Translations under genes and position numbers: made by a program
The notes under the pieces: generated by a model
Database searches by the model: none
Seen by the model: only the letters and a program-made list of their open reading frames with translations
Told to the model about the DNA's origin: nothing
Part shown: piece by piece, positions 1 to 64,000 of the stretch
Layout: every line of letters starts with the position of its first letter
Position numbering within the stretch: the first letter of the stretch is position 1
DNA from: Patescibacteria group bacterium
GTDB lineage: Bacteria > Patescibacteriota > Patescibacteriia > JAHIZJ01
Length of the DNA: 64,000 nucleotides
Assembly (NCBI GenBank): GCA_028714495.1
Contig: JAQTMH010000002.1
Location: forward strand, 163,714-227,713
Reading direction: 5' to 3'

Positions 1-1
1 G

Positions 2-760
2 CTTAAGGATACCTACGGAGACTTTATTGAGTTGATCCAGAATAATCAGAATTTGGGTTTTGCCGGCGGGAATAATTCCGGCATCAAAAAGGCGCTGGCT
101 GAAAATTGCGATTATATTGTATTACTCAACAACGACACAATCGTTCACCCTGAATTTCTTAAATACCTGGTCGAGAGTTCCATGTCAGATCCGAAAATTG
201 GTATTATCGGCTCGAAAATACTCAAGAAGAATCAGCGCGATAATATTTGGTTTGCCGGTGGTGTCATTAGATGGTACAGCGGCCTGCGCGTTTTTCATCG
301 CGGTGTGCATCAAAGAGACGTTGGTCAATTCACTGCTTTGTCAGATGTTGACTTTATTACCGGCTGCTGTTTAATGATCCGAAAAGAGGTGATAGAAAAA
401 ATCGGTTTAATGTCCGAGGAGTACTTTCTCTATTTTGAGGATATTGACTGGTCAGTCGCCGCCAAAAGAGCCGGCTGGCGCGTTGTCTTTGAGCCGCGAA
501 GCGTCATCTGGCATAAAGAGGTTTCTGAATCAGCCGAGCTTTCTCCTCAAAAAACCTATTACCTGGTAAGAAATTACCTTTATTTTTCCAAAAAATACGC
601 CAGCTGGTTGCAAAAAATATTTTTCATCGCTTTCTTCGAAATTTATTACGGCCAACTTTATCTCCGGAATCTTTTGGCCAAGAAAGGCCAGCACAACCAT
701 ATGCTTCTAAAAGGAATCCGGGACTATCGGGCCGGTCTAAAAGGACAATTGTCAAATTAA
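2..760 (+). CDS. Glycosyltransferase family 2 (5'-truncated by window edge)
   Basis: The reading frame is open from the window edge. It has a GFAGGNN motif and a DxD-type GT-A core (LNNDT, YFEDIDW) typical of GT2 rhamnosyl/glycosyl transferases. No upstream stop falls within the window. Confidence 0.7.
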   Translation, partial: LKDTYGDFIELIQNNQNLGFAGGNNSGIKKALAENCDYIVLLNNDTIVHPEFLKYLVESSMSDPKIGIIGSKILKKNQRDNIWFAGGVIRWYSGLRVFHRGVHQRDVGQFTALSDVDFITGCCLMIRKEVIEKIGLMSEEYFLYFEDIDWSVAAKRAGWRVVFEPRSVIWHKEVSESAELSPQKTYYLVRNYLYFSKKYASWLQKIFFIAFFEIYYGQLYLRNLLAKKGQHNHMLLKGIRDYRAGLKGQLSN

Positions 761-764
761 TCAT

Positions 765-1889
765 ATGAAAATAGGCATTGACGCCCGCAGTCTCTTAATC
801 GAACAAAAGGAGGGCATGCACGTTTACGCGGATAATGTCATCCGGCAGTTTTCGAAATGGGACCGGCTGAATTCCTATTTACTTTTCGTAGATAAAACCG
901 TTCCGGAAAATATCAAATCGCAATTCCCGGATAACTTCCATTTTGTGACCTTAAGGCCGAAATATTTCTGGCCTCAAACCAGATTGACTCTTCGATTCCT
1001 TATCAAACGAGCAAAAGATACCGATGTCTTCTACTTTCCCACCCAGTCAATGTCTCTTTGGTGTCCAAAAAATACTCTGGCGATTATTCACGACGTGGCC
1101 TATCTGAAATTCCCTGAATATTTTACTTCCTGGAATAAATTTGTCCTGTCCAGGTTGACTACCAATTTCACTGTGAGACTGGCCACCAAACTCATCTGCG
1201 TTTCTGAACAAACCAGAAAGGACGTCATCGAACATTATAAGGTGCCGGAGAATAAAATCATTGTTATTCCACACGGTTATGATCCAAATGTTTTTTACGT
1301 CAGAAACCCCGAAGAGATTTCTCAAGCAAAGAACAAATACGGAATATCAAAAAAATACATTGCCTATCTCGGCACTTTGCAGAAACGTAAAAACATCGTC
1401 CGCCTGATTGAGGCGTATAATTGGCTGCGGCAAAACCACCACATTGATCATCAATTGATTATTGTCGGCAAACGGGGCTGGCTTTATCAAGACATCTTCG
1501 CACGAGTAAAAGCGCTGGGTCTAGAAAAAGATGTTATCTTTACCGGCTACGCTCCGATTAATGACGCTGCCGCGCTTTTAAGCGGAGCCGGGGCTTACGT
1601 ACTGCCGTCTCTTTATGAAGGATTTGGCATTCCGGTTATTGAAGCTATGGCTGCCGGCGCGCCGGTAGTTGTCTCAAACACCTCTTCCCTGCCTGAAGTC
1701 GCCGGGCAGGCCGCGGAATTCATTCAAGATCCATATGATCATCTATCGATTGCCCGAAGCCTTTGGTCAGTAATAAATAATCCCGCTCGTCAAAATGACC
1801 TGAAGCAGGCTGGTTTCGAACAGGCAAAAAAATTCTCCTGGGAAAAATGCGCCCGGGAGACTCTAGATGTTATTACGAGTTTAAAATAA
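765..1889 (+). CDS. Glycosyltransferase family 1/4 (GT-B)
   Basis: The C-terminal signature EGFGIPVIEAMAAGAPVV is the GT4 E-x7-E region. The start lies 4 nt after the upstream GT2 stop. Confidence 0.8.
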   Translation: MKIGIDARSLLIEQKEGMHVYADNVIRQFSKWDRLNSYLLFVDKTVPENIKSQFPDNFHFVTLRPKYFWPQTRLTLRFLIKRAKDTDVFYFPTQSMSLWCPKNTLAIIHDVAYLKFPEYFTSWNKFVLSRLTTNFTVRLATKLICVSEQTRKDVIEHYKVPENKIIVIPHGYDPNVFYVRNPEEISQAKNKYGISKKYIAYLGTLQKRKNIVRLIEAYNWLRQNHHIDHQLIIVGKRGWLYQDIFARVKALGLEKDVIFTGYAPINDAAALLSGAGAYVLPSLYEGFGIPVIEAMAAGAPVVVSNTSSLPEVAGQAAEFIQDPYDHLSIARSLWSVINNPARQNDLKQAGFEQAKKFSWEKCARETLDVITSLK

Positions 1890-1918
1890 CCAGAATTACT
1901 CGCATTTACCAGAGTATA

Positions 1919-4111
1919 TCAATCTGGTTTTTTTATTTTAAATACATACACGTCGCCAAGTTTTTCAGAGGCGCCAAAAACCGCGTGTAATTTATCAATT
2001 ATCGTCGCGTCTCCGCTAAAACGTTTTTCAAAGAGGAAAAAGCATTGATTTGCTCCGGTCAAATCAAAAGCGTCGAACACTTCACTGTAATTTTTTTGTG
2101 GATTATTAATTAGGCCGTAGAATATTTTATCCTTCTCGCTCTGAATAAAATCGCGACTGACTGGAAAACCGCCACCCTGAATTCTGTTCCGAGACGCTTC
2201 CTGCAAAGCCAATAGTTGCCACTCTTCAGCCAACACGCAGGGATTCGGCTTATCCTTCAAATATTGACTGTAGATATGATCAGCCGCCTTTATTTCATCT
2301 GTCGTTACGGTTTTCAGAATCGGAGCCCGGGTATACTGCTGCAAAAGCACCAAACTGATAATTAGCGAGGCTAGCATCAGGGCGGTCCGGCTAAAGCCAG
2401 CTCGCTCTAAAAACGACTGAACCCCCAGAACGATAAATGGCAAAGAAAAGAAAACGATAAATAGATCCATTCTGCCCGTGACTAGACGCAGTCCGTCCAT
2501 AAACTGCGTGGCGAAAAGATTTATAAAAAGCGCGAATAGCAAAAGCCAGGATAAAACTTTAAGAACTGTTTTTACCGTGCTATTTTGAAGGCTGGACAAT
2601 TTGCCTAAACCGATTATCACTAAAACCCAAAGGATGAATTGAGTAACCGCTGTTTGCGCGTTTTTGCTAATATCCGACGCTAAACCGCTGGAAATACCAA
2701 AAGCCGTGGCAATAAACCATTTCCATATGCCCGCGATAACAACGCTTACACTCTTTAACCGATCCCAAACTATTACTGACATCTGACCATATAGATCGAC
2801 TGCCACTAAAACAACGAATATCATTGCGAACATCGATAGAAGCAAAAATATTTTGTTTTTTAAAGACTTTTGGCTGTTGACAATCAGACCGATAATCAGC
2901 AATGACCCGAAAAACACCGTGGCGACTGGATATTGAAAAATAAACAAAGGAGACAATATGACAACGGGTAGGATTGATCTTATTTCCTTCTTCAGGTACA
3001 AAATCATGATGACGGAAAAGCCGGAAAACAATAATAGACTAATACTTAAAGGCACTGTTAATGAACCGCCTACCTGAAATACGTCAAAAACAACTGGGAG
3101 AAATGCCAGAAGATATTGCCAAGGACGGGAATCGAATAATAGTTTGCCGATCGTAAAAAATAATAACGGCATCAAAATAATCCAGAGAGTCGGGAAAAAC
3201 CAAATATCGAGAGCTAGGGTGTTTAAATGGGTTAGCTTGCCGATTGTCGCCATCACCCCCCAAGTGTAGCTATAACCGATTCTCGAATCGACCATGACAG
3301 CCGGGACTGAGACCGGACCGATCTTCTTCATTTCCGTTCCCTGCTCCGAAATCAAAGTGGGTGGGATCGGTCTTTCGTCTATTATTTGTTCCTCATAAGA
3401 CATGTGCCGCCAGCGATCCCCGCCAAATCCCCCTTCATAAACTACCATCAAATATGAATGGACTAAAAACGAGAATACGATAATGAGAAAAAGAATAACT
3501 TTTTTTGAAGTCTTGGTAAAAAATATCAAAACCAGTATCAGACTGAGAAGAAAAACTACCGGCGCGTAAAAAGACGGCAAGGCTTCCCAGGGCGAAGTAA
3601 TAAATTTGCCGGTCCGGCTCGAAAACACCATCACAAAAGCAGCAATAAACAAAGTCGGAATTGCCAGTCTAATCCAAATTGGTAAAGAGGATGACCGTCG
3701 GTTTTCTTTTCGGGGTTCTTCGGGCATAATTGGAGTTCGCCCAAGTGAATATTTCCGGTGGAGTATTACAAAAACCAGATTGGGAATAAGTAAAATAGCC
3801 AGCAGCGCCCAGAAATCCAGAGTGTAAACAAGTGTGGCTATCGCCGCGCCACTGCCAATAAAAAACAGCGTGGATAACAAACCGATAACCAGACGGATAA
3901 CAAATGATATTGGCAAAGATTTATAAATCCGGGCTAAAACAAACGCATTGAGAGTGAGGTATAAAACAAAAAGGGTCGTGCCTAAGAACGCTGAATGGCA
4001 ATAGCGAGTTTCCAGCGCCAGAATAAACGGCAAAATCAATAAAACAATCCGCAATAAATATCTTTGATCTTGGTAGAATATATATAACTTTTCTTCGAAG
4101 TTTCTGGGCAT
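1919..4111 (-). CDS. Large polytopic membrane protein (about 14 TM helices plus a C-terminal soluble domain); putative GT-C-type glycosyltransferase or polymerase of the glycan locus
   Basis: 730 aa with many hydrophobic helices and a C-terminal hydrophilic domain of about 150 aa. It is embedded between GT genes. No motif is recognised with certainty. Confidence 0.5.
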   Translation of the reverse strand: MPRNFEEKLYIFYQDQRYLLRIVLLILPFILALETRYCHSAFLGTTLFVLYLTLNAFVLARIYKSLPISFVIRLVIGLLSTLFFIGSGAAIATLVYTLDFWALLAILLIPNLVFVILHRKYSLGRTPIMPEEPRKENRRSSSLPIWIRLAIPTLFIAAFVMVFSSRTGKFITSPWEALPSFYAPVVFLLSLILVLIFFTKTSKKVILFLIIVFSFLVHSYLMVVYEGGFGGDRWRHMSYEEQIIDERPIPPTLISEQGTEMKKIGPVSVPAVMVDSRIGYSYTWGVMATIGKLTHLNTLALDIWFFPTLWIILMPLLFFTIGKLLFDSRPWQYLLAFLPVVFDVFQVGGSLTVPLSISLLLFSGFSVIMILYLKKEIRSILPVVILSPLFIFQYPVATVFFGSLLIIGLIVNSQKSLKNKIFLLLSMFAMIFVVLVAVDLYGQMSVIVWDRLKSVSVVIAGIWKWFIATAFGISSGLASDISKNAQTAVTQFILWVLVIIGLGKLSSLQNSTVKTVLKVLSWLLLFALFINLFATQFMDGLRLVTGRMDLFIVFFSLPFIVLGVQSFLERAGFSRTALMLASLIISLVLLQQYTRAPILKTVTTDEIKAADHIYSQYLKDKPNPCVLAEEWQLLALQEASRNRIQGGGFPVSRDFIQSEKDKIFYGLINNPQKNYSEVFDAFDLTGANQCFFLFEKRFSGDATIIDKLHAVFGASEKLGDVYVFKIKKPD

Positions 4112-4115
4112 TTTT

Positions 4116-5156
4116 TTAGGTAGCTTTAATCACTCGAAAATATTCTTTGACTGAATTTGGAAGGCTGTCGATAACGCCTATCTTTTTTAAATAGGTGGGG
4201 GTATTGACTCTGTTTTTTTTAATAAATTTTCTCTTCGCTATTAACTTTGGCAGATTTGGTAGGAAATTCAAATAGGCTTTAAAGATAATTACCGGCCCTT
4301 TCGGGTTCAAACGCACTAGAGATAAAATTAATATTAAAAAGTCAAAAATCGCCGAAACAATCAATCCGACAGCGATCTGCCCTGAAGAATAATTCTTAAT
4401 GAGCGTATACAGCCGGTTCCGTGTGGCAAAATACAGTCGAAAATTGTTCCGGTGTTTGCCTGAAGTGCCTCCAACCGCATGATAGACGATCGAATCGCTG
4501 ACATAGGCGCATTTGCCGCCATAAAGCCAATTGCGCAAACAAAGATCGACGTCTTCAAAATACATGAAGTAATCCTTGTCAAAGCCTCCCATTTTTTCAA
4601 AATATTCCCTCTGAACCATCAAGGAAGCGCCGCTGACACCGGCCGCATAACGGCTGGCAGAATAATCCTGGCTGTCTGGGCGGCCAAAGCCACGATCATA
4701 GCCAGAACCTATAGCGGTAATGCAAAAACCGGCTGAATTTAGAACCTTATTTTTACCTTGAATATAAATCTTGCTGCCAAAGAATTTAGCTTCGGGAAAA
4801 TCAAAAGTGGCTTTTACCAATTCGCTCAACCATCGAGCGTCAACCATTGTGTCATTGTTTAAAAAGACCACATATTCGCCCTGACACGCTTCACTGCCGA
4901 TATTATTCCCCTCGGCAAAACCATAATTCTCGCTGTTGGCAACTATTTTAACCGTCGGATACCTCTGCCGAACATATTCCACGCTGTCGTCTTGAGAGGC
5001 ATTGTCCACAAAAATAACTTCAAACCTATCCTTCGGGTAGTCTAATTTCTCAATCGCGGCCAAGCATGGATCGATATATTTTCGGCCGTTATAATTTAAT
5101 ATACAGATGCTGACAAGGGGTTGCTTGGATTCTGCTTGAAATTGATTATTTGTCAT
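4116..5156 (-). CDS. Glycosyltransferase family 2
   Basis: N-terminal SICILNYNG...DNASQDDS and a later FLNNDT/YFEDVD pattern of the GT-A fold, plus C-terminal TM helices. Confidence 0.75.
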   Translation of the reverse strand: MTNNQFQAESKQPLVSICILNYNGRKYIDPCLAAIEKLDYPKDRFEVIFVDNASQDDSVEYVRQRYPTVKIVANSENYGFAEGNNIGSEACQGEYVVFLNNDTMVDARWLSELVKATFDFPEAKFFGSKIYIQGKNKVLNSAGFCITAIGSGYDRGFGRPDSQDYSASRYAAGVSGASLMVQREYFEKMGGFDKDYFMYFEDVDLCLRNWLYGGKCAYVSDSIVYHAVGGTSGKHRNNFRLYFATRNRLYTLIKNYSSGQIAVGLIVSAIFDFLILILSLVRLNPKGPVIIFKAYLNFLPNLPKLIAKRKFIKKNRVNTPTYLKKIGVIDSLPNSVKEYFRVIKAT

Positions 5157-6091
5157 CGCGGAATAAATTTACTATAAATAGGCGTTTTACTAACTCGGTG
5201 GGTCAGATGCCAAGCCAACCCTTTCAACCGATGATGAAAAACTTTTATTTCTTTCGGAAAGTAGAATAGCAGATTGACAAACATGATAAACACGAACCAA
5301 GGAATGAAAATCAATCGATGATAAAATCTTCCGTGTTTTCTGATGAACATGATTGAATTTCGTGTATCATAGTACACTGTCAAAGGATTGCGAACATTAC
5401 CGCCCACTGACGCGCCCTCCTTATGATATATCTTCGACCCAGGCTCGCACAATATTCGATAACCGGCTTTAAATAACCGGTAACCCAAATCTACGTCCTC
5501 GGCGTAATAAAAATATTCTTCATCAAAATAACCCACTTCTTTTAAAGCCCGACAAGAAGCCATAAAGGCGCTGCCTGAGAAATATTTTAAGGTATATTTT
5601 CCATCGTCTTTAAAACGGGTGGGATGAAAAGTACCGCCGATAAACCTCCAGCCCGTATATAAACTGAGGATGCCACCGCGCGAATGGATAATTTCTCGCT
5701 GGTGATATAAATGGATTTCCGGGCCAACAATACCGCAACGAAGATCAGATTCAGCCCTAGCCACTAATCGATCTAAAAAATCAGGCTTAACTACCGTATC
5801 ATTGTTCAGAAACATTATATACTTACTATTCCCCTCAGTTAACACAAGGTTAATGCCGACATTATTTCCACCGGCAAAGCCTAAATTCTTTTCATTTTGA
5901 ATTAACCGAATATAATTACCGAATTTCTCCCTAAGTGTTTTTACATCGTCGCCCTTCGAATCATTATCCACGATAATTATTTCGTAGTTTGGATAAGAAA
6001 TCTGACGCAAAGAATTTAGACATTCAATGGTATCATTGAGTCCGTTCCAATTGATTATCACAAACGAGACACGTGGTTTAGAGCTTATCAT
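5153..6091 (-). CDS. Glycosyltransferase family 2
   Basis: VSFVIINWNG...DNDSKGD, GFAGGNN, FLNNDT and YAEDVD motifs. It overlaps the neighbouring genes by 4 nt, as in an operon. Confidence 0.75.
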   Translation of the reverse strand: MISSKPRVSFVIINWNGLNDTIECLNSLRQISYPNYEIIIVDNDSKGDDVKTLREKFGNYIRLIQNEKNLGFAGGNNVGINLVLTEGNSKYIMFLNNDTVVKPDFLDRLVARAESDLRCGIVGPEIHLYHQREIIHSRGGILSLYTGWRFIGGTFHPTRFKDDGKYTLKYFSGSAFMASCRALKEVGYFDEEYFYYAEDVDLGYRLFKAGYRILCEPGSKIYHKEGASVGGNVRNPLTVYYDTRNSIMFIRKHGRFYHRLIFIPWFVFIMFVNLLFYFPKEIKVFHHRLKGLAWHLTHRVSKTPIYSKFIPR

Positions 6092-7532
6092 TCGGTGAAT
6101 TTACTGTTTTCTTTAATACCAAATCCCTGAACAATCTAAATTCTTCCCTAGTAATTCCGCGAATCAACACTAAGATTGCAATATACGCGGCGCTGCCAAT
6201 TATAACAAGCAATAAAACCGGCCAGCTGCCGACCAGCCATAACACCAATAACATTCCCAGGCTGGCTATTAAGGGTTTGCCAAAATAGCTGATAAACGGT
6301 AGTCTGACAACCTTTTGAAATTTTATATAAATAAAAATAAGTACCGTCAACTCGGCTGCCAAGGTTGCCACCGCCGCGCCATTTAGGCTGTAGGCGGGAA
6401 TTAATATGAGGTTTAAAATAAAGTTTACTAAGGCGCCTAGACCAACCGCCGTGAGATAGGTCCTTTGCCGATCGCTGGCCTGAAGCCCGTTTCCAAATAC
6501 CACGCTCAAAAATACCACTACGGCAGTCCAACAAAGAATCCGAAAAGCCAAGGTGCCACCAAGGAATTCGACTCCAAAGATATATCTGATAATTGGCTCA
6601 GCTAAAAACAATCCCCCGAAACCCAGGGGCAGGGCCAAAGTAATCATTAGTTTTAATGATCGGGATAGCAATTCTTTCAGCCTGGGTAATGACTCTTTGT
6701 AGAGTCTGGAAATTTGCGGAAATAATACTACGCCAATGACATTGGCAAATATCAGTATAAATAAAACAATTTTATAGGCGGCGTTGTACCAACCCAGCTG
6801 AATATCTTCATCCATAAAGCCCAGCATCACGGAATCCATATAATAATACACTGATATAAAAACCGTGCTCAGGGCAAAAGGCCACGATTCGCGAAATAGA
6901 TATTTCCAAAAATTAGTTTCAAATTTAAATGAAAACCGAAAATACCTCTTTCGAAACAGAATTACCGTGTAGCCGAGGGCCACTAAGCCAGCCAAAGCGT
7001 ACATCAAACCAAACGACAAGAGTGAAAATTTTTGTGCGATAAAAAGAAACCCCAATATAAAAACCGTAGCCGAAAAAATCAGTTTTCCGATTACTTCATA
7101 TTGCATCTGATTATGAGCCCTGAAGATCGCCACAAATGACTGAATTAGATTCAAGAATATTACCTGAGCGCCAGTGAGCATAATCAGATATACTATGGTC
7201 AAATCCTTCCCGCCTAAAAATACCAGCGCCATTATCAAACCCAAAAAGATAAAACTGAGTAACACTCGAAGCGAAAGGATATTATCAAGATATTTATTAG
7301 CGAGTGATTTATCCCTGGCCACCTCACGAATTGCCAATGTCCCAAAACCAAAATCGATAGTCACTGAGAATAGAGTAACTAGACTGAGAGCGAATCCGAG
7401 CTTGCCGTAATCCGACGCGCCTAAATAACGCGCCAGCCAAATGGTCAAAAAAAACATCAAAATGCCGTTGACCAGCTCAGCCAACGATAACCATATTGTA
7501 TTCTTGAATATTATCCTGGCCAGACTCGACAT
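6078..7532 (-). CDS. Polysaccharide biosynthesis protein / Wzx-like oligosaccharide flippase (MOP superfamily)
   Basis: 484 aa with about 12-14 TM helices and a polysaccharide-biosynthesis-protein pattern of charged loops between helices. It lies inside the GT locus. Confidence 0.7.
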   Translation of the reverse strand: MSSLARIIFKNTIWLSLAELVNGILMFFLTIWLARYLGASDYGKLGFALSLVTLFSVTIDFGFGTLAIREVARDKSLANKYLDNILSLRVLLSFIFLGLIMALVFLGGKDLTIVYLIMLTGAQVIFLNLIQSFVAIFRAHNQMQYEVIGKLIFSATVFILGFLFIAQKFSLLSFGLMYALAGLVALGYTVILFRKRYFRFSFKFETNFWKYLFRESWPFALSTVFISVYYYMDSVMLGFMDEDIQLGWYNAAYKIVLFILIFANVIGVVLFPQISRLYKESLPRLKELLSRSLKLMITLALPLGFGGLFLAEPIIRYIFGVEFLGGTLAFRILCWTAVVVFLSVVFGNGLQASDRQRTYLTAVGLGALVNFILNLILIPAYSLNGAAVATLAAELTVLIFIYIKFQKVVRLPFISYFGKPLIASLGMLLVLWLVGSWPVLLLVIIGSAAYIAILVLIRGITREEFRLFRDLVLKKTVNSPNDKL

Positions 7533-7540
7533 AGCATATT

Positions 7541-8845
7541 TTATCGCCCGATGCCCAAATATTTATATCCGAGCTTTCTCATGGTATTCTGGTCCAAAAG
7601 ATTGCGTCCGTCAACCAGCTGGGGCGAGCGCATCAAGCCCTTAATTCTCTTCCAGTCTAGCTCCCGGAATTCGGGCCATTCTGTGGCGATTATAAGCAAA
7701 TCTTGCCCTTTAGCGAGAGAATAGGGCGAACGAGCTATTTCGACGCCCTGGAGGCGTTTTTTAGCGTTTAGAGAGGCCATGGGATCAAAGGCAGACACTA
7801 CAGAACCGGCTTTTTGCAGTAATTTTATGAGATCTATGGCGGCTGACTCTCGAATATCATCGGTGTTTTTTTTAAATGCTAGGCCCATAACTCCGATCTT
7901 TTTATTTTTTAATGAGCCGAGCAGGTTTTTGGCTTTGCGCAGAGCTACCTGGCGCTGGAGATTATTCACCTGGATTACCGACTTTAGCAGTTTAAATTCA
8001 TAGCCATTGCGGCCGGCCATTTGATGCAGCGCGCTGACATCTTTTGGGAAACAGCTGCCCCCGTAGCCAATCCCGGCCTTCAAAAAGCTGGGGCTGATCC
8101 GATTGTCTAAACCCATGCCATAAGCAACTTCCTTCACGTCCGCGCTCACGTGGTCGCAGATATTGGAAATCTCATTGATAAAAGAAATCTTCGTGGCCAA
8201 GAAAGCGTTCGAAGCGTATTTGATGAGCTCGGCGCTGGCCAAATCGGTAACGAGCCGGAGGGCCCGAATTGGTTTAAAAACATCCAGCAGAAGATTTATG
8301 GCTTTTTTAGTTTCGCCGCCGATGACTATGCGATCCGGATGCATGAAATCTTTTATGGCCGACCCCTCGCGCAAGAATTCAGGGCAGGAAACCACGTCAA
8401 AACGACCTTGATAATACTGTCCGATGATTCTTTTCACTTTCTGGGCTGTCCCCACCGGCACTGTGCTTTTGTCCACGATCACGGCGTAATCAACTAGGGC
8501 GCGAGCGATTGATTTAGCCGCTTGGAAAACATAGCTTAAATCAGCCAGGCCATCTCGGCGAGCCGGTGTCCCAACGGCAATCATAATAATCAAACTGCCT
8601 CTGATTGCCTTGGGGTAATCGGTGGTGAAAAAGAGACGTTTGGCTTTAAGATTTTTCTTTACCAAAACCGCCAGCCCCGGCTCATAAATCGGCATGAGTC
8701 CGCGTTTTAGACGAGCGATTTTTTTTCGATCAACATCAAGACAGGTAACCTGGTGACCCAATTCGGCCAGACAGGCGCCGGTGACTAAGCCGACATAGCC
8801 CGTGCCCACGATGGTAACTTTTATTGGAATTGTGGAATGATTCAT
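7541..8845 (-). CDS. ugd: UDP-glucose 6-dehydrogenase
   Basis: N-terminal Rossmann motif VTIVGTGYVGLVTGACLA. It carries the catalytic Cys motif GGSCFPKD and the UDP-binding C-terminal domain motif GLAFKKNTDDIRES. Confidence 0.85.
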   Translation of the reverse strand: MNHSTIPIKVTIVGTGYVGLVTGACLAELGHQVTCLDVDRKKIARLKRGLMPIYEPGLAVLVKKNLKAKRLFFTTDYPKAIRGSLIIMIAVGTPARRDGLADLSYVFQAAKSIARALVDYAVIVDKSTVPVGTAQKVKRIIGQYYQGRFDVVSCPEFLREGSAIKDFMHPDRIVIGGETKKAINLLLDVFKPIRALRLVTDLASAELIKYASNAFLATKISFINEISNICDHVSADVKEVAYGMGLDNRISPSFLKAGIGYGGSCFPKDVSALHQMAGRNGYEFKLLKSVIQVNNLQRQVALRKAKNLLGSLKNKKIGVMGLAFKKNTDDIRESAAIDLIKLLQKAGSVVSAFDPMASLNAKKRLQGVEIARSPYSLAKGQDLLIIATEWPEFRELDWKRIKGLMRSPQLVDGRNLLDQNTMRKLGYKYLGIGR

Positions 8846-8917
8846 GGAGTACAGACAAAGTCAAAGTTCCTCGAGCTGAAGAGGTTTATTATTGACTTAG
8901 TGCCACTTAAGATTGTC

Positions 8918-10090
8918 TTAGAGATATTTTCTTAGGATTTTTACTTGGTCTGTTTTTTCCCAGGTAAAACTTACCTCCTTGCGCCCAAAGTGCCCATAGG
9001 CAGCGGTGGCTTTATAGATTGGCCGCTTGAGTTTAAGATGACGAATAATCCCGCCTGGGGTCAGATCAAAATGCTTTCTGATTATCGCCACTAGCTTCTG
9101 GTCGCTGACCTGGCCAGTGCCAAAAGTATCCACCATGATGCTGATCGGCTCAGCGTAACCGATGACATAAGCGAATTGTATTTCGCATTTCTTGGCCAGG
9201 CCGGCGGCTACGATATTCTTAGCTACGTAACGGGCCATATACGAGGCTGAGCGATCGACTTTTGACGGATCTTTGCCGGAAAAACAGCCGCCGCCATGGC
9301 TCCCCTGCCCACCATAAGTGTCGACAATAATCTTCCGACCCGTCAATCCGGCATCAGCCGGCGGTCCGCCCTTGACAAATCGGCCGGTGGCATTGACGAA
9401 GACCTTTGTCTTCCGGTCAAAGTATTTGCCCGCGATGGGCTTGATAACTTTATTAAGCACGTCGCGTTTAACTCGCTCCTCGGCCACCGCTTCATCGTGC
9501 TGACAAGCGACAACCACTGTATCCAATCGTTTGGGCCGTCCATTAACGTATTCTATGGCTACTTCGGTTTTGCCGTCAGGCCTCAAATAGGGCAATTTAT
9601 TGCTCTTCCTGACTTGAGCCAGCCGGCGGGCCATTTTATGGGCCATGATTATCGGCAAGGGCATCAACTCCGGGGTTTCGTCTGAGGCATAACCAAACAT
9701 TAATCCCTGGTCGCCGGCTCCTTGTTTTTTAAATTTCCCTTTGCCCGCGTCCACACCCTGGGCAATATCCGGGCTTTGCTCATCAATGGCCACGATTACT
9801 CCACAGTCTTCCCAATGAAAGCCATAATCATGATTTGAATAGCCGATATCGCGAATTGTTCGCCGGACTATCTTCTGTACGTCAACGTAACCCTTAGTCC
9901 GTATTTCGCCGGCCACTACCACCAGGCCGGTAGTAACTAAAACCTCACAACCACAATGGCTTTCAGGATCCTGTCGGATCAATTCATCCAAAATGGCGTC
10001 CGAAATTTGATCGCAGATTTTATCCGGGTGGCCTTCGGTAACCGACTCGGAGGTAAAAATAAAACGTTCTGATTTTTTGAGTTTGGGCAT
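8918..10090 (-). CDS. metK: S-adenosylmethionine synthetase
   Basis: Matches the MetK signatures [36 protein letters not shown] and [19 protein letters not shown]. Confidence 0.9.
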
Positions 10091-10108
10091 GTTCTTTTTT
10101 ACTTATTA

Positions 10109-11134
10109 TTATAATTTAATATCTTCTAAACCGATTACCTTGCTCCCCTTCATGTCATCAATAGTGTACTTCAGGCCTTCTTCGATCGGCACGACCGGAA
10201 ACCAGCCAATTTTATTTTTGGCCAGAGAAATGTCGGGGATGCCTCGATAATGAGCGTAGGGAGAGTCTTTCTCAAAAGAAATTTCTGATTTTGAACCAGC
10301 CAGCTCCCGTATTTTCTCGGCAATTTCCTTCAACGTGATTGTCGTGGTGCTGCCGATATTTATCGGCCCGGCGATTTCCGATTTCATGATTTTTAAGATA
10401 GCTTCAATCACGTCGGTAATGTAGCAAATGGCTGTCTTGGCCGTTGGCTCGGCGTAGACCACCATGGGCTGGTTCATGATCGCTTTTGAGATTAAGCGGG
10501 GAATCATCCGGTTGTCCTTTAAATTCATCCGGGGACCGTAGGTCTGGAAAAGACGCATGATCCGGGCATCAATATTATATTCTTCACGATAGATTTTTAC
10601 CAAAGTTTCAGCATAACGCTTGCCCTCGTCATAACAGCCTCGGTTGCCTAAATGGTCAACAAAACCCCAATAATCTTCCTTGTAAACCTTACCCTCCTTA
10701 TCAATCGGCCAGCCGTAAACAGCCGAGCAGGAAGAAAAAAGAAATCGGGCGTGGTATTTTACCGCTAGATCAAGCGCGTTTTTAGTGCCGAGGCCGTTAG
10801 TCAAGACCGTGGCGATTTGGTGCTCGAGTTTTTCATAGTTCGAAGTGGGGCAAGCCAGGTGATAAATCTCCTGGATGCCATGAAAAGGGATTTTGAATTT
10901 TTTCAAGCCCGGGTAGGCTTCTAGGTCAGGCGGCTCAATCAAATCATGTTTGACAAACTCAAAATTCGGCAAGTGAAGCAGGTGCTGGATGTTTTCAATA
11001 TTGCCGGAAATGAAGTTGTCTAGACAGATGATATTTCCCTCTTTGATCAGGGCGTCGCACAAGTGGCTGCCGATGAAACCGGCGCCGCCTGTTACTAAGA
11101 TGTTTTTCTTTTGGATTAATTCGGATACGGCCAT
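10109..11134 (-). CDS. UDP-glucuronate decarboxylase (UDP-xylose synthase)-like NAD-dependent epimerase/dehydratase
   Basis: ILVTGGAGFIGSHLCDAL Rossmann motif plus a YDEGKRYAE catalytic YxxxK resembling UXS. It lies downstream of ugd. Confidence 0.7.
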   Translation of the reverse strand: MAVSELIQKKNILVTGGAGFIGSHLCDALIKEGNIICLDNFISGNIENIQHLLHLPNFEFVKHDLIEPPDLEAYPGLKKFKIPFHGIQEIYHLACPTSNYEKLEHQIATVLTNGLGTKNALDLAVKYHARFLFSSCSAVYGWPIDKEGKVYKEDYWGFVDHLGNRGCYDEGKRYAETLVKIYREEYNIDARIMRLFQTYGPRMNLKDNRMIPRLISKAIMNQPMVVYAEPTAKTAICYITDVIEAILKIMKSEIAGPINIGSTTTITLKEIAEKIRELAGSKSEISFEKDSPYAHYRGIPDISLAKNKIGWFPVVPIEEGLKYTIDDMKGSKVIGLEDIKL

Positions 11135-11135
11135 A

Positions 11136-11858
11136 TTATTTAAATAAATGTTGAAATCTTATTTTAACCAGGGCGAGAAACATGTTTAAGCTGGTTCTCA
11201 TTAGTTTCGTGGTTGAACCCAGCATTTCTGAGCTTGATTTGTCGACCCAGACGCTCGGTACTTCGGTGATATGAAAGCCGGCCCTCTTCGCCAGCCAAAG
11301 CAATTCAACGTCAAAAGCCATGTTTTTTTCCTTCAAATTCGGCAGTATCTTCTGCACCACCTCGCGACGGAAAAGCTTGGCTCCGCACTGCGTATCCCGA
11401 ACCGGCAGCCAGAATAAAAGCTTTGTGACCAGATGAAAACCCTGGCTGGTTAATTTTCTCAAGGGCGACTTCCGGCCGATAATTTGCGAGCCCTTTTTCC
11501 AACGCGAGGCGATTGCACCGTCGTATTTTTTCTGTAAGATGGCCTCAACTAATTTTCGATATTCCTCCGGGCTGGTTGAGCCATCAGCGTCCAGAAAGCC
11601 AACGAGCTCCCCTTCGGCCTTTTGAAAACCGTAGTGGACCGCCAAACCTTTGCCGCCGGTCTTTAAATCAAAATACCGAATGGCTGGACCCAATTCTTTG
11701 ATAGCCCGCTCAACCACTTCGCGGCTATCGTCTCTACAGCCATTTAAAACCACGATTATTTCTGTTTGGCCGGGATAAAAATCCTTCACGTACCGGTCCA
11801 AGGTCTCACGGATTCTTTTGGCTTCGTTATAGGCTGGAATGACTATGGAAATGAGCAT
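11136..11858 (-). CDS. Glycosyltransferase family 2 (dolichyl/polyprenyl-phosphate sugar transferase-like)
   Basis: ISIVIPAYNEAKRI...LDADGST pattern of Dpm1/GtrB-like GT2 enzymes. Confidence 0.7.
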   Translation of the reverse strand: MLISIVIPAYNEAKRIRETLDRYVKDFYPGQTEIIVVLNGCRDDSREVVERAIKELGPAIRYFDLKTGGKGLAVHYGFQKAEGELVGFLDADGSTSPEEYRKLVEAILQKKYDGAIASRWKKGSQIIGRKSPLRKLTSQGFHLVTKLLFWLPVRDTQCGAKLFRREVVQKILPNLKEKNMAFDVELLWLAKRAGFHITEVPSVWVDKSSSEMLGSTTKLMRTSLNMFLALVKIRFQHLFK

Positions 11859-11859
11859 A

Positions 11860-13095
11860 TTATTTTTGGGTTCCCAGAGTTACCTCGATGGTTTTAACTT
11901 CAGTGTCTCGCAATACTTCAAGTTTAACGCTATCGCCCGCCGAATAACTTAGAATTAGGTTGGTTAAATTGTTCGTTTCATCGACAGATAGGCTGCCGAC
12001 TTTCAAGATTATATCCCCTTTGGCCAAACCGGCCTTTTCAGCCGGACTATTGGTCAAAACCGCCGGCTGGTTTGCTTCCAAATCCCCATAAATCAACGCG
12101 CCGTTCTTTTTATTCTGGGAAAATAGACTGGCCACGTTTTCCGCCCGACCCAGATCAAGATAATAAACGCCTAATAACGGGCGAACTACTTGGTTATTTT
12201 TTAGCAGGCTGTTCAAGCCGCTTTGGATCTGATCGGCTGGAACCATCTGATTAGTCGGCCAATCGGCTGAAGCCACTATCCCGACAATTTCACTTGAGGC
12301 GTTAATAACAACGCTTCCTTGGTACTGGGCCGCTACTGGGTCTTTAATAAGCCAATGTTCATTGGAGGTGTCGCTCGACTGATAATATTCATCAGCCCGG
12401 GATGCGTCCGGCTGGTATTTTTGGATAAGCTTGGTCGGCCAAAGCATTGGTAAGGCTCCGCTGTTTTTTTTGATTAAGAAAATTTCTTGTCCAGCGGCAA
12501 TCTTATCTCTGGTCGCGAATTTATTTACCGTGAAATTTTTACCATTAATTTTTAAAAAGTACAAAGACGTGGCTGGATCAGCCATTATTTTTTCCACGGC
12601 GTATACCTCGCCACTTGAAGTAACGGCCACGTAAACTTGCTGTAAATCAGGCGTCGCCCACTTCGGTACCACCACCCAACCATCGCTAGTCACTAACAGG
12701 CCGGTTGATAACTGTTCCCAGGGATGATAAAGCGAAGCCCGCGGATCGGCCGCTGACTGATTTGTCTGTTTTTTAAATATTCCGACCAAGCCAGCTTGAG
12801 ACTGTTCAGCCAAATCCGATAATTTATTCGAGTCAATTTCGGTTTGGCGGTTTGTCTGGACAGTGGCAGTCCCCTGACTGGTATTTTGATCCGTAAAGAA
12901 GTTGTAGAAAAAATAACCACCAAAAAAACCCGAAAAAACACCAACAATAACGGCTAAAAGAATAATAAAAAGTCGTCCACTCTTAGGTGGCGGCCGATGT
13001 ATCTCGGTCAAGCTTTTATCATGATAGAGTTTGTCCAGTTCTTTGAGGCGTTTATTTTTTGGGGAGGTGGGTGTCGGTTCGATTTCCATAAACAT
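11860..13095 (-). CDS. Membrane-anchored trypsin-like (HtrA-family) domain plus a C-terminal PDZ domain; the catalytic His appears to be missing
   Basis: One TM helix is followed by a region alignable to HtrA protease-domain blocks (DGWVVV, YAVEKIMADPATSLYFLKI, DPVAAQYQGSVVINASSEIVGIV). The C-terminal PDZ reads GALIYG...AGLAKGDIILKVGS. There is no His where HtrA has NHV, and GNSGG is replaced by YQGSV. Confidence 0.55.
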   Translation of the reverse strand: MFMEIEPTPTSPKNKRLKELDKLYHDKSLTEIHRPPPKSGRLFIILLAVIVGVFSGFFGGYFFYNFFTDQNTSQGTATVQTNRQTEIDSNKLSDLAEQSQAGLVGIFKKQTNQSAADPRASLYHPWEQLSTGLLVTSDGWVVVPKWATPDLQQVYVAVTSSGEVYAVEKIMADPATSLYFLKINGKNFTVNKFATRDKIAAGQEIFLIKKNSGALPMLWPTKLIQKYQPDASRADEYYQSSDTSNEHWLIKDPVAAQYQGSVVINASSEIVGIVASADWPTNQMVPADQIQSGLNSLLKNNQVVRPLLGVYYLDLGRAENVASLFSQNKKNGALIYGDLEANQPAVLTNSPAEKAGLAKGDIILKVGSLSVDETNNLTNLILSYSAGDSVKLEVLRDTEVKTIEVTLGTQK

Positions 13096-13107
13096 TTATT
13101 ATTTATA

Positions 13108-13284
13108 GGACTTACGCGTTTGAGACAACCCCGGATCCGAGTCCGGGGGAGGAAAAATGCGAGGATTTTGCGAGGCGTAGTCAAACTACGACGAGTAAAA
13201 ACGTAGCATTTTGACAAAGAAATTGGCCAAAGCCGCTTTAGGATCGGGCTATGCCCGTCCGAAAAGCGGCAAGCGCGTAAGTCC
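13108..13284. repeat. MITE-like intergenic repeat, copy 1 (177 bp); its terminal inverted repeat is GGACTTACGCG, and each end is flanked by TA
   Basis: Near-identical to 45513-45672 apart from hairpin-loop indels. The ends ggacttacgcgtttgag and gcggcaagcgcgtaagtcc are inverted repeats. There are internal hairpins (cgtagtcaaactacg, gtcaaa..tttgac). TA occurs immediately outside both ends. Confidence 0.6.
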
Positions 13285-13291
13285 TAATTTG

Positions 13292-14053
13292 CTAGGCCCA
13301 ACGGGCGGTTATCAGCGTTAATATTAACACACTTAGACTGATTATTAAATACCTGACAACTACCGAGGCCTTTAGCTGCCCCAGCAGAGAATAGCGGCCT
13401 AAATTTATCGTGGTGTAATAAATTACCGTAAGGATAAAAGCGTTGACCAGCGCGGCTGAGGGTAAAAAACTTAGCGCCCAAAAAATTTCTCCGCAAACCA
13501 ATCCGCTCATCAGGGCAAAAAGCGCCGTCGCGCCGAAAGAAACCTTGCTGATCCAAATCGCCTGGAAGGTAAGCAGGGCCGAGATAATAAACATAGCCAA
13601 GGTCATCGCCCAGGCTGGCCAGCTCAGGTAGAGAATCAAACTAAAGCCGACGCTGCCCATAAGAAAAATAGCGATTAAATTCAGATAACTTGAAATATTT
13701 TGAAGGGCGTTGACCTGATATTTTTCCGTTCGAAAATTGTAGTAAAATATCTGCGTCAAATACAGCCCATTCAGGACTAAAGAACCGGCAATGACGATTT
13801 GCCTGGCTAGTTCTCCGGAAATGAAAAAAATGAAAAAGAATACTCCCGTATTTAAAACAGCGAGGGTGATAAAAAAGATATAGAGGATCCTACGAAGCCC
13901 TTTGGTCGATAGCCAGAGAAGGGTCAGGAATATAACCACAATAACTGCTCCCCAGAGATAAAAGAGATGTTCGGGAAAGCGCAATAAAGCCTCATAGGTT
14001 AAAACCAGGAATAAAGGCGTGGCGAGAGTGAGAATGCGTCTAATAAGAAGCAT
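13292..14053 (-). CDS. Polytopic membrane protein (hypothetical)
   Basis: 253 aa with about 7 hydrophobic helices. It starts a run of co-oriented envelope genes. Confidence 0.45.
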   Translation of the reverse strand: MLLIRRILTLATPLFLVLTYEALLRFPEHLFYLWGAVIVVIFLTLLWLSTKGLRRILYIFFITLAVLNTGVFFFIFFISGELARQIVIAGSLVLNGLYLTQIFYYNFRTEKYQVNALQNISSYLNLIAIFLMGSVGFSLILYLSWPAWAMTLAMFIISALLTFQAIWISKVSFGATALFALMSGLVCGEIFWALSFLPSAALVNAFILTVIYYTTINLGRYSLLGQLKASVVVRYLIISLSVLILTLITARWA

Positions 14054-14059
14054 AGTTTT

Positions 14060-14776
14060 TTAAAAAGGAAGTTTGGGATTAAGGACCTGGCCGGTTAAGA
14101 CCAGGGCGCCTGGCTCGGTCTTTAAAGTCTTTAGCTTTACGTAATTAATCGCTTCATTGTTTAAAGTTTTTAAAGGCACTTTGAGCATTTCATGCAATAA
14201 CGCGTTGACCAGAGAAGCTGGCAAGGGTAAACGCTCAATTTTTGCTTTGGTGATTTTAAAATCAATCTGGCCTTCTTTCACCATCGGCTTGGCCAGGGCC
14301 GCGAAGCGGTAGGTCCGGTTTTGAGAAATCAGCTGGCCATAAAATTCCACTCCTTCGGCTTCAACCGCCGCTTGGATCTCGCGAAAAATTGAGTCCTGGG
14401 TGAGAAGCGATTTTTGGATTAAAACCGTCAGCTCTGATTCAGAAATTTCTAAGCCGTCCTTTTGGGATATTACCGTGCTGGCAAATCTCTCGCCCAGCAC
14501 TAAACCAATTTTTCCGTCTAAGCCGGACTCAATCTGAACTGAACGAACCGGCTGAAGCGGACGATAGAAAAGCGGCGTGAAAACTGGAACCTTGGCGACT
14601 CCTAAATAGGCAACCAGCGCCGCTACCGAGAAAATAATTAAAGCTAATCCAAAAATTAATTGGCCGAGACAGCTTCGCGGAAATAGGCGGAAACGGAAAA
14701 ATGAAAAACGGGAACGCTTTGGCTTTGCTGCTATGGGAGTAATCGTTTGAGCTGATTGGGGAAATACTCGAGCCAT
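14060..14776 (-). CDS. Single-pass membrane protein (hypothetical)
   Basis: 238 aa with a basic N-terminus, one TM helix (LIFGLALIIFSVAALVAYL) and a soluble domain. Confidence 0.4.
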   Translation of the reverse strand: MARVFPQSAQTITPIAAKPKRSRFSFFRFRLFPRSCLGQLIFGLALIIFSVAALVAYLGVAKVPVFTPLFYRPLQPVRSVQIESGLDGKIGLVLGERFASTVISQKDGLEISESELTVLIQKSLLTQDSIFREIQAAVEAEGVEFYGQLISQNRTYRFAALAKPMVKEGQIDFKITKAKIERLPLPASLVNALLHEMLKVPLKTLNNEAINYVKLKTLKTEPGALVLTGQVLNPKLPF

Positions 14777-14781
14777 AACGC

Positions 14782-15873
14782 TTATTCAATAGCTCCAGGC
14801 AAAGGCGTCAACCAATTGTTCCCCTCGCGGGTTATGGCTTCTCGATAATTCCCTTGCTTATTCATTTTCCAGATTTGGGCTCTGGGTCCAGCTGGTCCGA
14901 GTTCAAGGGTATTGTACCAGATATCATTTTCCTTTGATGACCAGCGGGCTAAGATCCCGATGATGCCAAATTCCTGGATCTGACCGCCGTCAAGCGTCAC
15001 TTGGCCGATCCGGCCCTGGAATTTTTCCTCGTCCAGCATTGCCGTATAGACAATGCTTTGGCCATCGTCTGACAAATCAAGCGTCCAGTTAATCGTGCCG
15101 GCGATGTTCGGCAAAGCGATTATCTCTTTTTGAGCCTGGCCGCGCAAATCGCCGCTGGCCAGATAATAATTCTCATCTTGCTTTTTAACAAAAATAATCT
15201 CTTCGCTCGAGGCTGAAAATATCGGTGCCAATGCCTCGCCCGAGTAAATCAGAAACGGTTCGCTCAAAGTGTCGGTACGTATCAATTCACGTACTGATAT
15301 ACCCTCCTTATCCGCGTAGGCGATCCGGCGGCCATTGGGTGAAATATTCAGGCTGCTGATGCCTGAGCCGATTTCTTTGATTTGTCGCGAATCCAAATAT
15401 ATAATAAAGCTCCTTTGTTTGCCTGGTTGGATCGGGTCAACGACTGAGTAAACGGCCAAGCGGCCGTCAGTCGAGGCGGTCAAATTCACCGGCCGTTCAC
15501 TAATGGCTATCAGAAAGGTGTTGCTTTTCTCACTGAAAGAATAACTCCAAAGCTTATAAAAACCGCTTTCCTGGGTGAAATAGAGCAAACTTTCGTTGTC
15601 AATCAGGACTGGCAAAAGCTGGGCGGCCAGCCCTGGTAAAACAGCCCCAGCGGAGTTCTGGGCTGAATCGTAAAAGTATATCCTCCGAGTGCCATCGCGA
15701 TCAGAAACAAATGGTTCGCTCCAAGAAGACGGAACTATTTCAAAAGGCGCCGGTCGCGCGATTTTACCCCTGACCTCGCTGATACCGGCCGGAAGCTTTT
15801 TAATCTGCAACCAGCCGATGAAACCAGCTAGGCAGATTAAAGCTATTACTAAAAAAACGATTCGCTTGGCCAT
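14782..15873 (-). CDS. TolB-like PD40 beta-propeller repeat protein (secreted or membrane-anchored)
   Basis: N-terminal signal/TM sequence and repeated PD40-like segments (ISPNGRRIAYADKEG, DLSDDGQSIVYTA, STDGRLAVYSV). Confidence 0.5.
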   Translation of the reverse strand: MAKRIVFLVIALICLAGFIGWLQIKKLPAGISEVRGKIARPAPFEIVPSSWSEPFVSDRDGTRRIYFYDSAQNSAGAVLPGLAAQLLPVLIDNESLLYFTQESGFYKLWSYSFSEKSNTFLIAISERPVNLTASTDGRLAVYSVVDPIQPGKQRSFIIYLDSRQIKEIGSGISSLNISPNGRRIAYADKEGISVRELIRTDTLSEPFLIYSGEALAPIFSASSEEIIFVKKQDENYYLASGDLRGQAQKEIIALPNIAGTINWTLDLSDDGQSIVYTAMLDEEKFQGRIGQVTLDGGQIQEFGIIGILARWSSKENDIWYNTLELGPAGPRAQIWKMNKQGNYREAITREGNNWLTPLPGAIE

Positions 15874-15883
15874 AATTAATTAT

Positions 15884-16279
15884 TTACCCGCCCTTCTCCC
15901 TGAAACATTGTAAGAAATCTTCATTGTCCTTCCATTGGCATTGGCCCGAAACACAACCGCAGCTTGTTAGGGCGTAACATTGATAATACTCACGGTACAA
16001 ACAGGGCGAGGTGATGGTTTCAACCATGCCCTTCAAGCCGCAAATTTCATTAGAGCAGCCGCCAATAGCGCATTCACTGTCTTCGGCGCATCCGGTCTTG
16101 ATGGTCCCGTCCGAAGATGAGTTGTTGATATTAATTGAAGTGTTTCTATTGTTGATCACCTCGTTAATATTCGAAGGTTCGTCGCCATCTCCTGATTGCC
16201 AAAACAACAAATAGGTCATCAATCCGACCCAAAGTAGAAAAATCGCGGCAATTACTATTATTAGAATTCTTTTATTCAT
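15884..16279 (-). CDS. Small secreted Cys-rich protein
   Basis: Signal peptide MNKRILIIVIAAIFLLWVGL, then a C-terminal domain with 10 or more Cys (GCAEDSECAIGGCSNEICG...CGCVSGQC). Confidence 0.45.
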   Translation of the reverse strand: MNKRILIIVIAAIFLLWVGLMTYLLFWQSGDGDEPSNINEVINNRNTSININNSSSDGTIKTGCAEDSECAIGGCSNEICGLKGMVETITSPCLYREYYQCYALTSCGCVSGQCQWKDNEDFLQCFREKGG

Positions 16280-16314
16280 TATTCATCTAAATTAGCATAT
16301 TTGCGTCAGCGCGT

Positions 16315-17913
16315 TTACTCGGTCGCCTCTATTTTTCCATCACCCAAGGGATTGTAGCCGCTCTCAACTTCCTCGCCGTCAAGAAAACCATCGCCGTCTG
16401 AATCGGCTTTACTCGGTTCAGTCCCCCATTCGGCTTCTTCAGTATCTGACAATCCATCACCGTCAGTGTCAGTTGATGAATTACCGTCTCCGTTGGCTGT
16501 GTCTGCTTGAGCCTCGGCTTCCAACGAGATTGAATCTGGAGTTAAAGTATTCTGACCTTTGACATAAGTCCCTCGAATTGACGCCGCCTCTTCGTCGGAG
16601 AAATCCATTTGATATAACAGGGCGTATGCACCATCCTCTTTTTCATAAGCATATGGCTGATTAGTAAAAACATCTGTCGTCTCGACTTCATCTTTCAGGC
16701 TGCAGGCCAGGGTTTGAGTGGGAAGGCCAGTGTTATCGCAGGCATCGCCCAGAGCCGAAACTAATGTCTCAAGCGAAACCGGATAATCCCCCGAATTTTC
16801 ATAGATAATCGCCAGTGCCTGTTGAAGATTGTCAATTTGGGTTGCCTGACTCTGGACGTTCAATAGATTACCAATCGATACGTCCTCTGACGTGCCACCG
16901 GTAAAACCACCCATAAAACCAGTCAAAAAGTCCTGGAAAAGGCTCATAAAATTTTCTGACTCAGTTGGCGCCTCGACTGTTACCGGCTGATTTATCTTGC
17001 TTTGGTTGAGCGTGATCGTAAAATCAGCTTTTGTGTCAGTCTCCACGTCCATACTCGCCTTCACAACTAACTGCCGAACAAAATAATCCTTTTTACCGAT
17101 AGCCATCTCTCCTGATAGAGCCTTTACGTTCTTATAGATCGCGTCAACGGCTGATTGGATGGTCTCGCTAGTTATCCCAGAATTGCTGCTTAAAGTTTGA
17201 AGGCTAGAATTCAGTAATTCTTGAGTGAATTTTTTAATTTCATCAATATTAATGGCCAGGCTGTAGCGATAGCAATTTACCCCATCAAGCTTTTGATCAG
17301 GCAATCTTTTGTCAACACTGTATAAATTATATTTATTGACCAGCTCTTTGGCTTGGTCAAGCAATTTCTTCTGCTGTTCTTGATTGGGCAATTGCGTGTT
17401 TGTATTCTGATTCGTTAAGCCGGAATTTTTCAGGGCATCCTCGGCCGCTTTTTGCATTTCCACGGGGTCAAGGCGGAACCACTTACCTTCTATTTCGCTC
17501 AGAGACGCCACATCCAGCCCTGGGATTTGGGGTATTTTGGGAATCCGGAAATAAAAAATATCGTTAGCCGATTTGATATCAATATCAAATTTCAGCTCAG
17601 AGCCAGTCGAAGCGAATGTTCCTTGAAGCTGCCCCTGTAAATTTGACTGGTCGGAATCCATCAACAGTTTTAACTTGCCGTTAGATGAATTATTGGCCTG
17701 CGTAAGAGTAAAGGCGAATTCCAAATCAGAGTGAGCCGATTTAACAGCTGTCATTTTATCCTGACTGAGTTGCAAAACTTTATCGGGGCTTTTTTCTAAA
17801 AGTGGCAGAGTAAAAACCGTCTGGGTAAACGGAATTTGGCAACCGACAATAAAAACAACCGCGGCGCCTAAAACACTGAAAATTGCAATGCGCTTTTTCA
17901 TTTGATCTTTCAA
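16315..17913 (-). CDS. Secreted/lipoprotein with C-terminal calcium-binding DxDxDG (thrombospondin-type-3-like) repeats
   Basis: Signal peptide ending ...VGC (a lipobox-like site). The C-terminus reads DTDGDGLSDTEEAEWGTEPSKADSDGDGFLDGEEVESGYNPLGDG. Confidence 0.5.
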   Translation of the reverse strand: MKDQMKKRIAIFSVLGAAVVFIVGCQIPFTQTVFTLPLLEKSPDKVLQLSQDKMTAVKSAHSDLEFAFTLTQANNSSNGKLKLLMDSDQSNLQGQLQGTFASTGSELKFDIDIKSANDIFYFRIPKIPQIPGLDVASLSEIEGKWFRLDPVEMQKAAEDALKNSGLTNQNTNTQLPNQEQQKKLLDQAKELVNKYNLYSVDKRLPDQKLDGVNCYRYSLAINIDEIKKFTQELLNSSLQTLSSNSGITSETIQSAVDAIYKNVKALSGEMAIGKKDYFVRQLVVKASMDVETDTKADFTITLNQSKINQPVTVEAPTESENFMSLFQDFLTGFMGGFTGGTSEDVSIGNLLNVQSQATQIDNLQQALAIIYENSGDYPVSLETLVSALGDACDNTGLPTQTLACSLKDEVETTDVFTNQPYAYEKEDGAYALLYQMDFSDEEAASIRGTYVKGQNTLTPDSISLEAEAQADTANGDGNSSTDTDGDGLSDTEEAEWGTEPSKADSDGDGFLDGEEVESGYNPLGDGKIEATE

Positions 17914-17938
17914 AAATAATAATATTTAAATTCGTCGA

Positions 17939-19870
17939 TTAACCGGCACTGACACCGCCGCCACCGCCGCCACCGCCTGAAAATCCGCCAGAAAAGCCGG
18001 ACGAAGACGAGCTGCCCGACGAGCGAGGCGAAGATCCCAGCGAGGCGCCGGCCTGACTGGTAAATCCCGAAAGCTGTCTGGTAAAATCGGTGATGAGAAA
18101 CGCTCCCATGTAAGCTCCGGCCGGGTGATACCAATTTGGCGGCTCTTTGTAAATATCGGCAAAACGCTTGGCCCACTCTTTTTCCACGCCTAAAACCATG
18201 GCGTAGGGCAAATATTTTTCAAAAGTCTCCGGTGTCATCTGGCCGAGTCGAAACCGTTCAGCCGTGATTAAATACAGCTTGAAGCCTTGAATCCACCATT
18301 TGGCTTCAGCGCCCTTGACCGTTTTCTTCGGCATGGCAAGCGCGAATATTAAACCGATTATTCCAACTAATAAAATCGGAAAAAGCAGCCCGAAACTGAA
18401 AATCATCGTGACAAATCCCAAAATCAGAATGATCAAAGGCTTCATGGCATTCTGACGCCTCACTTTGTCCGGTGGAAGGTCGAAATATCCATTATCAGCC
18501 ACTGCTTGGTAAATGGATTTTTTTATCCCGGGAATTTCATGATAAAACTTCATTTGCAAATCGGACAGATCAACCTCTGGCTTTGAATGAAACAGACCCT
18601 CCAGCATAAGTCGCTCATATTCGGTTAAACCCTCGGGCGTCTTATTCGTTCTGATTAACCGGTAATCCTTTTTGCTAAACCTCGATTTTGGTTTCAGCTC
18701 CTGAATCGTCAGCCAGCCGCGGACAGCGAAATCAACTATCATCGGCGTAATGTCCTTGAGCTGAACTCGCTCGTCAATCACCGTTCCCATCTCGCTCGGG
18801 GTCATGTCTTGGGGGGGTTCATATTGGGCGATAATGGTTTTCTTCTCGTCTGGATCTTGCCCCAGCTTCTTCCAGCGTCGGTAATAATAGATAAAAGCAA
18901 AAATCGGCAGCAGCCAAACTGCCACCGCTAAAACCGCCAGGATAAATTTACCCCAGCGATACCACCAGGTTTCGGTCAGGGCAAACGAATAAGAGGTTGT
19001 TTTGCCTTTTTCGATGGTTAATTCTTTTGTTTCGCTGGTATAGCCGAACTTGCTGATTGAAATAGTAATAACTTCTCGAGTGGCTGTAGGGTCGCTGATT
19101 TGAAAAGCTTTCGGCGTCTGGCCGTCAGTTTTTTCGCCGTTTACAATGATGGCGGCACCTTCAATCTCACGCGTTCCAATCCTGGCTTCGATTCGAAGCG
19201 TGCCCGGATCTTCGACTATCCCCTTTGGCCAGCTCGAGACAATAGTAAAACCCTCGGCCGGGCCAATTAGCTGACCCCGGAACTTGATTGTTCGACTGTC
19301 CGATATTTCATAGTCTTCTGACTGTTGAGTGGAACCCTGCGGTCCAAGGTATATCGTCTGGGGATAATCAGCCAGATTGGGCGCGTCAGCCGGGAGAATC
19401 ACCGCCGCCCTGACAAAATCAACGCTAACCTCTCGATCCATCGGCAAGACGTTCCAGTAAAATTCGTCATGGTCCTCAAAAAAACCAACGCCGCCTAAAA
19501 CCTCATATTGAAAAATCCAAGTTTTTTTCTGGTCGGTGGCTGAAAAATTGAGCCTGGCCCAAACCCGGTCAGAATAATCAGCGGTTTCAACATCGGGAGA
19601 GCTCAATAGATTGTTTTGCTCGTCAAAGACCTGGAAATCAACGATATCCTCCACCCGGTTTTTATAAATCTCGGTCTCGACCCAAGAAAAAGAACCCTCA
19701 AAATCAAAGGTCCTGGTCTCCCGCACAGTAATAGTGCCATCCTCGTGAACTCGGATTTGCGAGTCCCAATCGCTAATATCCCAGGATTTCGCCTGGCTGG
19801 CTTTTGGCGCAAAAAGTAAAAGCCCAAAAGCTCCGACAAAAATAAGGGTTTTAATAAAAGTTTTCCCCAT
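17939..19870 (-). CDS. DUF2207-like membrane protein with a large extracytoplasmic N-domain and a Gly/Ser-rich C-tail
   Basis: Signal peptide, a beta-rich N-terminal domain of about 300 aa, central TM helices, and a C-terminal GSSSSSGFSGGFSGGGGGGGGVSAG tail characteristic of DUF2207/YciQ-like proteins. Confidence 0.5.
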   Translation of the reverse strand: MGKTFIKTLIFVGAFGLLLFAPKASQAKSWDISDWDSQIRVHEDGTITVRETRTFDFEGSFSWVETEIYKNRVEDIVDFQVFDEQNNLLSSPDVETADYSDRVWARLNFSATDQKKTWIFQYEVLGGVGFFEDHDEFYWNVLPMDREVSVDFVRAAVILPADAPNLADYPQTIYLGPQGSTQQSEDYEISDSRTIKFRGQLIGPAEGFTIVSSWPKGIVEDPGTLRIEARIGTREIEGAAIIVNGEKTDGQTPKAFQISDPTATREVITISISKFGYTSETKELTIEKGKTTSYSFALTETWWYRWGKFILAVLAVAVWLLPIFAFIYYYRRWKKLGQDPDEKKTIIAQYEPPQDMTPSEMGTVIDERVQLKDITPMIVDFAVRGWLTIQELKPKSRFSKKDYRLIRTNKTPEGLTEYERLMLEGLFHSKPEVDLSDLQMKFYHEIPGIKKSIYQAVADNGYFDLPPDKVRRQNAMKPLIILILGFVTMIFSFGLLFPILLVGIIGLIFALAMPKKTVKGAEAKWWIQGFKLYLITAERFRLGQMTPETFEKYLPYAMVLGVEKEWAKRFADIYKEPPNWYHPAGAYMGAFLITDFTRQLSGFTSQAGASLGSSPRSSGSSSSSGFSGGFSGGGGGGGGVSAG

Positions 19871-19966
19871 AAAATCTAAATCATTCTACCACTTTTACCT
19901 TGTTTTTGCAAATAAAACGCGGGCGAGGTTAGTTAACCTAGTCTACCTGGTTTCAATATAGCTATT

Positions 19967-20893
19967 TTATTCCCACCGATTCAAGTACACCTGAGCGGAA
20001 AGAAGTGCCGTTGCTCCTTGACCAACCGCTATAGTAATCTGTTTATAAGGTATATTGACCACATCTCCGGCGGCGAAAAACCCCGATATTTTTGTTTCCA
20101 TTCGGGTGTTCACCTCGATAAAACCCCCTTTGTCTAGGACACCCAAATTTTTTACCATCTCAGTGTTTGGAATTATTCCGGCGTGGATAAAAACGCCCTG
20201 GGTGGCAACCGTTTTTTTCTTATTCGTAACCTTATCCAGATATTCAACGCCAGTGACCGATTGATCACCCAGGATTTTGGTGGTTTGGGCGTTGCTGATC
20301 AATTCGACATTGGATAGATTTTTGATTTTTTCAATATAGACCCTTTCGCCCCGAAATTCCGAATTGCAATTAATCGAATATACTTTCTTGGCCAAACCGG
20401 CCAGCATGAGAATCGATTCTAGCGCGACATTGCCTCCGCCAATCGTTGTGACAACTTTATCACGATATAAAGGACCGTCGCAGGTTGAACAGTAGGATAG
20501 GCCTTTCAGATAGAGTTCTTTTTCGCCGGGCACGCCCAGAGGTCTGGGTCTCGCGCCAGTAGCCAGGATGATAGCCTTGGCCTCATAAGTCTTTGGCTGG
20601 TTATTTTCGTCTGTCGCGGCGACGATAAACGTCTTACCCGATAAGGTTACGTCTTTAACAGTAACGCCCATCTCAAAATCAATCCGGTTAAACTTTATTT
20701 GATCGGCAAACTTCTGGGCCAGTTCGAATCCGTGGATTTCATTGAAACCCGGATAATTCCCAATTTCGCCAGAATTGGCGACTTCTCCGCCAAGATCTTT
20801 GGCGATTACCTTAAAATTCATTTTGGCTCGAGCCGCGTAAATCGCGGCGGCTGAACCGGCAGCCACCCCGCCGATGATTAATAAATCTAACAT
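19967..20893 (-). CDS. trxB: Thioredoxin-disulfide reductase
   Basis: FAD motif LIIGGVAAGSAAAIYAARA, the redox CxxC motif CSTCDG, an NAD(P) motif GGGNVALE, and GDV near the C-terminus. Confidence 0.85.
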   Translation of the reverse strand: MLDLLIIGGVAAGSAAAIYAARAKMNFKVIAKDLGGEVANSGEIGNYPGFNEIHGFELAQKFADQIKFNRIDFEMGVTVKDVTLSGKTFIVAATDENNQPKTYEAKAIILATGARPRPLGVPGEKELYLKGLSYCSTCDGPLYRDKVVTTIGGGNVALESILMLAGLAKKVYSINCNSEFRGERVYIEKIKNLSNVELISNAQTTKILGDQSVTGVEYLDKVTNKKKTVATQGVFIHAGIIPNTEMVKNLGVLDKGGFIEVNTRMETKISGFFAAGDVVNIPYKQITIAVGQGATALLSAQVYLNRWE

Positions 20894-20914
20894 AATATGT
20901 TTCTTAGAAATTTT

Positions 20915-20988
20915 TGGCTGGGAGAGTAGGATTCGAACCTACGTTAGTGGAGCCAGAGTCCACTGTCCTACCACTAGACGATCTCCCA
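20915..20988 (-). tRNA. tRNA-Gln (anticodon CUG)
   Basis: The reverse complement folds into a cloverleaf. Acceptor TGGGAGA/TCTCCCA, D-stem GTCT/GGAC, anticodon stem GTGGA/TCCAC with loop CTCTGGC, T-arm GTAGGTTCGAATCCTAC, discriminator G and an encoded CCA. Confidence 0.8.
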
Positions 20989-21066
20989 ATGATATTTTTA
21001 AACGCTCTCGCTAGAGAGCCTCCTTCATTATTAATTATTAATTCTCAATTCTTAATTGCGCTCTTC

Positions 21067-22602
21067 TTACCCTACCACCTTCCCTCCAAACGTTTCCAAA
21101 ATCGGATTGAGCTCGCTGGAATCGTCCTCGCTTGAATCGCCAGCTGCGATATCGCCTATCACCGCCTCAATTTTTATCTCTTCGCCAAATACCTCGGACA
21201 GAACCTGCTCGATGTTTTTACGGGTGGTCTGCTGTTTCAAACGATTGATGTGAATAGCGTAGGGGCAGCGGAGAGTCAGAGTGTGGCCGGAAAGCTCGCA
21301 GGGTTCAGACAGTTTAAAGACCAGGGCAAGTGAAGGATTGGCTTCACTAAAACGTTTCTTAACCTCGCTCCACTGACCACGAATATCTTCCAGAGTTATC
21401 TTCAAGCTGTTATTTTTCTTAAGCGGAGCCGTTTTTGGCGGTTCTTTAGCAGCCGAACTAGAGCCGGTCGGGGCAACTGGGGGTTCAGGCGGCCTGGCCG
21501 ATGGCTCGGTTTCACAAATCTCGACAATCGCCAGTTCCAGTGGCAACTGCGGAATGTCGGAGTATTTGATATCCCTTTCTTTCTCTAAAAACAGATTGAT
21601 GGCTTTAACCAAGCGTTCAAGCTCAATCTCTTTAGCCTGGTCAATTGTTGATTTCTCCATTTCTTGAGTTAATTCCAGCGAAGAGAAAATATCCAGGCGC
21701 CCGTTAACCTTGATTAGAAGGATCTTGCGCAGAAATTCCACCAGCTCTTTTGAGAACTGCACGAAGTTAACGCCTTCCTGGGCCAGATTATTCACCAGTT
21801 CCAAGGCCCCGCTGGTTTTCCGACTGGCTAAGTAGTCGAAGAGCTTGGCCGCCGCTTCCAAATTTGAACGAGGTAAAACCAAATCAGCCATTTCAGCCGT
21901 GATCTTTTTTCCGCCGAGGGTGAGAATCTGACCGAGGAGACTCTCGGCATCCCTTGATGACCCTTCAGCCCGGCGCGCGATCGTCTGCAGAATGCTTTCG
22001 TCAACCTTAACCCCTTCCTTGTCGATAACAAACTTCAACCGCTTCAAAAGATCCGCCTGGTTTATTTTCTTGAAATCAAAGCGCTGGCAACGGGAAATTA
22101 TCGTCTCCGGCAACCGGTGGATCTCAGTGGTGCAAAGGATAAAAACCGCGTAGTCCGGAGGTTCTTCCAGGGTCTTGAGCAGGGCGTTGAAGGCCGAGAG
22201 AGAAAGCATATGCACCTCGTCGATAATAAATACCTTATACTTCCAGCGGCTGGGGGTAAACCGGGCATTTTCAATAATATTGTCCCTGACATTGTCAACG
22301 CCGGTGTGTGAGGCCGCGTCAATTTCAATCAAATCAAGCGATCGACCGCCAGTGATGTCTTTGCAGGAATCACATTTATTACATGGCTCGCTTTCGCTGG
22401 GTTTCCGTTTTTGGCAATTAATCGCCTTAGCAAAAATTCGGGCGGTCGTGGTCTTGCCAATGCCCCGTGGCCCGGCAAAAAGGTAAGCATGGGCAATCCG
22501 GCTGGTTAGTATTTCATTTTCCAGCGTGATTTTGATATGATTCTGCCCCATTATTTCTCCGAAGGTTTGGGGCCGATATTTTCTGTAGATAGTGTGTGAC
22601 AT
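21067..22602 (-). CDS. dnaX: DNA polymerase III subunit gamma/tau
   Basis: Walker A GPRGIGKTTTARIFAKA, zinc module CxxC...CxxC, DEVHMLS and the SRC/sensor motifs of clamp-loader AAA+. The C-terminal tau region is Pro-rich. Confidence 0.85.
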   Translation of the reverse strand: MSHTIYRKYRPQTFGEIMGQNHIKITLENEILTSRIAHAYLFAGPRGIGKTTTARIFAKAINCQKRKPSESEPCNKCDSCKDITGGRSLDLIEIDAASHTGVDNVRDNIIENARFTPSRWKYKVFIIDEVHMLSLSAFNALLKTLEEPPDYAVFILCTTEIHRLPETIISRCQRFDFKKINQADLLKRLKFVIDKEGVKVDESILQTIARRAEGSSRDAESLLGQILTLGGKKITAEMADLVLPRSNLEAAAKLFDYLASRKTSGALELVNNLAQEGVNFVQFSKELVEFLRKILLIKVNGRLDIFSSLELTQEMEKSTIDQAKEIELERLVKAINLFLEKERDIKYSDIPQLPLELAIVEICETEPSARPPEPPVAPTGSSSAAKEPPKTAPLKKNNSLKITLEDIRGQWSEVKKRFSEANPSLALVFKLSEPCELSGHTLTLRCPYAIHINRLKQQTTRKNIEQVLSEVFGEEIKIEAVIGDIAAGDSSEDDSSELNPILETFGGKVVG

Positions 22603-22747
22603 AGTTTGTTTGTTCTTCTTTTGTATCTTACCAGGGTCTCATTAATTAGGCAAAGGCGGCATGTTTCGATAACAAATAGCACCTGCTGGACGGTGACCGG
22701 GTGCCAACTTTAAAATAAAAACCATTTCTTTACCCAATAAACACTTT

Positions 22748-23359
22748 CTAGGTTAGGTCCTCGATCTTTTCCGGAGCGGGCGATGCCGCATCTGGTTCGT
22801 TGTTTTTCACGGTCTGGGCGATCCCACCCTTTTTTATGATATTTTCAACCGCCGCCCACTTACTATCTTTATCCTTCGGAATCAAAATAACCACTTCGTC
22901 GCCCGGCTCACCCTTAAAATAGGTAATGCTGGCCAGCAATACCTTATAGCTTCTGTTGTTAGCCAGAACCCGATATTCGCTGGTCTGCTCGTCCCGGGTT
23001 AAGACTCCGACCAGCCTTTGGCGTTCCGCTGGACCGATTTGCTTATAGATAAATGAACCGTCCGGCGTGATGGTCAACTTCAGGGTATCTCCTTCAACCA
23101 GTTTCGATTTCGAAGCATAGTTGGCCGGGACCGAGTACTGTTTGCCGTCCGGTCCGTTCATGTTCTGACCGTCGAATTGGCCCTCAATAATTTTTCCCTC
23201 TGGACCATCGGTCACTTTGCCCTCCACCGGTTCACTAATTGAAACCTCGGTGAGGTCTTTTCCACCCAGTTCAACAAGTAATTGTCGAGCGACTTGGATA
23301 TTTGTTTGGGCGTTTTCCAGGGCTTCTTTTATTTTTATGAGTTTTGGTATCTCGGTCAT
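22748..23359 (-). CDS. Hypothetical protein
   Basis: 203-aa ORF upstream of dnaX with no recognisable motif. A helical N-terminus is followed by a beta-rich region. Confidence 0.4.
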   Translation of the reverse strand: MTEIPKLIKIKEALENAQTNIQVARQLLVELGGKDLTEVSISEPVEGKVTDGPEGKIIEGQFDGQNMNGPDGKQYSVPANYASKSKLVEGDTLKLTITPDGSFIYKQIGPAERQRLVGVLTRDEQTSEYRVLANNRSYKVLLASITYFKGEPGDEVVILIPKDKDSKWAAVENIIKKGGIAQTVKNNEPDAASPAPEKIEDLT

Positions 23360-23454
23360 ATTTTTGTAATTTATTGGTTATTTATTGTGTTTGTTTAACT
23401 TTTGTATCTAGAAACTAGTATATCATATCAATGATTTGAGTCAATTAAAATTTT

Positions 23455-24009
23455 TCATTTGTTGCCAATTTTTCTAACCGGTTTGTTGTAGAGATAGATG
23501 GCGTTTGAATTCGACTCTGGTTTGCTCACTGCCACGGGCTGGCTGTCAGGCAGAGAAAAACTGTAAGAAACGAAACGGCTTCCCGGCCGCAGTTCTTTGG
23601 CCACCTTTGGTTTCAACTTGCGCATCGCCCAGGGAGTTAAAAAACAGACAATCACGTCAGCCGGACCAAAGTCCTCCCGAAAGAAATTACGATAGCGAAT
23701 CTTGATTCGACCCTGGCACCCGCTTAGCCAGACATTCAGAATTGACCAGAGCCAGTGAAAAAAGGAGATTTCAAAACCCACGCCGCGAGCGCCGTATTGC
23801 TTCGCCGCATTTATGAGTAAGCGTCCGTCCCCGGAACCCAGATCATAGACCAATTCGTCTCTTTGAATACTGGCTAAATCAAGAAGTCGCTTCAGGTCTT
23901 TTTTCCGGGTCGGCAGCCAAGGCGCGGCCAGCACCCCAGCCAAGAGCGCCGTGCCAAAAAAGAGCACCAACCCTATCAGAATCAATAAAAAAATAAGAGT
24001 ATTGGACAT
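23455..24009 (-). CDS. Class I SAM-dependent methyltransferase with an N-terminal TM helix
   Basis: Motif I VYDLGSGDGRLLINAAKQYGARGVGFEIS is preceded by a hydrophobic N-terminal helix. Confidence 0.6.
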   Translation of the reverse strand: MSNTLIFLLILIGLVLFFGTALLAGVLAAPWLPTRKKDLKRLLDLASIQRDELVYDLGSGDGRLLINAAKQYGARGVGFEISFFHWLWSILNVWLSGCQGRIKIRYRNFFREDFGPADVIVCFLTPWAMRKLKPKVAKELRPGSRFVSYSFSLPDSQPVAVSKPESNSNAIYLYNKPVRKIGNK

Positions 24010-24039
24010 GCTCTCAGTATAACTTAAATCTTAAGAAAA

Positions 24040-26592
24040 CTACATCTTGGAAGCCGCGCCAAGATTATTATCGGCTTGGGATGTCGGCGAGCCTAAACGG
24101 CTGCGCTCGATAATTTCCGCCTCGACCGCACGGCGCTCGCGGCCGTATTTGGTACGACATAGTTCCTTAATTTTCTGAGATAGCTCTTTATTGCCCGGCT
24201 GGGGCGGGAAGGGCTGGAAATTGAAAGCTCGGGAAGACTGATTGTCTATCAAAAGTCTAGCGTAGGCATTATATTTTTCGATATTAAGCACGTCGTATTC
24301 ATTAAACACCGGAGCGAACATCTTCGATACCATTTCAGCGTCCTCTACTCCAATCTTGAAGGCGACCACTGTGCCGGCATTGCCCAGGACCGCATCCCGG
24401 ATCTTCGCATCCTGACCTTGAACCAGCTGGCTGATGTATTGATGGGCAATAATCAGATTCAGGCGGTACTTCCTCGCCTCTGACAATATCGTAGCCACGC
24501 TGTCAGTCACGAAGTTTTGGAATTCGTCAATGTAGAGGTAGAAATCCGGCCGTTGATTTTGAGGCAGGCTGGCTCGCGATAAAGCCGCCATTTGGAGTTT
24601 TGAAACAATGATCAAACCAAGCAGCGAACTATTAACTTCGCCGGTCTTGCCTTTGGATAAATTAACCAGCAAAATTTTGCGGTTGTTCATTATGTCCTTG
24701 AAGTCAAAACCGGATTTTGATTGACCAATGATATTCCGCATCATTTCGTTTTCGACAAATCGGCCGACCTTCGAGATAAGATAACCCAACATTTCTGATT
24801 TATGAAAATCGGTAGTCTTGGCCATTTCCTTTTCCCAGAACGAGCGGACCACCGGATCGGTAACTTTGCTGAGTTTGAATTTTTGGTACTCGGGATCAGT
24901 GAACATCCGCGGAATTTCGACAATCGTGCCTGGCTTCTCCCGGTCAGCCATTAAAGTCAACATGACATTGCGCATATTATGTTCAAACATCGGTCCGATC
25001 ATCTCCGGCGGGAAAAGCTTATAAAAGATGGCAATCATCTCCTGGACCGTAAAATCGCGCTCCTCAGGACTGTCAGCCTCAAGCATATTCAGGCCGACTG
25101 GCCGTTCCATGTCAGAGGGGTTGAAAATTATCACGTCGTTTATCCGGCTTTCCGGAATATGGCCCAAGATGTCTTCAATCAAATCGCCGTGCGGGTCGAT
25201 AACGCAAACGCCTTCGCCGTTTTGAATGTCTTGAATCGCCATGTTGGACATCAGCACCGATTTGCCGACGCCCGATTTACCGATGATGTAAATGTGGCGT
25301 CGGCGGTCATCCGGCTTGATGCGCACCATTACCTTCTGTCCTCGGTAGAAGCTTTCGCCCAGGATCAGTCCCTCAGCCGGCAGATTCACGGGCGGCGCTG
25401 AACGCTTCGCCACAGCCCAGCGGATATTCGGCGTCTCGGTGTTTGATAAGGGTAGGTGGAATATGCTAGCCAGCTCCTCGGTATTAAGAATGAATTTGGC
25501 TCGGCTGCGGAAATAGCGATAGATGGAGTCCTTTATAAAACGGCTCTTGCGCAGAACCTTGACTCGACGGAATCTGTTGCCTGCTTCAGGTAAGCTGTAT
25601 TGCGAAAAAGTATTAATAATGTTTTCCATGAAAAGCTGCGCCCGGGAATCGTCCTGAGCCGACACGATCACTCGGATATTTGTCTCAAAGCCCAGTTTGT
25701 TTGCCTTTTCCCCAACCGCCTTGACCTTTTCCTCTTCCATCGGCGACATCCGATACATCCGTTCTCTATCAAACGATTTTTGGGCGTCGGCTTTTGATGA
25801 AAAAGCGGATTGCATAACGCCGCCCATGGCTCCGCCCACGCCGCCTGCCTTGCCTCTCCCCTTGATTATCCGGCGGCAGTATTCCTGCGCGCTAGACTGC
25901 CAATTCTTAGCCGCCGGCCGGATAAGGATCTGGATCGCCGCCCCCTCGGGCGCCTGGATCTTGCTCAGAACATTGGTTACGGCAAACATCGGATCGGTTT
26001 CCATCTTGAGATAGGTGCGGATCGGAAACATGTTCGGCTTGGTCAGCTTAAGATAGTTGCAGCGGATCACTCCTTGGGGCGAAAAAATATTGTAATCCTC
26101 CACCTCTTCAATTTCCGCGTCCGGGTATTGGGCGTGGATCAACTGTTCCACAAACTGTTGATATTTACGCGGCACGGCGAAATAAAAAGTAATAACGCCC
26201 TGAACCGCCACAATTTCAACCGCGATATGGTCCTGCCGGCCGAAAAGCAACCGGGAATAAAATTTCTGCTGGCGGACAATTCCTCCGAAATTGGAGTAAA
26301 GGTATTCGGCCACGGCCATCAGCTCTTTGATACCGCCCTGCGGCTTTTCCGATTTCTGGTCAAGCTCCAGATGTTCCTTAGGCACCGTCACCATCAGAAC
26401 AACCCGCTGAAAAGCCGCTGGTAATCTGTTGGCACTGATTAATACTTTTCGAATTATAAAAAAGGCGATGACAATCACCGCAACGGCTCCAAAGATCATG
26501 GCCAGCAATATAAAAAGATCGCTTACCGTCTCGGGTTCCGGTGTCGCTACATTTACCGTGGCTGGCAAAGTAACAAACATATCCAAAATCAT
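24040..26592 (-). CDS. TrwB/VirD4/TraD-like type IV coupling protein (T4CP) family ATPase with a TM anchor and a pre-ATPase extension of about 390 aa
   Basis: Walker A IIGKSGVGKSVLMS followed by VCVIDPHGDL (compare TrwB GKS...VDPNGD). Walker B YIDEFQNF, then ARKYRLNLIIAHQYISQL (the T4CP RK..Q motif). There is an N-terminal TM helix. Confidence 0.6.
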   Translation of the reverse strand: MILDMFVTLPATVNVATPEPETVSDLFILLAMIFGAVAVIVIAFFIIRKVLISANRLPAAFQRVVLMVTVPKEHLELDQKSEKPQGGIKELMAVAEYLYSNFGGIVRQQKFYSRLLFGRQDHIAVEIVAVQGVITFYFAVPRKYQQFVEQLIHAQYPDAEIEEVEDYNIFSPQGVIRCNYLKLTKPNMFPIRTYLKMETDPMFAVTNVLSKIQAPEGAAIQILIRPAAKNWQSSAQEYCRRIIKGRGKAGGVGGAMGGVMQSAFSSKADAQKSFDRERMYRMSPMEEEKVKAVGEKANKLGFETNIRVIVSAQDDSRAQLFMENIINTFSQYSLPEAGNRFRRVKVLRKSRFIKDSIYRYFRSRAKFILNTEELASIFHLPLSNTETPNIRWAVAKRSAPPVNLPAEGLILGESFYRGQKVMVRIKPDDRRRHIYIIGKSGVGKSVLMSNMAIQDIQNGEGVCVIDPHGDLIEDILGHIPESRINDVIIFNPSDMERPVGLNMLEADSPEERDFTVQEMIAIFYKLFPPEMIGPMFEHNMRNVMLTLMADREKPGTIVEIPRMFTDPEYQKFKLSKVTDPVVRSFWEKEMAKTTDFHKSEMLGYLISKVGRFVENEMMRNIIGQSKSGFDFKDIMNNRKILLVNLSKGKTGEVNSSLLGLIIVSKLQMAALSRASLPQNQRPDFYLYIDEFQNFVTDSVATILSEARKYRLNLIIAHQYISQLVQGQDAKIRDAVLGNAGTVVAFKIGVEDAEMVSKMFAPVFNEYDVLNIEKYNAYARLLIDNQSSRAFNFQPFPPQPGNKELSQKIKELCRTKYGRERRAVEAEIIERSRLGSPTSQADNNLGAASKM

Positions 26593-27122
26593 TACTCTTT
26601 TCGTTTCAAAGAGATTATTTTATCGGTTTTAATTTTTGCCTCCTGCTCGAGAAAAAATCTGTTGACGTGAGGGATAAACCTCAGCCATTTTTTAATCAGA
26701 TCAAGCACCTTCTTAATGTTGACCTTAGTGGCTTGAAGCAACAGTTCAATCTTAGTGGCTGTGCGCTCGCCTTCCTTTTTGAAACGCTCGCGGCTTTCAG
26801 CATCCAGGCTTTTGAATACTTCGATCAAGTCCTCGGCCATGATATTTTCAACCGCTTGAAGCGTCTCTGATTTAGCAGGCGCCGCTGAAGTCTGGACAGT
26901 TTTTGGCGGTGGCGCGGTACCTGGCTGTTCTTTGGTTTCTGTTTCACCCCTTTCCTCGATATCCGGTTTTTCGCGCTCGCGCTGGCCTTCTATTCCCTCT
27001 GGCGCTTTTTCAATCTCAACCGTCCGGCTCAAGGCAGTTTCTTGTTCCGGTTTTACCTCCCCAGCTTTTAAAACTGGATTAGGTTCAATTTTTTTCTCTT
27101 CTTCTATTGGAAACTGATTCAT
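26592..27122 (-). CDS. Hypothetical Glu/Lys-rich protein (disordered N-half, helical C-half)
   Basis: 176-aa ORF whose stop overlaps the start of the T4CP-like gene, so the two are probably translationally coupled. Confidence 0.4.
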   Translation of the reverse strand: MNQFPIEEEKKIEPNPVLKAGEVKPEQETALSRTVEIEKAPEGIEGQREREKPDIEERGETETKEQPGTAPPPKTVQTSAAPAKSETLQAVENIMAEDLIEVFKSLDAESRERFKKEGERTATKIELLLQATKVNIKKVLDLIKKWLRFIPHVNRFFLEQEAKIKTDKIISLKRKE

Positions 27123-27186
27123 TCTGTTTATAGTATATCACAAAATTGTCTTTTTGGCAAGGTAAATCTACCGTCTCACAGTGCTC

Positions 27187-27215
27187 TTGACAATAATTAT
27201 TTACTATGCTAATAT
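27187..27215 (+). promoter_or_regulatory. Sigma70-type promoter: TTGACA, 17-nt spacer, TAATAT
   Basis: Consensus -35 (27187-27192) and near-consensus -10 (27210-27215), with an AGGAGGG SD at 27277-27283, upstream of the 27292 lipoprotein gene. Confidence 0.4.
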
Positions 27216-27291
27216 TGCGAGTTCTGTGGTCTGGAAAAGGAGTATCGATCAGCCATAATGGCTGTAGGGTTCTAGAAGGAGGGCTGGTTCG

Positions 27292-27861
27292 ATGAAAGCT
27301 TCGTCGCTCTTTTTTGCTTGCATGGTCTGCGTCCTGGCTGGAACCATCTCCGGCTGCACTGTCATCCGGGGCGGACTCTACGTCGGGTTCAATCCGGTGG
27401 GGGCGATCTGCGGTAAAGTCCTGACCATCAAGGATGGTTCAGGCTACCGCTATCTGGGTGACGAGAAGATCAGCACCGATGGCAACACCACAACCTGGGC
27501 GATCTCACAGATTGCCACTTTGGACCGGGGCGTTCACTTCGGCATCAGACCGCGTACGCTGTACGGGATGTACATCTGGCGCGTGGAATGGCGTCAAGCA
27601 GATGGGGAATGGCATCGGATTCGATTCCAGAACTATCAAGCCAACCCCTACGAATTCACTGCGAATCGGAAAGCCATCGGGGCTTGCCAGATCGAGATGC
27701 GCATCATCTACCGGCTGGCAACTGCCACACCAGACTGCATCGACGGCACCGTGATCATCGGCTCCGATGAACCGGAGCACGATATCATTGTGGAGTCGGA
27801 TGTGGTTCACCACTATCTGATTCCAATCACGTTCTTATCGCGGTACTGCGATCTTCGCTGA
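27292..27861 (+). CDS. Secreted lipoprotein (hypothetical), higher GC than its surroundings
   Basis: Signal peptide with lipobox ...AGTISGC. The segment is GC-rich, which also produces many spurious overlapping ORFs in the track. It has its own promoter and terminator and sits on the plus strand among minus-strand genes. Confidence 0.55.
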   Translation: MKASSLFFACMVCVLAGTISGCTVIRGGLYVGFNPVGAICGKVLTIKDGSGYRYLGDEKISTDGNTTTWAISQIATLDRGVHFGIRPRTLYGMYIWRVEWRQADGEWHRIRFQNYQANPYEFTANRKAIGACQIEMRIIYRLATATPDCIDGTVIIGSDEPEHDIIVESDVVHHYLIPITFLSRYCDLR

Positions 27862-27875
27862 CCGCGACACCATGA

Positions 27876-27919
27876 AAGGCGCTCGTGTGGTTTCATCCCC
27901 GCGGCGCCTTCTTCTTTTT
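27876..27919 (+). terminator. Rho-independent terminator candidate
   Basis: GC stem aaggcgc...gcgcctt followed by cttcttttt, immediately after the lipoprotein stop codon. Confidence 0.4.
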
Positions 27920-27947
27920 ACCAAAAGAATTTAATCATCGCGAACCC

Positions 27948-27976
27948 TTGCTATTTTTCAAAAAATGTGCTACAAT
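27948..27976 (+). promoter_or_regulatory. Sigma70-type promoter: TTGCTA, 17-nt spacer, TACAAT
   Basis: Located upstream of the CorA-like gene. The spacing is canonical. Confidence 0.4.
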
Positions 27977-28029
27977 ATAGACATGGAGTAAAACTCTACT
28001 CCAAATCAAAAACAAAAGAAAAACAAACA

Positions 28030-28959
28030 ATGAACGTCAAAACTCTCCAAGTCAAAGACCTGCGTTGGGTTAATGTCGTCAAGCCAACTAACGAAGAAAT
28101 CGAATACCTGCGGAAAAATTTTTCATTTCACCCGCTTGATTTAAACGATTGCCTCTCTTCCCCAGCCCAACGTCCGAATCTGGACAAATACACGGATTAC
28201 ATGTTTATGATCCTCCTCTTCCCGGTTTTCGATCGGAAAACCCGCGAGATTAAACCATCAGAGGTGGATTTTTTTATCGGCAAAGATTATCTGGTGACTG
28301 TTCATCAAGACAATCTGCCGCCTCTAATCGATCTATTCGAGCTTTGTTCAGCCAATGAACAGGCTAAGGATAAATACCTCCAAGAGGGGGTGGAGAAGCT
28401 TCTCTTTACTATTCTTAATTCCCTCTTCCTCTATTGCTACCCGATGCTCGACCATGTCAGTATGGATATTGCCCAGCTTGAGAATAAAATATTTTCTGGC
28501 AATGAAAAGAAGACGGTCCGAGAGATAACGGTTATTCGTCGAAACATCACCAGTTTCCGGCGAATCATGCAGACGCATAAAAATGTCCTGAAAAAGCTGA
28601 CTCGCAGCTACGACAGCAGCGTCTTCAAACTCAACGGCTTAAAACTATATTTCGAACAGCTGATTGAAGATTCAAAAGACATCTGGGATACGCTGCAGGG
28701 ATTTAAAGAAGGGATTGAAACGCTCCAGCAAACCAACGAGTCCTTAATTTCTTTCCGGATAAATGATATCATTAAAACGCTGACCATAATTTCCGCGCTG
28801 GTCCTGCCAGTCTACGTCACGGCGTCAATTTTCGGGCTGATGAAGGGTTATTTCCCGGTCCTGGGCGAAACACATAATTTCTGGCTGCCCCTGGCCCTCT
28901 GTTTCGGCTCAGCCCTCAGTATGTACTGGTTCATGAAAAAAAAGAACATGTTGAAATAA
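28030..28959 (+). CDS. CorA/Mrs2-family-like divalent cation channel with a divergent GMN motif
   Basis: A soluble N-domain is followed by two C-terminal TM helices. The loop reads ASIFGLMKGYFP where CorA has YGMNF. Start chosen at the ATG at 28030. The ORF track begins at 27967, but that stretch overlaps the promoter and terminator. Confidence 0.55.
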   Translation: MNVKTLQVKDLRWVNVVKPTNEEIEYLRKNFSFHPLDLNDCLSSPAQRPNLDKYTDYMFMILLFPVFDRKTREIKPSEVDFFIGKDYLVTVHQDNLPPLIDLFELCSANEQAKDKYLQEGVEKLLFTILNSLFLYCYPMLDHVSMDIAQLENKIFSGNEKKTVREITVIRRNITSFRRIMQTHKNVLKKLTRSYDSSVFKLNGLKLYFEQLIEDSKDIWDTLQGFKEGIETLQQTNESLISFRINDIIKTLTIISALVLPVYVTASIFGLMKGYFPVLGETHNFWLPLALCFGSALSMYWFMKKKNMLK

Positions 28960-28962
28960 ACA

Positions 28963-29967
28963 ATGGATTATCTACTTTACTTCGCGATTATAATTTCCTT
29001 GATTTTTCTGGCCGCTTGGTTTAACCGAGGCCGCGGTTTTAATTTATCACGGGGCAAAACTCCCCTCCTAAATCTCTATGCCCGCGATCTGACTCAGCTC
29101 GCCCTCGAGGACAAGCTTGATCCGGTAATCGGCCGCAAGCATGAAATTAGCCGAGTAATCCAAATCCTCTCCCGCCGGACAAAAAACAATCCGGTTTTAA
29201 TCGGCGAATCCGGCGTGGGCAAAACCGCCATTGTCGAGGAACTGGCCGCTGAAGTCGCGAAAAACAACGTCCCTGGACCGCTGAAGAACAAACGGGTTCT
29301 CCAGCTCGACTTATCCGGCTTGGTTGCCGGAACAAAATACCGCGGCGAGTTTGAAAAGCGGCTTAAGGGCATCATGGACGAAATTGTAACGGCTCAACGA
29401 AACATTATCCTCTTTATTGACGAACTTCATACCCTAGCCGAAGCCGGCGAAGCCACTGGCGCGATTAACGCGGCCGATATCCTGAAACCGGCCTTGGCCC
29501 GGGGCGATCTCCAGGTTGTTGGCGCTTCGACTGACAGAGATTACAAAAAATACATTGAACACGATCAGACGCTAGAGCGGCGCTTCCAGTCCGTCTATGT
29601 CGAAGAGGCTACGCCTGAACAAACCCTGGAAATCTTAAAAGGCATTCGCAGCCGCTACGAGCAGCATCACCAGGTCGGCATCACCAACGAAGCGATTGAT
29701 GAAGCTGTTGAACTGGCCAAAACCGCCCTGCCCAAACGCACCTTCCCCGATAAGGCCATCGATATAGTTGACGAAGCCGCCGCCAAAGTCAGGCTCGACG
29801 CCATCAGCAACCCAGACAAATACAAAGGCGGAATTTATCCTCAAGTTACCAAAGACGATGTCCGCGAAGTGGTGGCTGAATGGGAAGACGATGCTGAGGC
29901 CGTGCACCGCCACGAAGCAAGCGCTTCCGCCCAAACCAATCCGACGGGCCCTACCGAACCGAGTTAA
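28963..29967 (+). CDS. Membrane-anchored Clp/Hsp100-type AAA+ ATPase containing only the D1 (NBD1) module
   Basis: N-terminal TM helix, then ClpA/B/C D1 blocks: [40 protein letters not shown], Walker [11 protein letters not shown], sensor [23 protein letters not shown]. There is no middle domain and no NBD2. The start lies 4 nt after the CorA-like stop. Confidence 0.6.
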
Positions 29968-30040
29968 GCTTTTTGAAACAAATTTGTGCTTTTATATGGC
30001 ACTTTTTTTATTGCCTAATTAATGCTAAACTAAAGGGCGT

Positions 30041-31417
30041 ATGCTTCAACTTTTCAATACCCTGTCGCGCGAAAAAGAGATTTTTAAACCCCAGCGAAAA
30101 GATTGGGTTGGTTTGTATACCTGCGGCCTGACTGTCTATAACTACGCCCACATCGGCAATTTGAGAACCTACCTATTTGAAGATATCCTGAAAAGGGTTT
30201 TGCTGCTCAATGGCTACCAGGTCAAGCACGTGATGAATATTACCGATGTCGGCCATTTAACCTCTGACGCTGATGAAGGCGAAGACAAGATGGAACTGGG
30301 CGCGGAGCGTGAACATAAGACCGCGGCCGAGATCGCCAAATACTACACCAAGGCTTTCCAACAGGATTTGAAAGACCTCAATATTCTCAAACCGTCAATC
30401 TGGGCAAAAGCCACCGCGCATATTGCGGAGCAAATTGCCTTAATCAAAAAACTAGAGCAGAAAGGCTTCATTTACAAAACTAGCGACGGCGTCTATTTTG
30501 ATACCTCGAAATATCCTGATTACGGCAAAATGGCTAGACTCGACTTAAAAGGCTTGAAAGAAGGCGCGCGCGTTGCTAAAAATTCCGAGAAGCGGAATCC
30601 GACTGACTTTGCCCTCTGGAAATTCTCGCCCAAAGACAAAAAACGCCAAATGGAGTGGCCTTCGCCCTGGGGCAAGGGTTTTCCGGGTTGGCACATCGAG
30701 TGTTCGGCCATGAGCATGAAATACCTGGGCGATACCCTGGATTTGCACGCCGGCGGAATTGATCATATTCCGGTCCATCACACCAACGAAATCGCCCAGT
30801 CTGAAGCCGCCACTGGCAAGCAGTTTGTCCGCTACTGGCTGCATGGGGATTTTTTGGTTCTCAACGAGGAACGAATGGGCAAGTCAAAAGGCAACTTTAT
30901 CACCCTAAAAACTCTAAAGGAAAAAGGTCTTAACCCGCTCGCCTATCGGTACTTCACTCTACAAGCTCACTACCGCGCTAAGCTTAATTTTTCCTGGGAT
31001 GCTCTCTCTGGCGCCCAAGCCGCTCTCGAGAAATTATCCGAACGGGTGCGTGAACTCCCGGCCCCAAAAGGCAAATGCGAGAAATACGAAACTAAGTTTC
31101 TCGAAGCCATAAATGACGACTTAAATACTCCCCAAGCCCTAGCCGTCGTCTGGGATTTGCTCAAGTCGGATTGCCCGGATTCGGCTAAGCGCGCGGCTCT
31201 CAATCGTTTCGATAAAGTTCTAGGGCTCGGCCTAGGTGGCTTGAAGAAAAAGCGGGCGGCTTCCGTGCCTTCGGATATTCAAAAACTTATTGACCGTCGG
31301 GAAAAAGCTAGAAAAAAAAATGACTGGGCCGGAGCCGACGCTCTCCGCCAGGAAATCGAAAAAGCCGGCTTTGCCGTCGAGGACACTTCAAAAGGCCCAA
31401 AACTGAAAAAGAAATAG
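30041..31417 (+). CDS. cysS: Cysteinyl-tRNA synthetase
   Basis: HIGN (HIGH) motif, zinc-binding Cys residues, and KMGKSKGN (KMSKS). Confidence 0.9.
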
Positions 31418-31483
31418 TTTAGAATATATAACAAAAAATCCTCCCATCGAAAGTTTTTTATTTATCCTTATTCCTTAATTCTT

Positions 31484-31531
31484 CCCAGAACCACTTTGGG
31501 TTCTGGGAATCCAGCACCCTATGTGGTGCTG
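31484..31531. terminator. Two tandem hairpins between convergent genes, a candidate bidirectional terminator
   Basis: cccagaacc-actttg-ggttctggg at 31484-31507 and cagcacc-ctatgt-ggtgctg at 31512-31531, in an AT-rich context. Confidence 0.4.
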
Positions 31532-31556
31532 AATTAATTCTAAATTTTAAATTGCT

Positions 31557-32120
31557 CTATACCTCATACTTGAACTTTTTCTCTTTCCCGCTCTTCAGGA
31601 GAATCATCAAAACGATCGGCGCCACAATCCAGACAAAGCGACCGACCTCACTGGCGAATATTGTCTTAGTCAGGGGTGAAAGGCTATTGAGCGAACTGTC
31701 AGGCAGGAACGAAAGAGTAATGCTGATAAGCAAGCCGACGTGGAGAATGCTGAAAATCATTATTTGAAAGAAGCCGCCTTTTTTATCCGAAGAAGCGATC
31801 GTCTGCAAAAGGGCTGAGCGCGAAAGCAATAGGAACAAAACAATGAACACGCCCAGGAACATTGAGATCCGGATCACGAAAAACTGGTTAATGCCAACCT
31901 CTGTGGAAAAGTTGCTGATATACGGCGCGGTATTTACAACCGCCAAGGACATGTAAATACTTACCAATATCACCAATATCCTATCCCGGCCCAGGGATAA
32001 ACCGTATAAAAACGAAGCGATTATGAAAAACAGGACTATAAACAAGTCCCAGGTCGGTTTTGACCAATCAATATTGGCAATAAAAGTAGAGCTTGTGCTT
32101 GCCGCGACCGCGAAAATCAT
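31557..32120 (-). CDS. Small polytopic membrane protein (hypothetical)
   Basis: 187 aa with 4-5 hydrophobic helices. Confidence 0.45.
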   Translation of the reverse strand: MIFAVAASTSSTFIANIDWSKPTWDLFIVLFFIIASFLYGLSLGRDRILVILVSIYMSLAVVNTAPYISNFSTEVGINQFFVIRISMFLGVFIVLFLLLSRSALLQTIASSDKKGGFFQIMIFSILHVGLLISITLSFLPDSSLNSLSPLTKTIFASEVGRFVWIVAPIVLMILLKSGKEKKFKYEV

Positions 32121-32252
32121 AGATAAACACTGTTATTTTTGTTTGACTCCTTTATTATAGCATAAAATATAAAAAGGGGCAACCTATCGACCCCAAAAAA
32201 AATAAAGAACCGCCTAGATGCGGTGCTATTTTTCAATTCGAAAACGATTTAT

Positions 32253-32603
32253 TTATTTTTTCAAATGCTGATTCATGTTCCTGGCTGGCTGGATCCCCTG
32301 CTTTTCAATGTCCGATGGTAATAGTGTCGGTCTTATTTCTTCGCCCATTACCTCGCCGGCTATCTCTGGAACTGGCTTAGCTGTTTCTGGCGCCCTAATC
32401 CCATGGTATCTCACGCCCAAAACCTGCGCCTGGGCTATCTCCCGGGATTCCTTCTCACTCCCGGAAAACGAACCCAAAACCGCCAGCCCGGCAATCCAGG
32501 CAAAAAATATCAAGGCCAGCCAATGCACGTGGCTGTGGTAGGGAAAAGCCTTCCAGCGCCGGTACCAATTCAGTTTCTTGGTTTTAGGGTTTGGTTTATT
32601 CAT
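32253..32603 (-). CDS. Hypothetical membrane-anchored protein (start uncertain)
   Basis: The track ORF runs 32253-32738. Its upstream 45 codons overlap a terminator hairpin and a palindrome. The internal Met MNKPNPK... at 32603 is the likelier start. One TM helix is present. Confidence 0.35.
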   Translation of the reverse strand: MNKPNPKTKKLNWYRRWKAFPYHSHVHWLALIFFAWIAGLAVLGSFSGSEKESREIAQAQVLGVRYHGIRAPETAKPVPEIAGEVMGEEIRPTLLPSDIEKQGIQPARNMNQHLKK

Positions 32604-32683
32604 CAAGCCATTATAGGCCCAGATTGCTGAAATTGTCAAGCTGGGATGGGAATTGTTCTTCACCTTATCGCGATAAGGTGAAT

Positions 32684-32712
32684 TAAAAAAAGACCCCGTG
32701 GAACGGAGTCTT
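32684..32712 (-). terminator. Rho-independent terminator (minus strand)
   Basis: On the minus strand this reads aagactccgttccacggggtctt followed by tttttt, directly after the 32735 stop codon. Confidence 0.45.
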
Positions 32713-32734
32713 GGAACACGACTGCTGCCAGTTA

Positions 32735-33133
32735 TCAACCTTCACCTTCATCTTCATCGTCATCGTCACCCACATCAGGGTCCACTGGTTCAGCCCGGGG
32801 AACCTCGAAACGATCAAGATGAGTAATGATGGTGATGGAAAAGTGCGGCGCACCAGGGCCACGGCCATCAAGAAGCCACAAGCCCGTCTCCCGGTTCAGT
32901 ACGAAGTGGTGGTAGTAGGAGGCGCTGTTGCTGTTCGTTGTGAGCGTGCAACGTACTCCAGTCAACAAATCAGTATATACCACCACTGGACGAAGGACTT
33001 CTCCAGGCTCAAAGTTAGCCCACCGTTTCTCTGCCAGACAGACTGCCTCGATGACATCACCGGGTGTTGGTATGGTCACTTCTCCGACCCCGATCTTCTC
33101 AACGCGTCTTTGGTATTCATCCGGCATATTCAC
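32735..33133 (-). CDS. Hypothetical small protein with an acidic C-terminal tail (DPDVGDDDDEDEGEG), GC-rich with a strong SD
   Basis: The region is about 54% GC against about 45% for the window. AGGAGGTGAAT-ATG is a canonical SD, whereas most genes here have weak or no SD. It has its own terminator. Confidence 0.45.
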   Translation of the reverse strand: MNMPDEYQRRVEKIGVGEVTIPTPGDVIEAVCLAEKRWANFEPGEVLRPVVVYTDLLTGVRCTLTTNSNSASYYHHFVLNRETGLWLLDGRGPGAPHFSITIITHLDRFEVPRAEPVDPDVGDDDDEDEGEG

Positions 33134-33235
33134 CTCCTGGTAAAAGCCAAGTGCTACTGCTTCTTACTTTAACCCAAAAACAAAAAGAGCCAAGGCTATC
33201 TTAATAGTATAGTCTGAGACTGTCAAGAACTTTCT

Positions 33236-33856
33236 CTATACCATTAATATGGCCTGTTTGAGCTCCTTTATATTATGAGCCAGGTAGTCGGGCCTAGCTT
33301 TCTTCAGGCGTGATTCGCTGTGTACGCCCCAAACTACTCCTATCGTAAGCACGCCAGCCTCTTGGCCCACGAATATCTCATAGTCAGTGTCGCCGATAAA
33401 AATTGTCTCTTCCCTTTTTAATTGATGACTGCTGATTATTTGGTTCAGCCCGGCTAATTTATCGTGGGCTCCGCAAGCTACATCGTCTAACAACCCGTCT
33501 AATTTAAATTCTTTAATTTCGCTAAAAAGATAATCTTTGTGTTCCGAAGTGACAACGAATATTTTTAGATCCTTAGCCTTGCATTTTACGATAAATTCCC
33601 GTATTCCGCGATACGGTTTTGGTTTGGGTAGTTTCGGATAAACTGCTTTAAAAACAACGTCTTGCTGTTCTTTGGTTAAATCCGGCAAATAATTCTTATA
33701 AAAATCCATATAGGGCATCTGCCATTTTTCTTTGAATTCTTCGAACGACAACCTCTTTCCTCCGTAGGTTTTCAGAACAGTCATAGCTGCTCGATAAGTC
33801 AATTTCGCGTTATCTGATATTACGCCTGACCAGTCAAAAATTATATTGTTGATCAT
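33236..33856 (-). CDS. HAD-superfamily hydrolase (phosphatase-like)
   Basis: N-terminal IIFDWSGVISDN (HAD motif I variant), TSEHK, and C-terminal GDTDYEI (motif IV). Confidence 0.55.
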   Translation of the reverse strand: MINNIIFDWSGVISDNAKLTYRAAMTVLKTYGGKRLSFEEFKEKWQMPYMDFYKNYLPDLTKEQQDVVFKAVYPKLPKPKPYRGIREFIVKCKAKDLKIFVVTSEHKDYLFSEIKEFKLDGLLDDVACGAHDKLAGLNQIISSHQLKREETIFIGDTDYEIFVGQEAGVLTIGVVWGVHSESRLKKARPDYLAHNIKELKQAILMV

Positions 33857-33933
33857 AAAAAGCTAAAATTGATAACTCGAACAATCCGCTATCCAAAATT
33901 TTGAATTATTAATTTTGAATTTTTAATTTCCTC

Positions 33934-35028
33934 TTATTCCCCCTCCTCTGCCAATCCCTCCAATAGCTGTTTGGCTTTGCGCGAGAGGTGCTTGGGTACG
34001 CGCACGTGAACCGTAATCATCTGATCGCCTCTGCCCCTGCCCCGCAGTCTTGGCACGCCGCGATCAGCCAGACGAAACACTTTTCCCGACGGAGTGCCTG
34101 CTGGAATTTTTAAATTTACTTCACCCTCAAGCGTATTTATGGCTACCTTGCCGCCAAGCGCGGCCACAGTGTAGGGAATCTCAACCGTCGAGATAATATT
34201 GTCGCCTTCGCGTTTGAATTCATGGTCCTCGTTCACCCGCACCCGGATAAACAAATCGCCGGCCGGACCGCCGTTCTTTCCAGCCTCACCTCGGCCAGTC
34301 AGGCGGATCGTTTGTCCGTCTGAAATGCCGGCCGGTATCTTTACCTCAAAGTTGTCATAATCCTTGACCGCGCCCTGGCCATGGCATTTTTTGCATTTCT
34401 GGGTTGCGTGCTTGCCTTCTCCCGAGCACTCTGGGCAAACCCGGGCAGTGCGAAATTGCCCTAGAATCGTCGACTGAACCTGCTCAACCTGGCCAGAGCC
34501 TCCGCACTTGGGGCAAGTTTCTATTTTGGTTCCCGGTTCTGCGCCATTGCCAGAGCAGTGTGGGCAAGTCATCGTTTTATAAAGCTTCAGGGGCTTAGCC
34601 ACGCCGAAAACCGCCTCGCGAAATTCCAGGGGCAAATCAACTTCGATGTCCCCGCCCCTTTTTGTCCTGGTCCGTCTGCGGCCGCCGCCCATGCCAAAGA
34701 TATCGCCAAAGACGTCTCCCAAATTCCCGAAACCCAGGTCCTCGAAATTGACGTTAGTTCTGTAGCCATTGGCCCCGCCGCCCTGCGCGAAATCCTGCCA
34801 ATTAAAACCCTGCGACCCGTCAAATGACTGGCCGAATTGGTCGTACTGGGCGCGTTTGTCCTTGTTCGAAAGGGTTTGGTAGGCTTCGTTTATCTCCTTG
34901 ATTTTCGTTTCGTCGCCGCCGGTTTTGTCCGGGTGATGCTGATGGGCTAATTTTCTGTAGGCAGCCTTAATTTCGGCCTCTGAAGCCTCCCGCGAAACGC
35001 CTAATATTTCATAATAATCCTTAGCCAA
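33934..35028 (-). CDS. dnaJ: Chaperone DnaJ
   Basis: J-domain YYEILGVSREASEAEIKAAYRKLAHQHHPD, G/F-rich linker, four CxxCxGxG zinc-finger repeats, and a C-terminal substrate-binding domain. Confidence 0.9.
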   Translation of the reverse strand: MAKDYYEILGVSREASEAEIKAAYRKLAHQHHPDKTGGDETKIKEINEAYQTLSNKDKRAQYDQFGQSFDGSQGFNWQDFAQGGGANGYRTNVNFEDLGFGNLGDVFGDIFGMGGGRRRTRTKRGGDIEVDLPLEFREAVFGVAKPLKLYKTMTCPHCSGNGAEPGTKIETCPKCGGSGQVEQVQSTILGQFRTARVCPECSGEGKHATQKCKKCHGQGAVKDYDNFEVKIPAGISDGQTIRLTGRGEAGKNGGPAGDLFIRVRVNEDHEFKREGDNIISTVEIPYTVAALGGKVAINTLEGEVNLKIPAGTPSGKVFRLADRGVPRLRGRGRGDQMITVHVRVPKHLSRKAKQLLEGLAEEGE

Positions 35029-35038
35029 GTGAAAAATT

Positions 35039-36193
35039 TTATAGCTTAATAATCTGGCACTCCTTCATTTCTTTTTCGTACCGGACAAACTTGGTCAGCC
35101 GCAATATTCCGTAAACAACAAAAGCCAGAAACCGGGTAATCCAGCAGTAAACAAAACCGAAAATCTGCAAAAGGAAATAAACCGTCAAAGCCAAGATCGG
35201 CGGAATGAGATATTTAAACGGCTTGAAGAGATCGTCGAAATAAGCCTCAAGAGCTTTCTCCAAAACCGTTCCCATTTGATCATCGCCGTCGGCTTCGATA
35301 TTCAAAGCCTTGACCAGTTGTTCCCTGGCCTTGGCAATCTGCTGTCCAACCATCTGATCTTTGATATCCTGAAAAACCTTTTTGATGTATTCCGGGTCTT
35401 TCTTTACCTGTTCTTCAAAATCAGGCGGGATTGCCGCTTTCAGCTCATCAGGCGAAATACCCTGAAGTTCATTAGTCATGCCAGAGAGATCCAGGCCGAA
35501 AAATGAGCTCTGGTCTCCGCCTATCGGTAAATTCAATTCTGACTGTTCTTCGGCGGCTTCAACTTTTTGCGCTCCTTCGCTGCCTTGGGCCAGGAGCAAT
35601 AGAATAAATTCATCCAATGTCATTTTCGGGTTGTACCCGGGTACTTGCATGACCAAAATCTGATTGCCCGCGTTGGCCGTGAATTTTGACAGCACCTCGA
35701 CCGAATCAAGCCCCTCAGTACCCTTCGTGGTCATCGCTCCGTAAAAGCTGATGGAAATCGCCAGAAGCAGCGCGCTGATGCACAAGCCTAGGCCATTACG
35801 CAAAAATTTGACTATTGATGCCTTGATCCGCGCTCTTTTCTCCTCCCTAATCTTAAAGCCGAACTGCAGCAGCCCCAGGAACCAGATGCCGGCAGCCACT
35901 AAAGTGTATAGGCTATCTCCCAAAGCCACCAGAAGGGTCATCGGCAAAACCGCGCTAGTCAAAACCATAAACCACCTCTTCTGCTCAACCGCCGCTAAAA
36001 TCCCGAAAATCGCCAGAGCCAATAACAGAAAAAATAGGCTGGCGACAAAATTCCAAAGGGTGGTCATGGTCAGCGGTTTGAAAACGAACTGCATGCCACC
36101 GAATGTCTCGCCCAAAAACCACCAGCCGGCCAGGCTCGTTAAGATCAAAACCAGCCCTAAGCCGACTAATTTAATAATCTCCCTTTGTTTCAT
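35039..36193 (-). CDS. Polytopic membrane protein (hypothetical)
   Basis: 384 aa. N- and C-terminal TM helix clusters flank a hydrophilic central region. It lies between dnaJ and dnaK. Confidence 0.45.
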   Translation of the reverse strand: MKQREIIKLVGLGLVLILTSLAGWWFLGETFGGMQFVFKPLTMTTLWNFVASLFFLLLALAIFGILAAVEQKRWFMVLTSAVLPMTLLVALGDSLYTLVAAGIWFLGLLQFGFKIREEKRARIKASIVKFLRNGLGLCISALLLAISISFYGAMTTKGTEGLDSVEVLSKFTANAGNQILVMQVPGYNPKMTLDEFILLLLAQGSEGAQKVEAAEEQSELNLPIGGDQSSFFGLDLSGMTNELQGISPDELKAAIPPDFEEQVKKDPEYIKKVFQDIKDQMVGQQIAKAREQLVKALNIEADGDDQMGTVLEKALEAYFDDLFKPFKYLIPPILALTVYFLLQIFGFVYCWITRFLAFVVYGILRLTKFVRYEKEMKECQIIKL

Positions 36194-36226
36194 AGTATTC
36201 CGATTTGATTTTAATAATTCGCTTTT

Positions 36227-36541
36227 TTAAACGGTCTTAAAACCGATCGGCTCTGGCGCCTGGGCTTCCTCGATCTTGCCAAACTGGTTCTCGTACTTCT
36301 TGATATTGTCCTGGAGCGCCGAGATAATCCGCTTCATGTGCCCGGGCGAAATGATAATCCGGCCGGTCACGATGCCGGCGCCCTGGTGCGGGTAGATGTT
36401 CATGAAATCGAGCGTGAATTCCTCCTTTGAGTGTACCACGGACATGGCGTTCGCATAAACTCCGCGCATAATTTCATCCGTAACTTTAATCTGGATTTGT
36501 CGGGTTTGTTGTTGGGCATTTGGATTCGGTTGATTTTGCAT
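36227..36541 (-). CDS. Small conserved-looking hypothetical protein (104 aa)
   Basis: Gln-rich N-terminus, then IKVTDEIMRGVYANAMSVVHSKEEFTLDF. It sits between dnaK and the membrane protein and may match a small DUF family; the fold is not certain. Confidence 0.4.
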   Translation of the reverse strand: MQNQPNPNAQQQTRQIQIKVTDEIMRGVYANAMSVVHSKEEFTLDFMNIYPHQGAGIVTGRIIISPGHMKRIISALQDNIKKYENQFGKIEEAQAPEPIGFKTV

Positions 36542-36602
36542 TGGTATTGTTGTTAATGAATAATTTTATTTTTAGTCTCCGTGGGCGGGTCCATCCACCC
36601 TC

Positions 36603-36780
36603 GTAGGCGAGGATGGCCATCCTCGCCTACAATGGCCTAGGATGATCATCCTCGCCTACGGTGACGTTACCTCGTCATCGTAAGCGGGCAAACGTTTGCC
36701 CGCTTGCTGATGTATTATCGTCTTCGTAGGCGGACAAGCGCTTGTCCGCCTACAATGGCCTAGGATGATCATCCTAGGCC
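36603..36780. repeat. Cluster of REP-like perfect palindromes with GTAGGCG arms
   Basis: gtaggcgaggatggccatcctcgcctac (36603-36630), a chimeric ggcctaggatgatcatcctcgcctacgg, gcgggcaaacgtttgcccgc (36684-36703), gtaggcggacaagcgcttgtccgcctac (36726-36753), and ggcctaggatgatcatcctaggcc (36757-36780). Confidence 0.6.
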
Positions 36781-36794
36781 ACTTCCAAAATTAT

Positions 36795-38699
36795 TTACTT
36801 TTTCACATCCTCAACTTCACCCTCAACCGGACCCTCGTCCTTTTTCTTCTCGTCTCCACCTTTGGCGGACTTCCCATCCGCGCCGGGTTGGGCACCAGGC
36901 TGATTGCCGTACATGGCCGCGCCAATCTTTTGGATTGCCTGGCTTAATTCGTCAGTGGCTTTCTTGATATCTTCAAGGCTGTCATGATCTTTGACTTTTT
37001 TCAAAGCTTCGAGTTTCGACTCAATGTCTTTTTTATCATCGGCCTTTACCTTGTCCTTGGCATCGCGCAACGACTTCTCGGTGGTGTAAATCAAGGCGTC
37101 AGCCGTGTTCCTGGCATCAATCAGCTCGCGCTTTTTCTTATCCTCAACCGCGTGGGCTTCAGCGTCCTTTTGCATCTTGGCCACCTCGTCTTTGTTTAAG
37201 CTGGTCGAGGCGGTGATGGTGATTTTCTGCGATTTGCTCGTGGCCTTGTCTTTGGCGGTTACGTTCAATATGCCGTTCGCGTCAATGTCAAAAGTAACCT
37301 CGATCTGAGGCATGCCTCTGGGCGCCGGCACTATGCCGTCAAGAATGAACCGGCCCAGGGTTTTATTGTCATGAGCCATTTCACGCTCGCCCTGGAGCAC
37401 GTGGATCTCCACGCTGGGCTGATTGTCAGCCGCCGTGGAAAAAACCTGCGTCTTCGCGGTCGGAATCGTGGTATTGCGTTCAATCAGAGGCGTACGCACA
37501 CCGCCCAGGGTCTCAATGCCCAGGGTCAACGGAGTAACATCCAGCAATAACACGTCTTTCACGTCGCCCTGGAGCACGCCGGCTTGAACCGCGGCGCCAA
37601 TAGCCACCACTTCGTCTGGATTAACGCCCATGTGAGGCTTCTTGCCAAAGAATTTCTCGACTGTCTGAACCACCAGAGGCATGCGGGTCTGGCCGCCGAC
37701 TAGAACAACCTCTTCGATATCTGAAGTTTTTAGTTTGGCGTCAACCAAAGCCTTTTTCACCGGTTCAAGAGTTGCTTCAACCAAATCGCCCACCAGCTCT
37801 TCCAGCTTGGCCCGGGTCATCTTCAAGACCAAATGTTTGGGTCCTGAAGAATCCTGGGTGATAAACGGCTGGTTGATTTCAGTTTCAGCGGCTGTGGAAA
37901 GCTCATGCTTGGCTTTTTCCGCTGCCTCTTTCAGCCGTTGAAGCGCCAGTGGATCTTTTGACAGGTCAATGCCCTGATCTTTTTTAAATTCGCTGATTAT
38001 CCAGTCAATTATCTTGCGGTCAAAATCGTCTCCGCCCAGATGAGTGTCTCCGTTGGTTGACAGCACATGCACTGTATCCGCATCCACGTCCAATATCGAA
38101 ATATCAAACGTGCCGCCGCCCAAGTCATAAACCGCTATCTGCTGGTTTTTCTTCTTGTCAAAACCATAGGCGAGCGCCGCCGCCGTCGGTTCGTTGATTA
38201 TCCGCTTCACGTTGAGGCCGGCGATCTTGCCCGCGTCTTTCGTGGCCTGGCGCTGGGAATCGTCAAAATAAGCCGGTACCGTAATTACGGCGTCGGTTAT
38301 TGTCTCGCCCAGACGTTCTTCGGCGTCGGCTTTCAGCTTCTGAAGAATCATCGCGGAGATTTCCTGCGGCGAGTAATCCTTATCGCCCATAGTCACGGCC
38401 ACGCCTTCGCCGGCTTGCTTCATTTTATAGGGCAAGACCTTGAGATCGCGTTGAACTTCCGGATCTTCGAAGCGGCGGCCGATCAGCCGTTTAATCGAGA
38501 AAATGGTGTTCTCGTGATTGGTCACGGCCTGACGTTTGGCGGTCATGCCGACCAAACGCTCCCCGCTTTTCGTAATCGTTACCACTGACGGGGTGGTTCG
38601 GGCGCCCTCTTTATTTTCCAAAATCTTGGGCTTGCCGCCTTCGATTACCGCCATCGCGGAATTTGTCGTGCCTAAATCGATACCTAAAATCTTTGACAT
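36795..38699 (-). CDS. dnaK: Chaperone DnaK (Hsp70)
   Basis: [33 protein letters not shown], and a C-terminal lid with EEVD-like charged tail. Confidence 0.95.
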
Positions 38700-38738
38700 T
38701 GTTGATTTCTCCTTATTATCCTTGATTATTAATATTTT

Positions 38739-38927
38739 TTACTTGCGCTTAAAATTGGGATTGGTCCGGAAATATCCGTCGACGTGACCGCCTTTTCCCG
38801 TGTATCCCGAGACCCAGATCATTTTCCGGGTGCGGGCCTTCGGCTCTTGGTGCGCGTCCGAACGGCTGTATTTCCGCCCGGTTGTCCGCTCTTTTTTCCA
38901 ACTGCCTGATGATTTTTTCATATCCAT
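38739..38927 (-). CDS. Possible small basic protein (62 aa) between hsp20 and dnaK; may be non-coding
   Basis: ORF in a GC-rich spacer that is open in two frames. There is no SD and no recognisable family. Confidence 0.2.
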   Translation of the reverse strand: MDMKKSSGSWKKERTTGRKYSRSDAHQEPKARTRKMIWVSGYTGKGGHVDGYFRTNPNFKRK

Positions 38928-39009
38928 ATTGGTTAATAATCATCCCGTGACCCGGGCCCTTCCGCTCACCTTTCAGGTGAAATAGAAGACGGACCGGGGT
39001 ACTGAATGA

Positions 39010-39438
39010 CTATTTTTTATTAGATTTCACTTGAATCTTCACGGTCTTTGGCTTGACGCGTTCCTCCTTCGGAATGGTGATTTTGAGCACTCCATTCTCG
39101 AAGACAGCCTGGGCCCTGTCCCCTTTCACGGCTGTGGGCAGGACCACCGAGCGATGAAAAGAGCCTGACCGGATTTCTTTGCGGTAATAGTCTTTTTCGT
39201 CAACTTCGCTCTTTTTCTCACTTCCGCCCTCGACAGTCAGGACGTCATTCTCGATTGAGATGTTGACGTCTTCGGTTTTGAAGCCCGCCAAAGGGGTTTC
39301 GACCACTACCGAGTCCTTGGTCTGATAGACGTCGATCGCCGGGACAAAGGCGCCTTTTTGGAAAGGTCCAAATTCGCTCAGCCACCGATCCATGTCATCC
39401 CAGGGCTCAATTGAGGGTCGCCATCTGATAATTGCCAT
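39010..39438 (-). CDS. Small heat-shock protein (Hsp20 / alpha-crystallin family)
   Basis: Alpha-crystallin domain PAIDVYQTKDSVVVETPLAGFKTEDVNISIENDVLTVEGG...RSVVLP. Confidence 0.85.
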   Translation of the reverse strand: MAIIRWRPSIEPWDDMDRWLSEFGPFQKGAFVPAIDVYQTKDSVVVETPLAGFKTEDVNISIENDVLTVEGGSEKKSEVDEKDYYRKEIRSGSFHRSVVLPTAVKGDRAQAVFENGVLKITIPKEERVKPKTVKIQVKSNKK

Positions 39439-39496
39439 ATTTATTTCCTCTTCATTTAATTATTAATTCTGAATTTTTAATTTTGAATTATACTTC

Positions 39497-40009
39497 TTAC
39501 TTCGCTACTTTAACCCGCGCCGGCATCAGAAGCTTGTCGTGCAAGCTAAAGCCGGTTTTCACTTCTTCGACAATCGTGCCCGAAGCCTCTTCGCTCTGAA
39601 TTTGCTCTACCGCTTCGTGGACAGCCGGATCAAACTTTTCACCGACAGTCGGGATTTCCTTGACGCCGAAATAAGCCAGGGTTTTTTCGAGATTCGTCTG
39701 GATATGCCGGATGCCCTCAACCCAGTCAGAGGCTTTTAAATCTTCCGGCAAATGCTTGAAAGCCTGCTTGAAATGATCCACCAGCGGCAAGAGTTCGCGC
39801 AACAGGCCCTCATTGGCATACTGAACAAATTCCAGCTGCCTTTTGTCCGTCTCTTTCTGGAGATTGGCGTAATCGGCCTTGGCCCGCTTCCAGCCGTTTA
39901 AATATTCTTCAGCCTGTTTTTTCAGTTTTTCCAGCTCGCCTTTCGTTGAAGCGTCCGCCTCAGAAGTTTTTTGTTCGCTCGGCGTTTGGGTAATTTTCTG
40001 GTCGCTCAT
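39497..40009 (-). CDS. grpE: Nucleotide exchange factor GrpE
   Basis: Coiled-coil N-region, then LLPLVDHFKQA and the beta-sheet C-terminal domain. Start chosen at MSDQKIT to avoid overlapping hrcA; the ORF track extends to 40072. Confidence 0.8.
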   Translation of the reverse strand: MSDQKITQTPSEQKTSEADASTKGELEKLKKQAEEYLNGWKRAKADYANLQKETDKRQLEFVQYANEGLLRELLPLVDHFKQAFKHLPEDLKASDWVEGIRHIQTNLEKTLAYFGVKEIPTVGEKFDPAVHEAVEQIQSEEASGTIVEEVKTGFSLHDKLLMPARVKVAK

Positions 40010-40019
40010 TTTTAAATAA

Positions 40020-40718
40020 TTATTTGCTAAGTAAATTCCGAGTGTATTCCAGCAGAGCCCGGTGCCGTTCATAGGGCATGCGAATCGGTCCGAGTATGCC
40101 GAACATGCCCGCGGGTATTTTGCCGCCGCCGTATTTGGTCAGGAGGACGCCGCAGGTTTGGCCAAAGGGATTATGCTTGCCCAGTAAAATTTCAACCCGG
40201 GGTCTGATTCGCGGGAATATTTCCTCCATCACTTCATCCAGGTGATCGACAATCTGAGAAAAATTCTGGATTAAATCAATCTCGGCGAATTCAGGCTGGC
40301 GGAAAAGATTGGACAGTCCGGTGTAATATGAATCCCGGGGCGCGAACCCGACAATTACCGCGACTGATGAAAGGTCAGCCACTGCCTTGGCCAGCTCGCG
40401 GATTACTAATCCGTACTGTCCGCGGTGAGCTGATAGAACTCTCTGTAATCTTTGCTGTTCAGCCTTATCCAGTTCCCGCTCATGCAAAAAATTAGCCACG
40501 TAATATTCATAGGCCTTAGTCGTCGGGATTCGGCCGGCTGACGTATGCGGCTGTTCAATCAAACCAACCCGCTCCAGCTCTATCATATCATTGCGGATAG
40601 TGGCCGAGCTGATGTCTTTGAGATACTTTTCCACGATAACCTTCGAGCCGACCGGCCGTGAATGCCGGATGTGCTCGGTAATTATCGCCAATAATAGCTG
40701 CTTTTCTCTTTCGGTCAT
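40020..40718 (-). CDS. hrcA: Heat-inducible transcription repressor HrcA (short form, 232 aa)
   Basis: N-terminal winged helix LLLAIITEHIRHSRPVGSKVIVEKY. A CIRCE operator lies directly upstream. Confidence 0.75.
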   Translation of the reverse strand: MTEREKQLLLAIITEHIRHSRPVGSKVIVEKYLKDISSATIRNDMIELERVGLIEQPHTSAGRIPTTKAYEYYVANFLHERELDKAEQQRLQRVLSAHRGQYGLVIRELAKAVADLSSVAVIVGFAPRDSYYTGLSNLFRQPEFAEIDLIQNFSQIVDHLDEVMEEIFPRIRPRVEILLGKHNPFGQTCGVLLTKYGGGKIPAGMFGILGPIRMPYERHRALLEYTRNLLSK

Positions 40719-40727
40719 AGATATCTA

Positions 40728-40754
40728 TTAGCACTCTTTATATCCGAGTGCTAA
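40728..40754. promoter_or_regulatory. CIRCE operator: TTAGCACTC, 9-nt spacer, GAGTGCTAA
   Basis: Perfect consensus CIRCE inverted repeat 10 nt upstream of the hrcA start codon. On the minus strand a TTGACA -35 lies at 40783-40788, with AT-rich -10 candidates between. Confidence 0.8.
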
Positions 40755-40817
40755 TTGTATAATATAATAAGAAAAAAGGGGTGTCAAGACCTATCCCCCG
40801 TTCCTACCCAATTTCTT

Positions 40818-41963
40818 TTATTTGGCCTTAATTAGCCTAGATTTCTTAACCTTATTCAGCACTTCTTTATAATACTTCTCAATCTCCAAAGTTACCTTTG
40901 GCCAGGAATAGCGCAGGGCTTCGGCTCTCCCCTGCCGTCCCATCTGCGTGCGCAGTTTTTTCTGCTTGAGGAGCTCGATCACCTTTTCGGCTATTTTTAT
41001 CGGCTGTTTTATTGGAATAAGAAAGCCGGTCCGGCCATTTTTTACTACCGAGTTATAGCCTTCGATATCCGATGCCACCACTGGCACGCCCGAAGCCAGT
41101 GCCTCAATCAATACGATTCCGAAGCTTTCGCCTTCAGTGGCCGGTGAACAAAAAACATCGGCGGTTCGATAGTACCGGGGCAAATCTTCGGCTGAGACAA
41201 AGCCGGCGAAATGAATTCGGTCAATGATATTTTCGCTGATTTGGGTCCGGTAATATTCCTGGAGAATCCCGCCGCCCACGACAATCAATCTGGTTTTAGG
41301 AACGGCGGCGATAATCAATGGCATGGCCTTGATTAGATGCTTCAGCCCCTTCCTCGGATCCATCCGGCCGACAAAAAGAATATTAAAAAAGCCGTTACGG
41401 AATTCCTCTAACGGTTTTACGGCTGGACTGAAGCGTTCAGTGTCCACGCCGTTTGGGATAATCCGATAGTCTCCTGGGAAATATTTGCTAAAAAATGTTT
41501 TAGCGTCCTGGGATACCGCGATCCGGCCGTTTAGCTTTTTAAAATATCCCTCCAGCAGCCTTTGAAAAAAATTAAAACCATTAGAACTTTTCATGTATGA
41601 ATGGAACGTGCCGACCTTAGGCGCCCGGATAACCTTGGCGGCGACCAAGGGCAGCACCGGATCAACCGGCGAATGGATATGAACTATATCAAACTTTTTT
41701 TCCCGCTCGATTGCCCGAAGCTGCTGGGCCAATCGCCAGCCAATCGTCACGTTGCCAAAAGCCCCGTTGCTCGGCACAGTCAGGTCAAAGCCGATCCGCC
41801 TGACCAACGGGCTGTCATAAAGCCTATCCTCCCGGCCGAAATTCGCCGTGATGATAGTCACGTCGTGCCCGCGCTTTTTCAGCTCCAGAGCCGTGTGATG
41901 CACGTGTTCAGTCACCCCTCCGTGAATGGGAAAATAGGCCTGCGAGATAATGCCAATTCTCAT
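40818..41963 (-). CDS. Glycosyltransferase family 1/4 (GT-B)
   Basis: EGESFGIVLIEALASGVPVVASD signature. The N-terminal domain reads GGVTEHVHHTA. Confidence 0.75.
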   Translation of the reverse strand: MRIGIISQAYFPIHGGVTEHVHHTALELKKRGHDVTIITANFGREDRLYDSPLVRRIGFDLTVPSNGAFGNVTIGWRLAQQLRAIEREKKFDIVHIHSPVDPVLPLVAAKVIRAPKVGTFHSYMKSSNGFNFFQRLLEGYFKKLNGRIAVSQDAKTFFSKYFPGDYRIIPNGVDTERFSPAVKPLEEFRNGFFNILFVGRMDPRKGLKHLIKAMPLIIAAVPKTRLIVVGGGILQEYYRTQISENIIDRIHFAGFVSAEDLPRYYRTADVFCSPATEGESFGIVLIEALASGVPVVASDIEGYNSVVKNGRTGFLIPIKQPIKIAEKVIELLKQKKLRTQMGRQGRAEALRYSWPKVTLEIEKYYKEVLNKVKKSRLIKAK

Positions 41964-42053
41964 TGAGTATCAAAAAAAGAGTTTATCGAACTCTTGTATT
42001 GTAGCGGAAAAATGAGAGAGAGTAAACCTAGCAATCCGCACAATTTACTGACT

Positions 42054-42127
42054 GGTACCGCTACCGGGAGTCGAACCCGGGTTACCAGGATGAGAACCTG
42101 GCGTCCTAGCCCCTAGACGATAGCGGC
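42054..42127 (-). tRNA. tRNA-Glu (anticodon CUC)
   Basis: The reverse complement reads GCCGCTATCGTCTAGGGGCTAGGACGCCAGGTTCTCATCCTGGTAACCCGGGTTCGACTCCCGGTAGCGGTACCA. It forms a cloverleaf with anticodon loop TTCTCAT and an encoded CCA. Confidence 0.8.
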
Positions 42128-42139
42128 ATGTTTACACCT

Positions 42140-42248
42140 GTAGGCGAACAAGCGCTTGTTCGCCTACGGAAATTATTACGTACCAAGTGTACGAAAAATT
42201 TATAAAAGCGTCAATATAATGCAGGCGAGGATGATCATCCTCGCCTAC
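42140..42248. repeat. REP-like palindromes with GTAGGCG arms flanking an AT-rich spacer (second cluster)
   Basis: gtaggcgaacaagcgcttgttcgcctac (42140-42167) and gcaggcgaggatgatcatcctcgcctac (42221-42248). Same family as the 36603-36780 cluster. Confidence 0.55.
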
Positions 42249-42279
42249 GGCACTTATTTATTACCAATCAACCAATCAA

Positions 42280-43308
42280 CTATTTCCTATTCTTGACTTT
42301 CTTTCCTATGTACACTGCCATCTCGGCTAAACGGCAGGAATAGGCCCATTCATTGTCATACCAGGCGATAACTTTTGCCAAATCTCCGTCAACAACCTTG
42401 GTGAGTTCCAAATCAACAATCCCGGAAAATTCATTGCCGATATAATCCGATGAAACCAGGGGCTCGCTGGATACGCCAAGAATGCCCTGGTACCTGGGGC
42501 TCTTCGAAGCGCGGATCAGTACTCGGTTAATCTCCTCGGCCGTTACCTTTCTTTTGAGCAGCATCGTAAAATCAGAAAGCGATACTACCGGAGTTGGGAC
42601 GCGGATCGATAAGCCGTCAAAATGGTTTTTCAGCTCGGGAACGGCTTCGGTCACAGCTACGGCAGCGCCGGTCGTGGTCGGGACAATGTTCTCGGCCGCT
42701 CCCCTGGCTCGACGCAAATCCTTATGCGGCCCGTCCTGGAGATTCTGATCGGCGGTGTATGAGTGAACCGTGGTCATAAACGACTTTTTCACGCCAAAAT
42801 GCTCATGGATGACCTGAATGACCGGCGCGATGCAGTTGGTGGTGCAGGAACCCATATTTATCACCGGCTCGCCTTTGAAATTCTTCTCGTTAACGCCCAG
42901 CAGAAGCGTCGGCACTCCCCCACCCTTGGCCGGAGCCGAGATAATCACTTGCTTGGCGCCGGCTTTTATATGGAGCGAGGCGTCTTCCTTAGTCGTGAAC
43001 CGTCCGGTACATTCGAGAACGATATCCACGCGGTATTTTTTCCAGGGAAGTTTAATCGGGTCTTTCACGGCCAATACCTTATAAGCCTTGCCGTCTACCA
43101 CGATCGCGTCCTTCCTGGCTTTCACCGGCCGGTGGCACTCCCGATAGCTGGTGTCGTGTTTCAAGAGATGGGCCAGGGTGGCGGGTTCGGTCAAATCGTT
43201 AATTGCCACAATTTCCACGGCTGGCTTGTTCAGCAGGGCTTTGAAAGTATTCCGGCCGATCCGGCCGAAGCCGTTGATTGCCACTCGAATTTTTTGTGGA
43301 TTTTTCAT
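42280..43308 (-). CDS. gap: Glyceraldehyde-3-phosphate dehydrogenase
   Basis: INGFGRIGRN and the active-site SCTTNCIAP motif. Confidence 0.9.
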   Translation of the reverse strand: MKNPQKIRVAINGFGRIGRNTFKALLNKPAVEIVAINDLTEPATLAHLLKHDTSYRECHRPVKARKDAIVVDGKAYKVLAVKDPIKLPWKKYRVDIVLECTGRFTTKEDASLHIKAGAKQVIISAPAKGGGVPTLLLGVNEKNFKGEPVINMGSCTTNCIAPVIQVIHEHFGVKKSFMTTVHSYTADQNLQDGPHKDLRRARGAAENIVPTTTGAAVAVTEAVPELKNHFDGLSIRVPTPVVSLSDFTMLLKRKVTAEEINRVLIRASKSPRYQGILGVSSEPLVSSDYIGNEFSGIVDLELTKVVDGDLAKVIAWYDNEWAYSCRLAEMAVYIGKKVKNRK

Positions 43309-43345
43309 AAGAAATATTACTAAATTGTTAATTTAATGTTGCTGA

Positions 43346-43855
43346 CTAATCGGGACAACGAGTCGACCAGGTCACTGCTGGTTCGCCTTGAATAAAAGAA
43401 GTCGGAGGAATGTTACAATTATTTTCTTGGGGTCCCTTTTCCAGCATGAAGTAAAGCGCGTAGGAATGGGTTCTGCCCCCCTGGTCTGTAGCGTCTGTCA
43501 TATAAACGTACATATTTTGATTTGGATTAGCGTGACTGCCAGGGTCTCGAGGTGGCGGGGTGATATATTCTTGCAGCCAAGGGATCCAGTATTGAACAGC
43601 TGACATTGAATTGCATGTCCATCTACCGCTGCCAGGAGGAGACTCTTCACAACCGCTTGGCGGGTAGTTTGTATTATCATGATAATACAAAGCCATAGCT
43701 GTCTGGAGAGTTGAAATATCAGCTCGCCGCCTGGCATCACGGGCTTTAGCGCGGGAATCCTGCAATGTTATTATCAGCATAGTGGACAGCAGGCCGATTA
43801 TGGCAATCACCACGAGCAATTCAACCAGAGTAAAACCTTTCTTGTGGTGCTCCAT
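43346..43855 (-). CDS. Type IV pilin / pseudopilin-like protein (prepilin N-terminal methylation motif)
   Basis: The N-terminus KKGFTLVELLVVIAIIGLLS is a class III signal peptide (G|FTLVE). It lies between gap and fba. Confidence 0.65.
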   Translation of the reverse strand: MEHHKKGFTLVELLVVIAIIGLLSTMLIITLQDSRAKARDARRRADISTLQTAMALYYHDNTNYPPSGCEESPPGSGRWTCNSMSAVQYWIPWLQEYITPPPRDPGSHANPNQNMYVYMTDATDQGGRTHSYALYFMLEKGPQENNCNIPPTSFIQGEPAVTWSTRCPD

Positions 43856-43856
43856 T

Positions 43857-44711
43857 TTATATCTTATTCGCTGAACCTAATATATTTATTTTCTCTTTGA
43901 CCAGATTCTTGATCGCCTCGATCGTCGGCGCCATCAGGCCTCGAGCGCCATCGATATGCTGGTTGGCCTGAATCGTTTGGCGGATCGAATCGACAAAAAG
44001 ATTCTTTATCTCGGTGCCGAAATTAATCTTGGTTATGCCGCTTTTTATCGCTTGGCTTATTTCCGAATCCGGCAAGCCAGACGCTCCGTGAAGAACTAAC
44101 GGCAGGTCGGTAATTCCCTTAATTTCGCGCAGTAAATCAAAATGGATTTTTTCATTGTCAAACTTTCCGTGGACCGTGCCCAGGGCCGCGGCCAAAAGAT
44201 CCACTTCAGTGCGTTCGATAAATTCACTGACTTCGCCCGGATTGGCTAGGGGGATTTTACCTTTGAATTCCCCGGACTCGCCGTGACCGCCGTAAATCGC
44301 TCCCAGCTCGCCTTCAACCCAAATCTTGCGCAAATGGGCGTATTCGACCACTTGGCTGGTTAAATTAATATTCTCATCAAAAGGCAGGTGCGAACCATCG
44401 ATTTGCACTGAGGTAAAGCCCTCCTCAATGCAGGCCTTAGCTGAAGCCAGACTTCGGCCATGATCGAGGTGCAAGGCAATGGGCACGCTCACGCCCTGAT
44501 TCTCGGCGATGCTTCGAACCAGCTGGGCAATCGTCTCGCAGCCAGCGAAAGCGATGGTGAATTCCGAAACTCCGATAATAACCGGCGAACGCATTTCCAC
44601 GGCGGCCTCGGCAATTGCCAGCGTAGATTCAAGATTATAGGTGATAAAACAGCCGATGCCGTAGCCCTCTTTTTTCGCCCGGTTTATAAGATAGTCGGTT
44701 TTTATTAACAT
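43857..44711 (-). CDS. fba: Class II fructose/tagatose-bisphosphate aldolase
   Basis: LHLDHG metal-binding motif, VQIDGSHLPFDENI and LVLHGASG. Confidence 0.85.
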   Translation of the reverse strand: MLIKTDYLINRAKKEGYGIGCFITYNLESTLAIAEAAVEMRSPVIIGVSEFTIAFAGCETIAQLVRSIAENQGVSVPIALHLDHGRSLASAKACIEEGFTSVQIDGSHLPFDENINLTSQVVEYAHLRKIWVEGELGAIYGGHGESGEFKGKIPLANPGEVSEFIERTEVDLLAAALGTVHGKFDNEKIHFDLLREIKGITDLPLVLHGASGLPDSEISQAIKSGITKINFGTEIKNLFVDSIRQTIQANQHIDGARGLMAPTIEAIKNLVKEKINILGSANKI

Positions 44712-44715
44712 AATT

Positions 44716-45483
44716 CTATTTTGATAATTTTGTTACTTGCACCAACTTTGTAAATTCTTCCAGGTTCAGGCTGGCTGTTCCAACCAGACCGCCAACCACA
44801 TACCTAAGTTTGAGAAAATCTCCGATGTTTCCAGAGTCAATGCTACCGCCGTAAATAATCCGAAAATTCTTCATTATCAGATCCAGCGGAAACAGGTCGA
44901 CTAAAGTTTGATGGATCAATTCCACCATCAAGGCGACTTCCGAAGGTTCAGCCGGTATTCCCGTGCCGATAGCCCAGATTGGTTCATAGGAAATGACTGT
45001 TGGTTGGTCGCCTTTAATATTTTTTAGGGCGGCTTTGAGCTGACTTATAACCTTGACCTCTTTCTTCCCGGCCTGGCGTTCATCAAGACTCTCTCCGACA
45101 CAGATAATAGGCGTAAGTCCGTGGCTAATGGCGCTTAACGCTTTTTTGTTGACCATATCATCTGTCTCGCCTAAATTCCGGCGGCGCTCTGAGTGGCCGA
45201 CAATGCAGTATCTGGCGCCAGCGTCTTTCAACATCCCAGCCGAAACACCTCCGGTCAATGCCCAGTTCTCTCCCCAGGCCATGTCCTGCGCTCCCAAAAT
45301 AAGCTTGGTCGGCTTTAATATCTTGCTCACTTCTATCAGTCCCAAGTGGGTCGGACAGACTACCACTTCGGCTTTTTCGGCAAAACGTTCAAGCTTGACC
45401 GCGAATTGCTTCGCTAAACCAACCTCTTCATTCAGCAAAAGGTTCATTTTCCAGTTGGCGATAATCAGCGGCTTTTTATCCAT
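44716..45483 (-). CDS. tpiA: Triosephosphate isomerase
   Basis: IIANWKMN, IVGHSERR and ISYEPIWAIGTG. Confidence 0.9.
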   Translation of the reverse strand: MDKKPLIIANWKMNLLLNEEVGLAKQFAVKLERFAEKAEVVVCPTHLGLIEVSKILKPTKLILGAQDMAWGENWALTGGVSAGMLKDAGARYCIVGHSERRRNLGETDDMVNKKALSAISHGLTPIICVGESLDERQAGKKEVKVISQLKAALKNIKGDQPTVISYEPIWAIGTGIPAEPSEVALMVELIHQTLVDLFPLDLIMKNFRIIYGGSIDSGNIGDFLKLRYVVGGLVGTASLNLEEFTKLVQVTKLSK

Positions 45484-45512
45484 AAATCACTTCTAATTAT
45501 ATCACACTTCTA

Positions 45513-45672
45513 GGACTTACGCGTTTGAGCCAAGTTCGAGGAAAAATGCGAGGATTTTGCGAGGCGTAGTCAAACTACGACGAGTAAAAACGAAGCATTT
45601 TGACGAAGAAATTGGCCAAAGCCGCTTGCTGACCCGGCTTCGCCGGGCCGAAAGCGGCAAGCGCGTAAGTCC
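45513..45672. repeat. MITE-like intergenic repeat, copy 2 (160 bp)
   Basis: Matches 13108-13284 (same TIR ggacttacgcg/cgcgtaagtcc and same internal core gcgaggattttgcgaggcgtagtcaaactacgacgagtaaaaacg). It is flanked by TA on both sides. Confidence 0.6.
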
Positions 45673-46601
45673 TAAATGGACCAGCGCCAGTTTTCAAATG
45701 TCCAGGTTATCAAGCCCTTAATCTCCTGAAAACGGCTTTCCGAGCTCTCGGAACCTAAAACAACTAAAATAACTTTGTGCCCTTGACCGTCGTCAGTTCG
45801 CACGACCAGACAATTACCCGCTTCATTGGTAAAGCCGGTCTTACTGCCGGTCATTCTGACAAAAGATTCAAAAAGCTTATTGGTGTTTGTAATCGTTACG
45901 ACTCGCCGGCTGCCGATTGGTTCAAAAAGGTATTCCGGCAAACTGGTGGCTTCGCTGATAAAAGAATTGTTAAAGGCGTAATTCGCGAGCTGGGCTATTT
46001 CCAGGGCGGTTGAAACATTGCCCGAGCTTAAACCCGTAACGTCGACAAATTTGGTATGGCTTAAACCCAGATCCTTGGCCCGCTGATTCATGGTTGCGAT
46101 AAAAGACTCTTCGCTTTTGCCGCTTAATCTGGCCAGGGCCTTGGTCGCGTTATTAGCCGAGCCAACCAAGCTGGCGTGAAAAAGGTCTCCCACGATCAGA
46201 TGTTCGCCATCTTTGAGCTCCAGGTTTCCGCCTTCAACCTGGTCCGCAGCGGTAAGCTCCGCTTCTTGGCCAAAATTGGGATTTGATTCGAGAAAGACTA
46301 GGGCAGTCATCAACTTTGTCAGGCTGGCGATCGGCCTGACTTCCTCAACATTCTTCTGGAATAATAAGCTTTGGCTGGCCGGATCAAAAACTAAAGCCGA
46401 ATGAGCCGTGGTCTCGATGCCCAAACTCTGGGATATTTTGGCCGGGGCCGGCGAGCGGTAAATTTCCGGCTTCAGAGAAATTGCCGGCACGATTTCCACC
46501 TGATGCTCGGTCGTTACTTCCGCGGCCAGGGGTCCAATCAAAAGATCCGGCTGCAATAACCGGCTAGTAAAAAATATTCCAATAATCAGTGAGCTAAGCA
46601 T
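45672..46601 (-). CDS. D-alanyl-D-alanine carboxypeptidase (peptidase S11, PBP5-like)
   Basis: SLTKLMT (SxxK), SGN and KTGFT (KTG) motifs, with an N-terminal signal/TM sequence. Confidence 0.8.
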   Translation of the reverse strand: MLSSLIIGIFFTSRLLQPDLLIGPLAAEVTTEHQVEIVPAISLKPEIYRSPAPAKISQSLGIETTAHSALVFDPASQSLLFQKNVEEVRPIASLTKLMTALVFLESNPNFGQEAELTAADQVEGGNLELKDGEHLIVGDLFHASLVGSANNATKALARLSGKSEESFIATMNQRAKDLGLSHTKFVDVTGLSSGNVSTALEIAQLANYAFNNSFISEATSLPEYLFEPIGSRRVVTITNTNKLFESFVRMTGSKTGFTNEAGNCLVVRTDDGQGHKVILVVLGSESSESRFQEIKGLITWTFENWRWSI

Positions 46602-47157
46602 TTTCTTCCTCGGGTTTTTCCTGGTTTAAAGTCAATACTTTTTCCAGCGTCTCATGGTGAGACAGCTTGTCGTAATCAGGCAGCTCATTGACCTCTCGGA
46701 TGCCTAAGTAGCGGATAAAATCAAAGGTGGTGGTATAAACCGTCAGCATCCGTTCCTTGTCTTCATTAGCCTCGACCAGGCCCTTGATCATCAGATTGCG
46801 CAAAATCAAGCTGCAGTTAACCCCGCGGATCTGCTCCAGCTCGGGCTTGGTAATCGGCCCGCGGTAAGTGACGATGGTCAGCGTTTCTAGAGACGGCTTG
46901 GTTAATTCGCCGAATTGCTCATCCCGCAGGTAAGCCTCGACTACCGAGCGGCTCTCGGGGCTGGTCATCAGCTGCGCCTTGGTGTGGTGGGTAACCAGCT
47001 GGATGCCGCGCTTGGAATCATTGTATTCTTTTTTTAGCTCTTCCAGGGCGGCTTTGACCTCCGCCTCCGCCGCGCCGGTCAGCTCGGCAATTTTACCGAG
47101 GCTTAAGGGCTTGGTCGCCACGAACAGGAGGCTTTCGAGTTTATTCTTGAGAGACAT
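46594..47157 (-). CDS. scpB: Segregation and condensation protein B
   Basis: Two winged-helix ScpB repeats (LESLLFVATKPLSLGKIAEL...). Start placed at the internal Met to limit the overlap with scpA; the ORF track extends to 47208. Confidence 0.7.
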   Translation of the reverse strand: MSLKNKLESLLFVATKPLSLGKIAELTGAAEAEVKAALEELKKEYNDSKRGIQLVTHHTKAQLMTSPESRSVVEAYLRDEQFGELTKPSLETLTIVTYRGPITKPELEQIRGVNCSLILRNLMIKGLVEANEDKERMLTVYTTTFDFIRYLGIREVNELPDYDKLSHHETLEKVLTLNQEKPEEENA

Positions 47158-47851
47158 GTTCTTCGTATGTCTTAATGGTAATTTCTTCAAACGTGCTTTT
47201 TTGAACAACCACGATGGTTTCTTGTTTAATGAGTTCGAGCAAGGCCAGAAAAGTCACGATAATGTCGGTCCGGGTTTTGGCCTGGTTGAGCAGAGAGCGA
47301 AAATCGGTCTGGGCTTGGCTGGCAATAAAATCTTTTATCTGGGCGATTTTTTCCTGGATTGAAATAGTCCGTTCGATGACCGCTTCAGGCAGGCTGATAA
47401 GCGGCTCAAGCCGGTTAATTATTCCCAGCATCATTTTACGAAGATCTTCAATTTCCAGACCCGCCGGCGGAGTGAATATGGGCTCTAAAAAGGCTCGGCT
47501 GACCTCCCGGGTGTAGGTGAAGCGCTTTTTCCGGATCAGCCGAAGCAGCCCTTTTGACGCCTCGAGATATTCCTTGTAAATCTTGAGTTGCTGCTCGAGA
47601 TCAATCTCGTCCTCCTCGGGCTGCAGGATCGGCAGCAAGGTCTTCGACTTGATCAAAAGAAGCTTGGCCGCCACGACCAAAAAATCTGCCAATTCTTCGG
47701 CTTTAATATTTTCAAGAGTTTCCAGGTGAGCCAGGTATTGATCGGTAACTTTGGCCAGCGAGACTGTGGTAATATCAAGCTTTTCCTCCTCAATCAGCTT
47801 CAGCAAGAGATCAAGCGGCCCTTCGAATTGCTCAAGGGTGATTTTGTACAT
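47141..47851 (-). CDS. scpA: Segregation and condensation protein A
   Basis: FEGPLDLLLKLIEEEKLDI N-terminal signature and a kleisin-like C-terminus. Confidence 0.75.
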   Translation of the reverse strand: MYKITLEQFEGPLDLLLKLIEEEKLDITTVSLAKVTDQYLAHLETLENIKAEELADFLVVAAKLLLIKSKTLLPILQPEEDEIDLEQQLKIYKEYLEASKGLLRLIRKKRFTYTREVSRAFLEPIFTPPAGLEIEDLRKMMLGIINRLEPLISLPEAVIERTISIQEKIAQIKDFIASQAQTDFRSLLNQAKTRTDIIVTFLALLELIKQETIVVVQKSTFEEITIKTYEEHVSQE

Positions 47852-47870
47852 TCAAAATATCCGATTTTTA

Positions 47871-48341
47871 TTATTTTTTCTTTTGGGCAAAGCTGCCGAC
47901 CACTGGTTTCTCGAGTTTGATCACGGCCGCCGGGCTCATTTTCAATGATTCTTCGAAGCAGCCTGAGCCGACCAAAATGGTCTTCTGGCGTTTTAACGAC
48001 GCTTCAAAATATACCGGCAATTTGTAGAGCTGTCCGAAGGGCGTGATCGCGCCAGGCTTGATATTAAGCTTCTTCTTCATCAAGCCCTCTTTCGGCAAAG
48101 CCACTTTTTTGGCCTTGGCCAGGACCTTTAACTTGTTGAAATCCAACCGGCTCGAGGCTGATAAAACCGCCAGTCCCAAACCGCCGTCGATCTGGACCAG
48201 GAGCGTTTTCGCGATCTGGGGCAGTTTCAACCGGAGCGTCTGAGCCACATCGTAGGCGGTATAAACAGTCTTATGTTTAACTACTTGGTATTTGATTTTG
48301 TTTTTGTCTAGATACTGCAGGAGCTTCTTTGGTGTAGCCAT
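47871..48341 (-). CDS. YbaK/ProX-like aminoacyl-tRNA deacylase
   Basis: 156 aa with the YbaK-fold pattern KTLLVQIDGGLGLAVLSASSRLDFNKLK...ITPFG. Confidence 0.6.
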   Translation of the reverse strand: MATPKKLLQYLDKNKIKYQVVKHKTVYTAYDVAQTLRLKLPQIAKTLLVQIDGGLGLAVLSASSRLDFNKLKVLAKAKKVALPKEGLMKKKLNIKPGAITPFGQLYKLPVYFEASLKRQKTILVGSGCFEESLKMSPAAVIKLEKPVVGSFAQKKK

Positions 48342-48355
48342 GGGTGTAATATTAA

Positions 48356-48673
48356 TTATTTAATCGTTTTATTGGGAGCGGGCTTATTCTTTTCAGCCTC
48401 GGCTATTTGACAAATTTCGAGCTTAACTCCGCCTACCCAGTCCGACCAAAGGTTATAGAGCCAGGCGACTAAGACACCGAAGATAAATCCCGCGATATAA
48501 CCCAGAACCACCAGGCCAATGCCAAAACCGATTATCCATCCGGCATCCGAATCTATCAAAAAAGAGGCGTAAAAAATGATCGAAACAACCAGGCTGATGA
48601 GCGACAGGCAGCCAGAAATCCAGCCAGCCATCAGGGCCGAGCCGATAACGCTAATTTTCTTAATTTCGTACAT
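48356..48673 (-). CDS. Small membrane protein (hypothetical)
   Basis: 105 aa with 3 TM helices. Confidence 0.4.
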   Translation of the reverse strand: MYEIKKISVIGSALMAGWISGCLSLISLVVSIIFYASFLIDSDAGWIIGFGIGLVVLGYIAGFIFGVLVAWLYNLWSDWVGGVKLEICQIAEAEKNKPAPNKTIK

Positions 48674-48690
48674 ACTTTTTTAATTAATGG

Positions 48691-49239
48691 CTATTTTTCG
48701 TTTAGTTGCTTCCGGCGTTGCAGGAAAACTATCAGTCCGGTTAGAATAATAATCAGAAATATAAAGACCAGATACACCCCAAGCGTCTTCTGCTGGACCA
48801 CGAGAAAAGCCGCCAGTTCTATCACCACGTGGACCAGAAGCCAAAAGGCAAAAACTACACCAGACCAGGTTAAGCCCCGGTAGTAGGGCTGGCCGGTGGT
48901 TCTTAAATGGGTAAAGAAATACAGAATAATCGCGCCAAGCAAGATCGGGATAGCGAAGGCGCTGTGCAACATTATTTCATTAGTTCGGTAGTCGGCCGTC
49001 TGACAATTAACTGATTGATAAATCGGGGTAGCGCTTTCATATAATACAGCCGGGTGATATGAGCTAAGGCGGCAACCACCGTATTCAGGGTTGAAGGCTT
49101 TGTTCAAGTCGGAAAAAACCCGCTCGCCCAAAAGTATCAGAACGACCGTTAAAATAATGATTAATACGATAGCCAGCGGAGCAGTCGCGTGCTTCTTAGG
49201 TTGCGCTATGGGTGCGTTGGCTAAAACATTGTTGGCCAT
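48691..49239 (-). CDS. Membrane protein (hypothetical)
   Basis: 182 aa with 4 TM helices. Confidence 0.4.
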   Translation of the reverse strand: MANNVLANAPIAQPKKHATAPLAIVLIIILTVVLILLGERVFSDLNKAFNPEYGGCRLSSYHPAVLYESATPIYQSVNCQTADYRTNEIMLHSAFAIPILLGAIILYFFTHLRTTGQPYYRGLTWSGVVFAFWLLVHVVIELAAFLVVQQKTLGVYLVFIFLIIILTGLIVFLQRRKQLNEK

Positions 49240-49243
49240 GGTT

Positions 49244-51094
49244 TTATTGTCGGTTAGTTTTAATCTTATTGTTACTTGGTTTAGTCTCTTTTTTATTGAG
49301 AAAAAAGAAGATTAATACCAGCAAAACCACGCTCAAAAAAGAGCCGGAGAGCATAACGATTTCAAAAGCCCGCGTTTTATCAGCCGACTTCTCCGGAGCA
49401 TTAACAGCCGTATCGTCATCCGCCTGTCGGAAGATCAGATCATCCTTCATCTCCGTGGTTTGCATCACTCGATAGAATTTGGTCAAATAATATTTTTTCT
49501 GGCTGGCCTGAACCCAAGGCTGGGTTTGATCATCAAAAGCCAGCTCTTCGACCTGCTTCTTTGTCAGCCAACCGGCATAAGGCGTGCTATACCCCGGCGC
49601 TGACTGTTTATGACCGCTAATTACGTAGAGAGTGAGTGTTACTGTCGCTGGCGGTTCATAGGTCGTCCAGCCTGACGCCGTACGATTATAGACCAGCAGC
49701 TCGATTTGACCGTCGCGCCTGGTCAGGTTCAAGTTATTTTCAAATGACGCTGACCAAAGGAGCGAGTCCAGCTGTTCATTCGAACCGAGCGAATAGCTGG
49801 CGGCGATTTGTTCAGTGGTTAGGGCTGAATTGAATATTGCTAATTCGTCCATGCCACCGCCTAAAGGATATTCGTCTAGATATATTCCCCGCTGGCCAAA
49901 GTAAATCGTGCCTGAAGTTGTGGGATTAATATCGCCGGCCACAAGTACTTCCTTAATGTTGTTTCTGTCGCGAGTGGCTAAAGCCTGTCCGTCAAAGTAA
50001 ATTTGCGGCTTCTGATTTTCAGCCCAGGTTACGGCTACTTGATGCCAACCAGTCGAAGTCGTGTCCGAATCAATAAAGGATTGCCAGATAGTAGCTTGAC
50101 CTGATTCAGAATAGTCAGCAAATTCGATTTTTCTTCCTTGAGAACGAAATTCCATAATATCGTTTGACTCTGAGCTTACGACATTCACAAATTCCTGATA
50201 AGTGGCTCCATCGGAGAAATCAAGTCCTTTAACCCAAAGCGCCATGGTCCCGGCTGAAGCGTTAAAATTGCCCATAATCGGCACAATCAATTGATCCCCT
50301 TTACCAAGGCGTATCGCTTGGCCGGATTTACCGGTGAGATATCTGGGGTTCGTAGTGTTTGTAGCTATCTGAGCGTCTTCTGTAATCCCCGACTCTGGAG
50401 TTGGCTCATCTCTATATATTATCTGGCTGTCATCGTTGTAATAATTCATCGCTCCCGAAATCTTCAAGGGGTAGATAATCTTGTCGGATTTAAATACGAT
50501 TTTCACTGGGGTGGCATGGCCGGTTTTCAACTCCTGGCCTACTTGGTCGCTTAATTCCTCGGCGTTGATTTTCATGGCCACGAAATACCAGCCTTCATTA
50601 ACGTAATCCTCAAGAATTCTCTCCCCCAGCGAAGGATAATAGTAATCATTGTCATCAAACCACTCGAGCAATTCATCCGTGTCCTCGGCCTGAAGAGTGG
50701 TAACTTCGTAATAATCGACTTTTTTTGTTTCAATCACATTGACCCCGCTTTCCTTGGTATCTTCGATAGAACCAATTGGGTAATCCAGCCTCTGGCTGTA
50801 GTTCGCTATCTGGGTCAATTCTTCGAGCGAGGTGAATAATTCATCAGATGATTTTGAAATCTCCGGCTTATTTGGAGTCGGCACGAGCCAGGCGAAATCA
50901 CGGGCATCGCCCTGAAAAGCCGTGGACAGAACTAAGGTCTCGGTTCCGTTCTCGTAAAAAATTGCCGCCTTTTGCGCGGTTTCGTACATGTAATAATCGG
51001 GCGGCGGCACTATCATGCCATCAGCCAGGGCGACCGAGGGCAGCATTAAAGAAGCCGTTAAGATAAAAAATGCTGTTTTGATCAATTTTTTCAT
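49244..51094 (-). CDS. Secreted protein with a LamG-like (concanavalin-A-like lectin) domain and a C-terminal TM anchor
   Basis: Signal peptide. Central region GTMALWVKGLDFSDG...WHQVAVTW...IYFDGQ...MDELAIFNSALTTEQI is typical of Laminin_G_3. A hydrophobic helix and a basic tail end the protein. Confidence 0.5.
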   Translation of the reverse strand: MKKLIKTAFFILTASLMLPSVALADGMIVPPPDYYMYETAQKAAIFYENGTETLVLSTAFQGDARDFAWLVPTPNKPEISKSSDELFTSLEELTQIANYSQRLDYPIGSIEDTKESGVNVIETKKVDYYEVTTLQAEDTDELLEWFDDNDYYYPSLGERILEDYVNEGWYFVAMKINAEELSDQVGQELKTGHATPVKIVFKSDKIIYPLKISGAMNYYNDDSQIIYRDEPTPESGITEDAQIATNTTNPRYLTGKSGQAIRLGKGDQLIVPIMGNFNASAGTMALWVKGLDFSDGATYQEFVNVVSSESNDIMEFRSQGRKIEFADYSESGQATIWQSFIDSDTTSTGWHQVAVTWAENQKPQIYFDGQALATRDRNNIKEVLVAGDINPTTSGTIYFGQRGIYLDEYPLGGGMDELAIFNSALTTEQIAASYSLGSNEQLDSLLWSASFENNLNLTRRDGQIELLVYNRTASGWTTYEPPATVTLTLYVISGHKQSAPGYSTPYAGWLTKKQVEELAFDDQTQPWVQASQKKYYLTKFYRVMQTTEMKDDLIFRQADDDTAVNAPEKSADKTRAFEIVMLSGSFLSVVLLVLIFFFLNKKETKPSNNKIKTNRQ

Positions 51095-51098
51095 GATA

Positions 51099-51428
51099 TT
51101 ATTTCTTCTTTTTTAAATGTAAGGGCAGGGCTTGCTGGCGGCCGAGAAGACTCCGAGCCGTCCGCCGGCCGAACGGTGTCAATTTCACCTCGCCAATAAA
51201 CCATTTTTGAGAGGTCCGCCGGCCAAAGCCGATAAGCAATTCCTTGTCGATCAATCGTTCCAGGCTTTTGGTAATAATATTCTGGATATCATCGATTTTG
51301 GGGTGCTTGGCCTGGCCATTGTAAAATTTAATGATGCCTGAACGAGGGTAGTTTTTCGAACGGCTGGCTGCTACTTCGCGCAAAATAAATTTTTGAAGCG
51401 GAGAGAGCTTCATTTTAGCCTTTATCAA
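51099..51428 (-). CDS. Small basic hypothetical protein (possible winged-helix DNA binding)
   Basis: 109-aa Lys/Arg-rich ORF that overlaps the aspS start by 14 nt. Confidence 0.35.
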   Translation of the reverse strand: MIKAKMKLSPLQKFILREVAASRSKNYPRSGIIKFYNGQAKHPKIDDIQNIITKSLERLIDKELLIGFGRRTSQKWFIGEVKLTPFGRRTARSLLGRQQALPLHLKKKK

Positions 51429-52827
51429 CTCTTAAGCCTAAATCACGGAGCTGGGCTGGAGTAACCTTGGTCGGTGAATCCATCATCGGATCCCGGCCTT
51501 CGCTCGTCAGAGGAAAAGCAATCACCTCTTTCAGGTTTTTTTCTCCCAGGATCGCCATTAGCAGGCGCTCAATGCCCGGGGCAATGCCGCCGTGGGGCGG
51601 GACACCGTATTGAAAAGCCGTGAGCAAATGCTTAAATTGTTTTTTCTGGTCCTTAGTAAAACCGATGATGTCAAAAACTTTCTCCTGGATCTCCGCCTGG
51701 TGGATCCGAATGCTCCCGCCGCCGACCTCAAATCCGTTTAACACCAAGTCGTGCTGGTAGGAATGTACTTTTTCAGGAGCGGTGTCCAAAAGCGGCAGAT
51801 CCTCTTCCTTGGGCGCCGTAAACATGTGATGTGAAGGCGCTAATTTATCCCCGGCCCCGTGGAAAAAATCTTCCTTTGTCTGTTTTGTGAAAAGCGGAAA
51901 ATCAACTATCCAGGCAAAGGCCAATTCGTCCTTGTTGTCCCGGTTCTTCCTCAAATCCGGCTTGTCAGTGCCGTACTTCTCCATTGCCTCGGCGTGCTTT
52001 AACCTTGGCCAAGGTTCCTGGCTGAGGCGCTTGTTTGGAAAAAGCTTTTTGACAAGAGCGGTGACCATTTCCTCGACCAGCTTCAAAATATCGTCTTGGC
52101 TGATAAAAGCCATCTCAATATCCAGTTGGTAAAATTCGCCAGGACTGCGGTCAGCTCGGGCATCTTCATCGCGAAAGCATGGAGCAATCTGAAAATACTT
52201 TTCAAAACCCGCCACCATCAAGAGCTGCTTGTACTGCTGGGGCGATTGGGGCAAGGCGAAAAACTTACCCTTTTGAAGCCGCGAGGGGACCAGATAATCC
52301 CGGGCTCCCTCGGGAGTTGATTTAGAAAGTATCGGCGTTTGAATTTCGGCAAATCCCCGGCCGTGCAGCCAATCGCGTAAAAACCACATCATTTCAGATC
52401 GTAAAATCAAATTTTGTCTCATTCTCTCGTGGCGCAGATCAAGGTAGCGGTATTTCAAACGCAGCTCCTCCGAAGCTTGCCGCGTCTCATTGTCAATCTC
52501 AAATGGCGGTGTAAATGATGGACATAATATCACTAGGTTTCTTGCAATAAGGTCGATTCGGCCAGTCGTCTGCTTTGGATTAATGTTTTTCCCAATACGC
52601 TCAACGACTTGTCCAGTTACCTGAATAACCGATTCCGGCTTAACACTCTTGGCTTTTGCAAATGGTTCCGCTTGATCATTTAAAAAAACAATCTGTAAAT
52701 GCCCGCTGATATCGCGCAAATTAATAAAAATAATCTGGCTGAGAATCCGTATTTTCTCAACCCAGCCAGCCACGGTAACGATCCGGCTTACAGATTTAAT
52801 TGTTTGAGAGGAAAGTATTCTCTGCAT
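51415..52827 (-). CDS. aspS: Aspartyl-tRNA synthetase, bacterial-type motifs but lacking the GAD insertion domain
   Basis: Class IIb. OB-fold N-domain, FQIAPCFRDEDARADRSPGEFYQLDIEMAF (bacterial AspRS motif 2), and GGGSIRIH...PPHGGIAPGIERLLM (motif 3). It is only 470 aa. Confidence 0.8.
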   Translation of the reverse strand: MQRILSSQTIKSVSRIVTVAGWVEKIRILSQIIFINLRDISGHLQIVFLNDQAEPFAKAKSVKPESVIQVTGQVVERIGKNINPKQTTGRIDLIARNLVILCPSFTPPFEIDNETRQASEELRLKYRYLDLRHERMRQNLILRSEMMWFLRDWLHGRGFAEIQTPILSKSTPEGARDYLVPSRLQKGKFFALPQSPQQYKQLLMVAGFEKYFQIAPCFRDEDARADRSPGEFYQLDIEMAFISQDDILKLVEEMVTALVKKLFPNKRLSQEPWPRLKHAEAMEKYGTDKPDLRKNRDNKDELAFAWIVDFPLFTKQTKEDFFHGAGDKLAPSHHMFTAPKEEDLPLLDTAPEKVHSYQHDLVLNGFEVGGGSIRIHQAEIQEKVFDIIGFTKDQKKQFKHLLTAFQYGVPPHGGIAPGIERLLMAILGEKNLKEVIAFPLTSEGRDPMMDSPTKVTPAQLRDLGLRVDKG

Positions 52828-52838
52828 ATAAATGAATC

Positions 52839-54131
52839 CTAGGGCTTTAAACGATTAATGAGGCGCGGGAATGGAATAGTCTCGCGGATATGCTCCAGCC
52901 CGCAAATCCAGCGCACCAGCCGCTCCAAACCCAGGCCGAAACCCGAGTGCGGGAATGAACCATAGCGCCGTAAATCAAGATACCATTCGAAATCCTTGCG
53001 CGGGAGTTTGAATTCCTTGAGCCGCTTTTCCAAAAGCTTCAGATCATCTATTCTCTCTGACCCGCCGATAATTTCACCAAAGCCTTCTGGCGCCAGCAAA
53101 TCATCGCCCAGCGAGAGTTCGGGATCAGCCGGGTCAGGCTTCATGTAAAAGGCCTTGATCTTTGTCGGGAAGTGGGTGATGAAAACCGGCTTGTCAAATT
53201 GTTTCGAGAGAACCGTTTCTTCGTCGCCCCCAAAGTCATCTCCCCTTTTCATTTTTAAACCCGCCTTGATTAATCTGGTAACAGCCTCGTCATAGGTAAG
53301 GCGCGGGAAAGGAACTGCTACTTTTTCCAAAATCTTGGTATCTCGCTCAAGCAGTTTTAATTCCTCCCGCCTTTCAATCAAGATGTTTTGAACAACCTGG
53401 CTGACAAGCTCTTCCTGGATTTTCAAATTCTCTTCGAAATCCACAAAAGCCGCTTCGGCATCAAGCATCCAAAACTCAGTTAGGTGGCGCCGGGTCTTTG
53501 ATTTTTCCGCGCGGAAGGTCGGACCAAAATCATACACCCGGCCCAAAGCCGCGGCCGTGGCCTCGATATAGAGCTGGCCGGTCTGGGCCAGATAAGCTTT
53601 TGTGTCAAAATAGTCGGTGCTAAAAAGGGTGGTCGTGCCTTCGCAGGAAGTCGGGGTGAGAACTGGCGAATCAGTCAGGACAAATCCCCGTTCGCGAAAA
53701 AACTTCCTAAGTTGCCAAACCACTTCATCCCGCACTTTTAAAATCGCGGCCTGACGCGCTGAGCGCAGCCAAAGATGTCTATTGTCCATCAAAAACTCAG
53801 GGCCGTGCTCTTTCTTGGCAATCGGATATTCCTCAGCCAGCTGAATAATCTTCAGATCCTTTACCTCAAGTTCAAAACCGTAGGCAGAACGCTTATCCTC
53901 GTGGACCGTGCCAAAAAGCTCGATTGAGCTTTCCATGGTCAGTTTCCCGCAAGCCTGCCAAGTCTTTGAATCAACCTCTTTTTTGCTGATTACAGCCTGA
54001 ATCCGGCCGCTGCCATCCCGAAATTGGAGGAAATAAATACTGCCCGAAGAACGGACATTAAAAACCCAGCCCTTTAGGCTGACCTCTTTTTCTGGATACT
54101 TTGATACCTCGGAAAGCTGAATTAATGGCAT
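52839..54131 (-). CDS. asnS: Asparaginyl-tRNA synthetase (class IIb)
   Basis: FRAEKSKTRRHLTEFWMLDAEAAF closely matches AsnRS motif 2. The C-terminus reads GSFPHSGFGLGLERLV. Confidence 0.7.
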   Translation of the reverse strand: MPLIQLSEVSKYPEKEVSLKGWVFNVRSSGSIYFLQFRDGSGRIQAVISKKEVDSKTWQACGKLTMESSIELFGTVHEDKRSAYGFELEVKDLKIIQLAEEYPIAKKEHGPEFLMDNRHLWLRSARQAAILKVRDEVVWQLRKFFRERGFVLTDSPVLTPTSCEGTTTLFSTDYFDTKAYLAQTGQLYIEATAAALGRVYDFGPTFRAEKSKTRRHLTEFWMLDAEAAFVDFEENLKIQEELVSQVVQNILIERREELKLLERDTKILEKVAVPFPRLTYDEAVTRLIKAGLKMKRGDDFGGDEETVLSKQFDKPVFITHFPTKIKAFYMKPDPADPELSLGDDLLAPEGFGEIIGGSERIDDLKLLEKRLKEFKLPRKDFEWYLDLRRYGSFPHSGFGLGLERLVRWICGLEHIRETIPFPRLINRLKP

Positions 54132-54372
54132 ATAAAAAATCGCTATTTAGTGAATAAATTATAGCGATTTTCTGCGAAGAAGTCAAAAAGCAGAATATTT
54201 CACAATAATCATTTAAACATTTCGTTAAATGTTGTTGAACAACCAAATACTAAATATTCCAGAAAATAATATGCTGGGTATCAATAGGAAAATCAAATGC
54301 TCCATATTATGTACCAACTAAAGAAGATGAGGAATTCAACATTACTATTAATAATTTTGAATTAACCTTAAT

Positions 54373-54408
54373 GCTATCATGCTATATAGCATGATAGCAC
54401 ATGATAGC
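54373..54408. promoter_or_regulatory. 26-bp perfect AT-rich palindrome plus an extra half-site, a candidate operator upstream of asnS
   Basis: gctatcatgctatatagcatgatagc (54373-54398) followed by ac atgatagc. It lies in the 340-bp AT-rich spacer 5' of asnS on the minus strand. Confidence 0.35.
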
Positions 54409-54471
54409 GCCACAAAAATTTATGGCTTCAGTGCCGCGCTTGCTGGAAATATGCGGTGACATAATTTGGCG

Positions 54472-55074
54472 CTACAAATCAACACCCCTGGGATTTTCTT
54501 TATTCTTTTTTATTCGCGCAATCAAAACGCAAAAAATTACTACAATAACGGCTCCTAACAAGTTCCACATCAAGTCATCAGCCGTATCAAACAAATCCGT
54601 TATCCGGTGGGTGGGAAAAAGCTGATCTCCGATGTATTCTGATATTTCATATATAACCACTATCAGCATTGTTAGGCTGATAGACACCATATTAGTCAAC
54701 CAGCTCGGCAGTCGCAGTAAAGATTTTTTATGGAATTCGCTTAAGACCGCCCAGAACATGGCTGTCGGAGCCATTGAACCTACGAAATGAGCCAGCTTGT
54801 CCCACCAAAGTATCCGCCCAAAAAGATGCTGGAAATTGGCCAACCCATCGATCCAAATCCCGGCCGCCACCAGCCAAGCGATTATCCAAGGCAAGGCAAT
54901 TCCGCGGCGGCGCAGAGAAAAAAATATTATAAGAAAAATCCCCCCGCCAACAATGTTTGTTACCGATAAAGCCACTTGTCGCGGCCAGGTGTCGTATTTC
55001 GTCGCCAGCTCGATTACCAACAACACGACAAGTGAGACAAAAGCCATCGCCGTAAAAACGTCATTTCTCCGCAT
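54472..55074 (-). CDS. Polytopic membrane protein (hypothetical)
   Basis: 200 aa with 5-6 TM helices. Confidence 0.45.
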   Translation of the reverse strand: MRRNDVFTAMAFVSLVVLLVIELATKYDTWPRQVALSVTNIVGGGIFLIIFFSLRRRGIALPWIIAWLVAAGIWIDGLANFQHLFGRILWWDKLAHFVGSMAPTAMFWAVLSEFHKKSLLRLPSWLTNMVSISLTMLIVVIYEISEYIGDQLFPTHRITDLFDTADDLMWNLLGAVIVVIFCVLIARIKKNKENPRGVDL

Positions 55075-57751
55075 ATACTTTTTTTTGCTGCAAGAATAAA
55101 TATTTTAATAGCTCGATAAAAAGAATAACGAATACGACCACCGCTCCGATAATCAGCCAGTGCTCCAACGTCAGGGGAACCGTCTGCAGTACTTTTTGGA
55201 TTGGGCCGAGATACACAGCCGCGAATTGGAGTAACATTCCGCCCAACACCGCTATGATCAGCCAGGGGTTTGAAAAAGGATTTTGCTTAAATACGGATAC
55301 CCGGAGCGAGCGGCAGCTAAAAACGTAAATCAGCGAATCGATTCCGACCGAGGTAAAAGCTATGGTCCTGGCTAGATTCAAATCATCGGTTGTCTTCCAA
55401 AAGTAATAAAAAAGTCCGAGCGTCACTATCCCGGTAACAGCGCTGATCGTCCCAATCAGCGTTTTCATCTCAGTATCGAGAATGGACGCCTGACGGCGAA
55501 TCGGCCGCTCATCCATAATGTGTTTTTCTTCTGGTTCGACTGTCAGGGCCATATTGGGCAGGCCATCGCCGACCAGATTGATCCATAATATCTGCGCGGC
55601 CAGAAGCGGCAAGGGAATGCCGAGAAACAAGGCTCCGGCAATAATTATGACTTCGGAAAAGCTGTCCGACATAAGATAAAGCACAATCTTCCGGATATTT
55701 TCAAAAATTACGCGTCCCTGTTTCACCGCCGCGACAATAGTTTTAAAATTGTTGTCCAAAATAACGAGATTAGCCGTCTCTTTGGCAATGTCCGTGCCCG
55801 AACCGACTGCCACGCCGATATCAGCCGCTCGCAAAGCCGGCGCGTCATTGACGCCGTCGCCGGTCATCGCCACCACCTCCCCGGCTGCCTGCCAGGCATC
55901 GACAATCCGAAGCTTGTCCCGAGGCGTTACCCGGGCATAAACTGAAATATTCCTGACTCGCTTTTGGAGTTCGGTATTGTTCATTTTTGCCAGCCCGTCG
56001 CCGTCTAAAATGTTTTCCGCTCTGGCTGGCAAACCCAGTTCCTGGGCAATCGCCTGCGCGGTCAGCCGGTGATCGCCAGTAATCATCACCGTGCTGATAC
56101 CGGCCCTTTGGCACAGAGCAATCGTTTCTTTAGCTTCCTGCCTCAGGGGATCTTTGATGCCCATCAGACCGACAAAGGCGAAATTCTCATAGAGCGCCGG
56201 CGATTCCTGCAACTTCTTCATTTCAAGCGGTACGAATTTAAAAGCCAAGGCGATAATCCTCAAACCTTTGTTGCTCAAATGCTCATAGCGTCTGCGGATT
56301 CGTTCCCGCTGATGCGGCAAAAAATGATGGAGCTTGCCCTCGATATCGATCAGGCTCGACATTTCCAAAATCTTTTCAGGCGCGCCCTTGAGATAAACAA
56401 TGTTATGAACCTTGGTATCGCGGTGGAGCGTCATCATCATTTTTCGATCAGAACTGAATGGGATTGTATCAAGCCGGGGTTGGATTTTTTCGAGATTCCG
56501 GCGGTTCAGGCCGATCTGGCTGCCGGCCAAGATTAGAGCTTTCTCGGTCGGGTTGCCCAATATTACCCAATCTTTCAAATCGCTGTATTCATTTTCAATA
56601 ATGGCGTCATTGCTGAGCACACCGATTTTTAAGGCTCTCAAAAAACTCGACTGGTCGCCGGTTTCCTGCAAATGCGTTTTAAATCTATCATGACCGGCTT
56701 CCAAATCGTGATTATTGGTAATCACCCTGACCACCCTCATTTCTCCCTCGGTTAATGTCCCCGTCTTGTCCGTACAAATTACTGTTGTCGAACCCAGGGT
56801 TTCAGCCGCTACCAGCTTCCGCACCAGGGCGTTTTTCTTCAAAACCCGCTGCATCCCGATCGCCAATACCACTGTTACGCCCACAGCCAGACCTTCTGGC
56901 ACCGCTGCCACGGCTAAGGCTACGGAGGTGGTAAACATTTCCAAAAAACTATGCCCGACCAAAAGGCCGATAGCCAGAATTGCCAGGCTGACAATAAGTA
57001 TAAAACCGCCTATCAGCCTGCTCAGAGAGTCAAGCTTGGTTTGGAGCGGTGTTTGCTCTTCTTTGGTTTCCTTAATAAGCTTGGCGATTTGGCCCAGTTC
57101 GGTCCGAAGGCCGGTTTCACAAACTATTCCCGCGCCCGTGCCGCCAATGACAATCGTCCCCATAAAAGCCATATTCACCCGATCAGCCAAAACCAAGTCC
57201 GGGCCGAGAATTTGAGTTATTTTCGTCACCGGATTGGCTTCGCCCGTTAACCTGGCCTCGTTTATCCTTAAATTGCTCGCTTCAATCAGGCGCAAATCAG
57301 CCGGTATCTTGTCTCCGGGCCGTAACACGACCAAGTCGCCGGGTACTAATTCCTTTACCTCAACCAATTTATCCTCGTTGTCGCGAACCACGATTGTCTG
57401 GAATTTCACGATCTGGCGCAGTTTCTCCATCGCCTTCATGGCCCGGCGTTCCTGAAAAAATCCCACAATGACATTCAGAAAAACCGCCGCCAAAATCACG
57501 TACATATCAACCAAATCTTCCAGGAGCAAACTGATGCCCGCGGCCACCAGCAGAATATAAACCAGGGAATTTTTAAACTGCCTCAAAAAAACAATCAGGC
57601 CCGTGATCTTCTTCCCTTCGGGCAGGACATTCAAACCGTGTTGTTTTTGACGAAGACTGACCTCTCGATTGGTCAAACCTGTCTTCCGGGTCTTGAGCAA
57701 ATCAAAAACTTTTGGAAGGGCTAAATTATACCAAACAATATTGGTGGTCAT
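55061..57751 (-). CDS. P-type cation-transporting ATPase (P2-type, Ca2+/Mg2+-like)
   Basis: Phosphorylation motif ICTDKTGTLT, TGES-like actuator, hinge MITGDHRLTA, GDGVNDAPAL and 10 TM helices. Confidence 0.85.
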   Translation of the reverse strand: MTTNIVWYNLALPKVFDLLKTRKTGLTNREVSLRQKQHGLNVLPEGKKITGLIVFLRQFKNSLVYILLVAAGISLLLEDLVDMYVILAAVFLNVIVGFFQERRAMKAMEKLRQIVKFQTIVVRDNEDKLVEVKELVPGDLVVLRPGDKIPADLRLIEASNLRINEARLTGEANPVTKITQILGPDLVLADRVNMAFMGTIVIGGTGAGIVCETGLRTELGQIAKLIKETKEEQTPLQTKLDSLSRLIGGFILIVSLAILAIGLLVGHSFLEMFTTSVALAVAAVPEGLAVGVTVVLAIGMQRVLKKNALVRKLVAAETLGSTTVICTDKTGTLTEGEMRVVRVITNNHDLEAGHDRFKTHLQETGDQSSFLRALKIGVLSNDAIIENEYSDLKDWVILGNPTEKALILAGSQIGLNRRNLEKIQPRLDTIPFSSDRKMMMTLHRDTKVHNIVYLKGAPEKILEMSSLIDIEGKLHHFLPHQRERIRRRYEHLSNKGLRIIALAFKFVPLEMKKLQESPALYENFAFVGLMGIKDPLRQEAKETIALCQRAGISTVMITGDHRLTAQAIAQELGLPARAENILDGDGLAKMNNTELQKRVRNISVYARVTPRDKLRIVDAWQAAGEVVAMTGDGVNDAPALRAADIGVAVGSGTDIAKETANLVILDNNFKTIVAAVKQGRVIFENIRKIVLYLMSDSFSEVIIIAGALFLGIPLPLLAAQILWINLVGDGLPNMALTVEPEEKHIMDERPIRRQASILDTEMKTLIGTISAVTGIVTLGLFYYFWKTTDDLNLARTIAFTSVGIDSLIYVFSCRSLRVSVFKQNPFSNPWLIIAVLGGMLLQFAAVYLGPIQKVLQTVPLTLEHWLIIGAVVVFVILFIELLKYLFLQQKKVYAEK

Positions 57752-57890
57752 AACTGCCTTAAATTGTACAATAAAAAAACGTTATTATCAATATAACGCT
57801 TAATAGGCCCCTTCAGTGCGAGCGGGGTAACAGGGTTTCGCTTCGGCTCGAGGCATGACAGAATTTCCCCCGCACCCCTCTTATGCCAGC

Positions 57891-58466
57891 CTACGCTTCC
57901 GACGACGATTTTTTCGTCGGGTTTATCATAATCCAGTGTTTGTATTCTGAAGAATTTTGGTGAGGGAGATGTAATTTTCTTTTTTCGCCAAAATTTCTAT
58001 CTGAAATATAATAAACGTTTTTCGCGCTAAGACGAATATCCTTATCAAACCAATTTTCAAATGCCCTAAACCCTTTCGTCTGCGTCAGGCGCCAAAGCAG
58101 ACTCAATTGAGTGTCGGTAGAAGTATTATTATTTGTAAAACGGACAACCGCTATATGGTTCGAGGGTATTAAAATATCTTTGCCCGTATCGGCTGTCACA
58201 AAAATTGTTTTCCAGTTTTTGTGCGAAATAACATCGGATATTTGAGTATCAGTAGCTCCTGCGAATGCAACCAATTCAACTTTGGCAATCGTTAGTCCAA
58301 AGAAAACATCCGTTATGCCCTGAGCAGCGGCTAAACCAAAAACGTTTTCATCAAACACAACTACTGTTCGGCCGTCCTCTGGAATTGCAGAGTTAAAATC
58401 CGAATTGGTAGTTGAGGGATTAAAAGAAGATAAAAATAAATTGTCATTCTGAAATTCGTCAATCAT
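57891..58466 (-). CDS. Hypothetical protein, downstream partner of the proteasome-like gene
   Basis: 191-aa ORF whose ATG overlaps the stop of the upstream gene (ATGA). Predicted alpha/beta fold (VVVFDENVFGLAAAQGITDVFFGLTIAKVELVAFAGA). No family recognised. Confidence 0.45.
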   Translation of the reverse strand: MIDEFQNDNLFLSSFNPSTTNSDFNSAIPEDGRTVVVFDENVFGLAAAQGITDVFFGLTIAKVELVAFAGATDTQISDVISHKNWKTIFVTADTGKDILIPSNHIAVVRFTNNNTSTDTQLSLLWRLTQTKGFRAFENWFDKDIRLSAKNVYYISDRNFGEKRKLHLPHQNSSEYKHWIMINPTKKSSSEA

Positions 58467-59197
58467 GCGGTAAGCGTTTTATTTTTTATAAAACTCGCCT
58501 TGTCGGGAGTAATTACAAGTACATCAACGGGGCCACCGACATTTTTGGGGCGAGCTTGAAAACGAATTGTGTCAATCGTTGCCTTGATTGCAAATTCTGA
58601 AAAATCTATTGCGTCTTGCAGTGGCATGGCATCCCAAATGATAGGAGCGGGTTGGCGTAATACTTTTTGTGTACCAGTCTGATCGGCAACAACAACTGGA
58701 GTAATAAGTCCGGAAATTACATCAGCTTGGCCAGACCATGTTGCCCCATATGCAAGCGAGTTGTCTGGTTTTAGGTTTCTGCGAGAAACTTCGTTGCGAC
58801 CAATATGACAATAAAAAACATACGGAACGCTCACTTTGCCGTCTTTCTTATACCCGCAAACATGGAAACCACAATCTGTTTTTCCAAATTCTTTTGCAAA
58901 AAAATCGACGAGCTTGCGGGCGATTAATTCTACATCATCAGTATCTTTCAAAACTTCTTCGCTGAAACGCTTTATATGACTTGCCATTGGTACGCCGCCG
59001 AGCAAATCCTGTCCAAAATTCGAAATACCCACCTTCTGTTTTTCAAGAAGGAAGGTTTTTGTAACGGCATCAGAGTTTACTGTTTCCACATTAAACTCTT
59101 TGCCATCGGGACTTTTGCCGGAAATGGTAACAGACTGGCGACTATCAGACGCCATTGCGATACCTTCTGGAACATATGTTGCGACAACTAAACTCAT
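58463..59197 (-). CDS. 20S-proteasome-beta / HslV-like Ntn-hydrolase homolog with Ser at position 1
   Basis: Alignable to archaeal proteasome beta. The N-terminus M-S-LVVATYVPEGIAMASDSRQS matches T1..GxxxAxDxR (Asp17/Arg19 equivalents present). ...YGATWSGQADVISGL matches the YASTGSGS Ser129/Gly130 block. No propeptide. Confidence 0.5.
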   Translation of the reverse strand: MSLVVATYVPEGIAMASDSRQSVTISGKSPDGKEFNVETVNSDAVTKTFLLEKQKVGISNFGQDLLGGVPMASHIKRFSEEVLKDTDDVELIARKLVDFFAKEFGKTDCGFHVCGYKKDGKVSVPYVFYCHIGRNEVSRRNLKPDNSLAYGATWSGQADVISGLITPVVVADQTGTQKVLRQPAPIIWDAMPLQDAIDFSEFAIKATIDTIRFQARPKNVGGPVDVLVITPDKASFIKNKTLTA

Positions 59198-59203
59198 AAA
59201 GAT

Positions 59204-59232
59204 ATTATATTTTAATAATTAGATTTTGTCAA
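59204..59232 (-). promoter_or_regulatory. Perfect consensus sigma70 promoter (TTGACA, 17-nt spacer, TATAAT) reading the minus strand; predicts a leaderless transcript
   Basis: Minus-strand -35 at 59227-59232, -10 at 59204-59209. The -10 ends 6-7 nt before the ATG at 59197, and there is no SD. Confidence 0.45.
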
Positions 59233-59330
59233 GTTTTATGCTAGATTTAATTCCAGAATTTTTTCACCGGGTACTATCTCTCGCTTTTTTTTGATGGCTA
59301 TGCTATCCGAAGCTCCAAAGGAGTGAAGGC

Positions 59331-59351
59331 TGGTGCGCCGTGGAGGATTCG
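59331..59351. repeat. 21-bp direct repeat of the tRNA-Lys 3' end, an att-like footprint
   Basis: tggtgcgccgtggaggattcg is identical to 59489-59509, the 3' end of tRNA-Lys including CCA. The sequence diverges after the T-arm. Confidence 0.6.
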
Positions 59352-59488
59352 TGTCCTGGGCAGCGGCGACCTGCCACTGGCAGCTCGCCGATCGCTCGTC
59401 TGTCGCTTCGCTCGGTCTCGCTCCTGCCCTTCGAATCCCCTTCATGGTACAAGGCTGATTTCTGTATTTAAACTGAGCGTGGATTCTA

Positions 59489-59565
59489 TGGTGCGCCGTG
59501 GAGGATTCGAACCTCCGACCGTCTGCTTAAAAGGCAGCTGCTCTACCAGGCTGAGCTAACGGCGC
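59489..59565 (-). tRNA. tRNA-Lys (anticodon UUU)
   Basis: The reverse complement reads GCGCCGTTAGCTCAGCCTGGTAGAGCAGCTGCCTTTTAAGCAGACGGTCGGAGGTTCGAATCCTCCACGGCGCACCA. It forms a cloverleaf with anticodon loop CTTTTAA and an encoded CCA. Confidence 0.8.
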
Positions 59566-59635
59566 GAGTTTTTACTTAATGAAGATTAGCAGATATTTAT
59601 ATTTTTTGCAAGGGTCGAACTGAAGCATAAAAAAA

Positions 59636-59660
59636 GCCCGGATACTAGGTGGTATCCAGG
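59636..59660 (-). terminator. Rho-independent terminator (minus strand) after the 59673 gene
   Basis: On the minus strand: cctggatac-cacc-tagtatccgggc followed by ttttttt. The aaaaaagcccggata motif is shared with the 61560 terminator. Confidence 0.4.
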
Positions 59661-59672
59661 CGTGGTACTTGC

Positions 59673-60476
59673 TCAAGTCAATGAGCCGCTGAAAAACACA
59701 GGCTCCTCAGTCGGAGTGAATGTTGACCGACTGGTCAGCAACGGACCGCTAATTCGGAATGTTGGAAATCTGTCCGTCTGACCCCTGGTCGGATCTTGGT
59801 CGTCGTTGAGTTCATGGAGCACGCCCGAACAAACGATGAATTCCGGTCCGCCACAGAGCCGACTCCATTCTGGATGCGTGAGCAGGAGAATTGCCACTTC
59901 AAAGGGCGTGAGGACAAACCGGCTTTGCATGCGGTTTGTTTCACTGATCGCGCGAGTGAAATCACGGTCTGGCACGGTCAGACAAGTGACAGACACGACC
60001 ATGAAGTCAAATTCATCGAATGTAGCGATGTGCTGAATGTGTTCATTCGCGATCGAGAAGGTAGGTCCTAGGACAGATTGAAGATCGAAGCCCGAGGTGA
60101 TGGACGTCACGAATGGCTGGCGCGACATCAGCAGAATCAGGGCGTGATAAAGCGCCAATCGGTAATGGCTGCTTAGTCGGTTTGGATTTGGGATGACTGC
60201 CAGACTTCTCTTTGGCCCGCGTGTGAGCAATGCTTCGGCTTGCGGACGCACTGGCTCTGCGTTGAATCTCTGGAACAGTGGCCACTCGAGCAATAAATCT
60301 AGCTGCTCCTCCCAGGGCCGAAGCTCACAGGGCTTCTCCAGTCTGGTCGAGCCGATAATCTTCTGAAGTAGGCAGCTTACCTCATGCGGATCTCGCTGGC
60401 CATCGACTACCAGTTTGCTAACCGTTGCCCATTGCCGGAACAATCGGTCTCCGGCCCGGACCGCGACACTACTCAT
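59673..60476 (-). CDS. Hypothetical protein, GC-rich (about 55%), probably horizontally acquired
   Basis: 267-aa Arg-rich ORF. The codon usage is atypical for the window. It is flanked by tRNA-Lys and a tandem repeat region. No family recognised. Confidence 0.4.
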   Translation of the reverse strand: MSSVAVRAGDRLFRQWATVSKLVVDGQRDPHEVSCLLQKIIGSTRLEKPCELRPWEEQLDLLLEWPLFQRFNAEPVRPQAEALLTRGPKRSLAVIPNPNRLSSHYRLALYHALILLMSRQPFVTSITSGFDLQSVLGPTFSIANEHIQHIATFDEFDFMVVSVTCLTVPDRDFTRAISETNRMQSRFVLTPFEVAILLLTHPEWSRLCGGPEFIVCSGVLHELNDDQDPTRGQTDRFPTFRISGPLLTSRSTFTPTEEPVFFSGSLT

Positions 60477-60619
60477 GTCATTTCTCCTTTGAAAAGAGCC
60501 TTGGTCAACAGCTGACTGCTCATCAGCCGGCTCATCTCACTTTGAGACGAGCACAATTAAATTAAGCTAATAATGCTGATTTGTCAACCCCAGACTAGTT
60601 TGCCCTTCAATGTGTTCAG

Positions 60620-60925
60620 GGGTGAAGGGGCGTCTCCTTGGTTGCCTTATGAATCCCTGACCCAGGATTCCGATCCAGGGGAAAGGTCTCCTACTCTATG
60701 GAGATGCTTCGTTTCACTCAGCAATTCAGGACAAGAATCCCTGAACGTAGTGAAGGGTCTCCTACTCCAGGGAGATGCTTCGTTTCACTCAGCAATACAG
60801 AACATGAATCCCTGACCCCGAGTCATATCGAGGGGGAAGGGTCTCACAATGATAAAAGTCGTTCTCGGTTAGGAGATCCTTCGGCCAGGCCTCAGGAATA
60901 CAGACCAAGTATCCCTGACCCCGGA
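60620..60925. repeat. Degenerate tandem repeat: 4 units with a 56-83 bp period
   Basis: Each unit starts g(g)gaagggtctc and ends gaatccctgac(cc). Units 2 and 3 are about 90% identical and include the hairpin tctcc-tactcYRg-ggaga. There are no unique-spacer/short-repeat CRISPR features. Confidence 0.5.
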
Positions 60926-61007
60926 CTCCCTGCGCCTCTCAGACCTAAACCCTTCAAAGACCTTTTTTATATTTGACTATCTTTTTCATCTGGAGCAAAA
61001 TATAAGC

Positions 61008-61505
61008 ATGGAAGAAATCGCGAAAAAAGACGCCCTGGCCAAAGCCAAAGAATGGCGGGCCGCCGGTAAAATCTGGCATTTTCATCTGCTGACGCCTGAT
61101 TGCGTTTTCAATGAAAGCAATGATAGACACGCCGTAATCTTGGAAAATACCGAGGACGAACAAATCTTCGTGGTTTATACTGACAAGCGTTCCCTGACCA
61201 TGGGCAAAATCCTGCTAAAGCTCCTCCATGGCAGCAAGGTCCTGGATCGGCCAAAGCGAGCTGCCCCGCCGAAAAACCCGGAGCTCCAGAAATTGCTGAA
61301 CCGGGCCAAGGAAATGAATCGCCTGGGTATTCCCTGGCACCACCACAATCTTTTTCCCGATTGCCAATTTAACGACCACGTGGGGCAGTGGAATATCGTG
61401 ATGGAGGACAAGGATAAAGGCAACCTGCTCGAAGCCGCCTACAACACCGAACCGAAAGAAGACATCAAAGAAATCGAGCGCCTTTTCTACGCACAGAAGG
61501 AATAA
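61008..61505 (+). CDS. Small protein with an internal tandem duplication (two WHxH-L-x-PDC-xFN domains); function unknown
   Basis: KIWHFHLLTPDCVFNESNDRHAVILENTEDEQIFVV aligns to IPWHHHNLFPDCQFNDHVGQWNIVMEDKDKGNLLEA. The only plus-strand gene in the terminal island. Confidence 0.5.
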   Translation: MEEIAKKDALAKAKEWRAAGKIWHFHLLTPDCVFNESNDRHAVILENTEDEQIFVVYTDKRSLTMGKILLKLLHGSKVLDRPKRAAPPKNPELQKLLNRAKEMNRLGIPWHHHNLFPDCQFNDHVGQWNIVMEDKDKGNLLEAAYNTEPKEDIKEIERLFYAQKE

Positions 61506-61559
61506 ATATTTTATTAAGCAAAATCTTATTTTAGGGATTTTGTTTTTTGAAATAAAAAA

Positions 61560-61597
61560 GCCCGGATATTCATCTAGAATACCGGGCAAAGGAACGA
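61560..61597. terminator. Bidirectional intrinsic terminator between convergent genes
   Basis: gcccggatattcatctagaataccgggc, flanked by an A-run on one side and a T-run on the other. Confidence 0.45.
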
Positions 61598-61613
61598 ATG
61601 AAGTGCTTTGCTG

Positions 61614-63971
61614 TCAATTGCCTTCAGGCTGACTGCCCTGCCTGGAGACAATCTCCAGCCGTTTGTTCTCGTATCCCCTTCGCTTGGCTTTCACCTCCCA
61701 GGTGAATCCCGAGCTACTGCCTGAGGGATCGATGATATCGAAACCGGTCTTTCCGGGCTGGTAGTACCAGTTTCCATGGGGCCCAAGGAAAGACGCGTTG
61801 ACGATGAGCGGATATTCATCCGAGATCGTCACGAGTTCAAGGAACAGAGGGTCAAGCTCGACATGCGCAATTCCGTTCACTAACTGGCCTCTACCCAAGT
61901 CAGAAAGGTGGCCCTCTGTCGATGTAGAAACATAGCTCTCCCTCATTTCACCGCCATCTTCCTGAACCATAGAAATACCACCAGTTGCCTCAATTCTGCC
62001 GATGCAGTAAAGGCCCAGGGCACTACTGTTTGGCATCTTGATGTAGACGCCTGTGCCGTTCACGGAGTTATTCTCCGCCAGAATAGTCCTCGCAGAACCA
62101 GTCGTGTGTTTTGAGATTGCCTTCACGGCAGCCGCGTCGGCATTGCTGGATTCAATGTCTCCTTCAAGTCCATAGACGATTCCTGATCCATGGACAGCTT
62201 CGCCAAACACGCCAGCCGGCACACTGGAATTTGAGCCTGATTGCTTGTAACCATGCGTTCGCCCAAGAACTCCGAAAGTAGCGCCCCCAACAGTAGCCCC
62301 GGTATCAAGTGCCATTCCGTAAACTCCAACAGCCGCCGCGCCTCCTGGATTGGGTTTTCCTTTTGCACGCGTTATCCCTTTCACACCATATGTCGCATTC
62401 TCGCCCTCGTACTTGTTATCCGCTTCGATAGCGGATTGATCCTGGCTTCCCACTGAAGCAGTGCCGGCTCTCACGAGGATACCATGACCTTGACCTTCGT
62501 TAACCACCCGTAGAACAGGGACACCCAATGACGTGTTGTCTCTGACATGAAGTTTGTTTTCCGGATCAGCAGTCCCCATTCCAACTCGTCCGTCTGTCAT
62601 CGCGGTTAGAATCCGCGTGCCGCCGGAAGCACCCTCAGTATCGATGAAAAACTGGTCCACGGCGCCCCGCTGGTCGACCAACATCCTCCAGAGATTCTTG
62701 TTTGGGTTCAGCCGCACCTCGGTACCGTCGTAGTACCCGTTGAAGTTAATTGCCTGGAACCCGCTGTTTTCACCGGGGAGCGGTTGAATGATGATGTTGG
62801 AATTCGCAGTACCATCCGTAACGCGCAATCCCCGATGAGTCAACTGTTGGCATTGTACCGTGAAGCGGCTTTGAGGCGTCGAAGTGCCGACTCCGACATT
62901 GCCAGAGTTCGTACTGTAAATGTCATTGCCAGAGCCAGCCCAGTAGGATGTCCCCGCGGCCGTAGTCTGCACGGTGCCGTCAGGGAACTTGAAACCTCCG
63001 GAGGCCGAGTGGATTCGACCTACCACCTGCAGTTTCTCCGTTGGATCAGTAGTGCCAACACCGAGATTCCCGCCCACGAAACCATCCTGATATGATCCAA
63101 ATCCATCGGCATCAGCCCAGAAATAGGTGAGGGTGGCTCCATTGTTCTGAACGCCGAAGTATCCATTCGCACCAGGGATACGAGCAGCCAGATTCGTGTT
63201 GTCGCTATACCACCCGGACAATACATTTCCCATTCCTTGAATGCCATTAATGCCGAAGATCTCTCCGCCCTGAACACGCACATCCCCATTGACATCAAGG
63301 GCATGGGCTGGGTTGGCCGTCCCAATCCCGACTTTGCCATCCTTACGAACAAGAAAACGTGAGTTGGTTTCATGGGACAGATGGGCCAGATATCCTTCAG
63401 TTGAGCCCGAACTTACGATGAACAAACCCTCACCATTCTTGTAGGCAAGTCGCACATCTGACGAGTTGTCTCCCAGACTGTTCGTAAAGCGCGCTGCCCA
63501 GTCATCACTATGGCCGTCAACATGAAGACGAGTGATAGGTAAAGTTGTCCCAATCCCCACATTACCATTGCCCAAAACGCAAAATTCGGTACCCACCGCG
63601 TTGCTCACCTGGAACAACCGTTCGGTCAATGGCACATTCCCTAAGCCGTTAACCAGCATCAGTTCATGCGAGCCGGTTAGATAGAACGGCCACATGGCTG
63701 AACCGCCATCGAAGTGAAACTTGTATCCAGGGTTGCTCGTACCGAATCCGATATAGCCCGGGTTCGTGTTGTAGATGTTGCCGTTCGACTCGGCCCAGTG
63801 GCTGTCACCACCTCCGCCCGTTCCGGAGGAATCAGCATAGGCCGCGTGGGTCGCGTAATCAGCAGTTTCCGCGTGACTAGCTGCCCGGGCTGAATCAGCC
63901 AGGGTAGCCTCTTGGGCGGTCTGCGAAGATACTGCCTGATTGGCCATCTGTGTCAGAAACGCGTATGGCAC
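61614..63971 (-). CDS. Large Gly-rich repeat protein resembling a tail fiber or beta-helical adhesin (5 or more 'GxGTxxP' repeats), GC-rich
   Basis: Repeats NVGIGTTLPITRLHV, KVGIGTANPAHALDV, NLGVGTTDPTEKLQV, NVGVGTSTPQSRFTV and RVGMGTADPENKLHV resemble tail-fiber-domain proteins. About 55% GC. Has its own terminator. Confidence 0.5.
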   Translation of the reverse strand: MPYAFLTQMANQAVSSQTAQEATLADSARAASHAETADYATHAAYADSSGTGGGGDSHWAESNGNIYNTNPGYIGFGTSNPGYKFHFDGGSAMWPFYLTGSHELMLVNGLGNVPLTERLFQVSNAVGTEFCVLGNGNVGIGTTLPITRLHVDGHSDDWAARFTNSLGDNSSDVRLAYKNGEGLFIVSSGSTEGYLAHLSHETNSRFLVRKDGKVGIGTANPAHALDVNGDVRVQGGEIFGINGIQGMGNVLSGWYSDNTNLAARIPGANGYFGVQNNGATLTYFWADADGFGSYQDGFVGGNLGVGTTDPTEKLQVVGRIHSASGGFKFPDGTVQTTAAGTSYWAGSGNDIYSTNSGNVGVGTSTPQSRFTVQCQQLTHRGLRVTDGTANSNIIIQPLPGENSGFQAINFNGYYDGTEVRLNPNKNLWRMLVDQRGAVDQFFIDTEGASGGTRILTAMTDGRVGMGTADPENKLHVRDNTSLGVPVLRVVNEGQGHGILVRAGTASVGSQDQSAIEADNKYEGENATYGVKGITRAKGKPNPGGAAAVGVYGMALDTGATVGGATFGVLGRTHGYKQSGSNSSVPAGVFGEAVHGSGIVYGLEGDIESSNADAAAVKAISKHTTGSARTILAENNSVNGTGVYIKMPNSSALGLYCIGRIEATGGISMVQEDGGEMRESYVSTSTEGHLSDLGRGQLVNGIAHVELDPLFLELVTISDEYPLIVNASFLGPHGNWYYQPGKTGFDIIDPSGSSSGFTWEVKAKRRGYENKRLEIVSRQGSQPEGN

Positions 63972-64000
63972 CGAGGCAAGCTCTGTGCGGGGAGAAAGCG

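Follow-up and report, generated by a model that had tools for sequence, protein, structure and literature searches.

Does a second copy of the 3' end of a tRNA-Lys gene, lying a short distance downstream of the gene itself, mark a site at which a mobile element integrated, and if so, what is left of that element? The question was raised by an initial annotation of 64 kb of DNA from a Patescibacteria group bacterium (the whole of this stretch is called the window below), according to which the last 21 bp of tRNA-Lys, CCA included, recur at 59331-59351, 158 bp from the copy within the gene and with 137 bp (59352-59488) between the two. Both the exact recurrence and the start-to-start spacing were confirmed. 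ARAGORN called the gene, on the minus strand at 59489-59565, as tRNA-Lys(ttt), and it scored 69.6 bits against the Rfam tRNA family, for which the gathering score is 29. The plus-strand 21-mer TGGTGCGCCGTGGAGGATTCG is the reverse complement of the tRNA-Lys 3' end CGAATCCTCCACGGCGCACCA and matches exactly at two sites, 59331-59351 and 59489-59509 (Table 1). Comparison of the sequence with the Rfam alignment placed the start of the identity block at CGAAT within the T-loop TTCGAAT. Both copies have the orientation of the tRNA gene and include CCA; the distal copy, which lies on the downstream (3') side of the gene, also has the discriminator base. On either side of the 21-mer, resemblance to the tRNA breaks off abruptly.

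The repeat is real. No third copy was found in the 64 kb when up to three mismatches were allowed, and none arose by chance in 100 shuffles; a 16-mer search, again with up to three mismatches, returned the same two sites and no others. A search for further copies had been proposed as a check on the annotation. Extended to five mismatches and to 6.5 kb past the window end, on contig L067, it found none, and a tandem array of the repeat in this DNA was rejected. A separately assembled Logan contig, L001 (SRR22315508), is base-for-base identical from the 3' part of the tRNA through the 137 bp and the repeat into the next gene, showing that the arrangement is not an artefact of one assembly. At gathering threshold, Rfam identified three tRNAs in the whole window and nothing else, and neither ARAGORN nor Rfam revealed a tmRNA, a two-piece tmRNA or any other known RNA across the element.

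Table 1. Features in and around the interval between the two copies of the tRNA-Lys 3' end, numbered by position in the window.
Feature	Position	Strand	Basis
191-aa partner gene, 4-nt overlap with the 244-aa gene	57891..58466	-	ORF list
Conserved 244-aa gene, anchor on the 3' side of the putative scar	58463..59197	-	765 homologues
Promoter of the 244-aa gene, TTGACA-17-TATAAT, 12/12 consensus, sigma-70-type	59204..59232	-	Promoter scan
69-aa ORF, GenBank hypothetical protein PHI73_02730	59236..59445	-	Singleton; no Pfam match
Distal 21-nt repeat copy, putative displaced tRNA-Lys 3' end fragment, attR-like	59331..59351	-	Exact match
GC-rich half of interval, 89 nt, 68.5% GC, can form a long hairpin	59352..59440	-	Composition
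Inverted 23-mer resembling tRNA T-loop and acceptor strand, TTCGAATCCCCTTCATGGTACAA	59430..59452	+	15/23 matches to tRNA-Lys 3' end
AT-rich half of interval, 48 nt, 37.5% GC, adjoins intact tRNA	59441..59488	-	Composition; no homologue found
Intact tRNA-Lys(UUU) gene, CCA encoded	59489..59565	-	ARAGORN; Rfam RF00005, 69.6 bits
Proximal 21-nt repeat copy, T-loop position ~56 to CCA, within intact tRNA, attL-like	59489..59509	-	Exact match
Intrinsic terminator of the 267-aa gene, upstream of the tRNA-Lys promoter region	59636..59661	-	Terminator scan
267-aa near-orphan gene, 54% GC, 5' side of tRNA	59673..60476	-	3 homologues

The 137 bp between the copies had been described as GC-rich. This holds for the part next to the distal copy, which lies well above the window mean of 47.1% GC, but not for the part next to the tRNA, which is AT-rich. 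Read along the tRNA strand, the order is tRNA-Lys, 48 nt of AT-rich DNA, 89 nt of GC-rich DNA, the 21-nt fragment, an AT-rich spacer of 98 nt and a promoter; CGAA flanks the GC-rich block on both sides. The interval contains no credible ORF or gene, and the two ORFs that overlap it had no Pfam match. Apart from the same-sample contig L001, no homologue of the 137 bp was found in the window or in 88 fetched loci, nor was there any similarity to it in INPHARED phages or PLSDB plasmids, and both the 21-mer and the core of the GC-rich hairpin were absent from IMG/VR. The possibility that the GC-rich block is a MITE-like repeat was rejected, as no second copy was present anywhere searched, and a resemblance between this block and the GC-rich upstream region of locus L076 was not significant (16 of 300 shuffles).

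The end of the promoter downstream of the fragment is separated by 6 nt from the start codon (ATG) of the 244-aa gene, the product of which is identical to the GenBank hypothetical protein PHI73_02725 of a Patescibacteria group bacterium MAG, encoded on a 258,610-bp contig. This protein had no sequence match in Pfam, PADLOC, NCBIfam or the PDB. An AlphaFold (AF2) model built with 30 homologues was poor (pLDDT 57), and in a Foldseek search of the PDB with this model all top matches were 20S proteasome beta subunits or Anbu (E ~1e-4, TM ~0.3), so that a proteasome-beta/Ntn-like fold is plausible, if tentative, for the modelled protein. Homologues of the 191-aa partner are present in L020 (79%) and L022 (39%), and a gene of similar size occupies the same position in L074-L088. 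Further along the 3' side lie genes for a P-type ATPase, a VanZ-like protein and two aminoacyl-tRNA synthetases, and no recombinase. On the 5' side of the tRNA are the 267-aa gene, which had no family matches and only three homologues among 5.8 billion clusters, a 71-nt tandem repeat, a 165-aa ORF and a large ORF without a family match. The window ends inside this last ORF, which measures 785 aa within the window and 899 aa in L067. The terminator scan found no terminator between tRNA-Lys and the 244-aa gene.

Contig L067 is 100% identical to the window from 59519 to 64000 and continues for a further 6.5 kb, encoding a 182-aa protein, RNase T, DnaB, YbaB, RecR, L21, a glycosyltransferase and RuvX. 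No recombinase was found in the interval, among the ORFs tested at 32-64 kb of the window, or in this 6.5-kb extension, in agreement with the earlier remark that no integrase is visible. The suggestion that the element might instead extend past the window end was not upheld: the repeats bound 137 bp, the tRNA has the window end on its 5' side, and L067 holds no recombinase in that direction. As the tRNA is on the minus strand, an element integrated at its 3' end must lie between the gene and the fragment, and nothing outside 59352-59488 is therefore bounded by the pair. A phage origin of the window as a whole was also rejected. Its 32-54 kb region carries housekeeping genes (DnaK/DnaJ/GrpE/HrcA, GAPDH, aldolase, TIM, ScpAB and two class-II aminoacyl-tRNA synthetases), a GenBank record names the source of the identical 244-aa protein as a Patescibacteria MAG, and BLAST matches to phages covered the tRNA only.

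The proteasome-like pair had been viewed as accessory. Its distribution points the other way. The 765 homologues of the 244-aa protein occur in Patescibacteria-like, Caldisericota and Dehalococcoidia assemblies, none is on a viral contig, and in L088 the 244/191-aa pair keeps the orientation relative to HrcA-GrpE that it has in the window. With this conservation, the kept order and the absence from viral contigs, the pair behaves as a resident anchor, not as cargo. Alignment of L082, L020 and L032 with the window showed that homology starts at about the promoter of the 244-aa gene, and the tRNA repeat thus coincides exactly with a break in synteny.

Where relatives have a 244-aa protein 78-94% identical to that in the window, the variable part is the DNA directly upstream of the promoter of this gene. 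A MutH-like endonuclease with an N6/N4 methyltransferase is found there in L020, L032, L083 and L084, and L082 carries a gene end similar to that of the relatives with this unit. Elsewhere the upstream position is taken by an MvaI/BcnI endonuclease (L021, L074 and L088), by a LexA-S24-methyltransferase fusion with either HNH (L077) or BglII (L080 and L081), by a Phd/PIN toxin-antitoxin (L023) or directly by tRNA-Asn (L027). L023 also carries Mrr just downstream of the 244-aa gene, between two tRNA-Asn genes. Restriction-modification (R-M) and toxin-antitoxin families dominate across 49 upstream ORFs from relatives of at least 60% identity, for which Pfam returned N6_N4_Mtase seven times, MutH four times, Peptidase_S24/LexA three times and MvaI_BcnI twice; families matched once include MamI, BglII, Eco57I, KAP NTPase, AAA_15/21, SocA and OrfB_IS605. 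The site upstream of the 244/191-aa pair is thus a variable hotspot, often beside tRNAs and orphan tRNA fragments. The description of the locus as an integration hotspot is borne out as far as variability and R-M and toxin-antitoxin cassettes in relatives are concerned.

Several of these tRNAs and fragments lie close to the gene pair. In L075 and L076, tRNA-Ser(tga) is 66 nt upstream and tRNA-Ser(gct) downstream of the 244-aa gene, and the promoter and 5' half of a tRNA-Ser are duplicated in tandem over ~120 nt. In L027 and L029, tRNA-Asn lies 88 nt upstream of the 244-aa gene. In the former, an exact 35-bp copy of the tRNA-Asn 3' end is found 2.04 kb downstream, and the segment so bounded contains the 244-aa gene, tRNA-Lys and Phd/PIN, with no integrase. 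A tRNA-Asn 3' fragment alone is at the same 88-nt position in L023, and in L020 the order is tRNA-Val, tRNA-Ala, an orphan T-arm/acceptor/CCA fragment and then the R-M unit. Such fragments are too short to score with a covariance model, and the partial tRNAs of relatives were identified by a T-arm pattern scan. Over 569 kb, the scan returned only three orphan fragments away from contig ends, all at these places in L027, L023 and L020.

Comparison with related genomes, which the initial annotation had proposed as a way of defining island boundaries, revealed the breakpoint and the variable upstream DNA; no relative with an empty or an occupied site was recovered. Among relatives carrying the 244-aa gene, there was no nucleotide homology on the tRNA side, and the adjacency to tRNA-Lys was not shared by those recovered. 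For the three relatives of the 267-aa gene, the contigs stop inside or before the tRNA, those that carry the 84% homologue ending inside it. In L070, which carries a 72% relative of the 267-aa gene, tRNA-Lys is inverted and converges on the 267-aa homologue, at ~214 nt from its stop. In the window, ~220 nt separate the inverted 23-mer from the stop codon of the 267-aa gene. Counting this 23-mer, three sites of the kind occur outside tRNAs in 128 kb (both strands together), a post hoc p of ~0.005, and, going by sequence resemblance, this 23-mer and the L070 arrangement might faintly record an old inversion at tRNA-Lys.

Which history best accounts for the repeat? The reading that we favour, at a confidence only a little better than even, is that the locus is a decayed integration scar, a relic att pair, at a recombination hotspot. 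An element of the tyrosine-integrase type would have recombined with tRNA-Lys(UUU) inside the 21-bp core, between the T-loop and the CCA end. Integration would have restored the tRNA at 59489-59565 and shifted its original 3' end to 59331-59351, and a later internal deletion would have removed nearly the whole element, its integrase included. The 137 bp would then be a remnant made up of two stubs, the AT-rich one adjoining the tRNA and the GC-rich one next to the displaced fragment, now inert DNA between tRNA-Lys and the promoter of the 244/191-aa pair. On this model the reconstructed attP would read ...CCCAGGACA-[21-mer]-TAGAATCCACGC..., an empty attB would carry the tRNA-Lys 3' end followed by GCCTTCACTCCTTTGG, that is, joined directly to GCCTTCACTCC, and an occupied site would show the tRNA-Lys 3' end followed by TAGAATCCACGCTCAG and then kilobases of DNA.

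The evidence for a scar is the exact 21/21 repeat, unique in the window, in the form of a terminal fragment downstream of the gene and in the same orientation, together with the recurrence of orphan tRNA 3' fragments beside the 244-aa gene family in L027, L023 and L020. The abrupt end of tRNA similarity is easier to reconcile with a crossover core than with a gene copy in decay, and the contrasting GC contents of the two halves are as expected if a deletion had joined two element ends. From the geometry we infer that the repeat is the work of an integrase and that DNA was subsequently deleted; that a second event is needed to explain just 137 bp counts against the model. The att-site signature proposed at the outset is accordingly supported in part, by the geometry, the T-loop start, the sharp edges and the breakpoint, but no integrase came to light nearby, searches of IMG/VR, INPHARED phages and PLSDB plasmids yielded neither a donor element nor attP, and neither an empty site nor a full-size element was present among the relatives recovered. 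It is for want of an integrase, a donor or an empty site that our confidence is not set higher. The 17-mer matches that the attP/donor search did return are phage tRNA-Val genes and not a donor.

A local duplication without any integrase, in which slippage or illegitimate recombination copied tRNA-Lys or its 3' end, would also yield a downstream fragment in the same orientation, with all but the last 21 nt of the copy since decayed or overwritten, possibly with GC-rich DNA inserted into the T-loop of that copy. We regard this as unlikely, though it is to be taken seriously. Within the interval, TCAGCCTTGTA matches the D-loop sequence TCAGCCTGGTA at 10 of 11 positions and GGGGATTCGAA matches the T-arm sequence GGAGGTTCGAA at 9 of 11, both in the orientation and order of the tRNA, which leaves some room for a decayed tandem copy; the CGAA on both sides of the GC-rich block, the absence of a nearby integrase and the tRNA-Ser tandem duplication in L075/L076, which indicates that local tRNA duplications occur in this group, point the same way. 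However, when the interval without the 21-mer was aligned with the tRNA, its score (20.5) was no better than that of shuffles (18.6 +/- 3.8; 303 of 1000 reached it), and a degenerate second tRNA-Lys, or pseudogene, was rejected on this ground. A perfect 21/21 block beside dissimilar sequence also misfits uniform decay, and a second copy, by which the GC-rich block could be recognized as an insertion element, is lacking. A further origin without a tyrosine integrase, which we hold to be improbable, is that the locus is the footprint of a cassette gained or lost, either through insertion with a long target duplication or as the remnant of an R-M cassette deletion. Insertion with a long target duplication has been proposed for some R-M units. 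An R-M unit abuts the promoter of the 244-aa gene in every close relative, and in L027 and L023 the modules that have tRNA fragments at their borders likewise lack an integrase. In addition, window positions 59239-59275 weakly resemble, in frame, the end of the upstream gene of L082 (...EKILELNLA* as against ...KKILETIA*). As 15 of 500 shuffles score at least as highly, this resemblance is marginal, and a relic of an upstream restriction-enzyme gene end was not accepted as a feature; the 137 bp itself bears no resemblance to R-M genes, and an exact repeat from T-loop to CCA resembles an integrase core and is not expected from random target duplication.

The interval might alternatively be kept for a function of its own. 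It could specify a structured RNA co-transcribed with tRNA-Lys, consisting of the GC-rich hairpin and a tRNA-like 3' tail, ACGGCGCACCA, and acting, for example, as a processing signal or as a decoy for CCA- or acceptor-binding enzymes. The lack of a terminator between the tRNA and the element would permit this, and in L020 a tRNA is also closely trailed by an orphan T-arm/acceptor/CCA fragment. The minus-strand hairpin has a predicted energy of -46 kcal/mol, and its base, GGGGAUUCG / CGAAUCCUC, is a 9-bp stem in which one strand is formed by the first 9 nt of the distal repeat; the palindromic T-loop core TTCGAA is what allows this pairing. Yet its z-score of -1.98 is borderline for a GC-rich sequence, with 10 of 200 shuffles folding as well, and the fold z-scores, -1.5 to -2.0 for the GC-rich half and -1.65 to -1.98 for the hairpin, are only marginally better than shuffles. 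With the 5' acceptor strand missing, no minihelix can form. Rfam 15 yielded no family over the interval even at E<=10, the tRNA itself being the sole match. No relative has a homologue, and there is thus no conservation or covariation; the element is wholly absent from the closest relatives. A functional RNA is for us very doubtful. That the interval is part of a genuine protein gene, PHI73_02730, is hardly credible at all. Its frame is open, starts with ATG and is annotated in GenBank as encoding a hypothetical protein, but the 69-aa product forms a singleton cluster among ~15 billion proteins, is of low complexity and rich in Arg and Ala, and has no Pfam match. The frame spans the GC-rich block, runs through the tRNA fragment and overlaps the -35 of the promoter of the next gene. 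The ORF is probably spurious.

Taken as a decayed scar, the locus can be compared with integration systems already described. Islander recognizes integrated islands by configuration, orientation, end fragment, crossover sublocation, integrase and length, and requires islands of 2-200 kb; the T-loop is one of the crossover sublocations that it recognizes, along with the anticodon loop and the T/acceptor junction (PMC4383910). Here, an intact tRNA-Lys and its cognate tDNA fragment at 59331-59351 are on the same replicon, the distal repeat is an end fragment that lies downstream and shares the orientation of the gene, and identity begins in the T-loop. On the other hand, no tyrosine integrase (PF00589) lies between the tDNA and the fragment, and the interval is 137 bp long with no credible gene, in place of 2-200 kb with cargo. 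The locus thus shares with tRNA-integrated islands and prophages the intact tRNA, the exact 3' fragment downstream in the same orientation and a break in composition between the copies, and differs from them in having 137 bp, no integrase, no cargo and no identifiable donor.

CIMEs are att-flanked elements without an integrase that can be mobilized in trans by the integrase of a related ICE. Like these, the proposed scar has two att-like repeats with no integrase between them, as does the 2.04-kb segment of L027 with its 35-bp tRNA-Asn repeats; unlike these, the 137 bp is too small for cargo or for a recombination-competent circle. Degenerate islands of Prochlorococcus keep scattered partial tRNAs without integrases (bioRxiv 10.1101/2020.12.28.424599). 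As in those tycheposon islands, a partial tRNA lies beside the island-seeding tRNA in a small, streamlined genome, no integrase is left at the locus, and relatives differ in the genes that they carry there, with defence-type cassettes abundant. At the locus described here, neither tycheposon-like hallmark genes nor a fragmented integrase were seen, and there is a single fragment, not an array; the lineage is Patescibacteria and the cassettes are of the R-M and toxin-antitoxin kinds. Across prokaryotes, tRNA gene fragments have been described as arising widely through the integration of mobile elements (PMC9897764). The distal copy resembles the mis-annotated fragments of that study in being a non-functional end fragment, produced by genome rearrangement and lying under a spurious annotation, here the 69-aa ORF, but at 21 nt it is too short for a tRNA call by ARAGORN or Rfam.

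The putative scar is a new instance of a well-known and ordinary kind of feature, its "island" being a 137-bp remnant. It flags PHI73_02730 as a GenBank ORF to be doubted, marks the point at which synteny breaks, and suggests that tRNA-targeted integration probably operated in a Patescibacteria genome. In a limited search of the literature, we found no paper focused on tRNA-targeted integration elements in Patescibacteria. A bolder reading, for us a long shot, is that the site upstream of the proteasome-like 244/19x-aa pair is a dedicated hotspot of cassette exchange in Patescibacteria and neighbouring lineages. Integrase-less defence modules (R-M, Phd/PIN and Mrr) would be swapped there at tRNA 3'-end cores by an activity supplied in trans, an economy similar to that of tycheposons or integrons and not yet described for ultra-small genomes; were this so, the 137-bp unit in the window would represent the "empty cassette" state. 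The recurrence of R-M and toxin-antitoxin cassettes, tRNAs and orphan fragments beside one gene pair is the sole lead from this locus that merits a broader survey, which could throw light on the turnover of defence genes in genomes apparently devoid of conventional mobile elements.

The 244-aa gene, a conserved and tentatively proteasome-like gene, is preceded by a promoter that matches the consensus throughout, and its ATG starts 6 nt past the end of that promoter. This spacing implies that the mRNA would be leaderless and would lack a Shine-Dalgarno sequence. Promoter-like sequences were found at the matching position in five loci of relatives (L020, L021, L032, L074 and L082). The coordinates of this promoter and of the other features are collected below.

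Features of the window and of loci in relatives (prefix L, own coordinates)
Feature	Position	Strand	Remarks
Class-II aminoacyl-tRNA synthetase paralogues (two), Asp/Lys/Asn type	51415-52827; 52839-54131	-; -	
Consensus promoter	59204-59232	-	12/12; belongs to the 244-aa gene
Inverted 23-mer, tRNA-Lys 3'-end-like	59430-59452	+	within the 137-bp interval between tRNA-Lys and its displaced 3' end copy
267-aa ORF	59673-60476	-	54% GC
71-nt tandem repeat	60681-60815		1.9 copies, 90% identical; looser copies to 60923 and 61199
Orphan tRNA 3' half	L020:4459-4511		GGCGG TTCAAAT CCGCC CAGGTCC A CCA
tRNA-Asn 3'-end direct repeat and bounded segment	L027:399-2558		35 bp, exact
Inverted tRNA-Lys	L070:1214-1254		in a 72% relative of the 267-aa gene
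Tandem duplication, promoter region and tRNA-Ser(tga) 5' half	L075:500-680; L076:160-408		~120 nt
LexA_DNA_bind/Peptidase_S24/N6_N4_Mtase protein	L077:488-1918; L080:6319-7914; L081:1701-3296		

The inverted tRNA-Lys of L070 lies at a distance from the 267-aa homologue similar to that separating the inverted 23-mer from the 267-aa gene in the window, and the two inverted sequences may be the trace of an inversion. A search of 5.8 billion protein clusters returned only three homologues of the 267-aa ORF, every one on a short environmental contig, and family and defence-system searches with this ORF gave no match. Between it and a 165-aa ORF lies the 71-nt tandem repeat, near which additional degenerate copies correspond to the 3' part of the repeat unit. 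Elsewhere in the window, the two adjacent synthetase genes are separated by 12 nt.

Several relatives carry tRNA-derived repeats or fragments. The repeats in L027 flank a 2.04-kb segment in which a homologue of the 244-aa gene is accompanied by tRNA-Lys(UUU) and by a toxin-antitoxin pair of the Phd/PIN type; no integrase is present in this segment. The duplicated unit of L075 and L076 reaches the anticodon loop of tRNA-Ser(tga), and an intact copy of this tRNA follows immediately downstream, 66 nt upstream of the 244-aa homologue; a second tRNA-Ser, tRNA-Ser(gct), comes after the gene pair. The orphan 3' half in L020 is immediately preceded by tRNA-Ala(cgc), whose 5' strand (GGGCCTG) pairs better with the acceptor strand of the fragment than with its own 3' strand. 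An R-M unit comes after the fragment, and the upstream sequence contains D-arm-like debris as well as a 40-nt unit repeated four times in tandem.

In L077, L080 and L081, the three domains listed are combined in single proteins of 477-531 aa, and HNH or BglII endonuclease genes adjoin the genes encoding them. Each of these proteins looks like the methyltransferase of an R-M unit fused to a LexA-like self-cleaving repressor.

Follow-up and report, generated by a model that had tools for sequence, protein, structure and literature searches.

The DNA analysed here (the window) is a stretch of 64,000 nucleotides from a Patescibacteria MAG, in which a block of degenerate repeats separates two divergently transcribed genes. 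The gene on the left of the block (59673-60476, minus strand) encodes a 267-aa protein without known family, and the gene on the right (61008-61505) encodes a 165-aa protein with a 99%-identical counterpart in GCA_028717285.1. For comparison, five loci, orthologous or related, were fetched via the 165-aa protein; these and all other loci are referred to by L numbers. Note that the 165-aa protein contains an internal duplication (WHFHLLTPDC / WHHHNLFPDC), belongs to no Pfam family and has only six relatives among 5.8 billion proteins, whose genes have varied neighbours (NAD kinase, cupin and short-chain dehydrogenase genes). The block occupies 385 bp and lies between two divergent -35 boxes, as follows:

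60559-60564, minus strand: -10-like TAATTT of the 267-aa gene, predicted by sequence reading
60582..60587, minus strand: promoter-like -35 box TTGACA of the divergent 267-aa gene, predicted by sequence reading and retained in L004 and L005
60588..60972, no strand assigned: the whole inserted block, missing in L004 and L005 and present in L006 minus a 71-bp doublet
60973..61001, plus strand: TTGACT-17-CAAAAT, the promoter-like site of the 165-aa gene, lying downstream of the repeats and found by consensus scan and retained in L004 and L005

Comparison with L004 and L005 (72% protein identity) indicates how the block came to lie where it does. Both loci retain the divergent 267-aa gene beside the 165-aa gene, in both the intergenic region is 166 bp with TTGACA and TTGACT 18 bp apart, and in both the repeat is absent, so that 18 bp stand where the window has 385 bp. 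Because the gene pair and both boxes are kept without the block, the block lies upstream of both promoter-like sites and is dispensable to both genes. The block was thus inserted into, or grew within, the interval separating the -35 boxes of the two divergent promoters. The initial annotation had placed the array at 60620-60925; this extent is too short, as it is 60588-60972 that is missing from the orthologous locus.

The L006 locus is a closer relative, with 97.4% nucleotide identity to the window in the ATPase region and 98.4% over the array and the 165-aa gene. It carries the same block minus exactly one 71-bp doublet, and where the window has two of the units first described (U2 and U3) L006 has a single unit that is a U2/U3 chimera. 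This is what would be expected of recombination between two units, and the comparison shows a copy number that evidently changes by inter-unit recombination, one doublet having been gained or lost. (Note that the 267-aa protein is only 84% identical between the window and L006, though the flanking DNA is 97-98% identical; this gene would be either fast-evolving or recombined. Its 5' leader, 60477-60560, is strongly conserved in L004 and L005 despite the divergence of the protein, gives a sub-threshold match to freshwater-2 (RF02980; 20.9 vs. 49.9 bits) and may be a conserved cis-regulatory leader.)

That a degenerate repeat array is present at this site is confirmed by three kinds of evidence. 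Tandem Repeats Finder reported a period of 71 with 1.9 copies, 90% matches and a score of 228 at 60681-60815; a repeat search of the region gave two 64-nt copies with 91% identity, together with 33-nt and 10-nt repeat families common to the 64-nt copies and the fourth unit; and the motifs said to begin and end each unit are enriched. With at most one mismatch, GAAGGGTCTCC occurs 5 times in the window (0.94 expected) and GAATCCCTGACC occurs 4 times (0.40 expected), numbers attained by none of 100 shuffles in either case, and all end-motif matches in the 64-kb window lie inside the array except one at 43638-43648. The start and end motifs hold as enriched sequences and are inexact in some units: U1 starts with gtgaaggggcgtctcc and lacks the ggaga partner, whereas U2 ends with gaatccctgaac and U4 with gtatccctgacc. 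The tctcc...ggaga hairpin is real and is found, with a 25-nt loop, in U4 too.

The unit itself had to be redrawn. The unit first described amounts to a direct repeat of 56-93 bp; its register is offset, starting in the middle of one element and ending in the middle of the next but one, and it was dropped after RNA folds of it on either strand gave weak z scores (+1.4 to -1.9). Parsing by regular expression, combined with folding, indicates instead that the basic unit is a REP-type hairpin element of 29-43 nt present in both orientations, of which six complete and about four partial copies alternate in orientation over 60588-60972. Conserved boxes of the array are complementary to one another (ATCCCTGA to TCAGsAAT, GAAGGGTCTCC to GGAGATsCTTC), which makes the array a series of long imperfect palindromes; the hairpin originally described is, as read from the sequence, only their tip. 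The copies, each given on its tag strand in the order tag/5' stem/GA/inner hairpin/GA/3' stem/tail, and the remnants at the edges of the block are:

60595..60640, no strand assigned: degenerate remnants at the 5' edge, an inverted a-type element (minus strand: CCCT-GA-ACACATT-GA-AGGGC) and an a-type 3' half
60649..60691, plus strand: REP a1, ATGA/ATCCCT/GA/CCCAGGATTCCGATCCAGGG/GA/AAGGT/CTCC (regex parse, inner fold)
60700..60728, minus strand: REP b1, TGAA/TTGCT/GA/GTGAAAC/GA/AGCAT/CTCC (regex parse)
60733..60762, plus strand: REP a2, AAGA/ATCCCT/GA/ACGTAGT/GA/AGGGT/CTCC (inner part an AC-GTA-GT mini-hairpin)
60771..60799, minus strand: REP b2, TGTA/TTGCT/GA/GTGAAAC/GA/AGCAT/CTCC (regex parse)
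60804..60846, plus strand: REP a3, ATGA/ATCCCT/GA/CCCCGAGTCATATCGAGGGG/GA/AGGGT/CTCA (CCCCGAGTCATATCGAGGGG being the inner hairpin)
60872..60902, minus strand: REP b3, TGTA/TTCCT/GA/GGCCTGGCC/GA/AGGAT/CTCC (regex parse)
60907..60962, no strand assigned: remnants at the 3' edge, an a-type 5' half, GTATCCCTGACCCCGGACTC, and, on the minus strand, a fragment GA-AGGGT that reads CCCTTCAAAG on the plus strand

In general, an element opens with a 4-nt tag and the 5' stem half ATNCT and closes with the 3' stem half AGN'AT and a CTCC tail; between the stem halves lies a mini-hairpin of variable length (often xx-GNA-xx) with GA on either side. This layout is found in all six complete window copies and in L006, L009, L010, L018, L023, L024 and L025, and N is complementary to N' in each copy of the window. 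The tag is TGTC in relatives; in the window it is TGTA, TGAA, ATGA or AAGA, matching TGTC at no more than three of the four bases. The inner hairpin of the window copies is GT-GAA-AC, AC-GTA-GT, GGC-CTG-GCC or a longer stem-loop; it varies in the a-type copies, and these variable hairpins are the linkers a, b and c, which recur in the MAG JAZDMR01. The tail of a3 is CTCA in the window and CTCC in L006. At the 5' edge the plus-strand a-type 3' half reads GTGAAGGGGCGTCTCC and overlaps the inverted a-type remnant, and an inverted repeat of 34 nt there is 71% complementary to a2; the 3'-edge remnants are supported by two direct repeats and by sequence reading. Given the degenerate tags and the one mismatch or bulge in the 5-bp stem, the window copies may be decaying relics.

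The a- and b-type copies are arranged tail-to-tail in three doublets, a1/b1, a2/b2 and a3/b3, with spacers of 8 (60692-60699), 8 and 25 nt (60847-60871), and successive tags face each other over 4-nt spacers. DNA folds reproduce the nested hairpin architecture. The doublets of the two subtypes can form hairpins and are strung head-to-tail; three of them, with the remnants, make up the architecture of an E. coli BIME or Pseudomonas REPIN cluster.

Pairing is well supported by comparison of copies. In an alignment of 8 copies, 86% of the cells of the 29-pair doublet palindrome are paired, as against 37-45% when the partner is slid, and two double compensatory changes divide the Patescibacteria copies from the cyanobacterial ones. 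Moreover, N and N' are complementary in all 158 right-arm matches listed from viral contigs (T/A in 86, C/G in 58 and G/C in 14). (Note that the GA/GA positions were preset by the viral search pattern, so that only the Patescibacteria and plasmid copies provide independent evidence for them.) The N:N' pair lies inside one arm rather than between arms, and the two arms of one doublet can differ, as in Planktothrix (C:G in the left arm, T:A in the right). The fact that this pair is internal to the arm and that pairing between arms is often mismatched at this position argues that each arm is its own hairpin. Among the matches listed, the inner hairpin of the viral set is mostly GCGNAGC or GCGNNAGC, both of which are mini-hairpin DNA of extraordinary stability (PMC13037366). 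G-T and A-C wobbles are balanced, 18 to 15, without strand bias. The balanced wobbles, taken with the mini-hairpin core, favour a hairpin formed at the level of DNA, probably in ssDNA, over a strand-specific RNA, and the element probably acts in that form.

The pairing data also bear on whether the array is transcribed and acts as RNA, be it as tandem sRNAs (the repeated small RNA of the initial annotation), as protein-sponge hairpins or as a leader or cis-regulator of the 165-aa gene. Folding is slightly better than that of shuffles (z = -1.9 both for 60600-61010 and for U4), the cluster at L009 follows a giant gene and precedes a terminator-like hairpin, so that it would be transcribed as a 3'UTR, and many REPs are transcribed (PMC3733652). 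However, Rfam 15 gave nothing in the array at E ≤ 10 and nothing relevant in the region, the whole window or related loci, and the best match in the region (20.9 bits against a threshold of 49.9) lies outside the array. The block is upstream of both conserved promoter-like -35 boxes, a consensus scan of both strands of 60300-61200 revealed no other promoter-like site, and the orthologous locus without the array keeps both genes. In addition, the elements point both ways, the L010 cluster being antisense to both of its neighbours; the wobbles show the balance given above; and C-G-closed GNA triloops are a motif that stabilises DNA (PMC13037366). An RNA role for the array is therefore unlikely, and we give it only a slight probability.

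Two overlapping ORF calls (60573-60815 and 60698-60976) had been set aside initially as artefacts of the repeat, and we agree. Both frames are open, and related elements do lie in-frame within real phage and plasmid ORFs (including L025), as might be expected if the calls encoded small repeat proteins. The peptides, however, have no Pfam match and no homologue at E ≤ 10 (for the translation of 60698-60973, among 5.8 billion proteins), and L004 and L005 lack the block. Furthermore, the 71-bp L006 indel breaks both frames; not being a multiple of 3, it alone rules out both ORF calls. With no conserved coding frame running through the homologs, the idea that the block encodes repeat proteins is effectively refuted. 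The earlier judgement that the array is not CRISPR also holds: orientation alternates, there are two subtypes, and the variable stretches are hairpin loops or spacers of 4-25 nt, partly repeated between units, unlike the uniform direct repeats of 23-50 nt and the unique spacers of like length that make up a CRISPR array.

The surroundings of the block differ between strains. Between the P-type ATPase gene and a tRNA-Lys gene (59489-59565, minus strand) lies a strain-specific insertion, 57797-59341, that is missing in the 97%-identical L006 and contains two co-directional ORFs of 191 and 244 aa with only sub-threshold Pfam, PADLOC and PHROG matches. A 21-nt exact direct copy (59331-59351) of the tRNA-Lys 3' end (59489-59509) lies 137 bp from the tRNA gene and is followed by about 85 nt of GC-rich palindromic sequence (59352-59440) that includes a TC-GCTTCGC-TC motif; both the copy and the palindromic arrangement are kept in L006. 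From its sequence, 59331-59440 resembles either an att-type scar or a pseudo-tRNA carrying an insertion. On the other side, synteny with L006 ends at 61560, directly after the 165-aa gene, making this a second strain-variable boundary: L006 continues with unrelated genes (His_Phos, radical SAM), and the window with a minus-strand ORF of 785 aa (61614-63971) that has tail-fibre PHROG matches (E = 1e-13).

The initial annotation had raised the possibility that the array consists of regulatory protein binding sites or att-arm-like sites of the adjacent mobile region. In support of an array of att-arm or iteron-like protein-binding sites serving the variable or mobile region by tRNA-Lys, the locus is strain-variable, it has the 21-nt copy of the tRNA-Lys 3' end at 59331-59351, and L006 lacks both the two genes at 57797-59341 and everything beyond 61560, including the tail-fibre-like gene. 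But the array is common to the window and L006 despite their differing flanking islands, no integrase is adjacent in the window, and L004 and L005 have the 267-aa gene beside the 165-aa gene without the array. The same elements, moreover, recur at unrelated loci of other genomes, among them loci without tRNA, integrase or phage genes. Given that strains with differing islands have the array in common and that it recurs without integrases, we consider such a role highly improbable. The reading as regulatory binding sites fares no better, given that the flanking gene pair exists without the block.

We looked for other occurrences of the unit, as the initial annotation had suggested. A pattern for the full unit found two real loci in the genome collection, both on contigs of JAZDMR01 (L009 and L010), and one in metagenomes, a soil contig (L018) with a single doublet. 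The clusters at L009 and L010 are a-b-a clusters with the same a/b alternation as in the window and unrelated gene contexts. At L009 the cluster follows a 2463-aa ORF and precedes the terminator-like hairpin; at L010 it lies between Ig/FG-GAP surface-protein genes and PspC/LiaF genes; and the L018 copies have a DUF433/PIN pair on one side and another gene on the other. A profile made with nhmmer from the Patescibacteria copies scores the copies at L009, L010 and L018 and finds no further copy in the window, whose 64 kb hold one cluster only. As the element occurs elsewhere, the unit is not confined to this locus. (Note that upstream of the L010 cluster, at 5270-5470 on the minus strand, there is a possible 26-codon ORF or small RNA, without Rfam match, that ends in a terminator-like hairpin and a T-run.) Four other metagenome matches (L019-L022, three of them identical) were judged on reading to be due to chance, as were all 7 matches of a looser partial pattern in viral contigs and L146, a viral match to the arm pattern of the Patescibacteria variant in which N and N' are not complementary and the sequence is apparently coding.

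Relatives of the element occur in cyanobacterial plasmids and in viral contigs. The first lead came from a palindromic repeat, TGTCATTCTGAGCGAAGCGAAGxATCTC...GAGATxCTTCGCTTCGCTCAGAATGACA, which we take to be widespread and a synthetic consensus of which matched cyanobacterial plasmids. By blastn the whole block has no match at E ≤ 0.01 in plasmids or phages, but a search of 7.3 Gb of plasmids with one window unit (60731-60803) independently gave, as the best matches, the same elements in Planktothrix and Gloeothece; their E-values of 2-6 are individually weak, but there are 4-5 places per record. The Planktothrix plasmid p1 (L025, 731-1015) has an intergenic tandem array of 3 units with a 98-bp period, the unit of which agrees with that of the window at 44 of the 58 positions in the arms; common to the two are CCTGAACGTAG, GTGAAGGxTCTC, GAGATxCTTCGTTTCACTCAG and ATxACAGA. 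In particular, a2 shares with the Planktothrix unit the stretch CCTGAACGTAG..GTGAAGG.TCTC, and in b2 GAGATxCTTCGTTTCACTCAG matches Planktothrix save for the covarying x, which is G in the window, C in L023 and T in L025. The TGTC tag is carried by L018, L023, L024 and L025, by Planktothrix and Calothrix plasmids, and by viral contigs, at least 120 of which match the TGTC-type right-arm pattern (GAGATNCTTCG-N3-12-CTCAGNATGACA). The viral copies occur singly, as inverted doublets (loops of 1-37 nt) and as tandem arrays (periods of 78-88 nt, for example in L090 and L120). The a/b doublets are shown to be dispersed at unrelated loci of another genome and to have relatives in other phyla, although it is by short similarities that the window copies are tied to the cyanobacterial and viral family.

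Some arms lie within genes. At several sites in L142 single TGTC-type arms are in-frame in phage ORFs, where they encode ..ILRSAQDDK.., and in Planktothrix (L025 2307-2450 and 3903-4100) TGTC-type arms, surrounded by TGTCATTCTGAGCAT repeats of 21-24 nt, lie in an annotated BREX PglX gene that is over-long. These in-gene arms recall the Rickettsia palindromic elements found within genes.

Like E. coli BIMEs and Pseudomonas REPIN clusters (PMC3116915), the block consists of inverted doublets that can be folded into one larger hairpin (six copies, with the 86% of paired cells given above) and has two alternating subtypes, doublets clustered in tandem with their flanks, an extragenic position, variable copy number and singlet remnants. 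In REPIN tandem clusters, too, doublets are repeated together with flanking sequence (PMC3116915), and published REPs include dimers with structured spacers, grouped copies and intragenic copies (PMC3733652). Unlike REPINs, the block and its relatives have neither a RAYT gene nor a REPtron in the window or at the related loci, and the tag at the 5' end of the hairpin is not GTAG. Copies are dispersed to the extent of one cluster in the 64-kb window and two loci in JAZDMR01, and whereas REPIN families are usually lineage-specific, the sequence family of the window is common to several phyla. Counting against a REP reading, a position between divergent genes is the rarest for REPs (PMC3733652).

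In layout the element also resembles the CGTC-tagged REPs, a superfamily that includes Neisseria dRS3 and Rickettsia RPE-4/6 and in which TGTC and CCTC tags are allowed (PMC3733652). Shared with these are the unpaired TGTC tag of the relatives (L018, L023, L024, L025 and the viral contigs, the window copies having at most three of four tag bases), a stem starting A-T/T-A and a short C-rich tail. Dimers whose spacers are structured, copies in groups and copies lying in-frame within genes occur in both, and for neither is a dedicated transposase known. However, CGTC-tagged REPs have a continuous stem of 8-9 bp, a 4-5-nt loop and a CCA tail (PMC3733652), whereas the window family keeps the A-T/T-A start and has a 5-bp stem, a GA/AG internal loop, at least 2 bp more, a loop of at least 3 nt and a CTC(C) tail. 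Note that Patescibacteria are absent from the phyla listed with tagged REPs and that Cyanobacteria are listed only for GTAG-type families (PMC3733652).

The dRS3 repeat has since been extended to the 28-nt NTS (CGTCATTCCCGCGMAVGCGGGAATCYRG), which the small GIY-YIG nuclease SsnA cuts only as ssDNA (PMC11893778). Like the NTS, the element is an oriented hairpin of about 28 nt (CGTC-ATTCC..loop..GGAAT-CYRG in the NTS; TGTC-ATTCT..loop..AGAAT-CTCC in the relatives) that clusters near variable genes, and an action as ssDNA is proposed for both. Unlike the NTS, it does not match the formal SRM pattern, HGTCWYN(0-2)YYVSBRHN(0-5)WNVSBRGN(0-2)RNCYNB (PMC11893778), and tblastn with a single seed revealed no ssn-like gene, that is, no small single-domain GIY-YIG (cd10448), in the window or at related loci. 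The window has no exact match to this pattern; the TGTC-type relatives require 2 substitutions and, of the two window copies tested, b2 requires 3 and a2 requires 6. At 3 substitutions the pattern matches the window 521 times, so that specificity is lost, and a loosened version matches at the 5'-edge remnants (60595-60640). As judged from these sequence comparisons, the block resembles CGTC-tagged REPs and the Neisseria NTS in layout, yet fails their formal motif.

Among other modular intergenic repeats, Streptococcus pneumoniae BOX elements and mycobacterial MIRUs have variable tandem modules and are used as VNTR markers, but their modules are direct repeats rather than alternating hairpins and are not known to be related in sequence to the window block. 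Literature searches with the repeat DNA and peptide strings returned no relevant paper, the DNA strings giving unrelated eukaryotic ones only.

A search for a partner enzyme gave negative results throughout. Among 30 mid-size ORFs of the window there is no RAYT, IS200-type, Y1_Tnp or other transposase and no GIY-YIG, and no transposase, RAYT or GIY-YIG lies beside L009, L010 or L018. No GIY-YIG or transposase annotation is found on the whole Planktothrix plasmid, nor, as judged by eye, does any transposase occur among the genes bracketed by inverted copies at 121 viral loci; the REPtron-like bracketed genes in viral contigs look by eye like phage capsid or portal proteins and were rejected as candidates. 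Also rejected was the idea that the element is a miniature of the mobile gene for the "four helix bundle protein" (23S IVS protein), since the L025 gene is flanked by heptamer repeats and not by arms. One lead comes from L001 (4520-4935), where an ORF for an 85-aa single-domain GIY-YIG protein (Pfam E = 1.8e-11) lies at tRNA-Lys, between a duplicated 5' part of the tRNA-Lys gene, which carries an inserted hairpin with a 9-bp stem, and the intact gene. Its position makes it appear to be a small mobile nuclease gene that homed beside the tRNA. This is the only small GIY-YIG ORF seen, and because the L001 genome has no array it is only a lead; with it as the single seed, tblastn (a search of low sensitivity) found nothing in the window or at 146 other loci.

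Taken together, we consider it probable that the block is a non-coding cluster of REP-type elements (repetitive extragenic palindromes) that was inserted here, spreads as an ssDNA hairpin and has no dedicated role. The active form would be ssDNA folded into a hairpin, and spread would occur through a hairpin-specific enzyme supplied in trans, either a RAYT-type HUH/Y1 transposase or an Ssn-type small GIY-YIG nuclease. At this locus the cluster would have no dedicated regulatory role beyond moving the two promoters 367 bp further apart. More tentatively, by analogy with the NTS, the TGTC-tagged hairpin could be one widely transferred ssDNA element of Patescibacteria, cyanobacteria, soil bacteria and phages, the clusters of which modulate recombination or incoming DNA at strain-variable islands; we regard this as doubtful. 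If true, the clusters would be cut or bound as ssDNA, for example at the tRNA-Lys island, and would not be inert junk.

These findings settle the annotation of 60588-60972 as a repeat-element cluster: both ORF calls should be dropped, and the region should not be taken for a riboswitch, sRNA or CRISPR candidate. The block is ordinary in function and of mild interest for its host phylum, for a family that spans phyla and for the partner enzyme that is missing. The 71-bp difference in copy number is usable as a strain marker. REP/BIME-type elements exist in the reduced genomes of Patescibacteria, and their sequence family, in which one stem pair is always complementary and the core is a DNA mini-hairpin, extends to cyanobacterial plasmids and many phage-like contigs. 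It could serve as a test case in the search for the enzyme recognising those tagged REPs that lack a RAYT.

Follow-up and report, generated by a model that had tools for sequence, protein, structure and literature searches.

Little is understood of how the ultrasmall cells of Patescibacteria (CPR) locate and grip their hosts; among the papers found in the literature, the experimental work deals with type IV pili. The window analysed here, a stretch of 64,000 nucleotides of a Patescibacteria contig, ends in a gene for a large Gly-rich protein with a recurring motif, and the locus raises the question of what such a protein is and why this cell encodes it. We consider it probable that the gene encodes a secreted, MAT-like (mosaic adhesive trimeric) cell-surface fibre of the non-S74 subgroup, assembled from phage tail-fibre modules, for which host attachment or recognition would be the likeliest use. 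As kin to the prey-recognition fibres of Bdellovibrio, encoded on a strain-variable islet, it offers a concrete and testable candidate for host attachment and host range.

A predicted secreted protein that extends beyond the window

A sequence-only reading of the window had described a 785-aa protein encoded at 61614–63971. The minus-strand open reading frame, which ends at a stop codon at 61614–61616, belongs to a real gene whose 5′ part lies beyond the window edge, but beyond the GTG at 63971 the frame runs on without a stop to base 63998, so that both that length and the GTG start are artefacts of the edge. The product is represented by a database protein from a Patescibacteria MAG, P0001, which is 100% identical and 899 aa long; its first 114 residues, Sec signal peptide included, are absent from the 785-aa ORF, so that window-ORF residue numbers equal P0001 numbers (used below) minus 114. 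From the open frame and the P0001 match, the visible 3′ part of the gene spans 61614–64000 (minus strand; P0001 residues ~105–899 plus the stop), the true start and signal peptide lie ~313 nt past the window end, and the full gene corresponds to positions 10001–12700 of locus L001.

P0001 begins with MKSFRWILGVLAVLAIVSVSQA, followed by DVPTK. Read directly from the sequence, this N-terminus has the n-h-c layout of a 22-residue signal sequence ending SQA, with D next in line. We infer from it that P0001 is a Sec-secreted protein, the 899-aa precursor of which would be exported by Sec and relieved of its 22-residue signal peptide by cleavage. The domains then follow in the order of a beta-rich N-domain, a helical neck, a shaft, a Gly-rich GVxG region and a C-terminal beta-sandwich.

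The N-domain, ~90–100 aa long, is modelled by AlphaFold2 (AF2) at residues ~25–112 with pLDDT 89–96; of the 120 best homologues, 33 share this layout. From AF2 and the profile, its end is visible in the window (residues 106–122, ...LSPRTELASVPYAF...; 63948–63998, minus strand). The domain profile matches residues 31–93 of an S74-type fibre of Bdellovibrio sp. NC01 (E 9e-7), a match that spans ~60 of 100 profile positions and concerns an NC01 protein and none of the MATs characterised in HD100. An Ala/Ser/Thr-rich neck (residues 115–160; 63834–63971, minus strand) comes after it, predicted in the AF2 model to hold helices at 115–129 and 138–156, both at low pLDDT, that may wind into a coiled coil once the fibre is assembled. 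This composition had been noticed before and attributed to the N-terminus; the richness in Ala, Ser and Thr holds, and its place is an internal helical neck (P0001 115–156).

Capping loops and a probable three-stranded shaft

At least five copies of the recurring motif had been claimed, and the repeat proves stronger than that: the pattern G-x-[VIL]-G-[IVFM]-G-T-x-x-P-x-x-x-[LF]-x-[VF] occurs six times, with starts at residues 186, 250, 326, 415, 471 and 575 (spacing 56–104 aa), and not one of 5000 residue shuffles held six copies, the maximum being two. On the minus strand the copies are encoded at 63711–63758 (GYIGFGTSNPGYKFHF, residues 186–201), 63519–63566 (GNVGIGTTLPITRLHV, 250–265), 63291–63338 (GKVGIGTANPAHALDV, 326–341), 63024–63071 (GNLGVGTTDPTEKLQV, 415–430), 62856–62903 (GNVGVGTSTPQSRFTV, 471–486) and 62544–62591 (GRVGMGTADPENKLHV, 575–590). 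The consensus for the capping loops of MAT fibres is V-G-G/N-pi-x-x-P-x-x-x-L (PMC10769870). The repeat fits this motif if one extra hydrophobic position is allowed, and the aligned segments of Bd2133 depart from the printed consensus in the same way.

The sole sequence match found by phmmer in the PDB is to chain residues 188–277 of 8OND_A (Bd2133; E 7e-13). It covers residues 398–488 (62850–63122, minus strand), within which the fourth copy pairs with GNVGIGATAPTAKLEV of Bd2133 and a conserved joint, GGFKFPDGTVQTTAA, is encoded at 62955–62999 (minus strand). Foldseek against the PDB returned only Bd1334 (8OML) and Bd2133 (8OND) at E <= 1e-3, with 8ONC further down. TM-scores were low because the shaft is poorly modelled as a monomer (pLDDT 30–70; AlphaFold2, monomer only), and such low confidence is compatible with, and no proof of, an intertwined oligomer. 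Homology to the solved trimers of Bd2133, Bd1334 and Bd3182 argues for a trimeric shaft, in which three chains would intertwine into a beta-helix and the six GxVGIGTxxPxxxLxV capping loops would mark the boundaries of its segments, and the protein is probably a three-stranded surface fibre.

MAT fibres fall into S74 and non-S74 (NS74) subgroups (PMC10769870), and the nearest solved relatives are NS74 MATs of Bdellovibrio bacteriovorus (Bd2133, 8OND; Bd1334, 8OML; Caulton et al., 2024, PMC10769870). Like these, the protein has a signal peptide, a beta-rich N-domain that may be equivalent to theirs, a long shaft with repeated capping loops, the joint ...GNVGIGxTxPTxKLxVxGxIHSxSGGxKFPDGxVQTTAA, a C-terminal tip that is modular and swappable, and a chromosomal, non-phage site, and like these it lacks an S74 domain. 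Unlike them, it belongs to a member of the Patescibacteria (CPR) and not to a predatory diderm, its N-domain is ~100 aa against ~130 aa and only partly alignable, and its gene has a small FlgD_ig/T9SS-CTD-like partner and a place in a variable islet linked to a tRNA.

The capping-loop motif and shaft repeats are also common to S74-type fibres, which comprise bacterial 'tail fiber domain-containing' proteins as well as phage fibres (K1F endosialidase, T5 pb1, Bd3182). Those fibres, however, have a Peptidase_S74 intramolecular chaperone, and many of the 120 homologues carry the corresponding PF13884 (e.g., P0087, P0024), whereas PF13884, with its SDxxxK autoproteolytic motif, for which a search had been advised, was not found in the Patescibacteria fibre. 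No Pfam family, Peptidase_S74 included, matched the fibre (window part E <= 1; P0001 E <= 0.01) in a search in which P0087 and P0024, as positive controls, reached 73 and 37.6 bits, respectively. The fibre must thus fold without the C-terminal S74 chaperone. An NCBIfam search of the fibre was also without a match, so that with both collections empty it has no curated family name. Neither the Por_Secre_tail sorting domain (TIGR04183/PF18962), of which the upstream 182-aa neighbour has one, nor any Pfam match to YadA-like trimeric autotransporter adhesins was found on P0001; PF05658 occurs in a few distant homologues only.

A tip held in common with phage tail proteins

Proximally, the C-terminal module consists of a Gly-rich region with recurring GVxG/GVYG strands in the consensus of alignment A1 (residues 601–790; 61944–62513, minus strand), modelled as short beta strands (pLDDT 45–67, monomer) with a weak Foldseek likeness to tailspike beta-helices. 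The AF2 model (pLDDT 89–98) and homologues delimit a terminal beta-sandwich, the tip domain, at residues ~800–885 (61659–61916, minus strand). An exhaustive search found 1805 representative tip relatives, and of the 150 listed nearly all have the match at the C-terminus; a search for homologues of the last 300 aa gave 8 proteins and missed P0001 itself, and is not a measure of rarity, which the exhaustive search is.

The module forms the extreme C-terminus of a 1624-aa tail-region protein of prophage Lj965 and ends a protein of phage SDFMU_Pfc encoded after the tape-measure gene. In BFVD there were 32 matches at E <= 1e-3, with phage tail proteins first (best tail-protein E 1.5e-8). What the siphophage tail and host-specificity proteins (Lj965 Ljo_0324, Lactobacillus; SDFMU_Pfc WNO29720, Bacillus; minor tail proteins of Arthrobacter phages) have in common with the fibre is a C-terminal module of ~100–200 aa with DPLFLExV and F-x-W-E-[IV]-K-A-K-R-x-G-Y-E-N-x-R-L, a likeness that includes a fold match in BFVD and is confined to the fibre tip; the siphophage proteins are virion components, encoded between tape-measure and lysis genes. 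Additionally, the tip resembles the small beta-sandwich of R-type pyocin and myophage tail-fibre foot domains (PA0620, 6CL6/6CT8; AP22 gp53, 4MTM) at the fold level only (probability 0.95–1.0 over 85–111 columns; E 0.05–0.1, identity 11–12%). The descriptions of MAT tips set it apart from the sandwiches of Bd2133 and Bd1334 and from TNF-like and C-type lectin tips (PMC10769870); unlike all of these, it matches phage tail-protein C-termini. From the place of the same module in phage tail proteins we propose that the tip is the ligand-binding end, and that the Gly-rich region and terminal beta-sandwich together would form the distal tip, with a ligand on other cells that is probably a glycan or protein of their surface.

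PHROG tail-fibre families also match the fibre (phrog_9942, 1.3e-13), and tblastn gave weak matches to tail fibres of cyanophages and a Thermus phage. Together with the tip and the Bdellovibrio MAT relatives, these matches bear out the earlier description of the protein as tail-fibre-like or adhesin-like.

A two-gene cassette in a strain-variable islet

Upstream of the fibre lies a partner gene, which ends 16 nt before it and encodes a 182-aa FlgD_ig/T9SS-CTD-like protein with a TIGR04183 type A sorting domain (35.8 bits vs a cutoff of 23). The pair is preceded by a promoter-like site and followed by a terminator, and AGGAGG stands before the fibre ATG. The partner is kept in locus L005 (45% identity, same position), where the pair is present twice, and in other phyla the cassette and related fibres have ordinary chromosomal surroundings. 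FlgD_ig domains also occur as plain Ig-like modules. Type IX secretion is not expected in a Patescibacteria cell, which has no outer membrane, so the cassette, given the T9SS domain of the partner, may work differently here than in its likely donors.

The closest fibre relatives, 43–46% identical, are found in non-CPR bacteria and, like the tandem cassettes, on non-CPR contigs where FlgD_ig/Por_Secre_tail proteins abound. P0001 alone is labelled Patescibacteria in the set of 120 best homologues; its 90%-identity cluster has one member on one contig; and a single-protein scan of GTDB genomes gave two partial relatives only, both from Verrucomicrobiota. SecY from the same contig is 70–79% identical to Patescibacteria SecY, set against 43%, on a non-CPR contig, for the best fibre relative. 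Most likely, the two-gene cassette was horizontally acquired from a non-CPR bacterium.

Base composition gives no support to a foreign origin. The gene had been put at about 10% above the window average in GC; the excess is real, at 6.8 points (0.539 vs 0.471), and it is driven by amino acids and carries no foreign-DNA signature, because GC3 is normal (0.560, z +0.36 vs 54 window genes), GC2 is high (z +2.6) and the protein is rich in Gly (14%) and in G+A+P+R (31%). With GC3 normal, we rejected foreign origin as an argument from GC.

The surroundings of the cassette are not those of a phage. Upstream past the partner gene come RNase T, DnaB, YbaB, RecR, L21 and the SecY ribosomal operon; downstream, past four family-less genes and a tRNA-Lys, come a P-type ATPase, aminoacyl-tRNA synthetases and ScpA/B. 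There are no phage genes, integrase or structural module within ~10 kb upstream of the fibre and no phage genes in the ~16 kb checked downstream (ten genes over ~12 kb beyond the islet). A check for further phage structural genes beyond the window end, which the sequence-only reading had advised, thus found flanks that are housekeeping or family-less. The islet neighbours have no PHROG match apart from one marginal one. In sister genomes the position is different: RNase T, tRNA-Lys and the P-type ATPase are adjacent in L012, just two small genes occupy the islet position in L013, and in L011, where the DNA is 97% identical, identity stops right after RNase T. The fibre cassette sits in a small strain-variable islet at the tRNA-Lys and not in a prophage. 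Of the mobile context that had been suspected, the phage part falls away, and an islet absent from sister genomes stands.

The islet landmark, tRNA-Lys(UUU), lies at 59489–59565 (minus strand) and is inverted relative to the sister genomes. Prophage integration at this tRNA was considered and rejected: a 21-nt att-like repeat is present, but there are no integrase or phage genes, and the fibre is not bracketed. A convergent 165-aa gene (61008–61505, plus strand), for which Pfam, NCBIfam and PHROG gave no match, is 57% identical to a gene in L013 that also encodes 165 aa and lies between RNase T and tRNA-Lys; judged by this counterpart, it is a lineage-conserved resident of the intergenic hotspot that the islet occupies. 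The islet also holds a 267-aa gene without family matches (59673–60476, minus strand), and tblastn searches with the 267-aa, 244-aa and 191-aa neighbours were empty against all compared loci.

Function and alternative explanations

To a Patescibacteria cell that lives as an episymbiont, a MAT-like surface fibre would most likely serve for attachment to, or recognition of, its host. The N-domain (~23–112) would hold the base at the cell surface, possibly via the co-transcribed 182-aa FlgD_ig-like protein, and the shaft would present the tip. A tentative extension, which we regard as possible and on balance doubtful, is that a CPR episymbiont captured a MAT-type cassette of unrelated bacteria with an outer membrane at a tRNA-Lys hotspot as a strain-specific host-recognition device and repurposed the FlgD_ig protein as an anchor or assembly partner on its own envelope, where type IX secretion is lacking; swapped cassettes or tips would then set host range.

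The leading idea of the sequence-only reading, in which a prophage or the remnant of a phage would be the source of a tail fibre or receptor-binding protein, has on its side the PHROG and phage tblastn matches, the tip common to phage tail proteins and the position of the gene next to a tRNA in a variable region. It is largely refuted by the flanks, where neither a phage gene nor an integrase occurs ~10 kb upstream or in the ten downstream genes (~12 kb), and by the other islet genes, of which all save the marginal case are without a PHROG match. The occurrence of the cassette and related fibres in ordinary chromosomes of other phyla also counts against it, as do the Sec signal peptide and the cellular-type N-domain; virion fibres and tail proteins are not known to carry Sec signal peptides. 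We judge this reading very improbable. A component of the envelope or matrix with a structural role (as in an S-layer or a sheath) and no specific binding would also be secreted, large, beta-rich and rich in Gly, Ala, Ser and Thr, but the gene is strain-variable, it is the one such gene in the sequence examined, its modular tip is common to phage host-recognition proteins, and its MAT relatives form discrete fibres (PMC10769870), so that we give this reading hardly any credence.

The Gly-rich beta region might instead act as a depolymerase, making the protein a secreted, tailspike-like glycan-degrading enzyme. Foldseek of the C-terminal model does reach phage tailspike depolymerases and a K1 capsule lyase (E 2e-3 to 4e-2), and BFVD yields matches to pectate-lyase-like proteins; these Foldseek alignments, however, have TM-scores of 0.1–0.28, rmsd of 13–20 Å and 7–11% identity and fall where the model has low confidence, Pfam gave neither a glycosidase nor a lyase family for the fibre, and the non-enzymatic MAT fibres are better-supported relatives, which makes an enzyme improbable. 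That the pair was recently transferred from T9SS bacteria with an outer membrane and is inert or orphaned here, not properly anchored on a Patescibacteria envelope, would suit the sorting domain of the partner, the non-CPR contigs on which the closest relatives and tandem pairs lie, the absence of the cassette from sister genomes at this locus and the single-member, single-contig cluster. Both frames are nevertheless intact (182 and 899 codons), with Shine-Dalgarno sites, the promoter-like site and the terminator in place, the host-like GC3 of the fibre argues against a very recent arrival, and the FlgD_ig domain may be a plain Ig-like module; we regard this reading as unlikely. If the cassette were inert here, the gene would be one more hypothetical 'tail fiber domain' protein of a very large environmental family. 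Read as a secreted MAT-like fibre, it shows phage receptor-binding modules recycled by cells across very distant phyla.

A terminator motif repeated in the islet

The fibre gene is followed by an intrinsic-terminator-like hairpin and T-run (61554–61587, minus strand) that holds one copy of the 15-mer AAAAAAGCCCGGATA. Exact copies occur in the window at positions 59630 and 61554 only, the second of them in the terminator (59629–59661) of the 267-aa gene, which had been singled out as another high-GC gene that may have arrived together with the fibre; with <=2 mismatches there are 4 matches vs 0.55 expected. The shared motif is confirmed, and joint arrival is possible only, the 267-aa gene being in the same islet. 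As proof of co-transfer the 15-mer was rejected as too short, since the stretch common to both terminators is ~17 nt only, half of it T-run, with a generic GC stem. Each copy forms the 3′ arm and T-run of a stable hairpin, one of −17.4 kcal/mol (z −4.8) and one of −17.5 kcal/mol (z −5.7).

A probably secreted fibre with a repeat shaft

The fibre gene occupies a long minus-strand frame whose stop codon lies at 61614-61616. Read directly, the DNA from the GTG at 63971 to the window edge keeps this frame open without an in-frame stop. The window therefore truncates the gene, and the 785-aa product of the sequence-only reading, counted from that GTG, is a partial ORF. An identical full-length database protein, P0001, has 899 aa, carries the annotation 'hypothetical protein PHI73_02750 [Patescibacteria group bacterium]' and lies on a 258.6-kb contig. 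The absent 5' end and 10 kb of upstream flank come from a second assembly of this locus (L001), and a typical Sec signal sequence, MKSFRWILGVLAVLAIVSVSQA|DV, stands at the head of the 114 residues outside the window.

In P0001 numbering, the signal peptide (1-22) is followed by a beta-rich domain (about 25-112, pLDDT 89-96), Ala/Ser/Thr-rich helices (115-156), a shaft with six loops (about 165-600), Gly-rich GVxG strands (601-790, pLDDT 45-67) and a beta-sandwich (about 800-885, pLDDT 89-98). The shaft reaches a pLDDT of only 30-70 as a monomer, as would be expected if its fold forms only as an intertwined oligomer. The repeat G-x-[VIL]-G-[IVFM]-G-T-x-x-P-x-x-x-[LF]-x-[VF] recurs six times, at residues 186, 250, 326, 415, 471 and 575 (spacing 56-104 aa), which bears out the earlier count of at least five copies; in shuffles of P0001 even a looser pattern gave a maximum of two copies, and six were reached in 0/5000.

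The protein is a probably secreted, S74-less fibre, built from phage tail-fibre modules, that resembles the mosaic adhesive trimeric (MAT) fibres of Bdellovibrio; the expectation of a tail-fibre or adhesin-like protein was thus sound. Pfam and NCBIfam searches gave no match to the fibre, and the Peptidase_S74 (S74) domain is absent from it in the same Pfam search that detected the domain in control homologues. Tail-fibre profiles do match, among the PHROGs families phrog_9942 (1.3e-13), phrog_18345 and phrog_3269. By sequence, Bd2133, a fibre of Bdellovibrio bacteriovorus (8OND, E 7e-13), is the sole relative with a solved structure; its alignment with P0001 covers ...GNLGVGTTDPTEKLQVVGRIHSASGGFKFPDGTVQTTAAG..., and a Foldseek search of the PDB with the full-length model reached E <= 1e-3 only for Bd1334 (8OML) and Bd2133 (8OND), Bd3182 ranking lower. 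MAT fibres, defined by Caulton et al. 2024 (PMC10769870), consist of a signal peptide and a conserved beta-rich N-domain, a trimeric intertwined beta-helix, and a C-terminal S74 chaperone/protease or, in NS74 members, a different tip. P0001 shares the lack of an S74 domain with the NS74 members, and a profile of its N-domain (33 homologues) matches the N-terminus of an S74-type fibre from Bdellovibrio sp. NC01 (residues 31-93, E 9e-7). The MAT capping-loop consensus V-G-G/N-pi-x-x-P-x-x-x-L bounds trimeric beta-helix segments (PMC10769870), and the P0001 motif is this loop with one extra hydrophobic position, just as in the aligned Bd2133 segments.

Searched against 1.84 billion cluster representatives, the C-terminal 300 aa have 1805 relatives, 378 of them at E <= 1e-10, and of the 150 listed nearly all match at their extreme C-terminus. 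In Lactobacillus prophage Lj965 the module ends a 1624-aa protein whose gene sits between the minor tail and lysis genes; in Bacillus phage SDFMU_Pfc it ends a 682-aa protein encoded directly after the tape-measure gene. By fold, BFVD gave 32 matches at E <= 1e-3 with phage tail and minor-tail proteins on top; PDB matches were weak (R2 pyocin fibre and AP22 gp53, E 0.05-0.1). This placement and the phage tail proteins with the same module suggest a distal end piece of the phage-receptor-binding type. On a Zixibacteria chromosome (L009, CP070813.1, 654544-668358), four fibre genes stand in a row, three with Peptidase_S74 matches, partly weak, and the fourth (P0093) S74-less with a tip module as in the window protein.

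Host, flanks and a secreted partner

The host is a genuine CPR bacterium, since its SecY is 70-79% identical to Patescibacteria/Kerfeldbacteria SecY and its S5 gene is followed directly by L15, without L30 between them, a reported CPR trait. The fibre belongs to an already described class but has an unusual host, a Patescibacteria cell; the literature searched held no report of such fibres in this group. Its role is most likely host-cell attachment.

Over the roughly 10 kb upstream and 16 kb downstream that were examined, the flanks are not phage. Upstream are a 182-aa gene, RNase T, DnaB, YbaB, RecR, L21 and a glycosyltransferase, then RuvX, Map, Adk, SecY and ribosomal proteins; downstream are a 165-aa gene, short repeats, a 267-aa gene, tRNA-Lys, two small genes and a P-type ATPase, beyond which lie two class II aminoacyl-tRNA synthetases, ScpA/B and a D-Ala-D-Ala carboxypeptidase. 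Of the earlier choice between phage tail fibre and adhesin, the phage tail-fibre modules stand, but the phage context and the phage structural genes sought beside the fibre do not. A 616-aa protein elsewhere in the window (49244-51094, minus strand), with DUF2330 and a concanavalin-like lectin domain (Laminin_G_3), is possibly another surface or binding protein.

A 16-nt gap separates the end of the 182-aa gene (L001 9436-9984, about 345-890 nt past the window's right end) from the fibre gene, and the pair lies between a promoter-like site upstream and a terminator downstream. The 182-aa product, secreted and co-transcribed with the fibre, carries a signal peptide of its own along with a FlgD_ig / type IX secretion type-A sorting domain (TIGR04183, 35.8 bits; cutoff 23). 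That domain is odd in a Patescibacteria genome, as type IX secretion is not expected in this lineage. The closest fibre homologue, P0002 (43% identity by BLASTP, 46% in alignment A2), is accompanied in the same place by a 182-aa gene with 45% identity. Its contig, L005, carries a second small-protein and fibre pair and encodes threonine synthase, Cys/Met enzymes and several FlgD_ig proteins, a content that, as we read the genes, is not typical of CPR; the partner is kept with the fibre in this unrelated bacterium. Further fibre relatives occur in Verrucomicrobiota, on the Zixibacteria chromosome with its four clustered genes and in other cellular contexts.

A variable islet at tRNA-Lys

About 6.7 kb separate the ATPase from RNase T in the window genome. 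In one sister genome (L012, SecY 78%) tRNA-Lys and the ATPase come straight after RNase T, and in another (L013, SecY 79%) only 171-aa and 165-aa genes intervene, the latter 57% identical to window 61008-61505; in L011, 97% DNA identity over 9 kb ends just after RNase T. Because of these differences, and because the fibre is the only member of its 90%-identity cluster, the cassette is strain-specific and probably horizontally acquired, though by no recognisable phage.

The fibre gene is indeed richer in GC than the window (53.9% vs 47.1%), but the excess lies in codon position 2 (z +2.6) and agrees with the protein's composition (14% Gly, 31% G+A+P+R), while GC3 is ordinary (0.560, z +0.36 vs 54 window genes), so GC lends no support to a foreign origin. 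The 15-mer AAAAAAGCCCGGATA, said to link the fibre to the gene at 59673, does occur exactly twice in the window (59630 and 61554), each time within a strong hairpin, whose 3' arm and T-run it forms, directly after a minus-strand gene, and among 13 fetched loci it is present only in L001, the same genome. As the two sequences read, however, their common stretch is ~17 nt, and it is therefore a weak argument for a common origin or joint arrival of the two genes.

Compared with L012 and L013, the tRNA-Lys segment (59484-59624) is inverted with respect to the ATPase and 165-aa genes that flank it; the ancestral orientation would put the islet on the tRNA-Lys 3' side, the usual side of island integration. 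The genes examined at 45.6-61.5 kb yielded no integrase. The Logan assembly of this locus also stops inside tRNA-Lys. A 21-nt exact direct repeat of the tRNA-Lys(UUU) 3' end (59331-59351 and 59489-59509) lies 158 nt away from the tRNA and has the look of an att-like scar. Between this repeat and the ATPase, overlapping 244-aa and 191-aa genes (57891-59197, minus strand) form a compositionally foreign two-gene cassette (GC3 0.34-0.35, z -2.5 to -2.7 vs window genes), absent from L012 and L013. They gave no Pfam or NCBIfam match and one marginal PHROG match; the N-terminus of the 244-aa protein looks Ntn-hydrolase-like. Short dispersed repeats lie at 60632-60930, between the 267-aa and 165-aa genes, with two 64-nt units, 91% identical, at 60681 and 60752 and three copies of a 33-nt unit. 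Copies in the 97%-identical L011 genome (5771-5819 and 6463-6506) flank an extra 115-aa gene, pointing to a small repeat that is mobile or recombinogenic.
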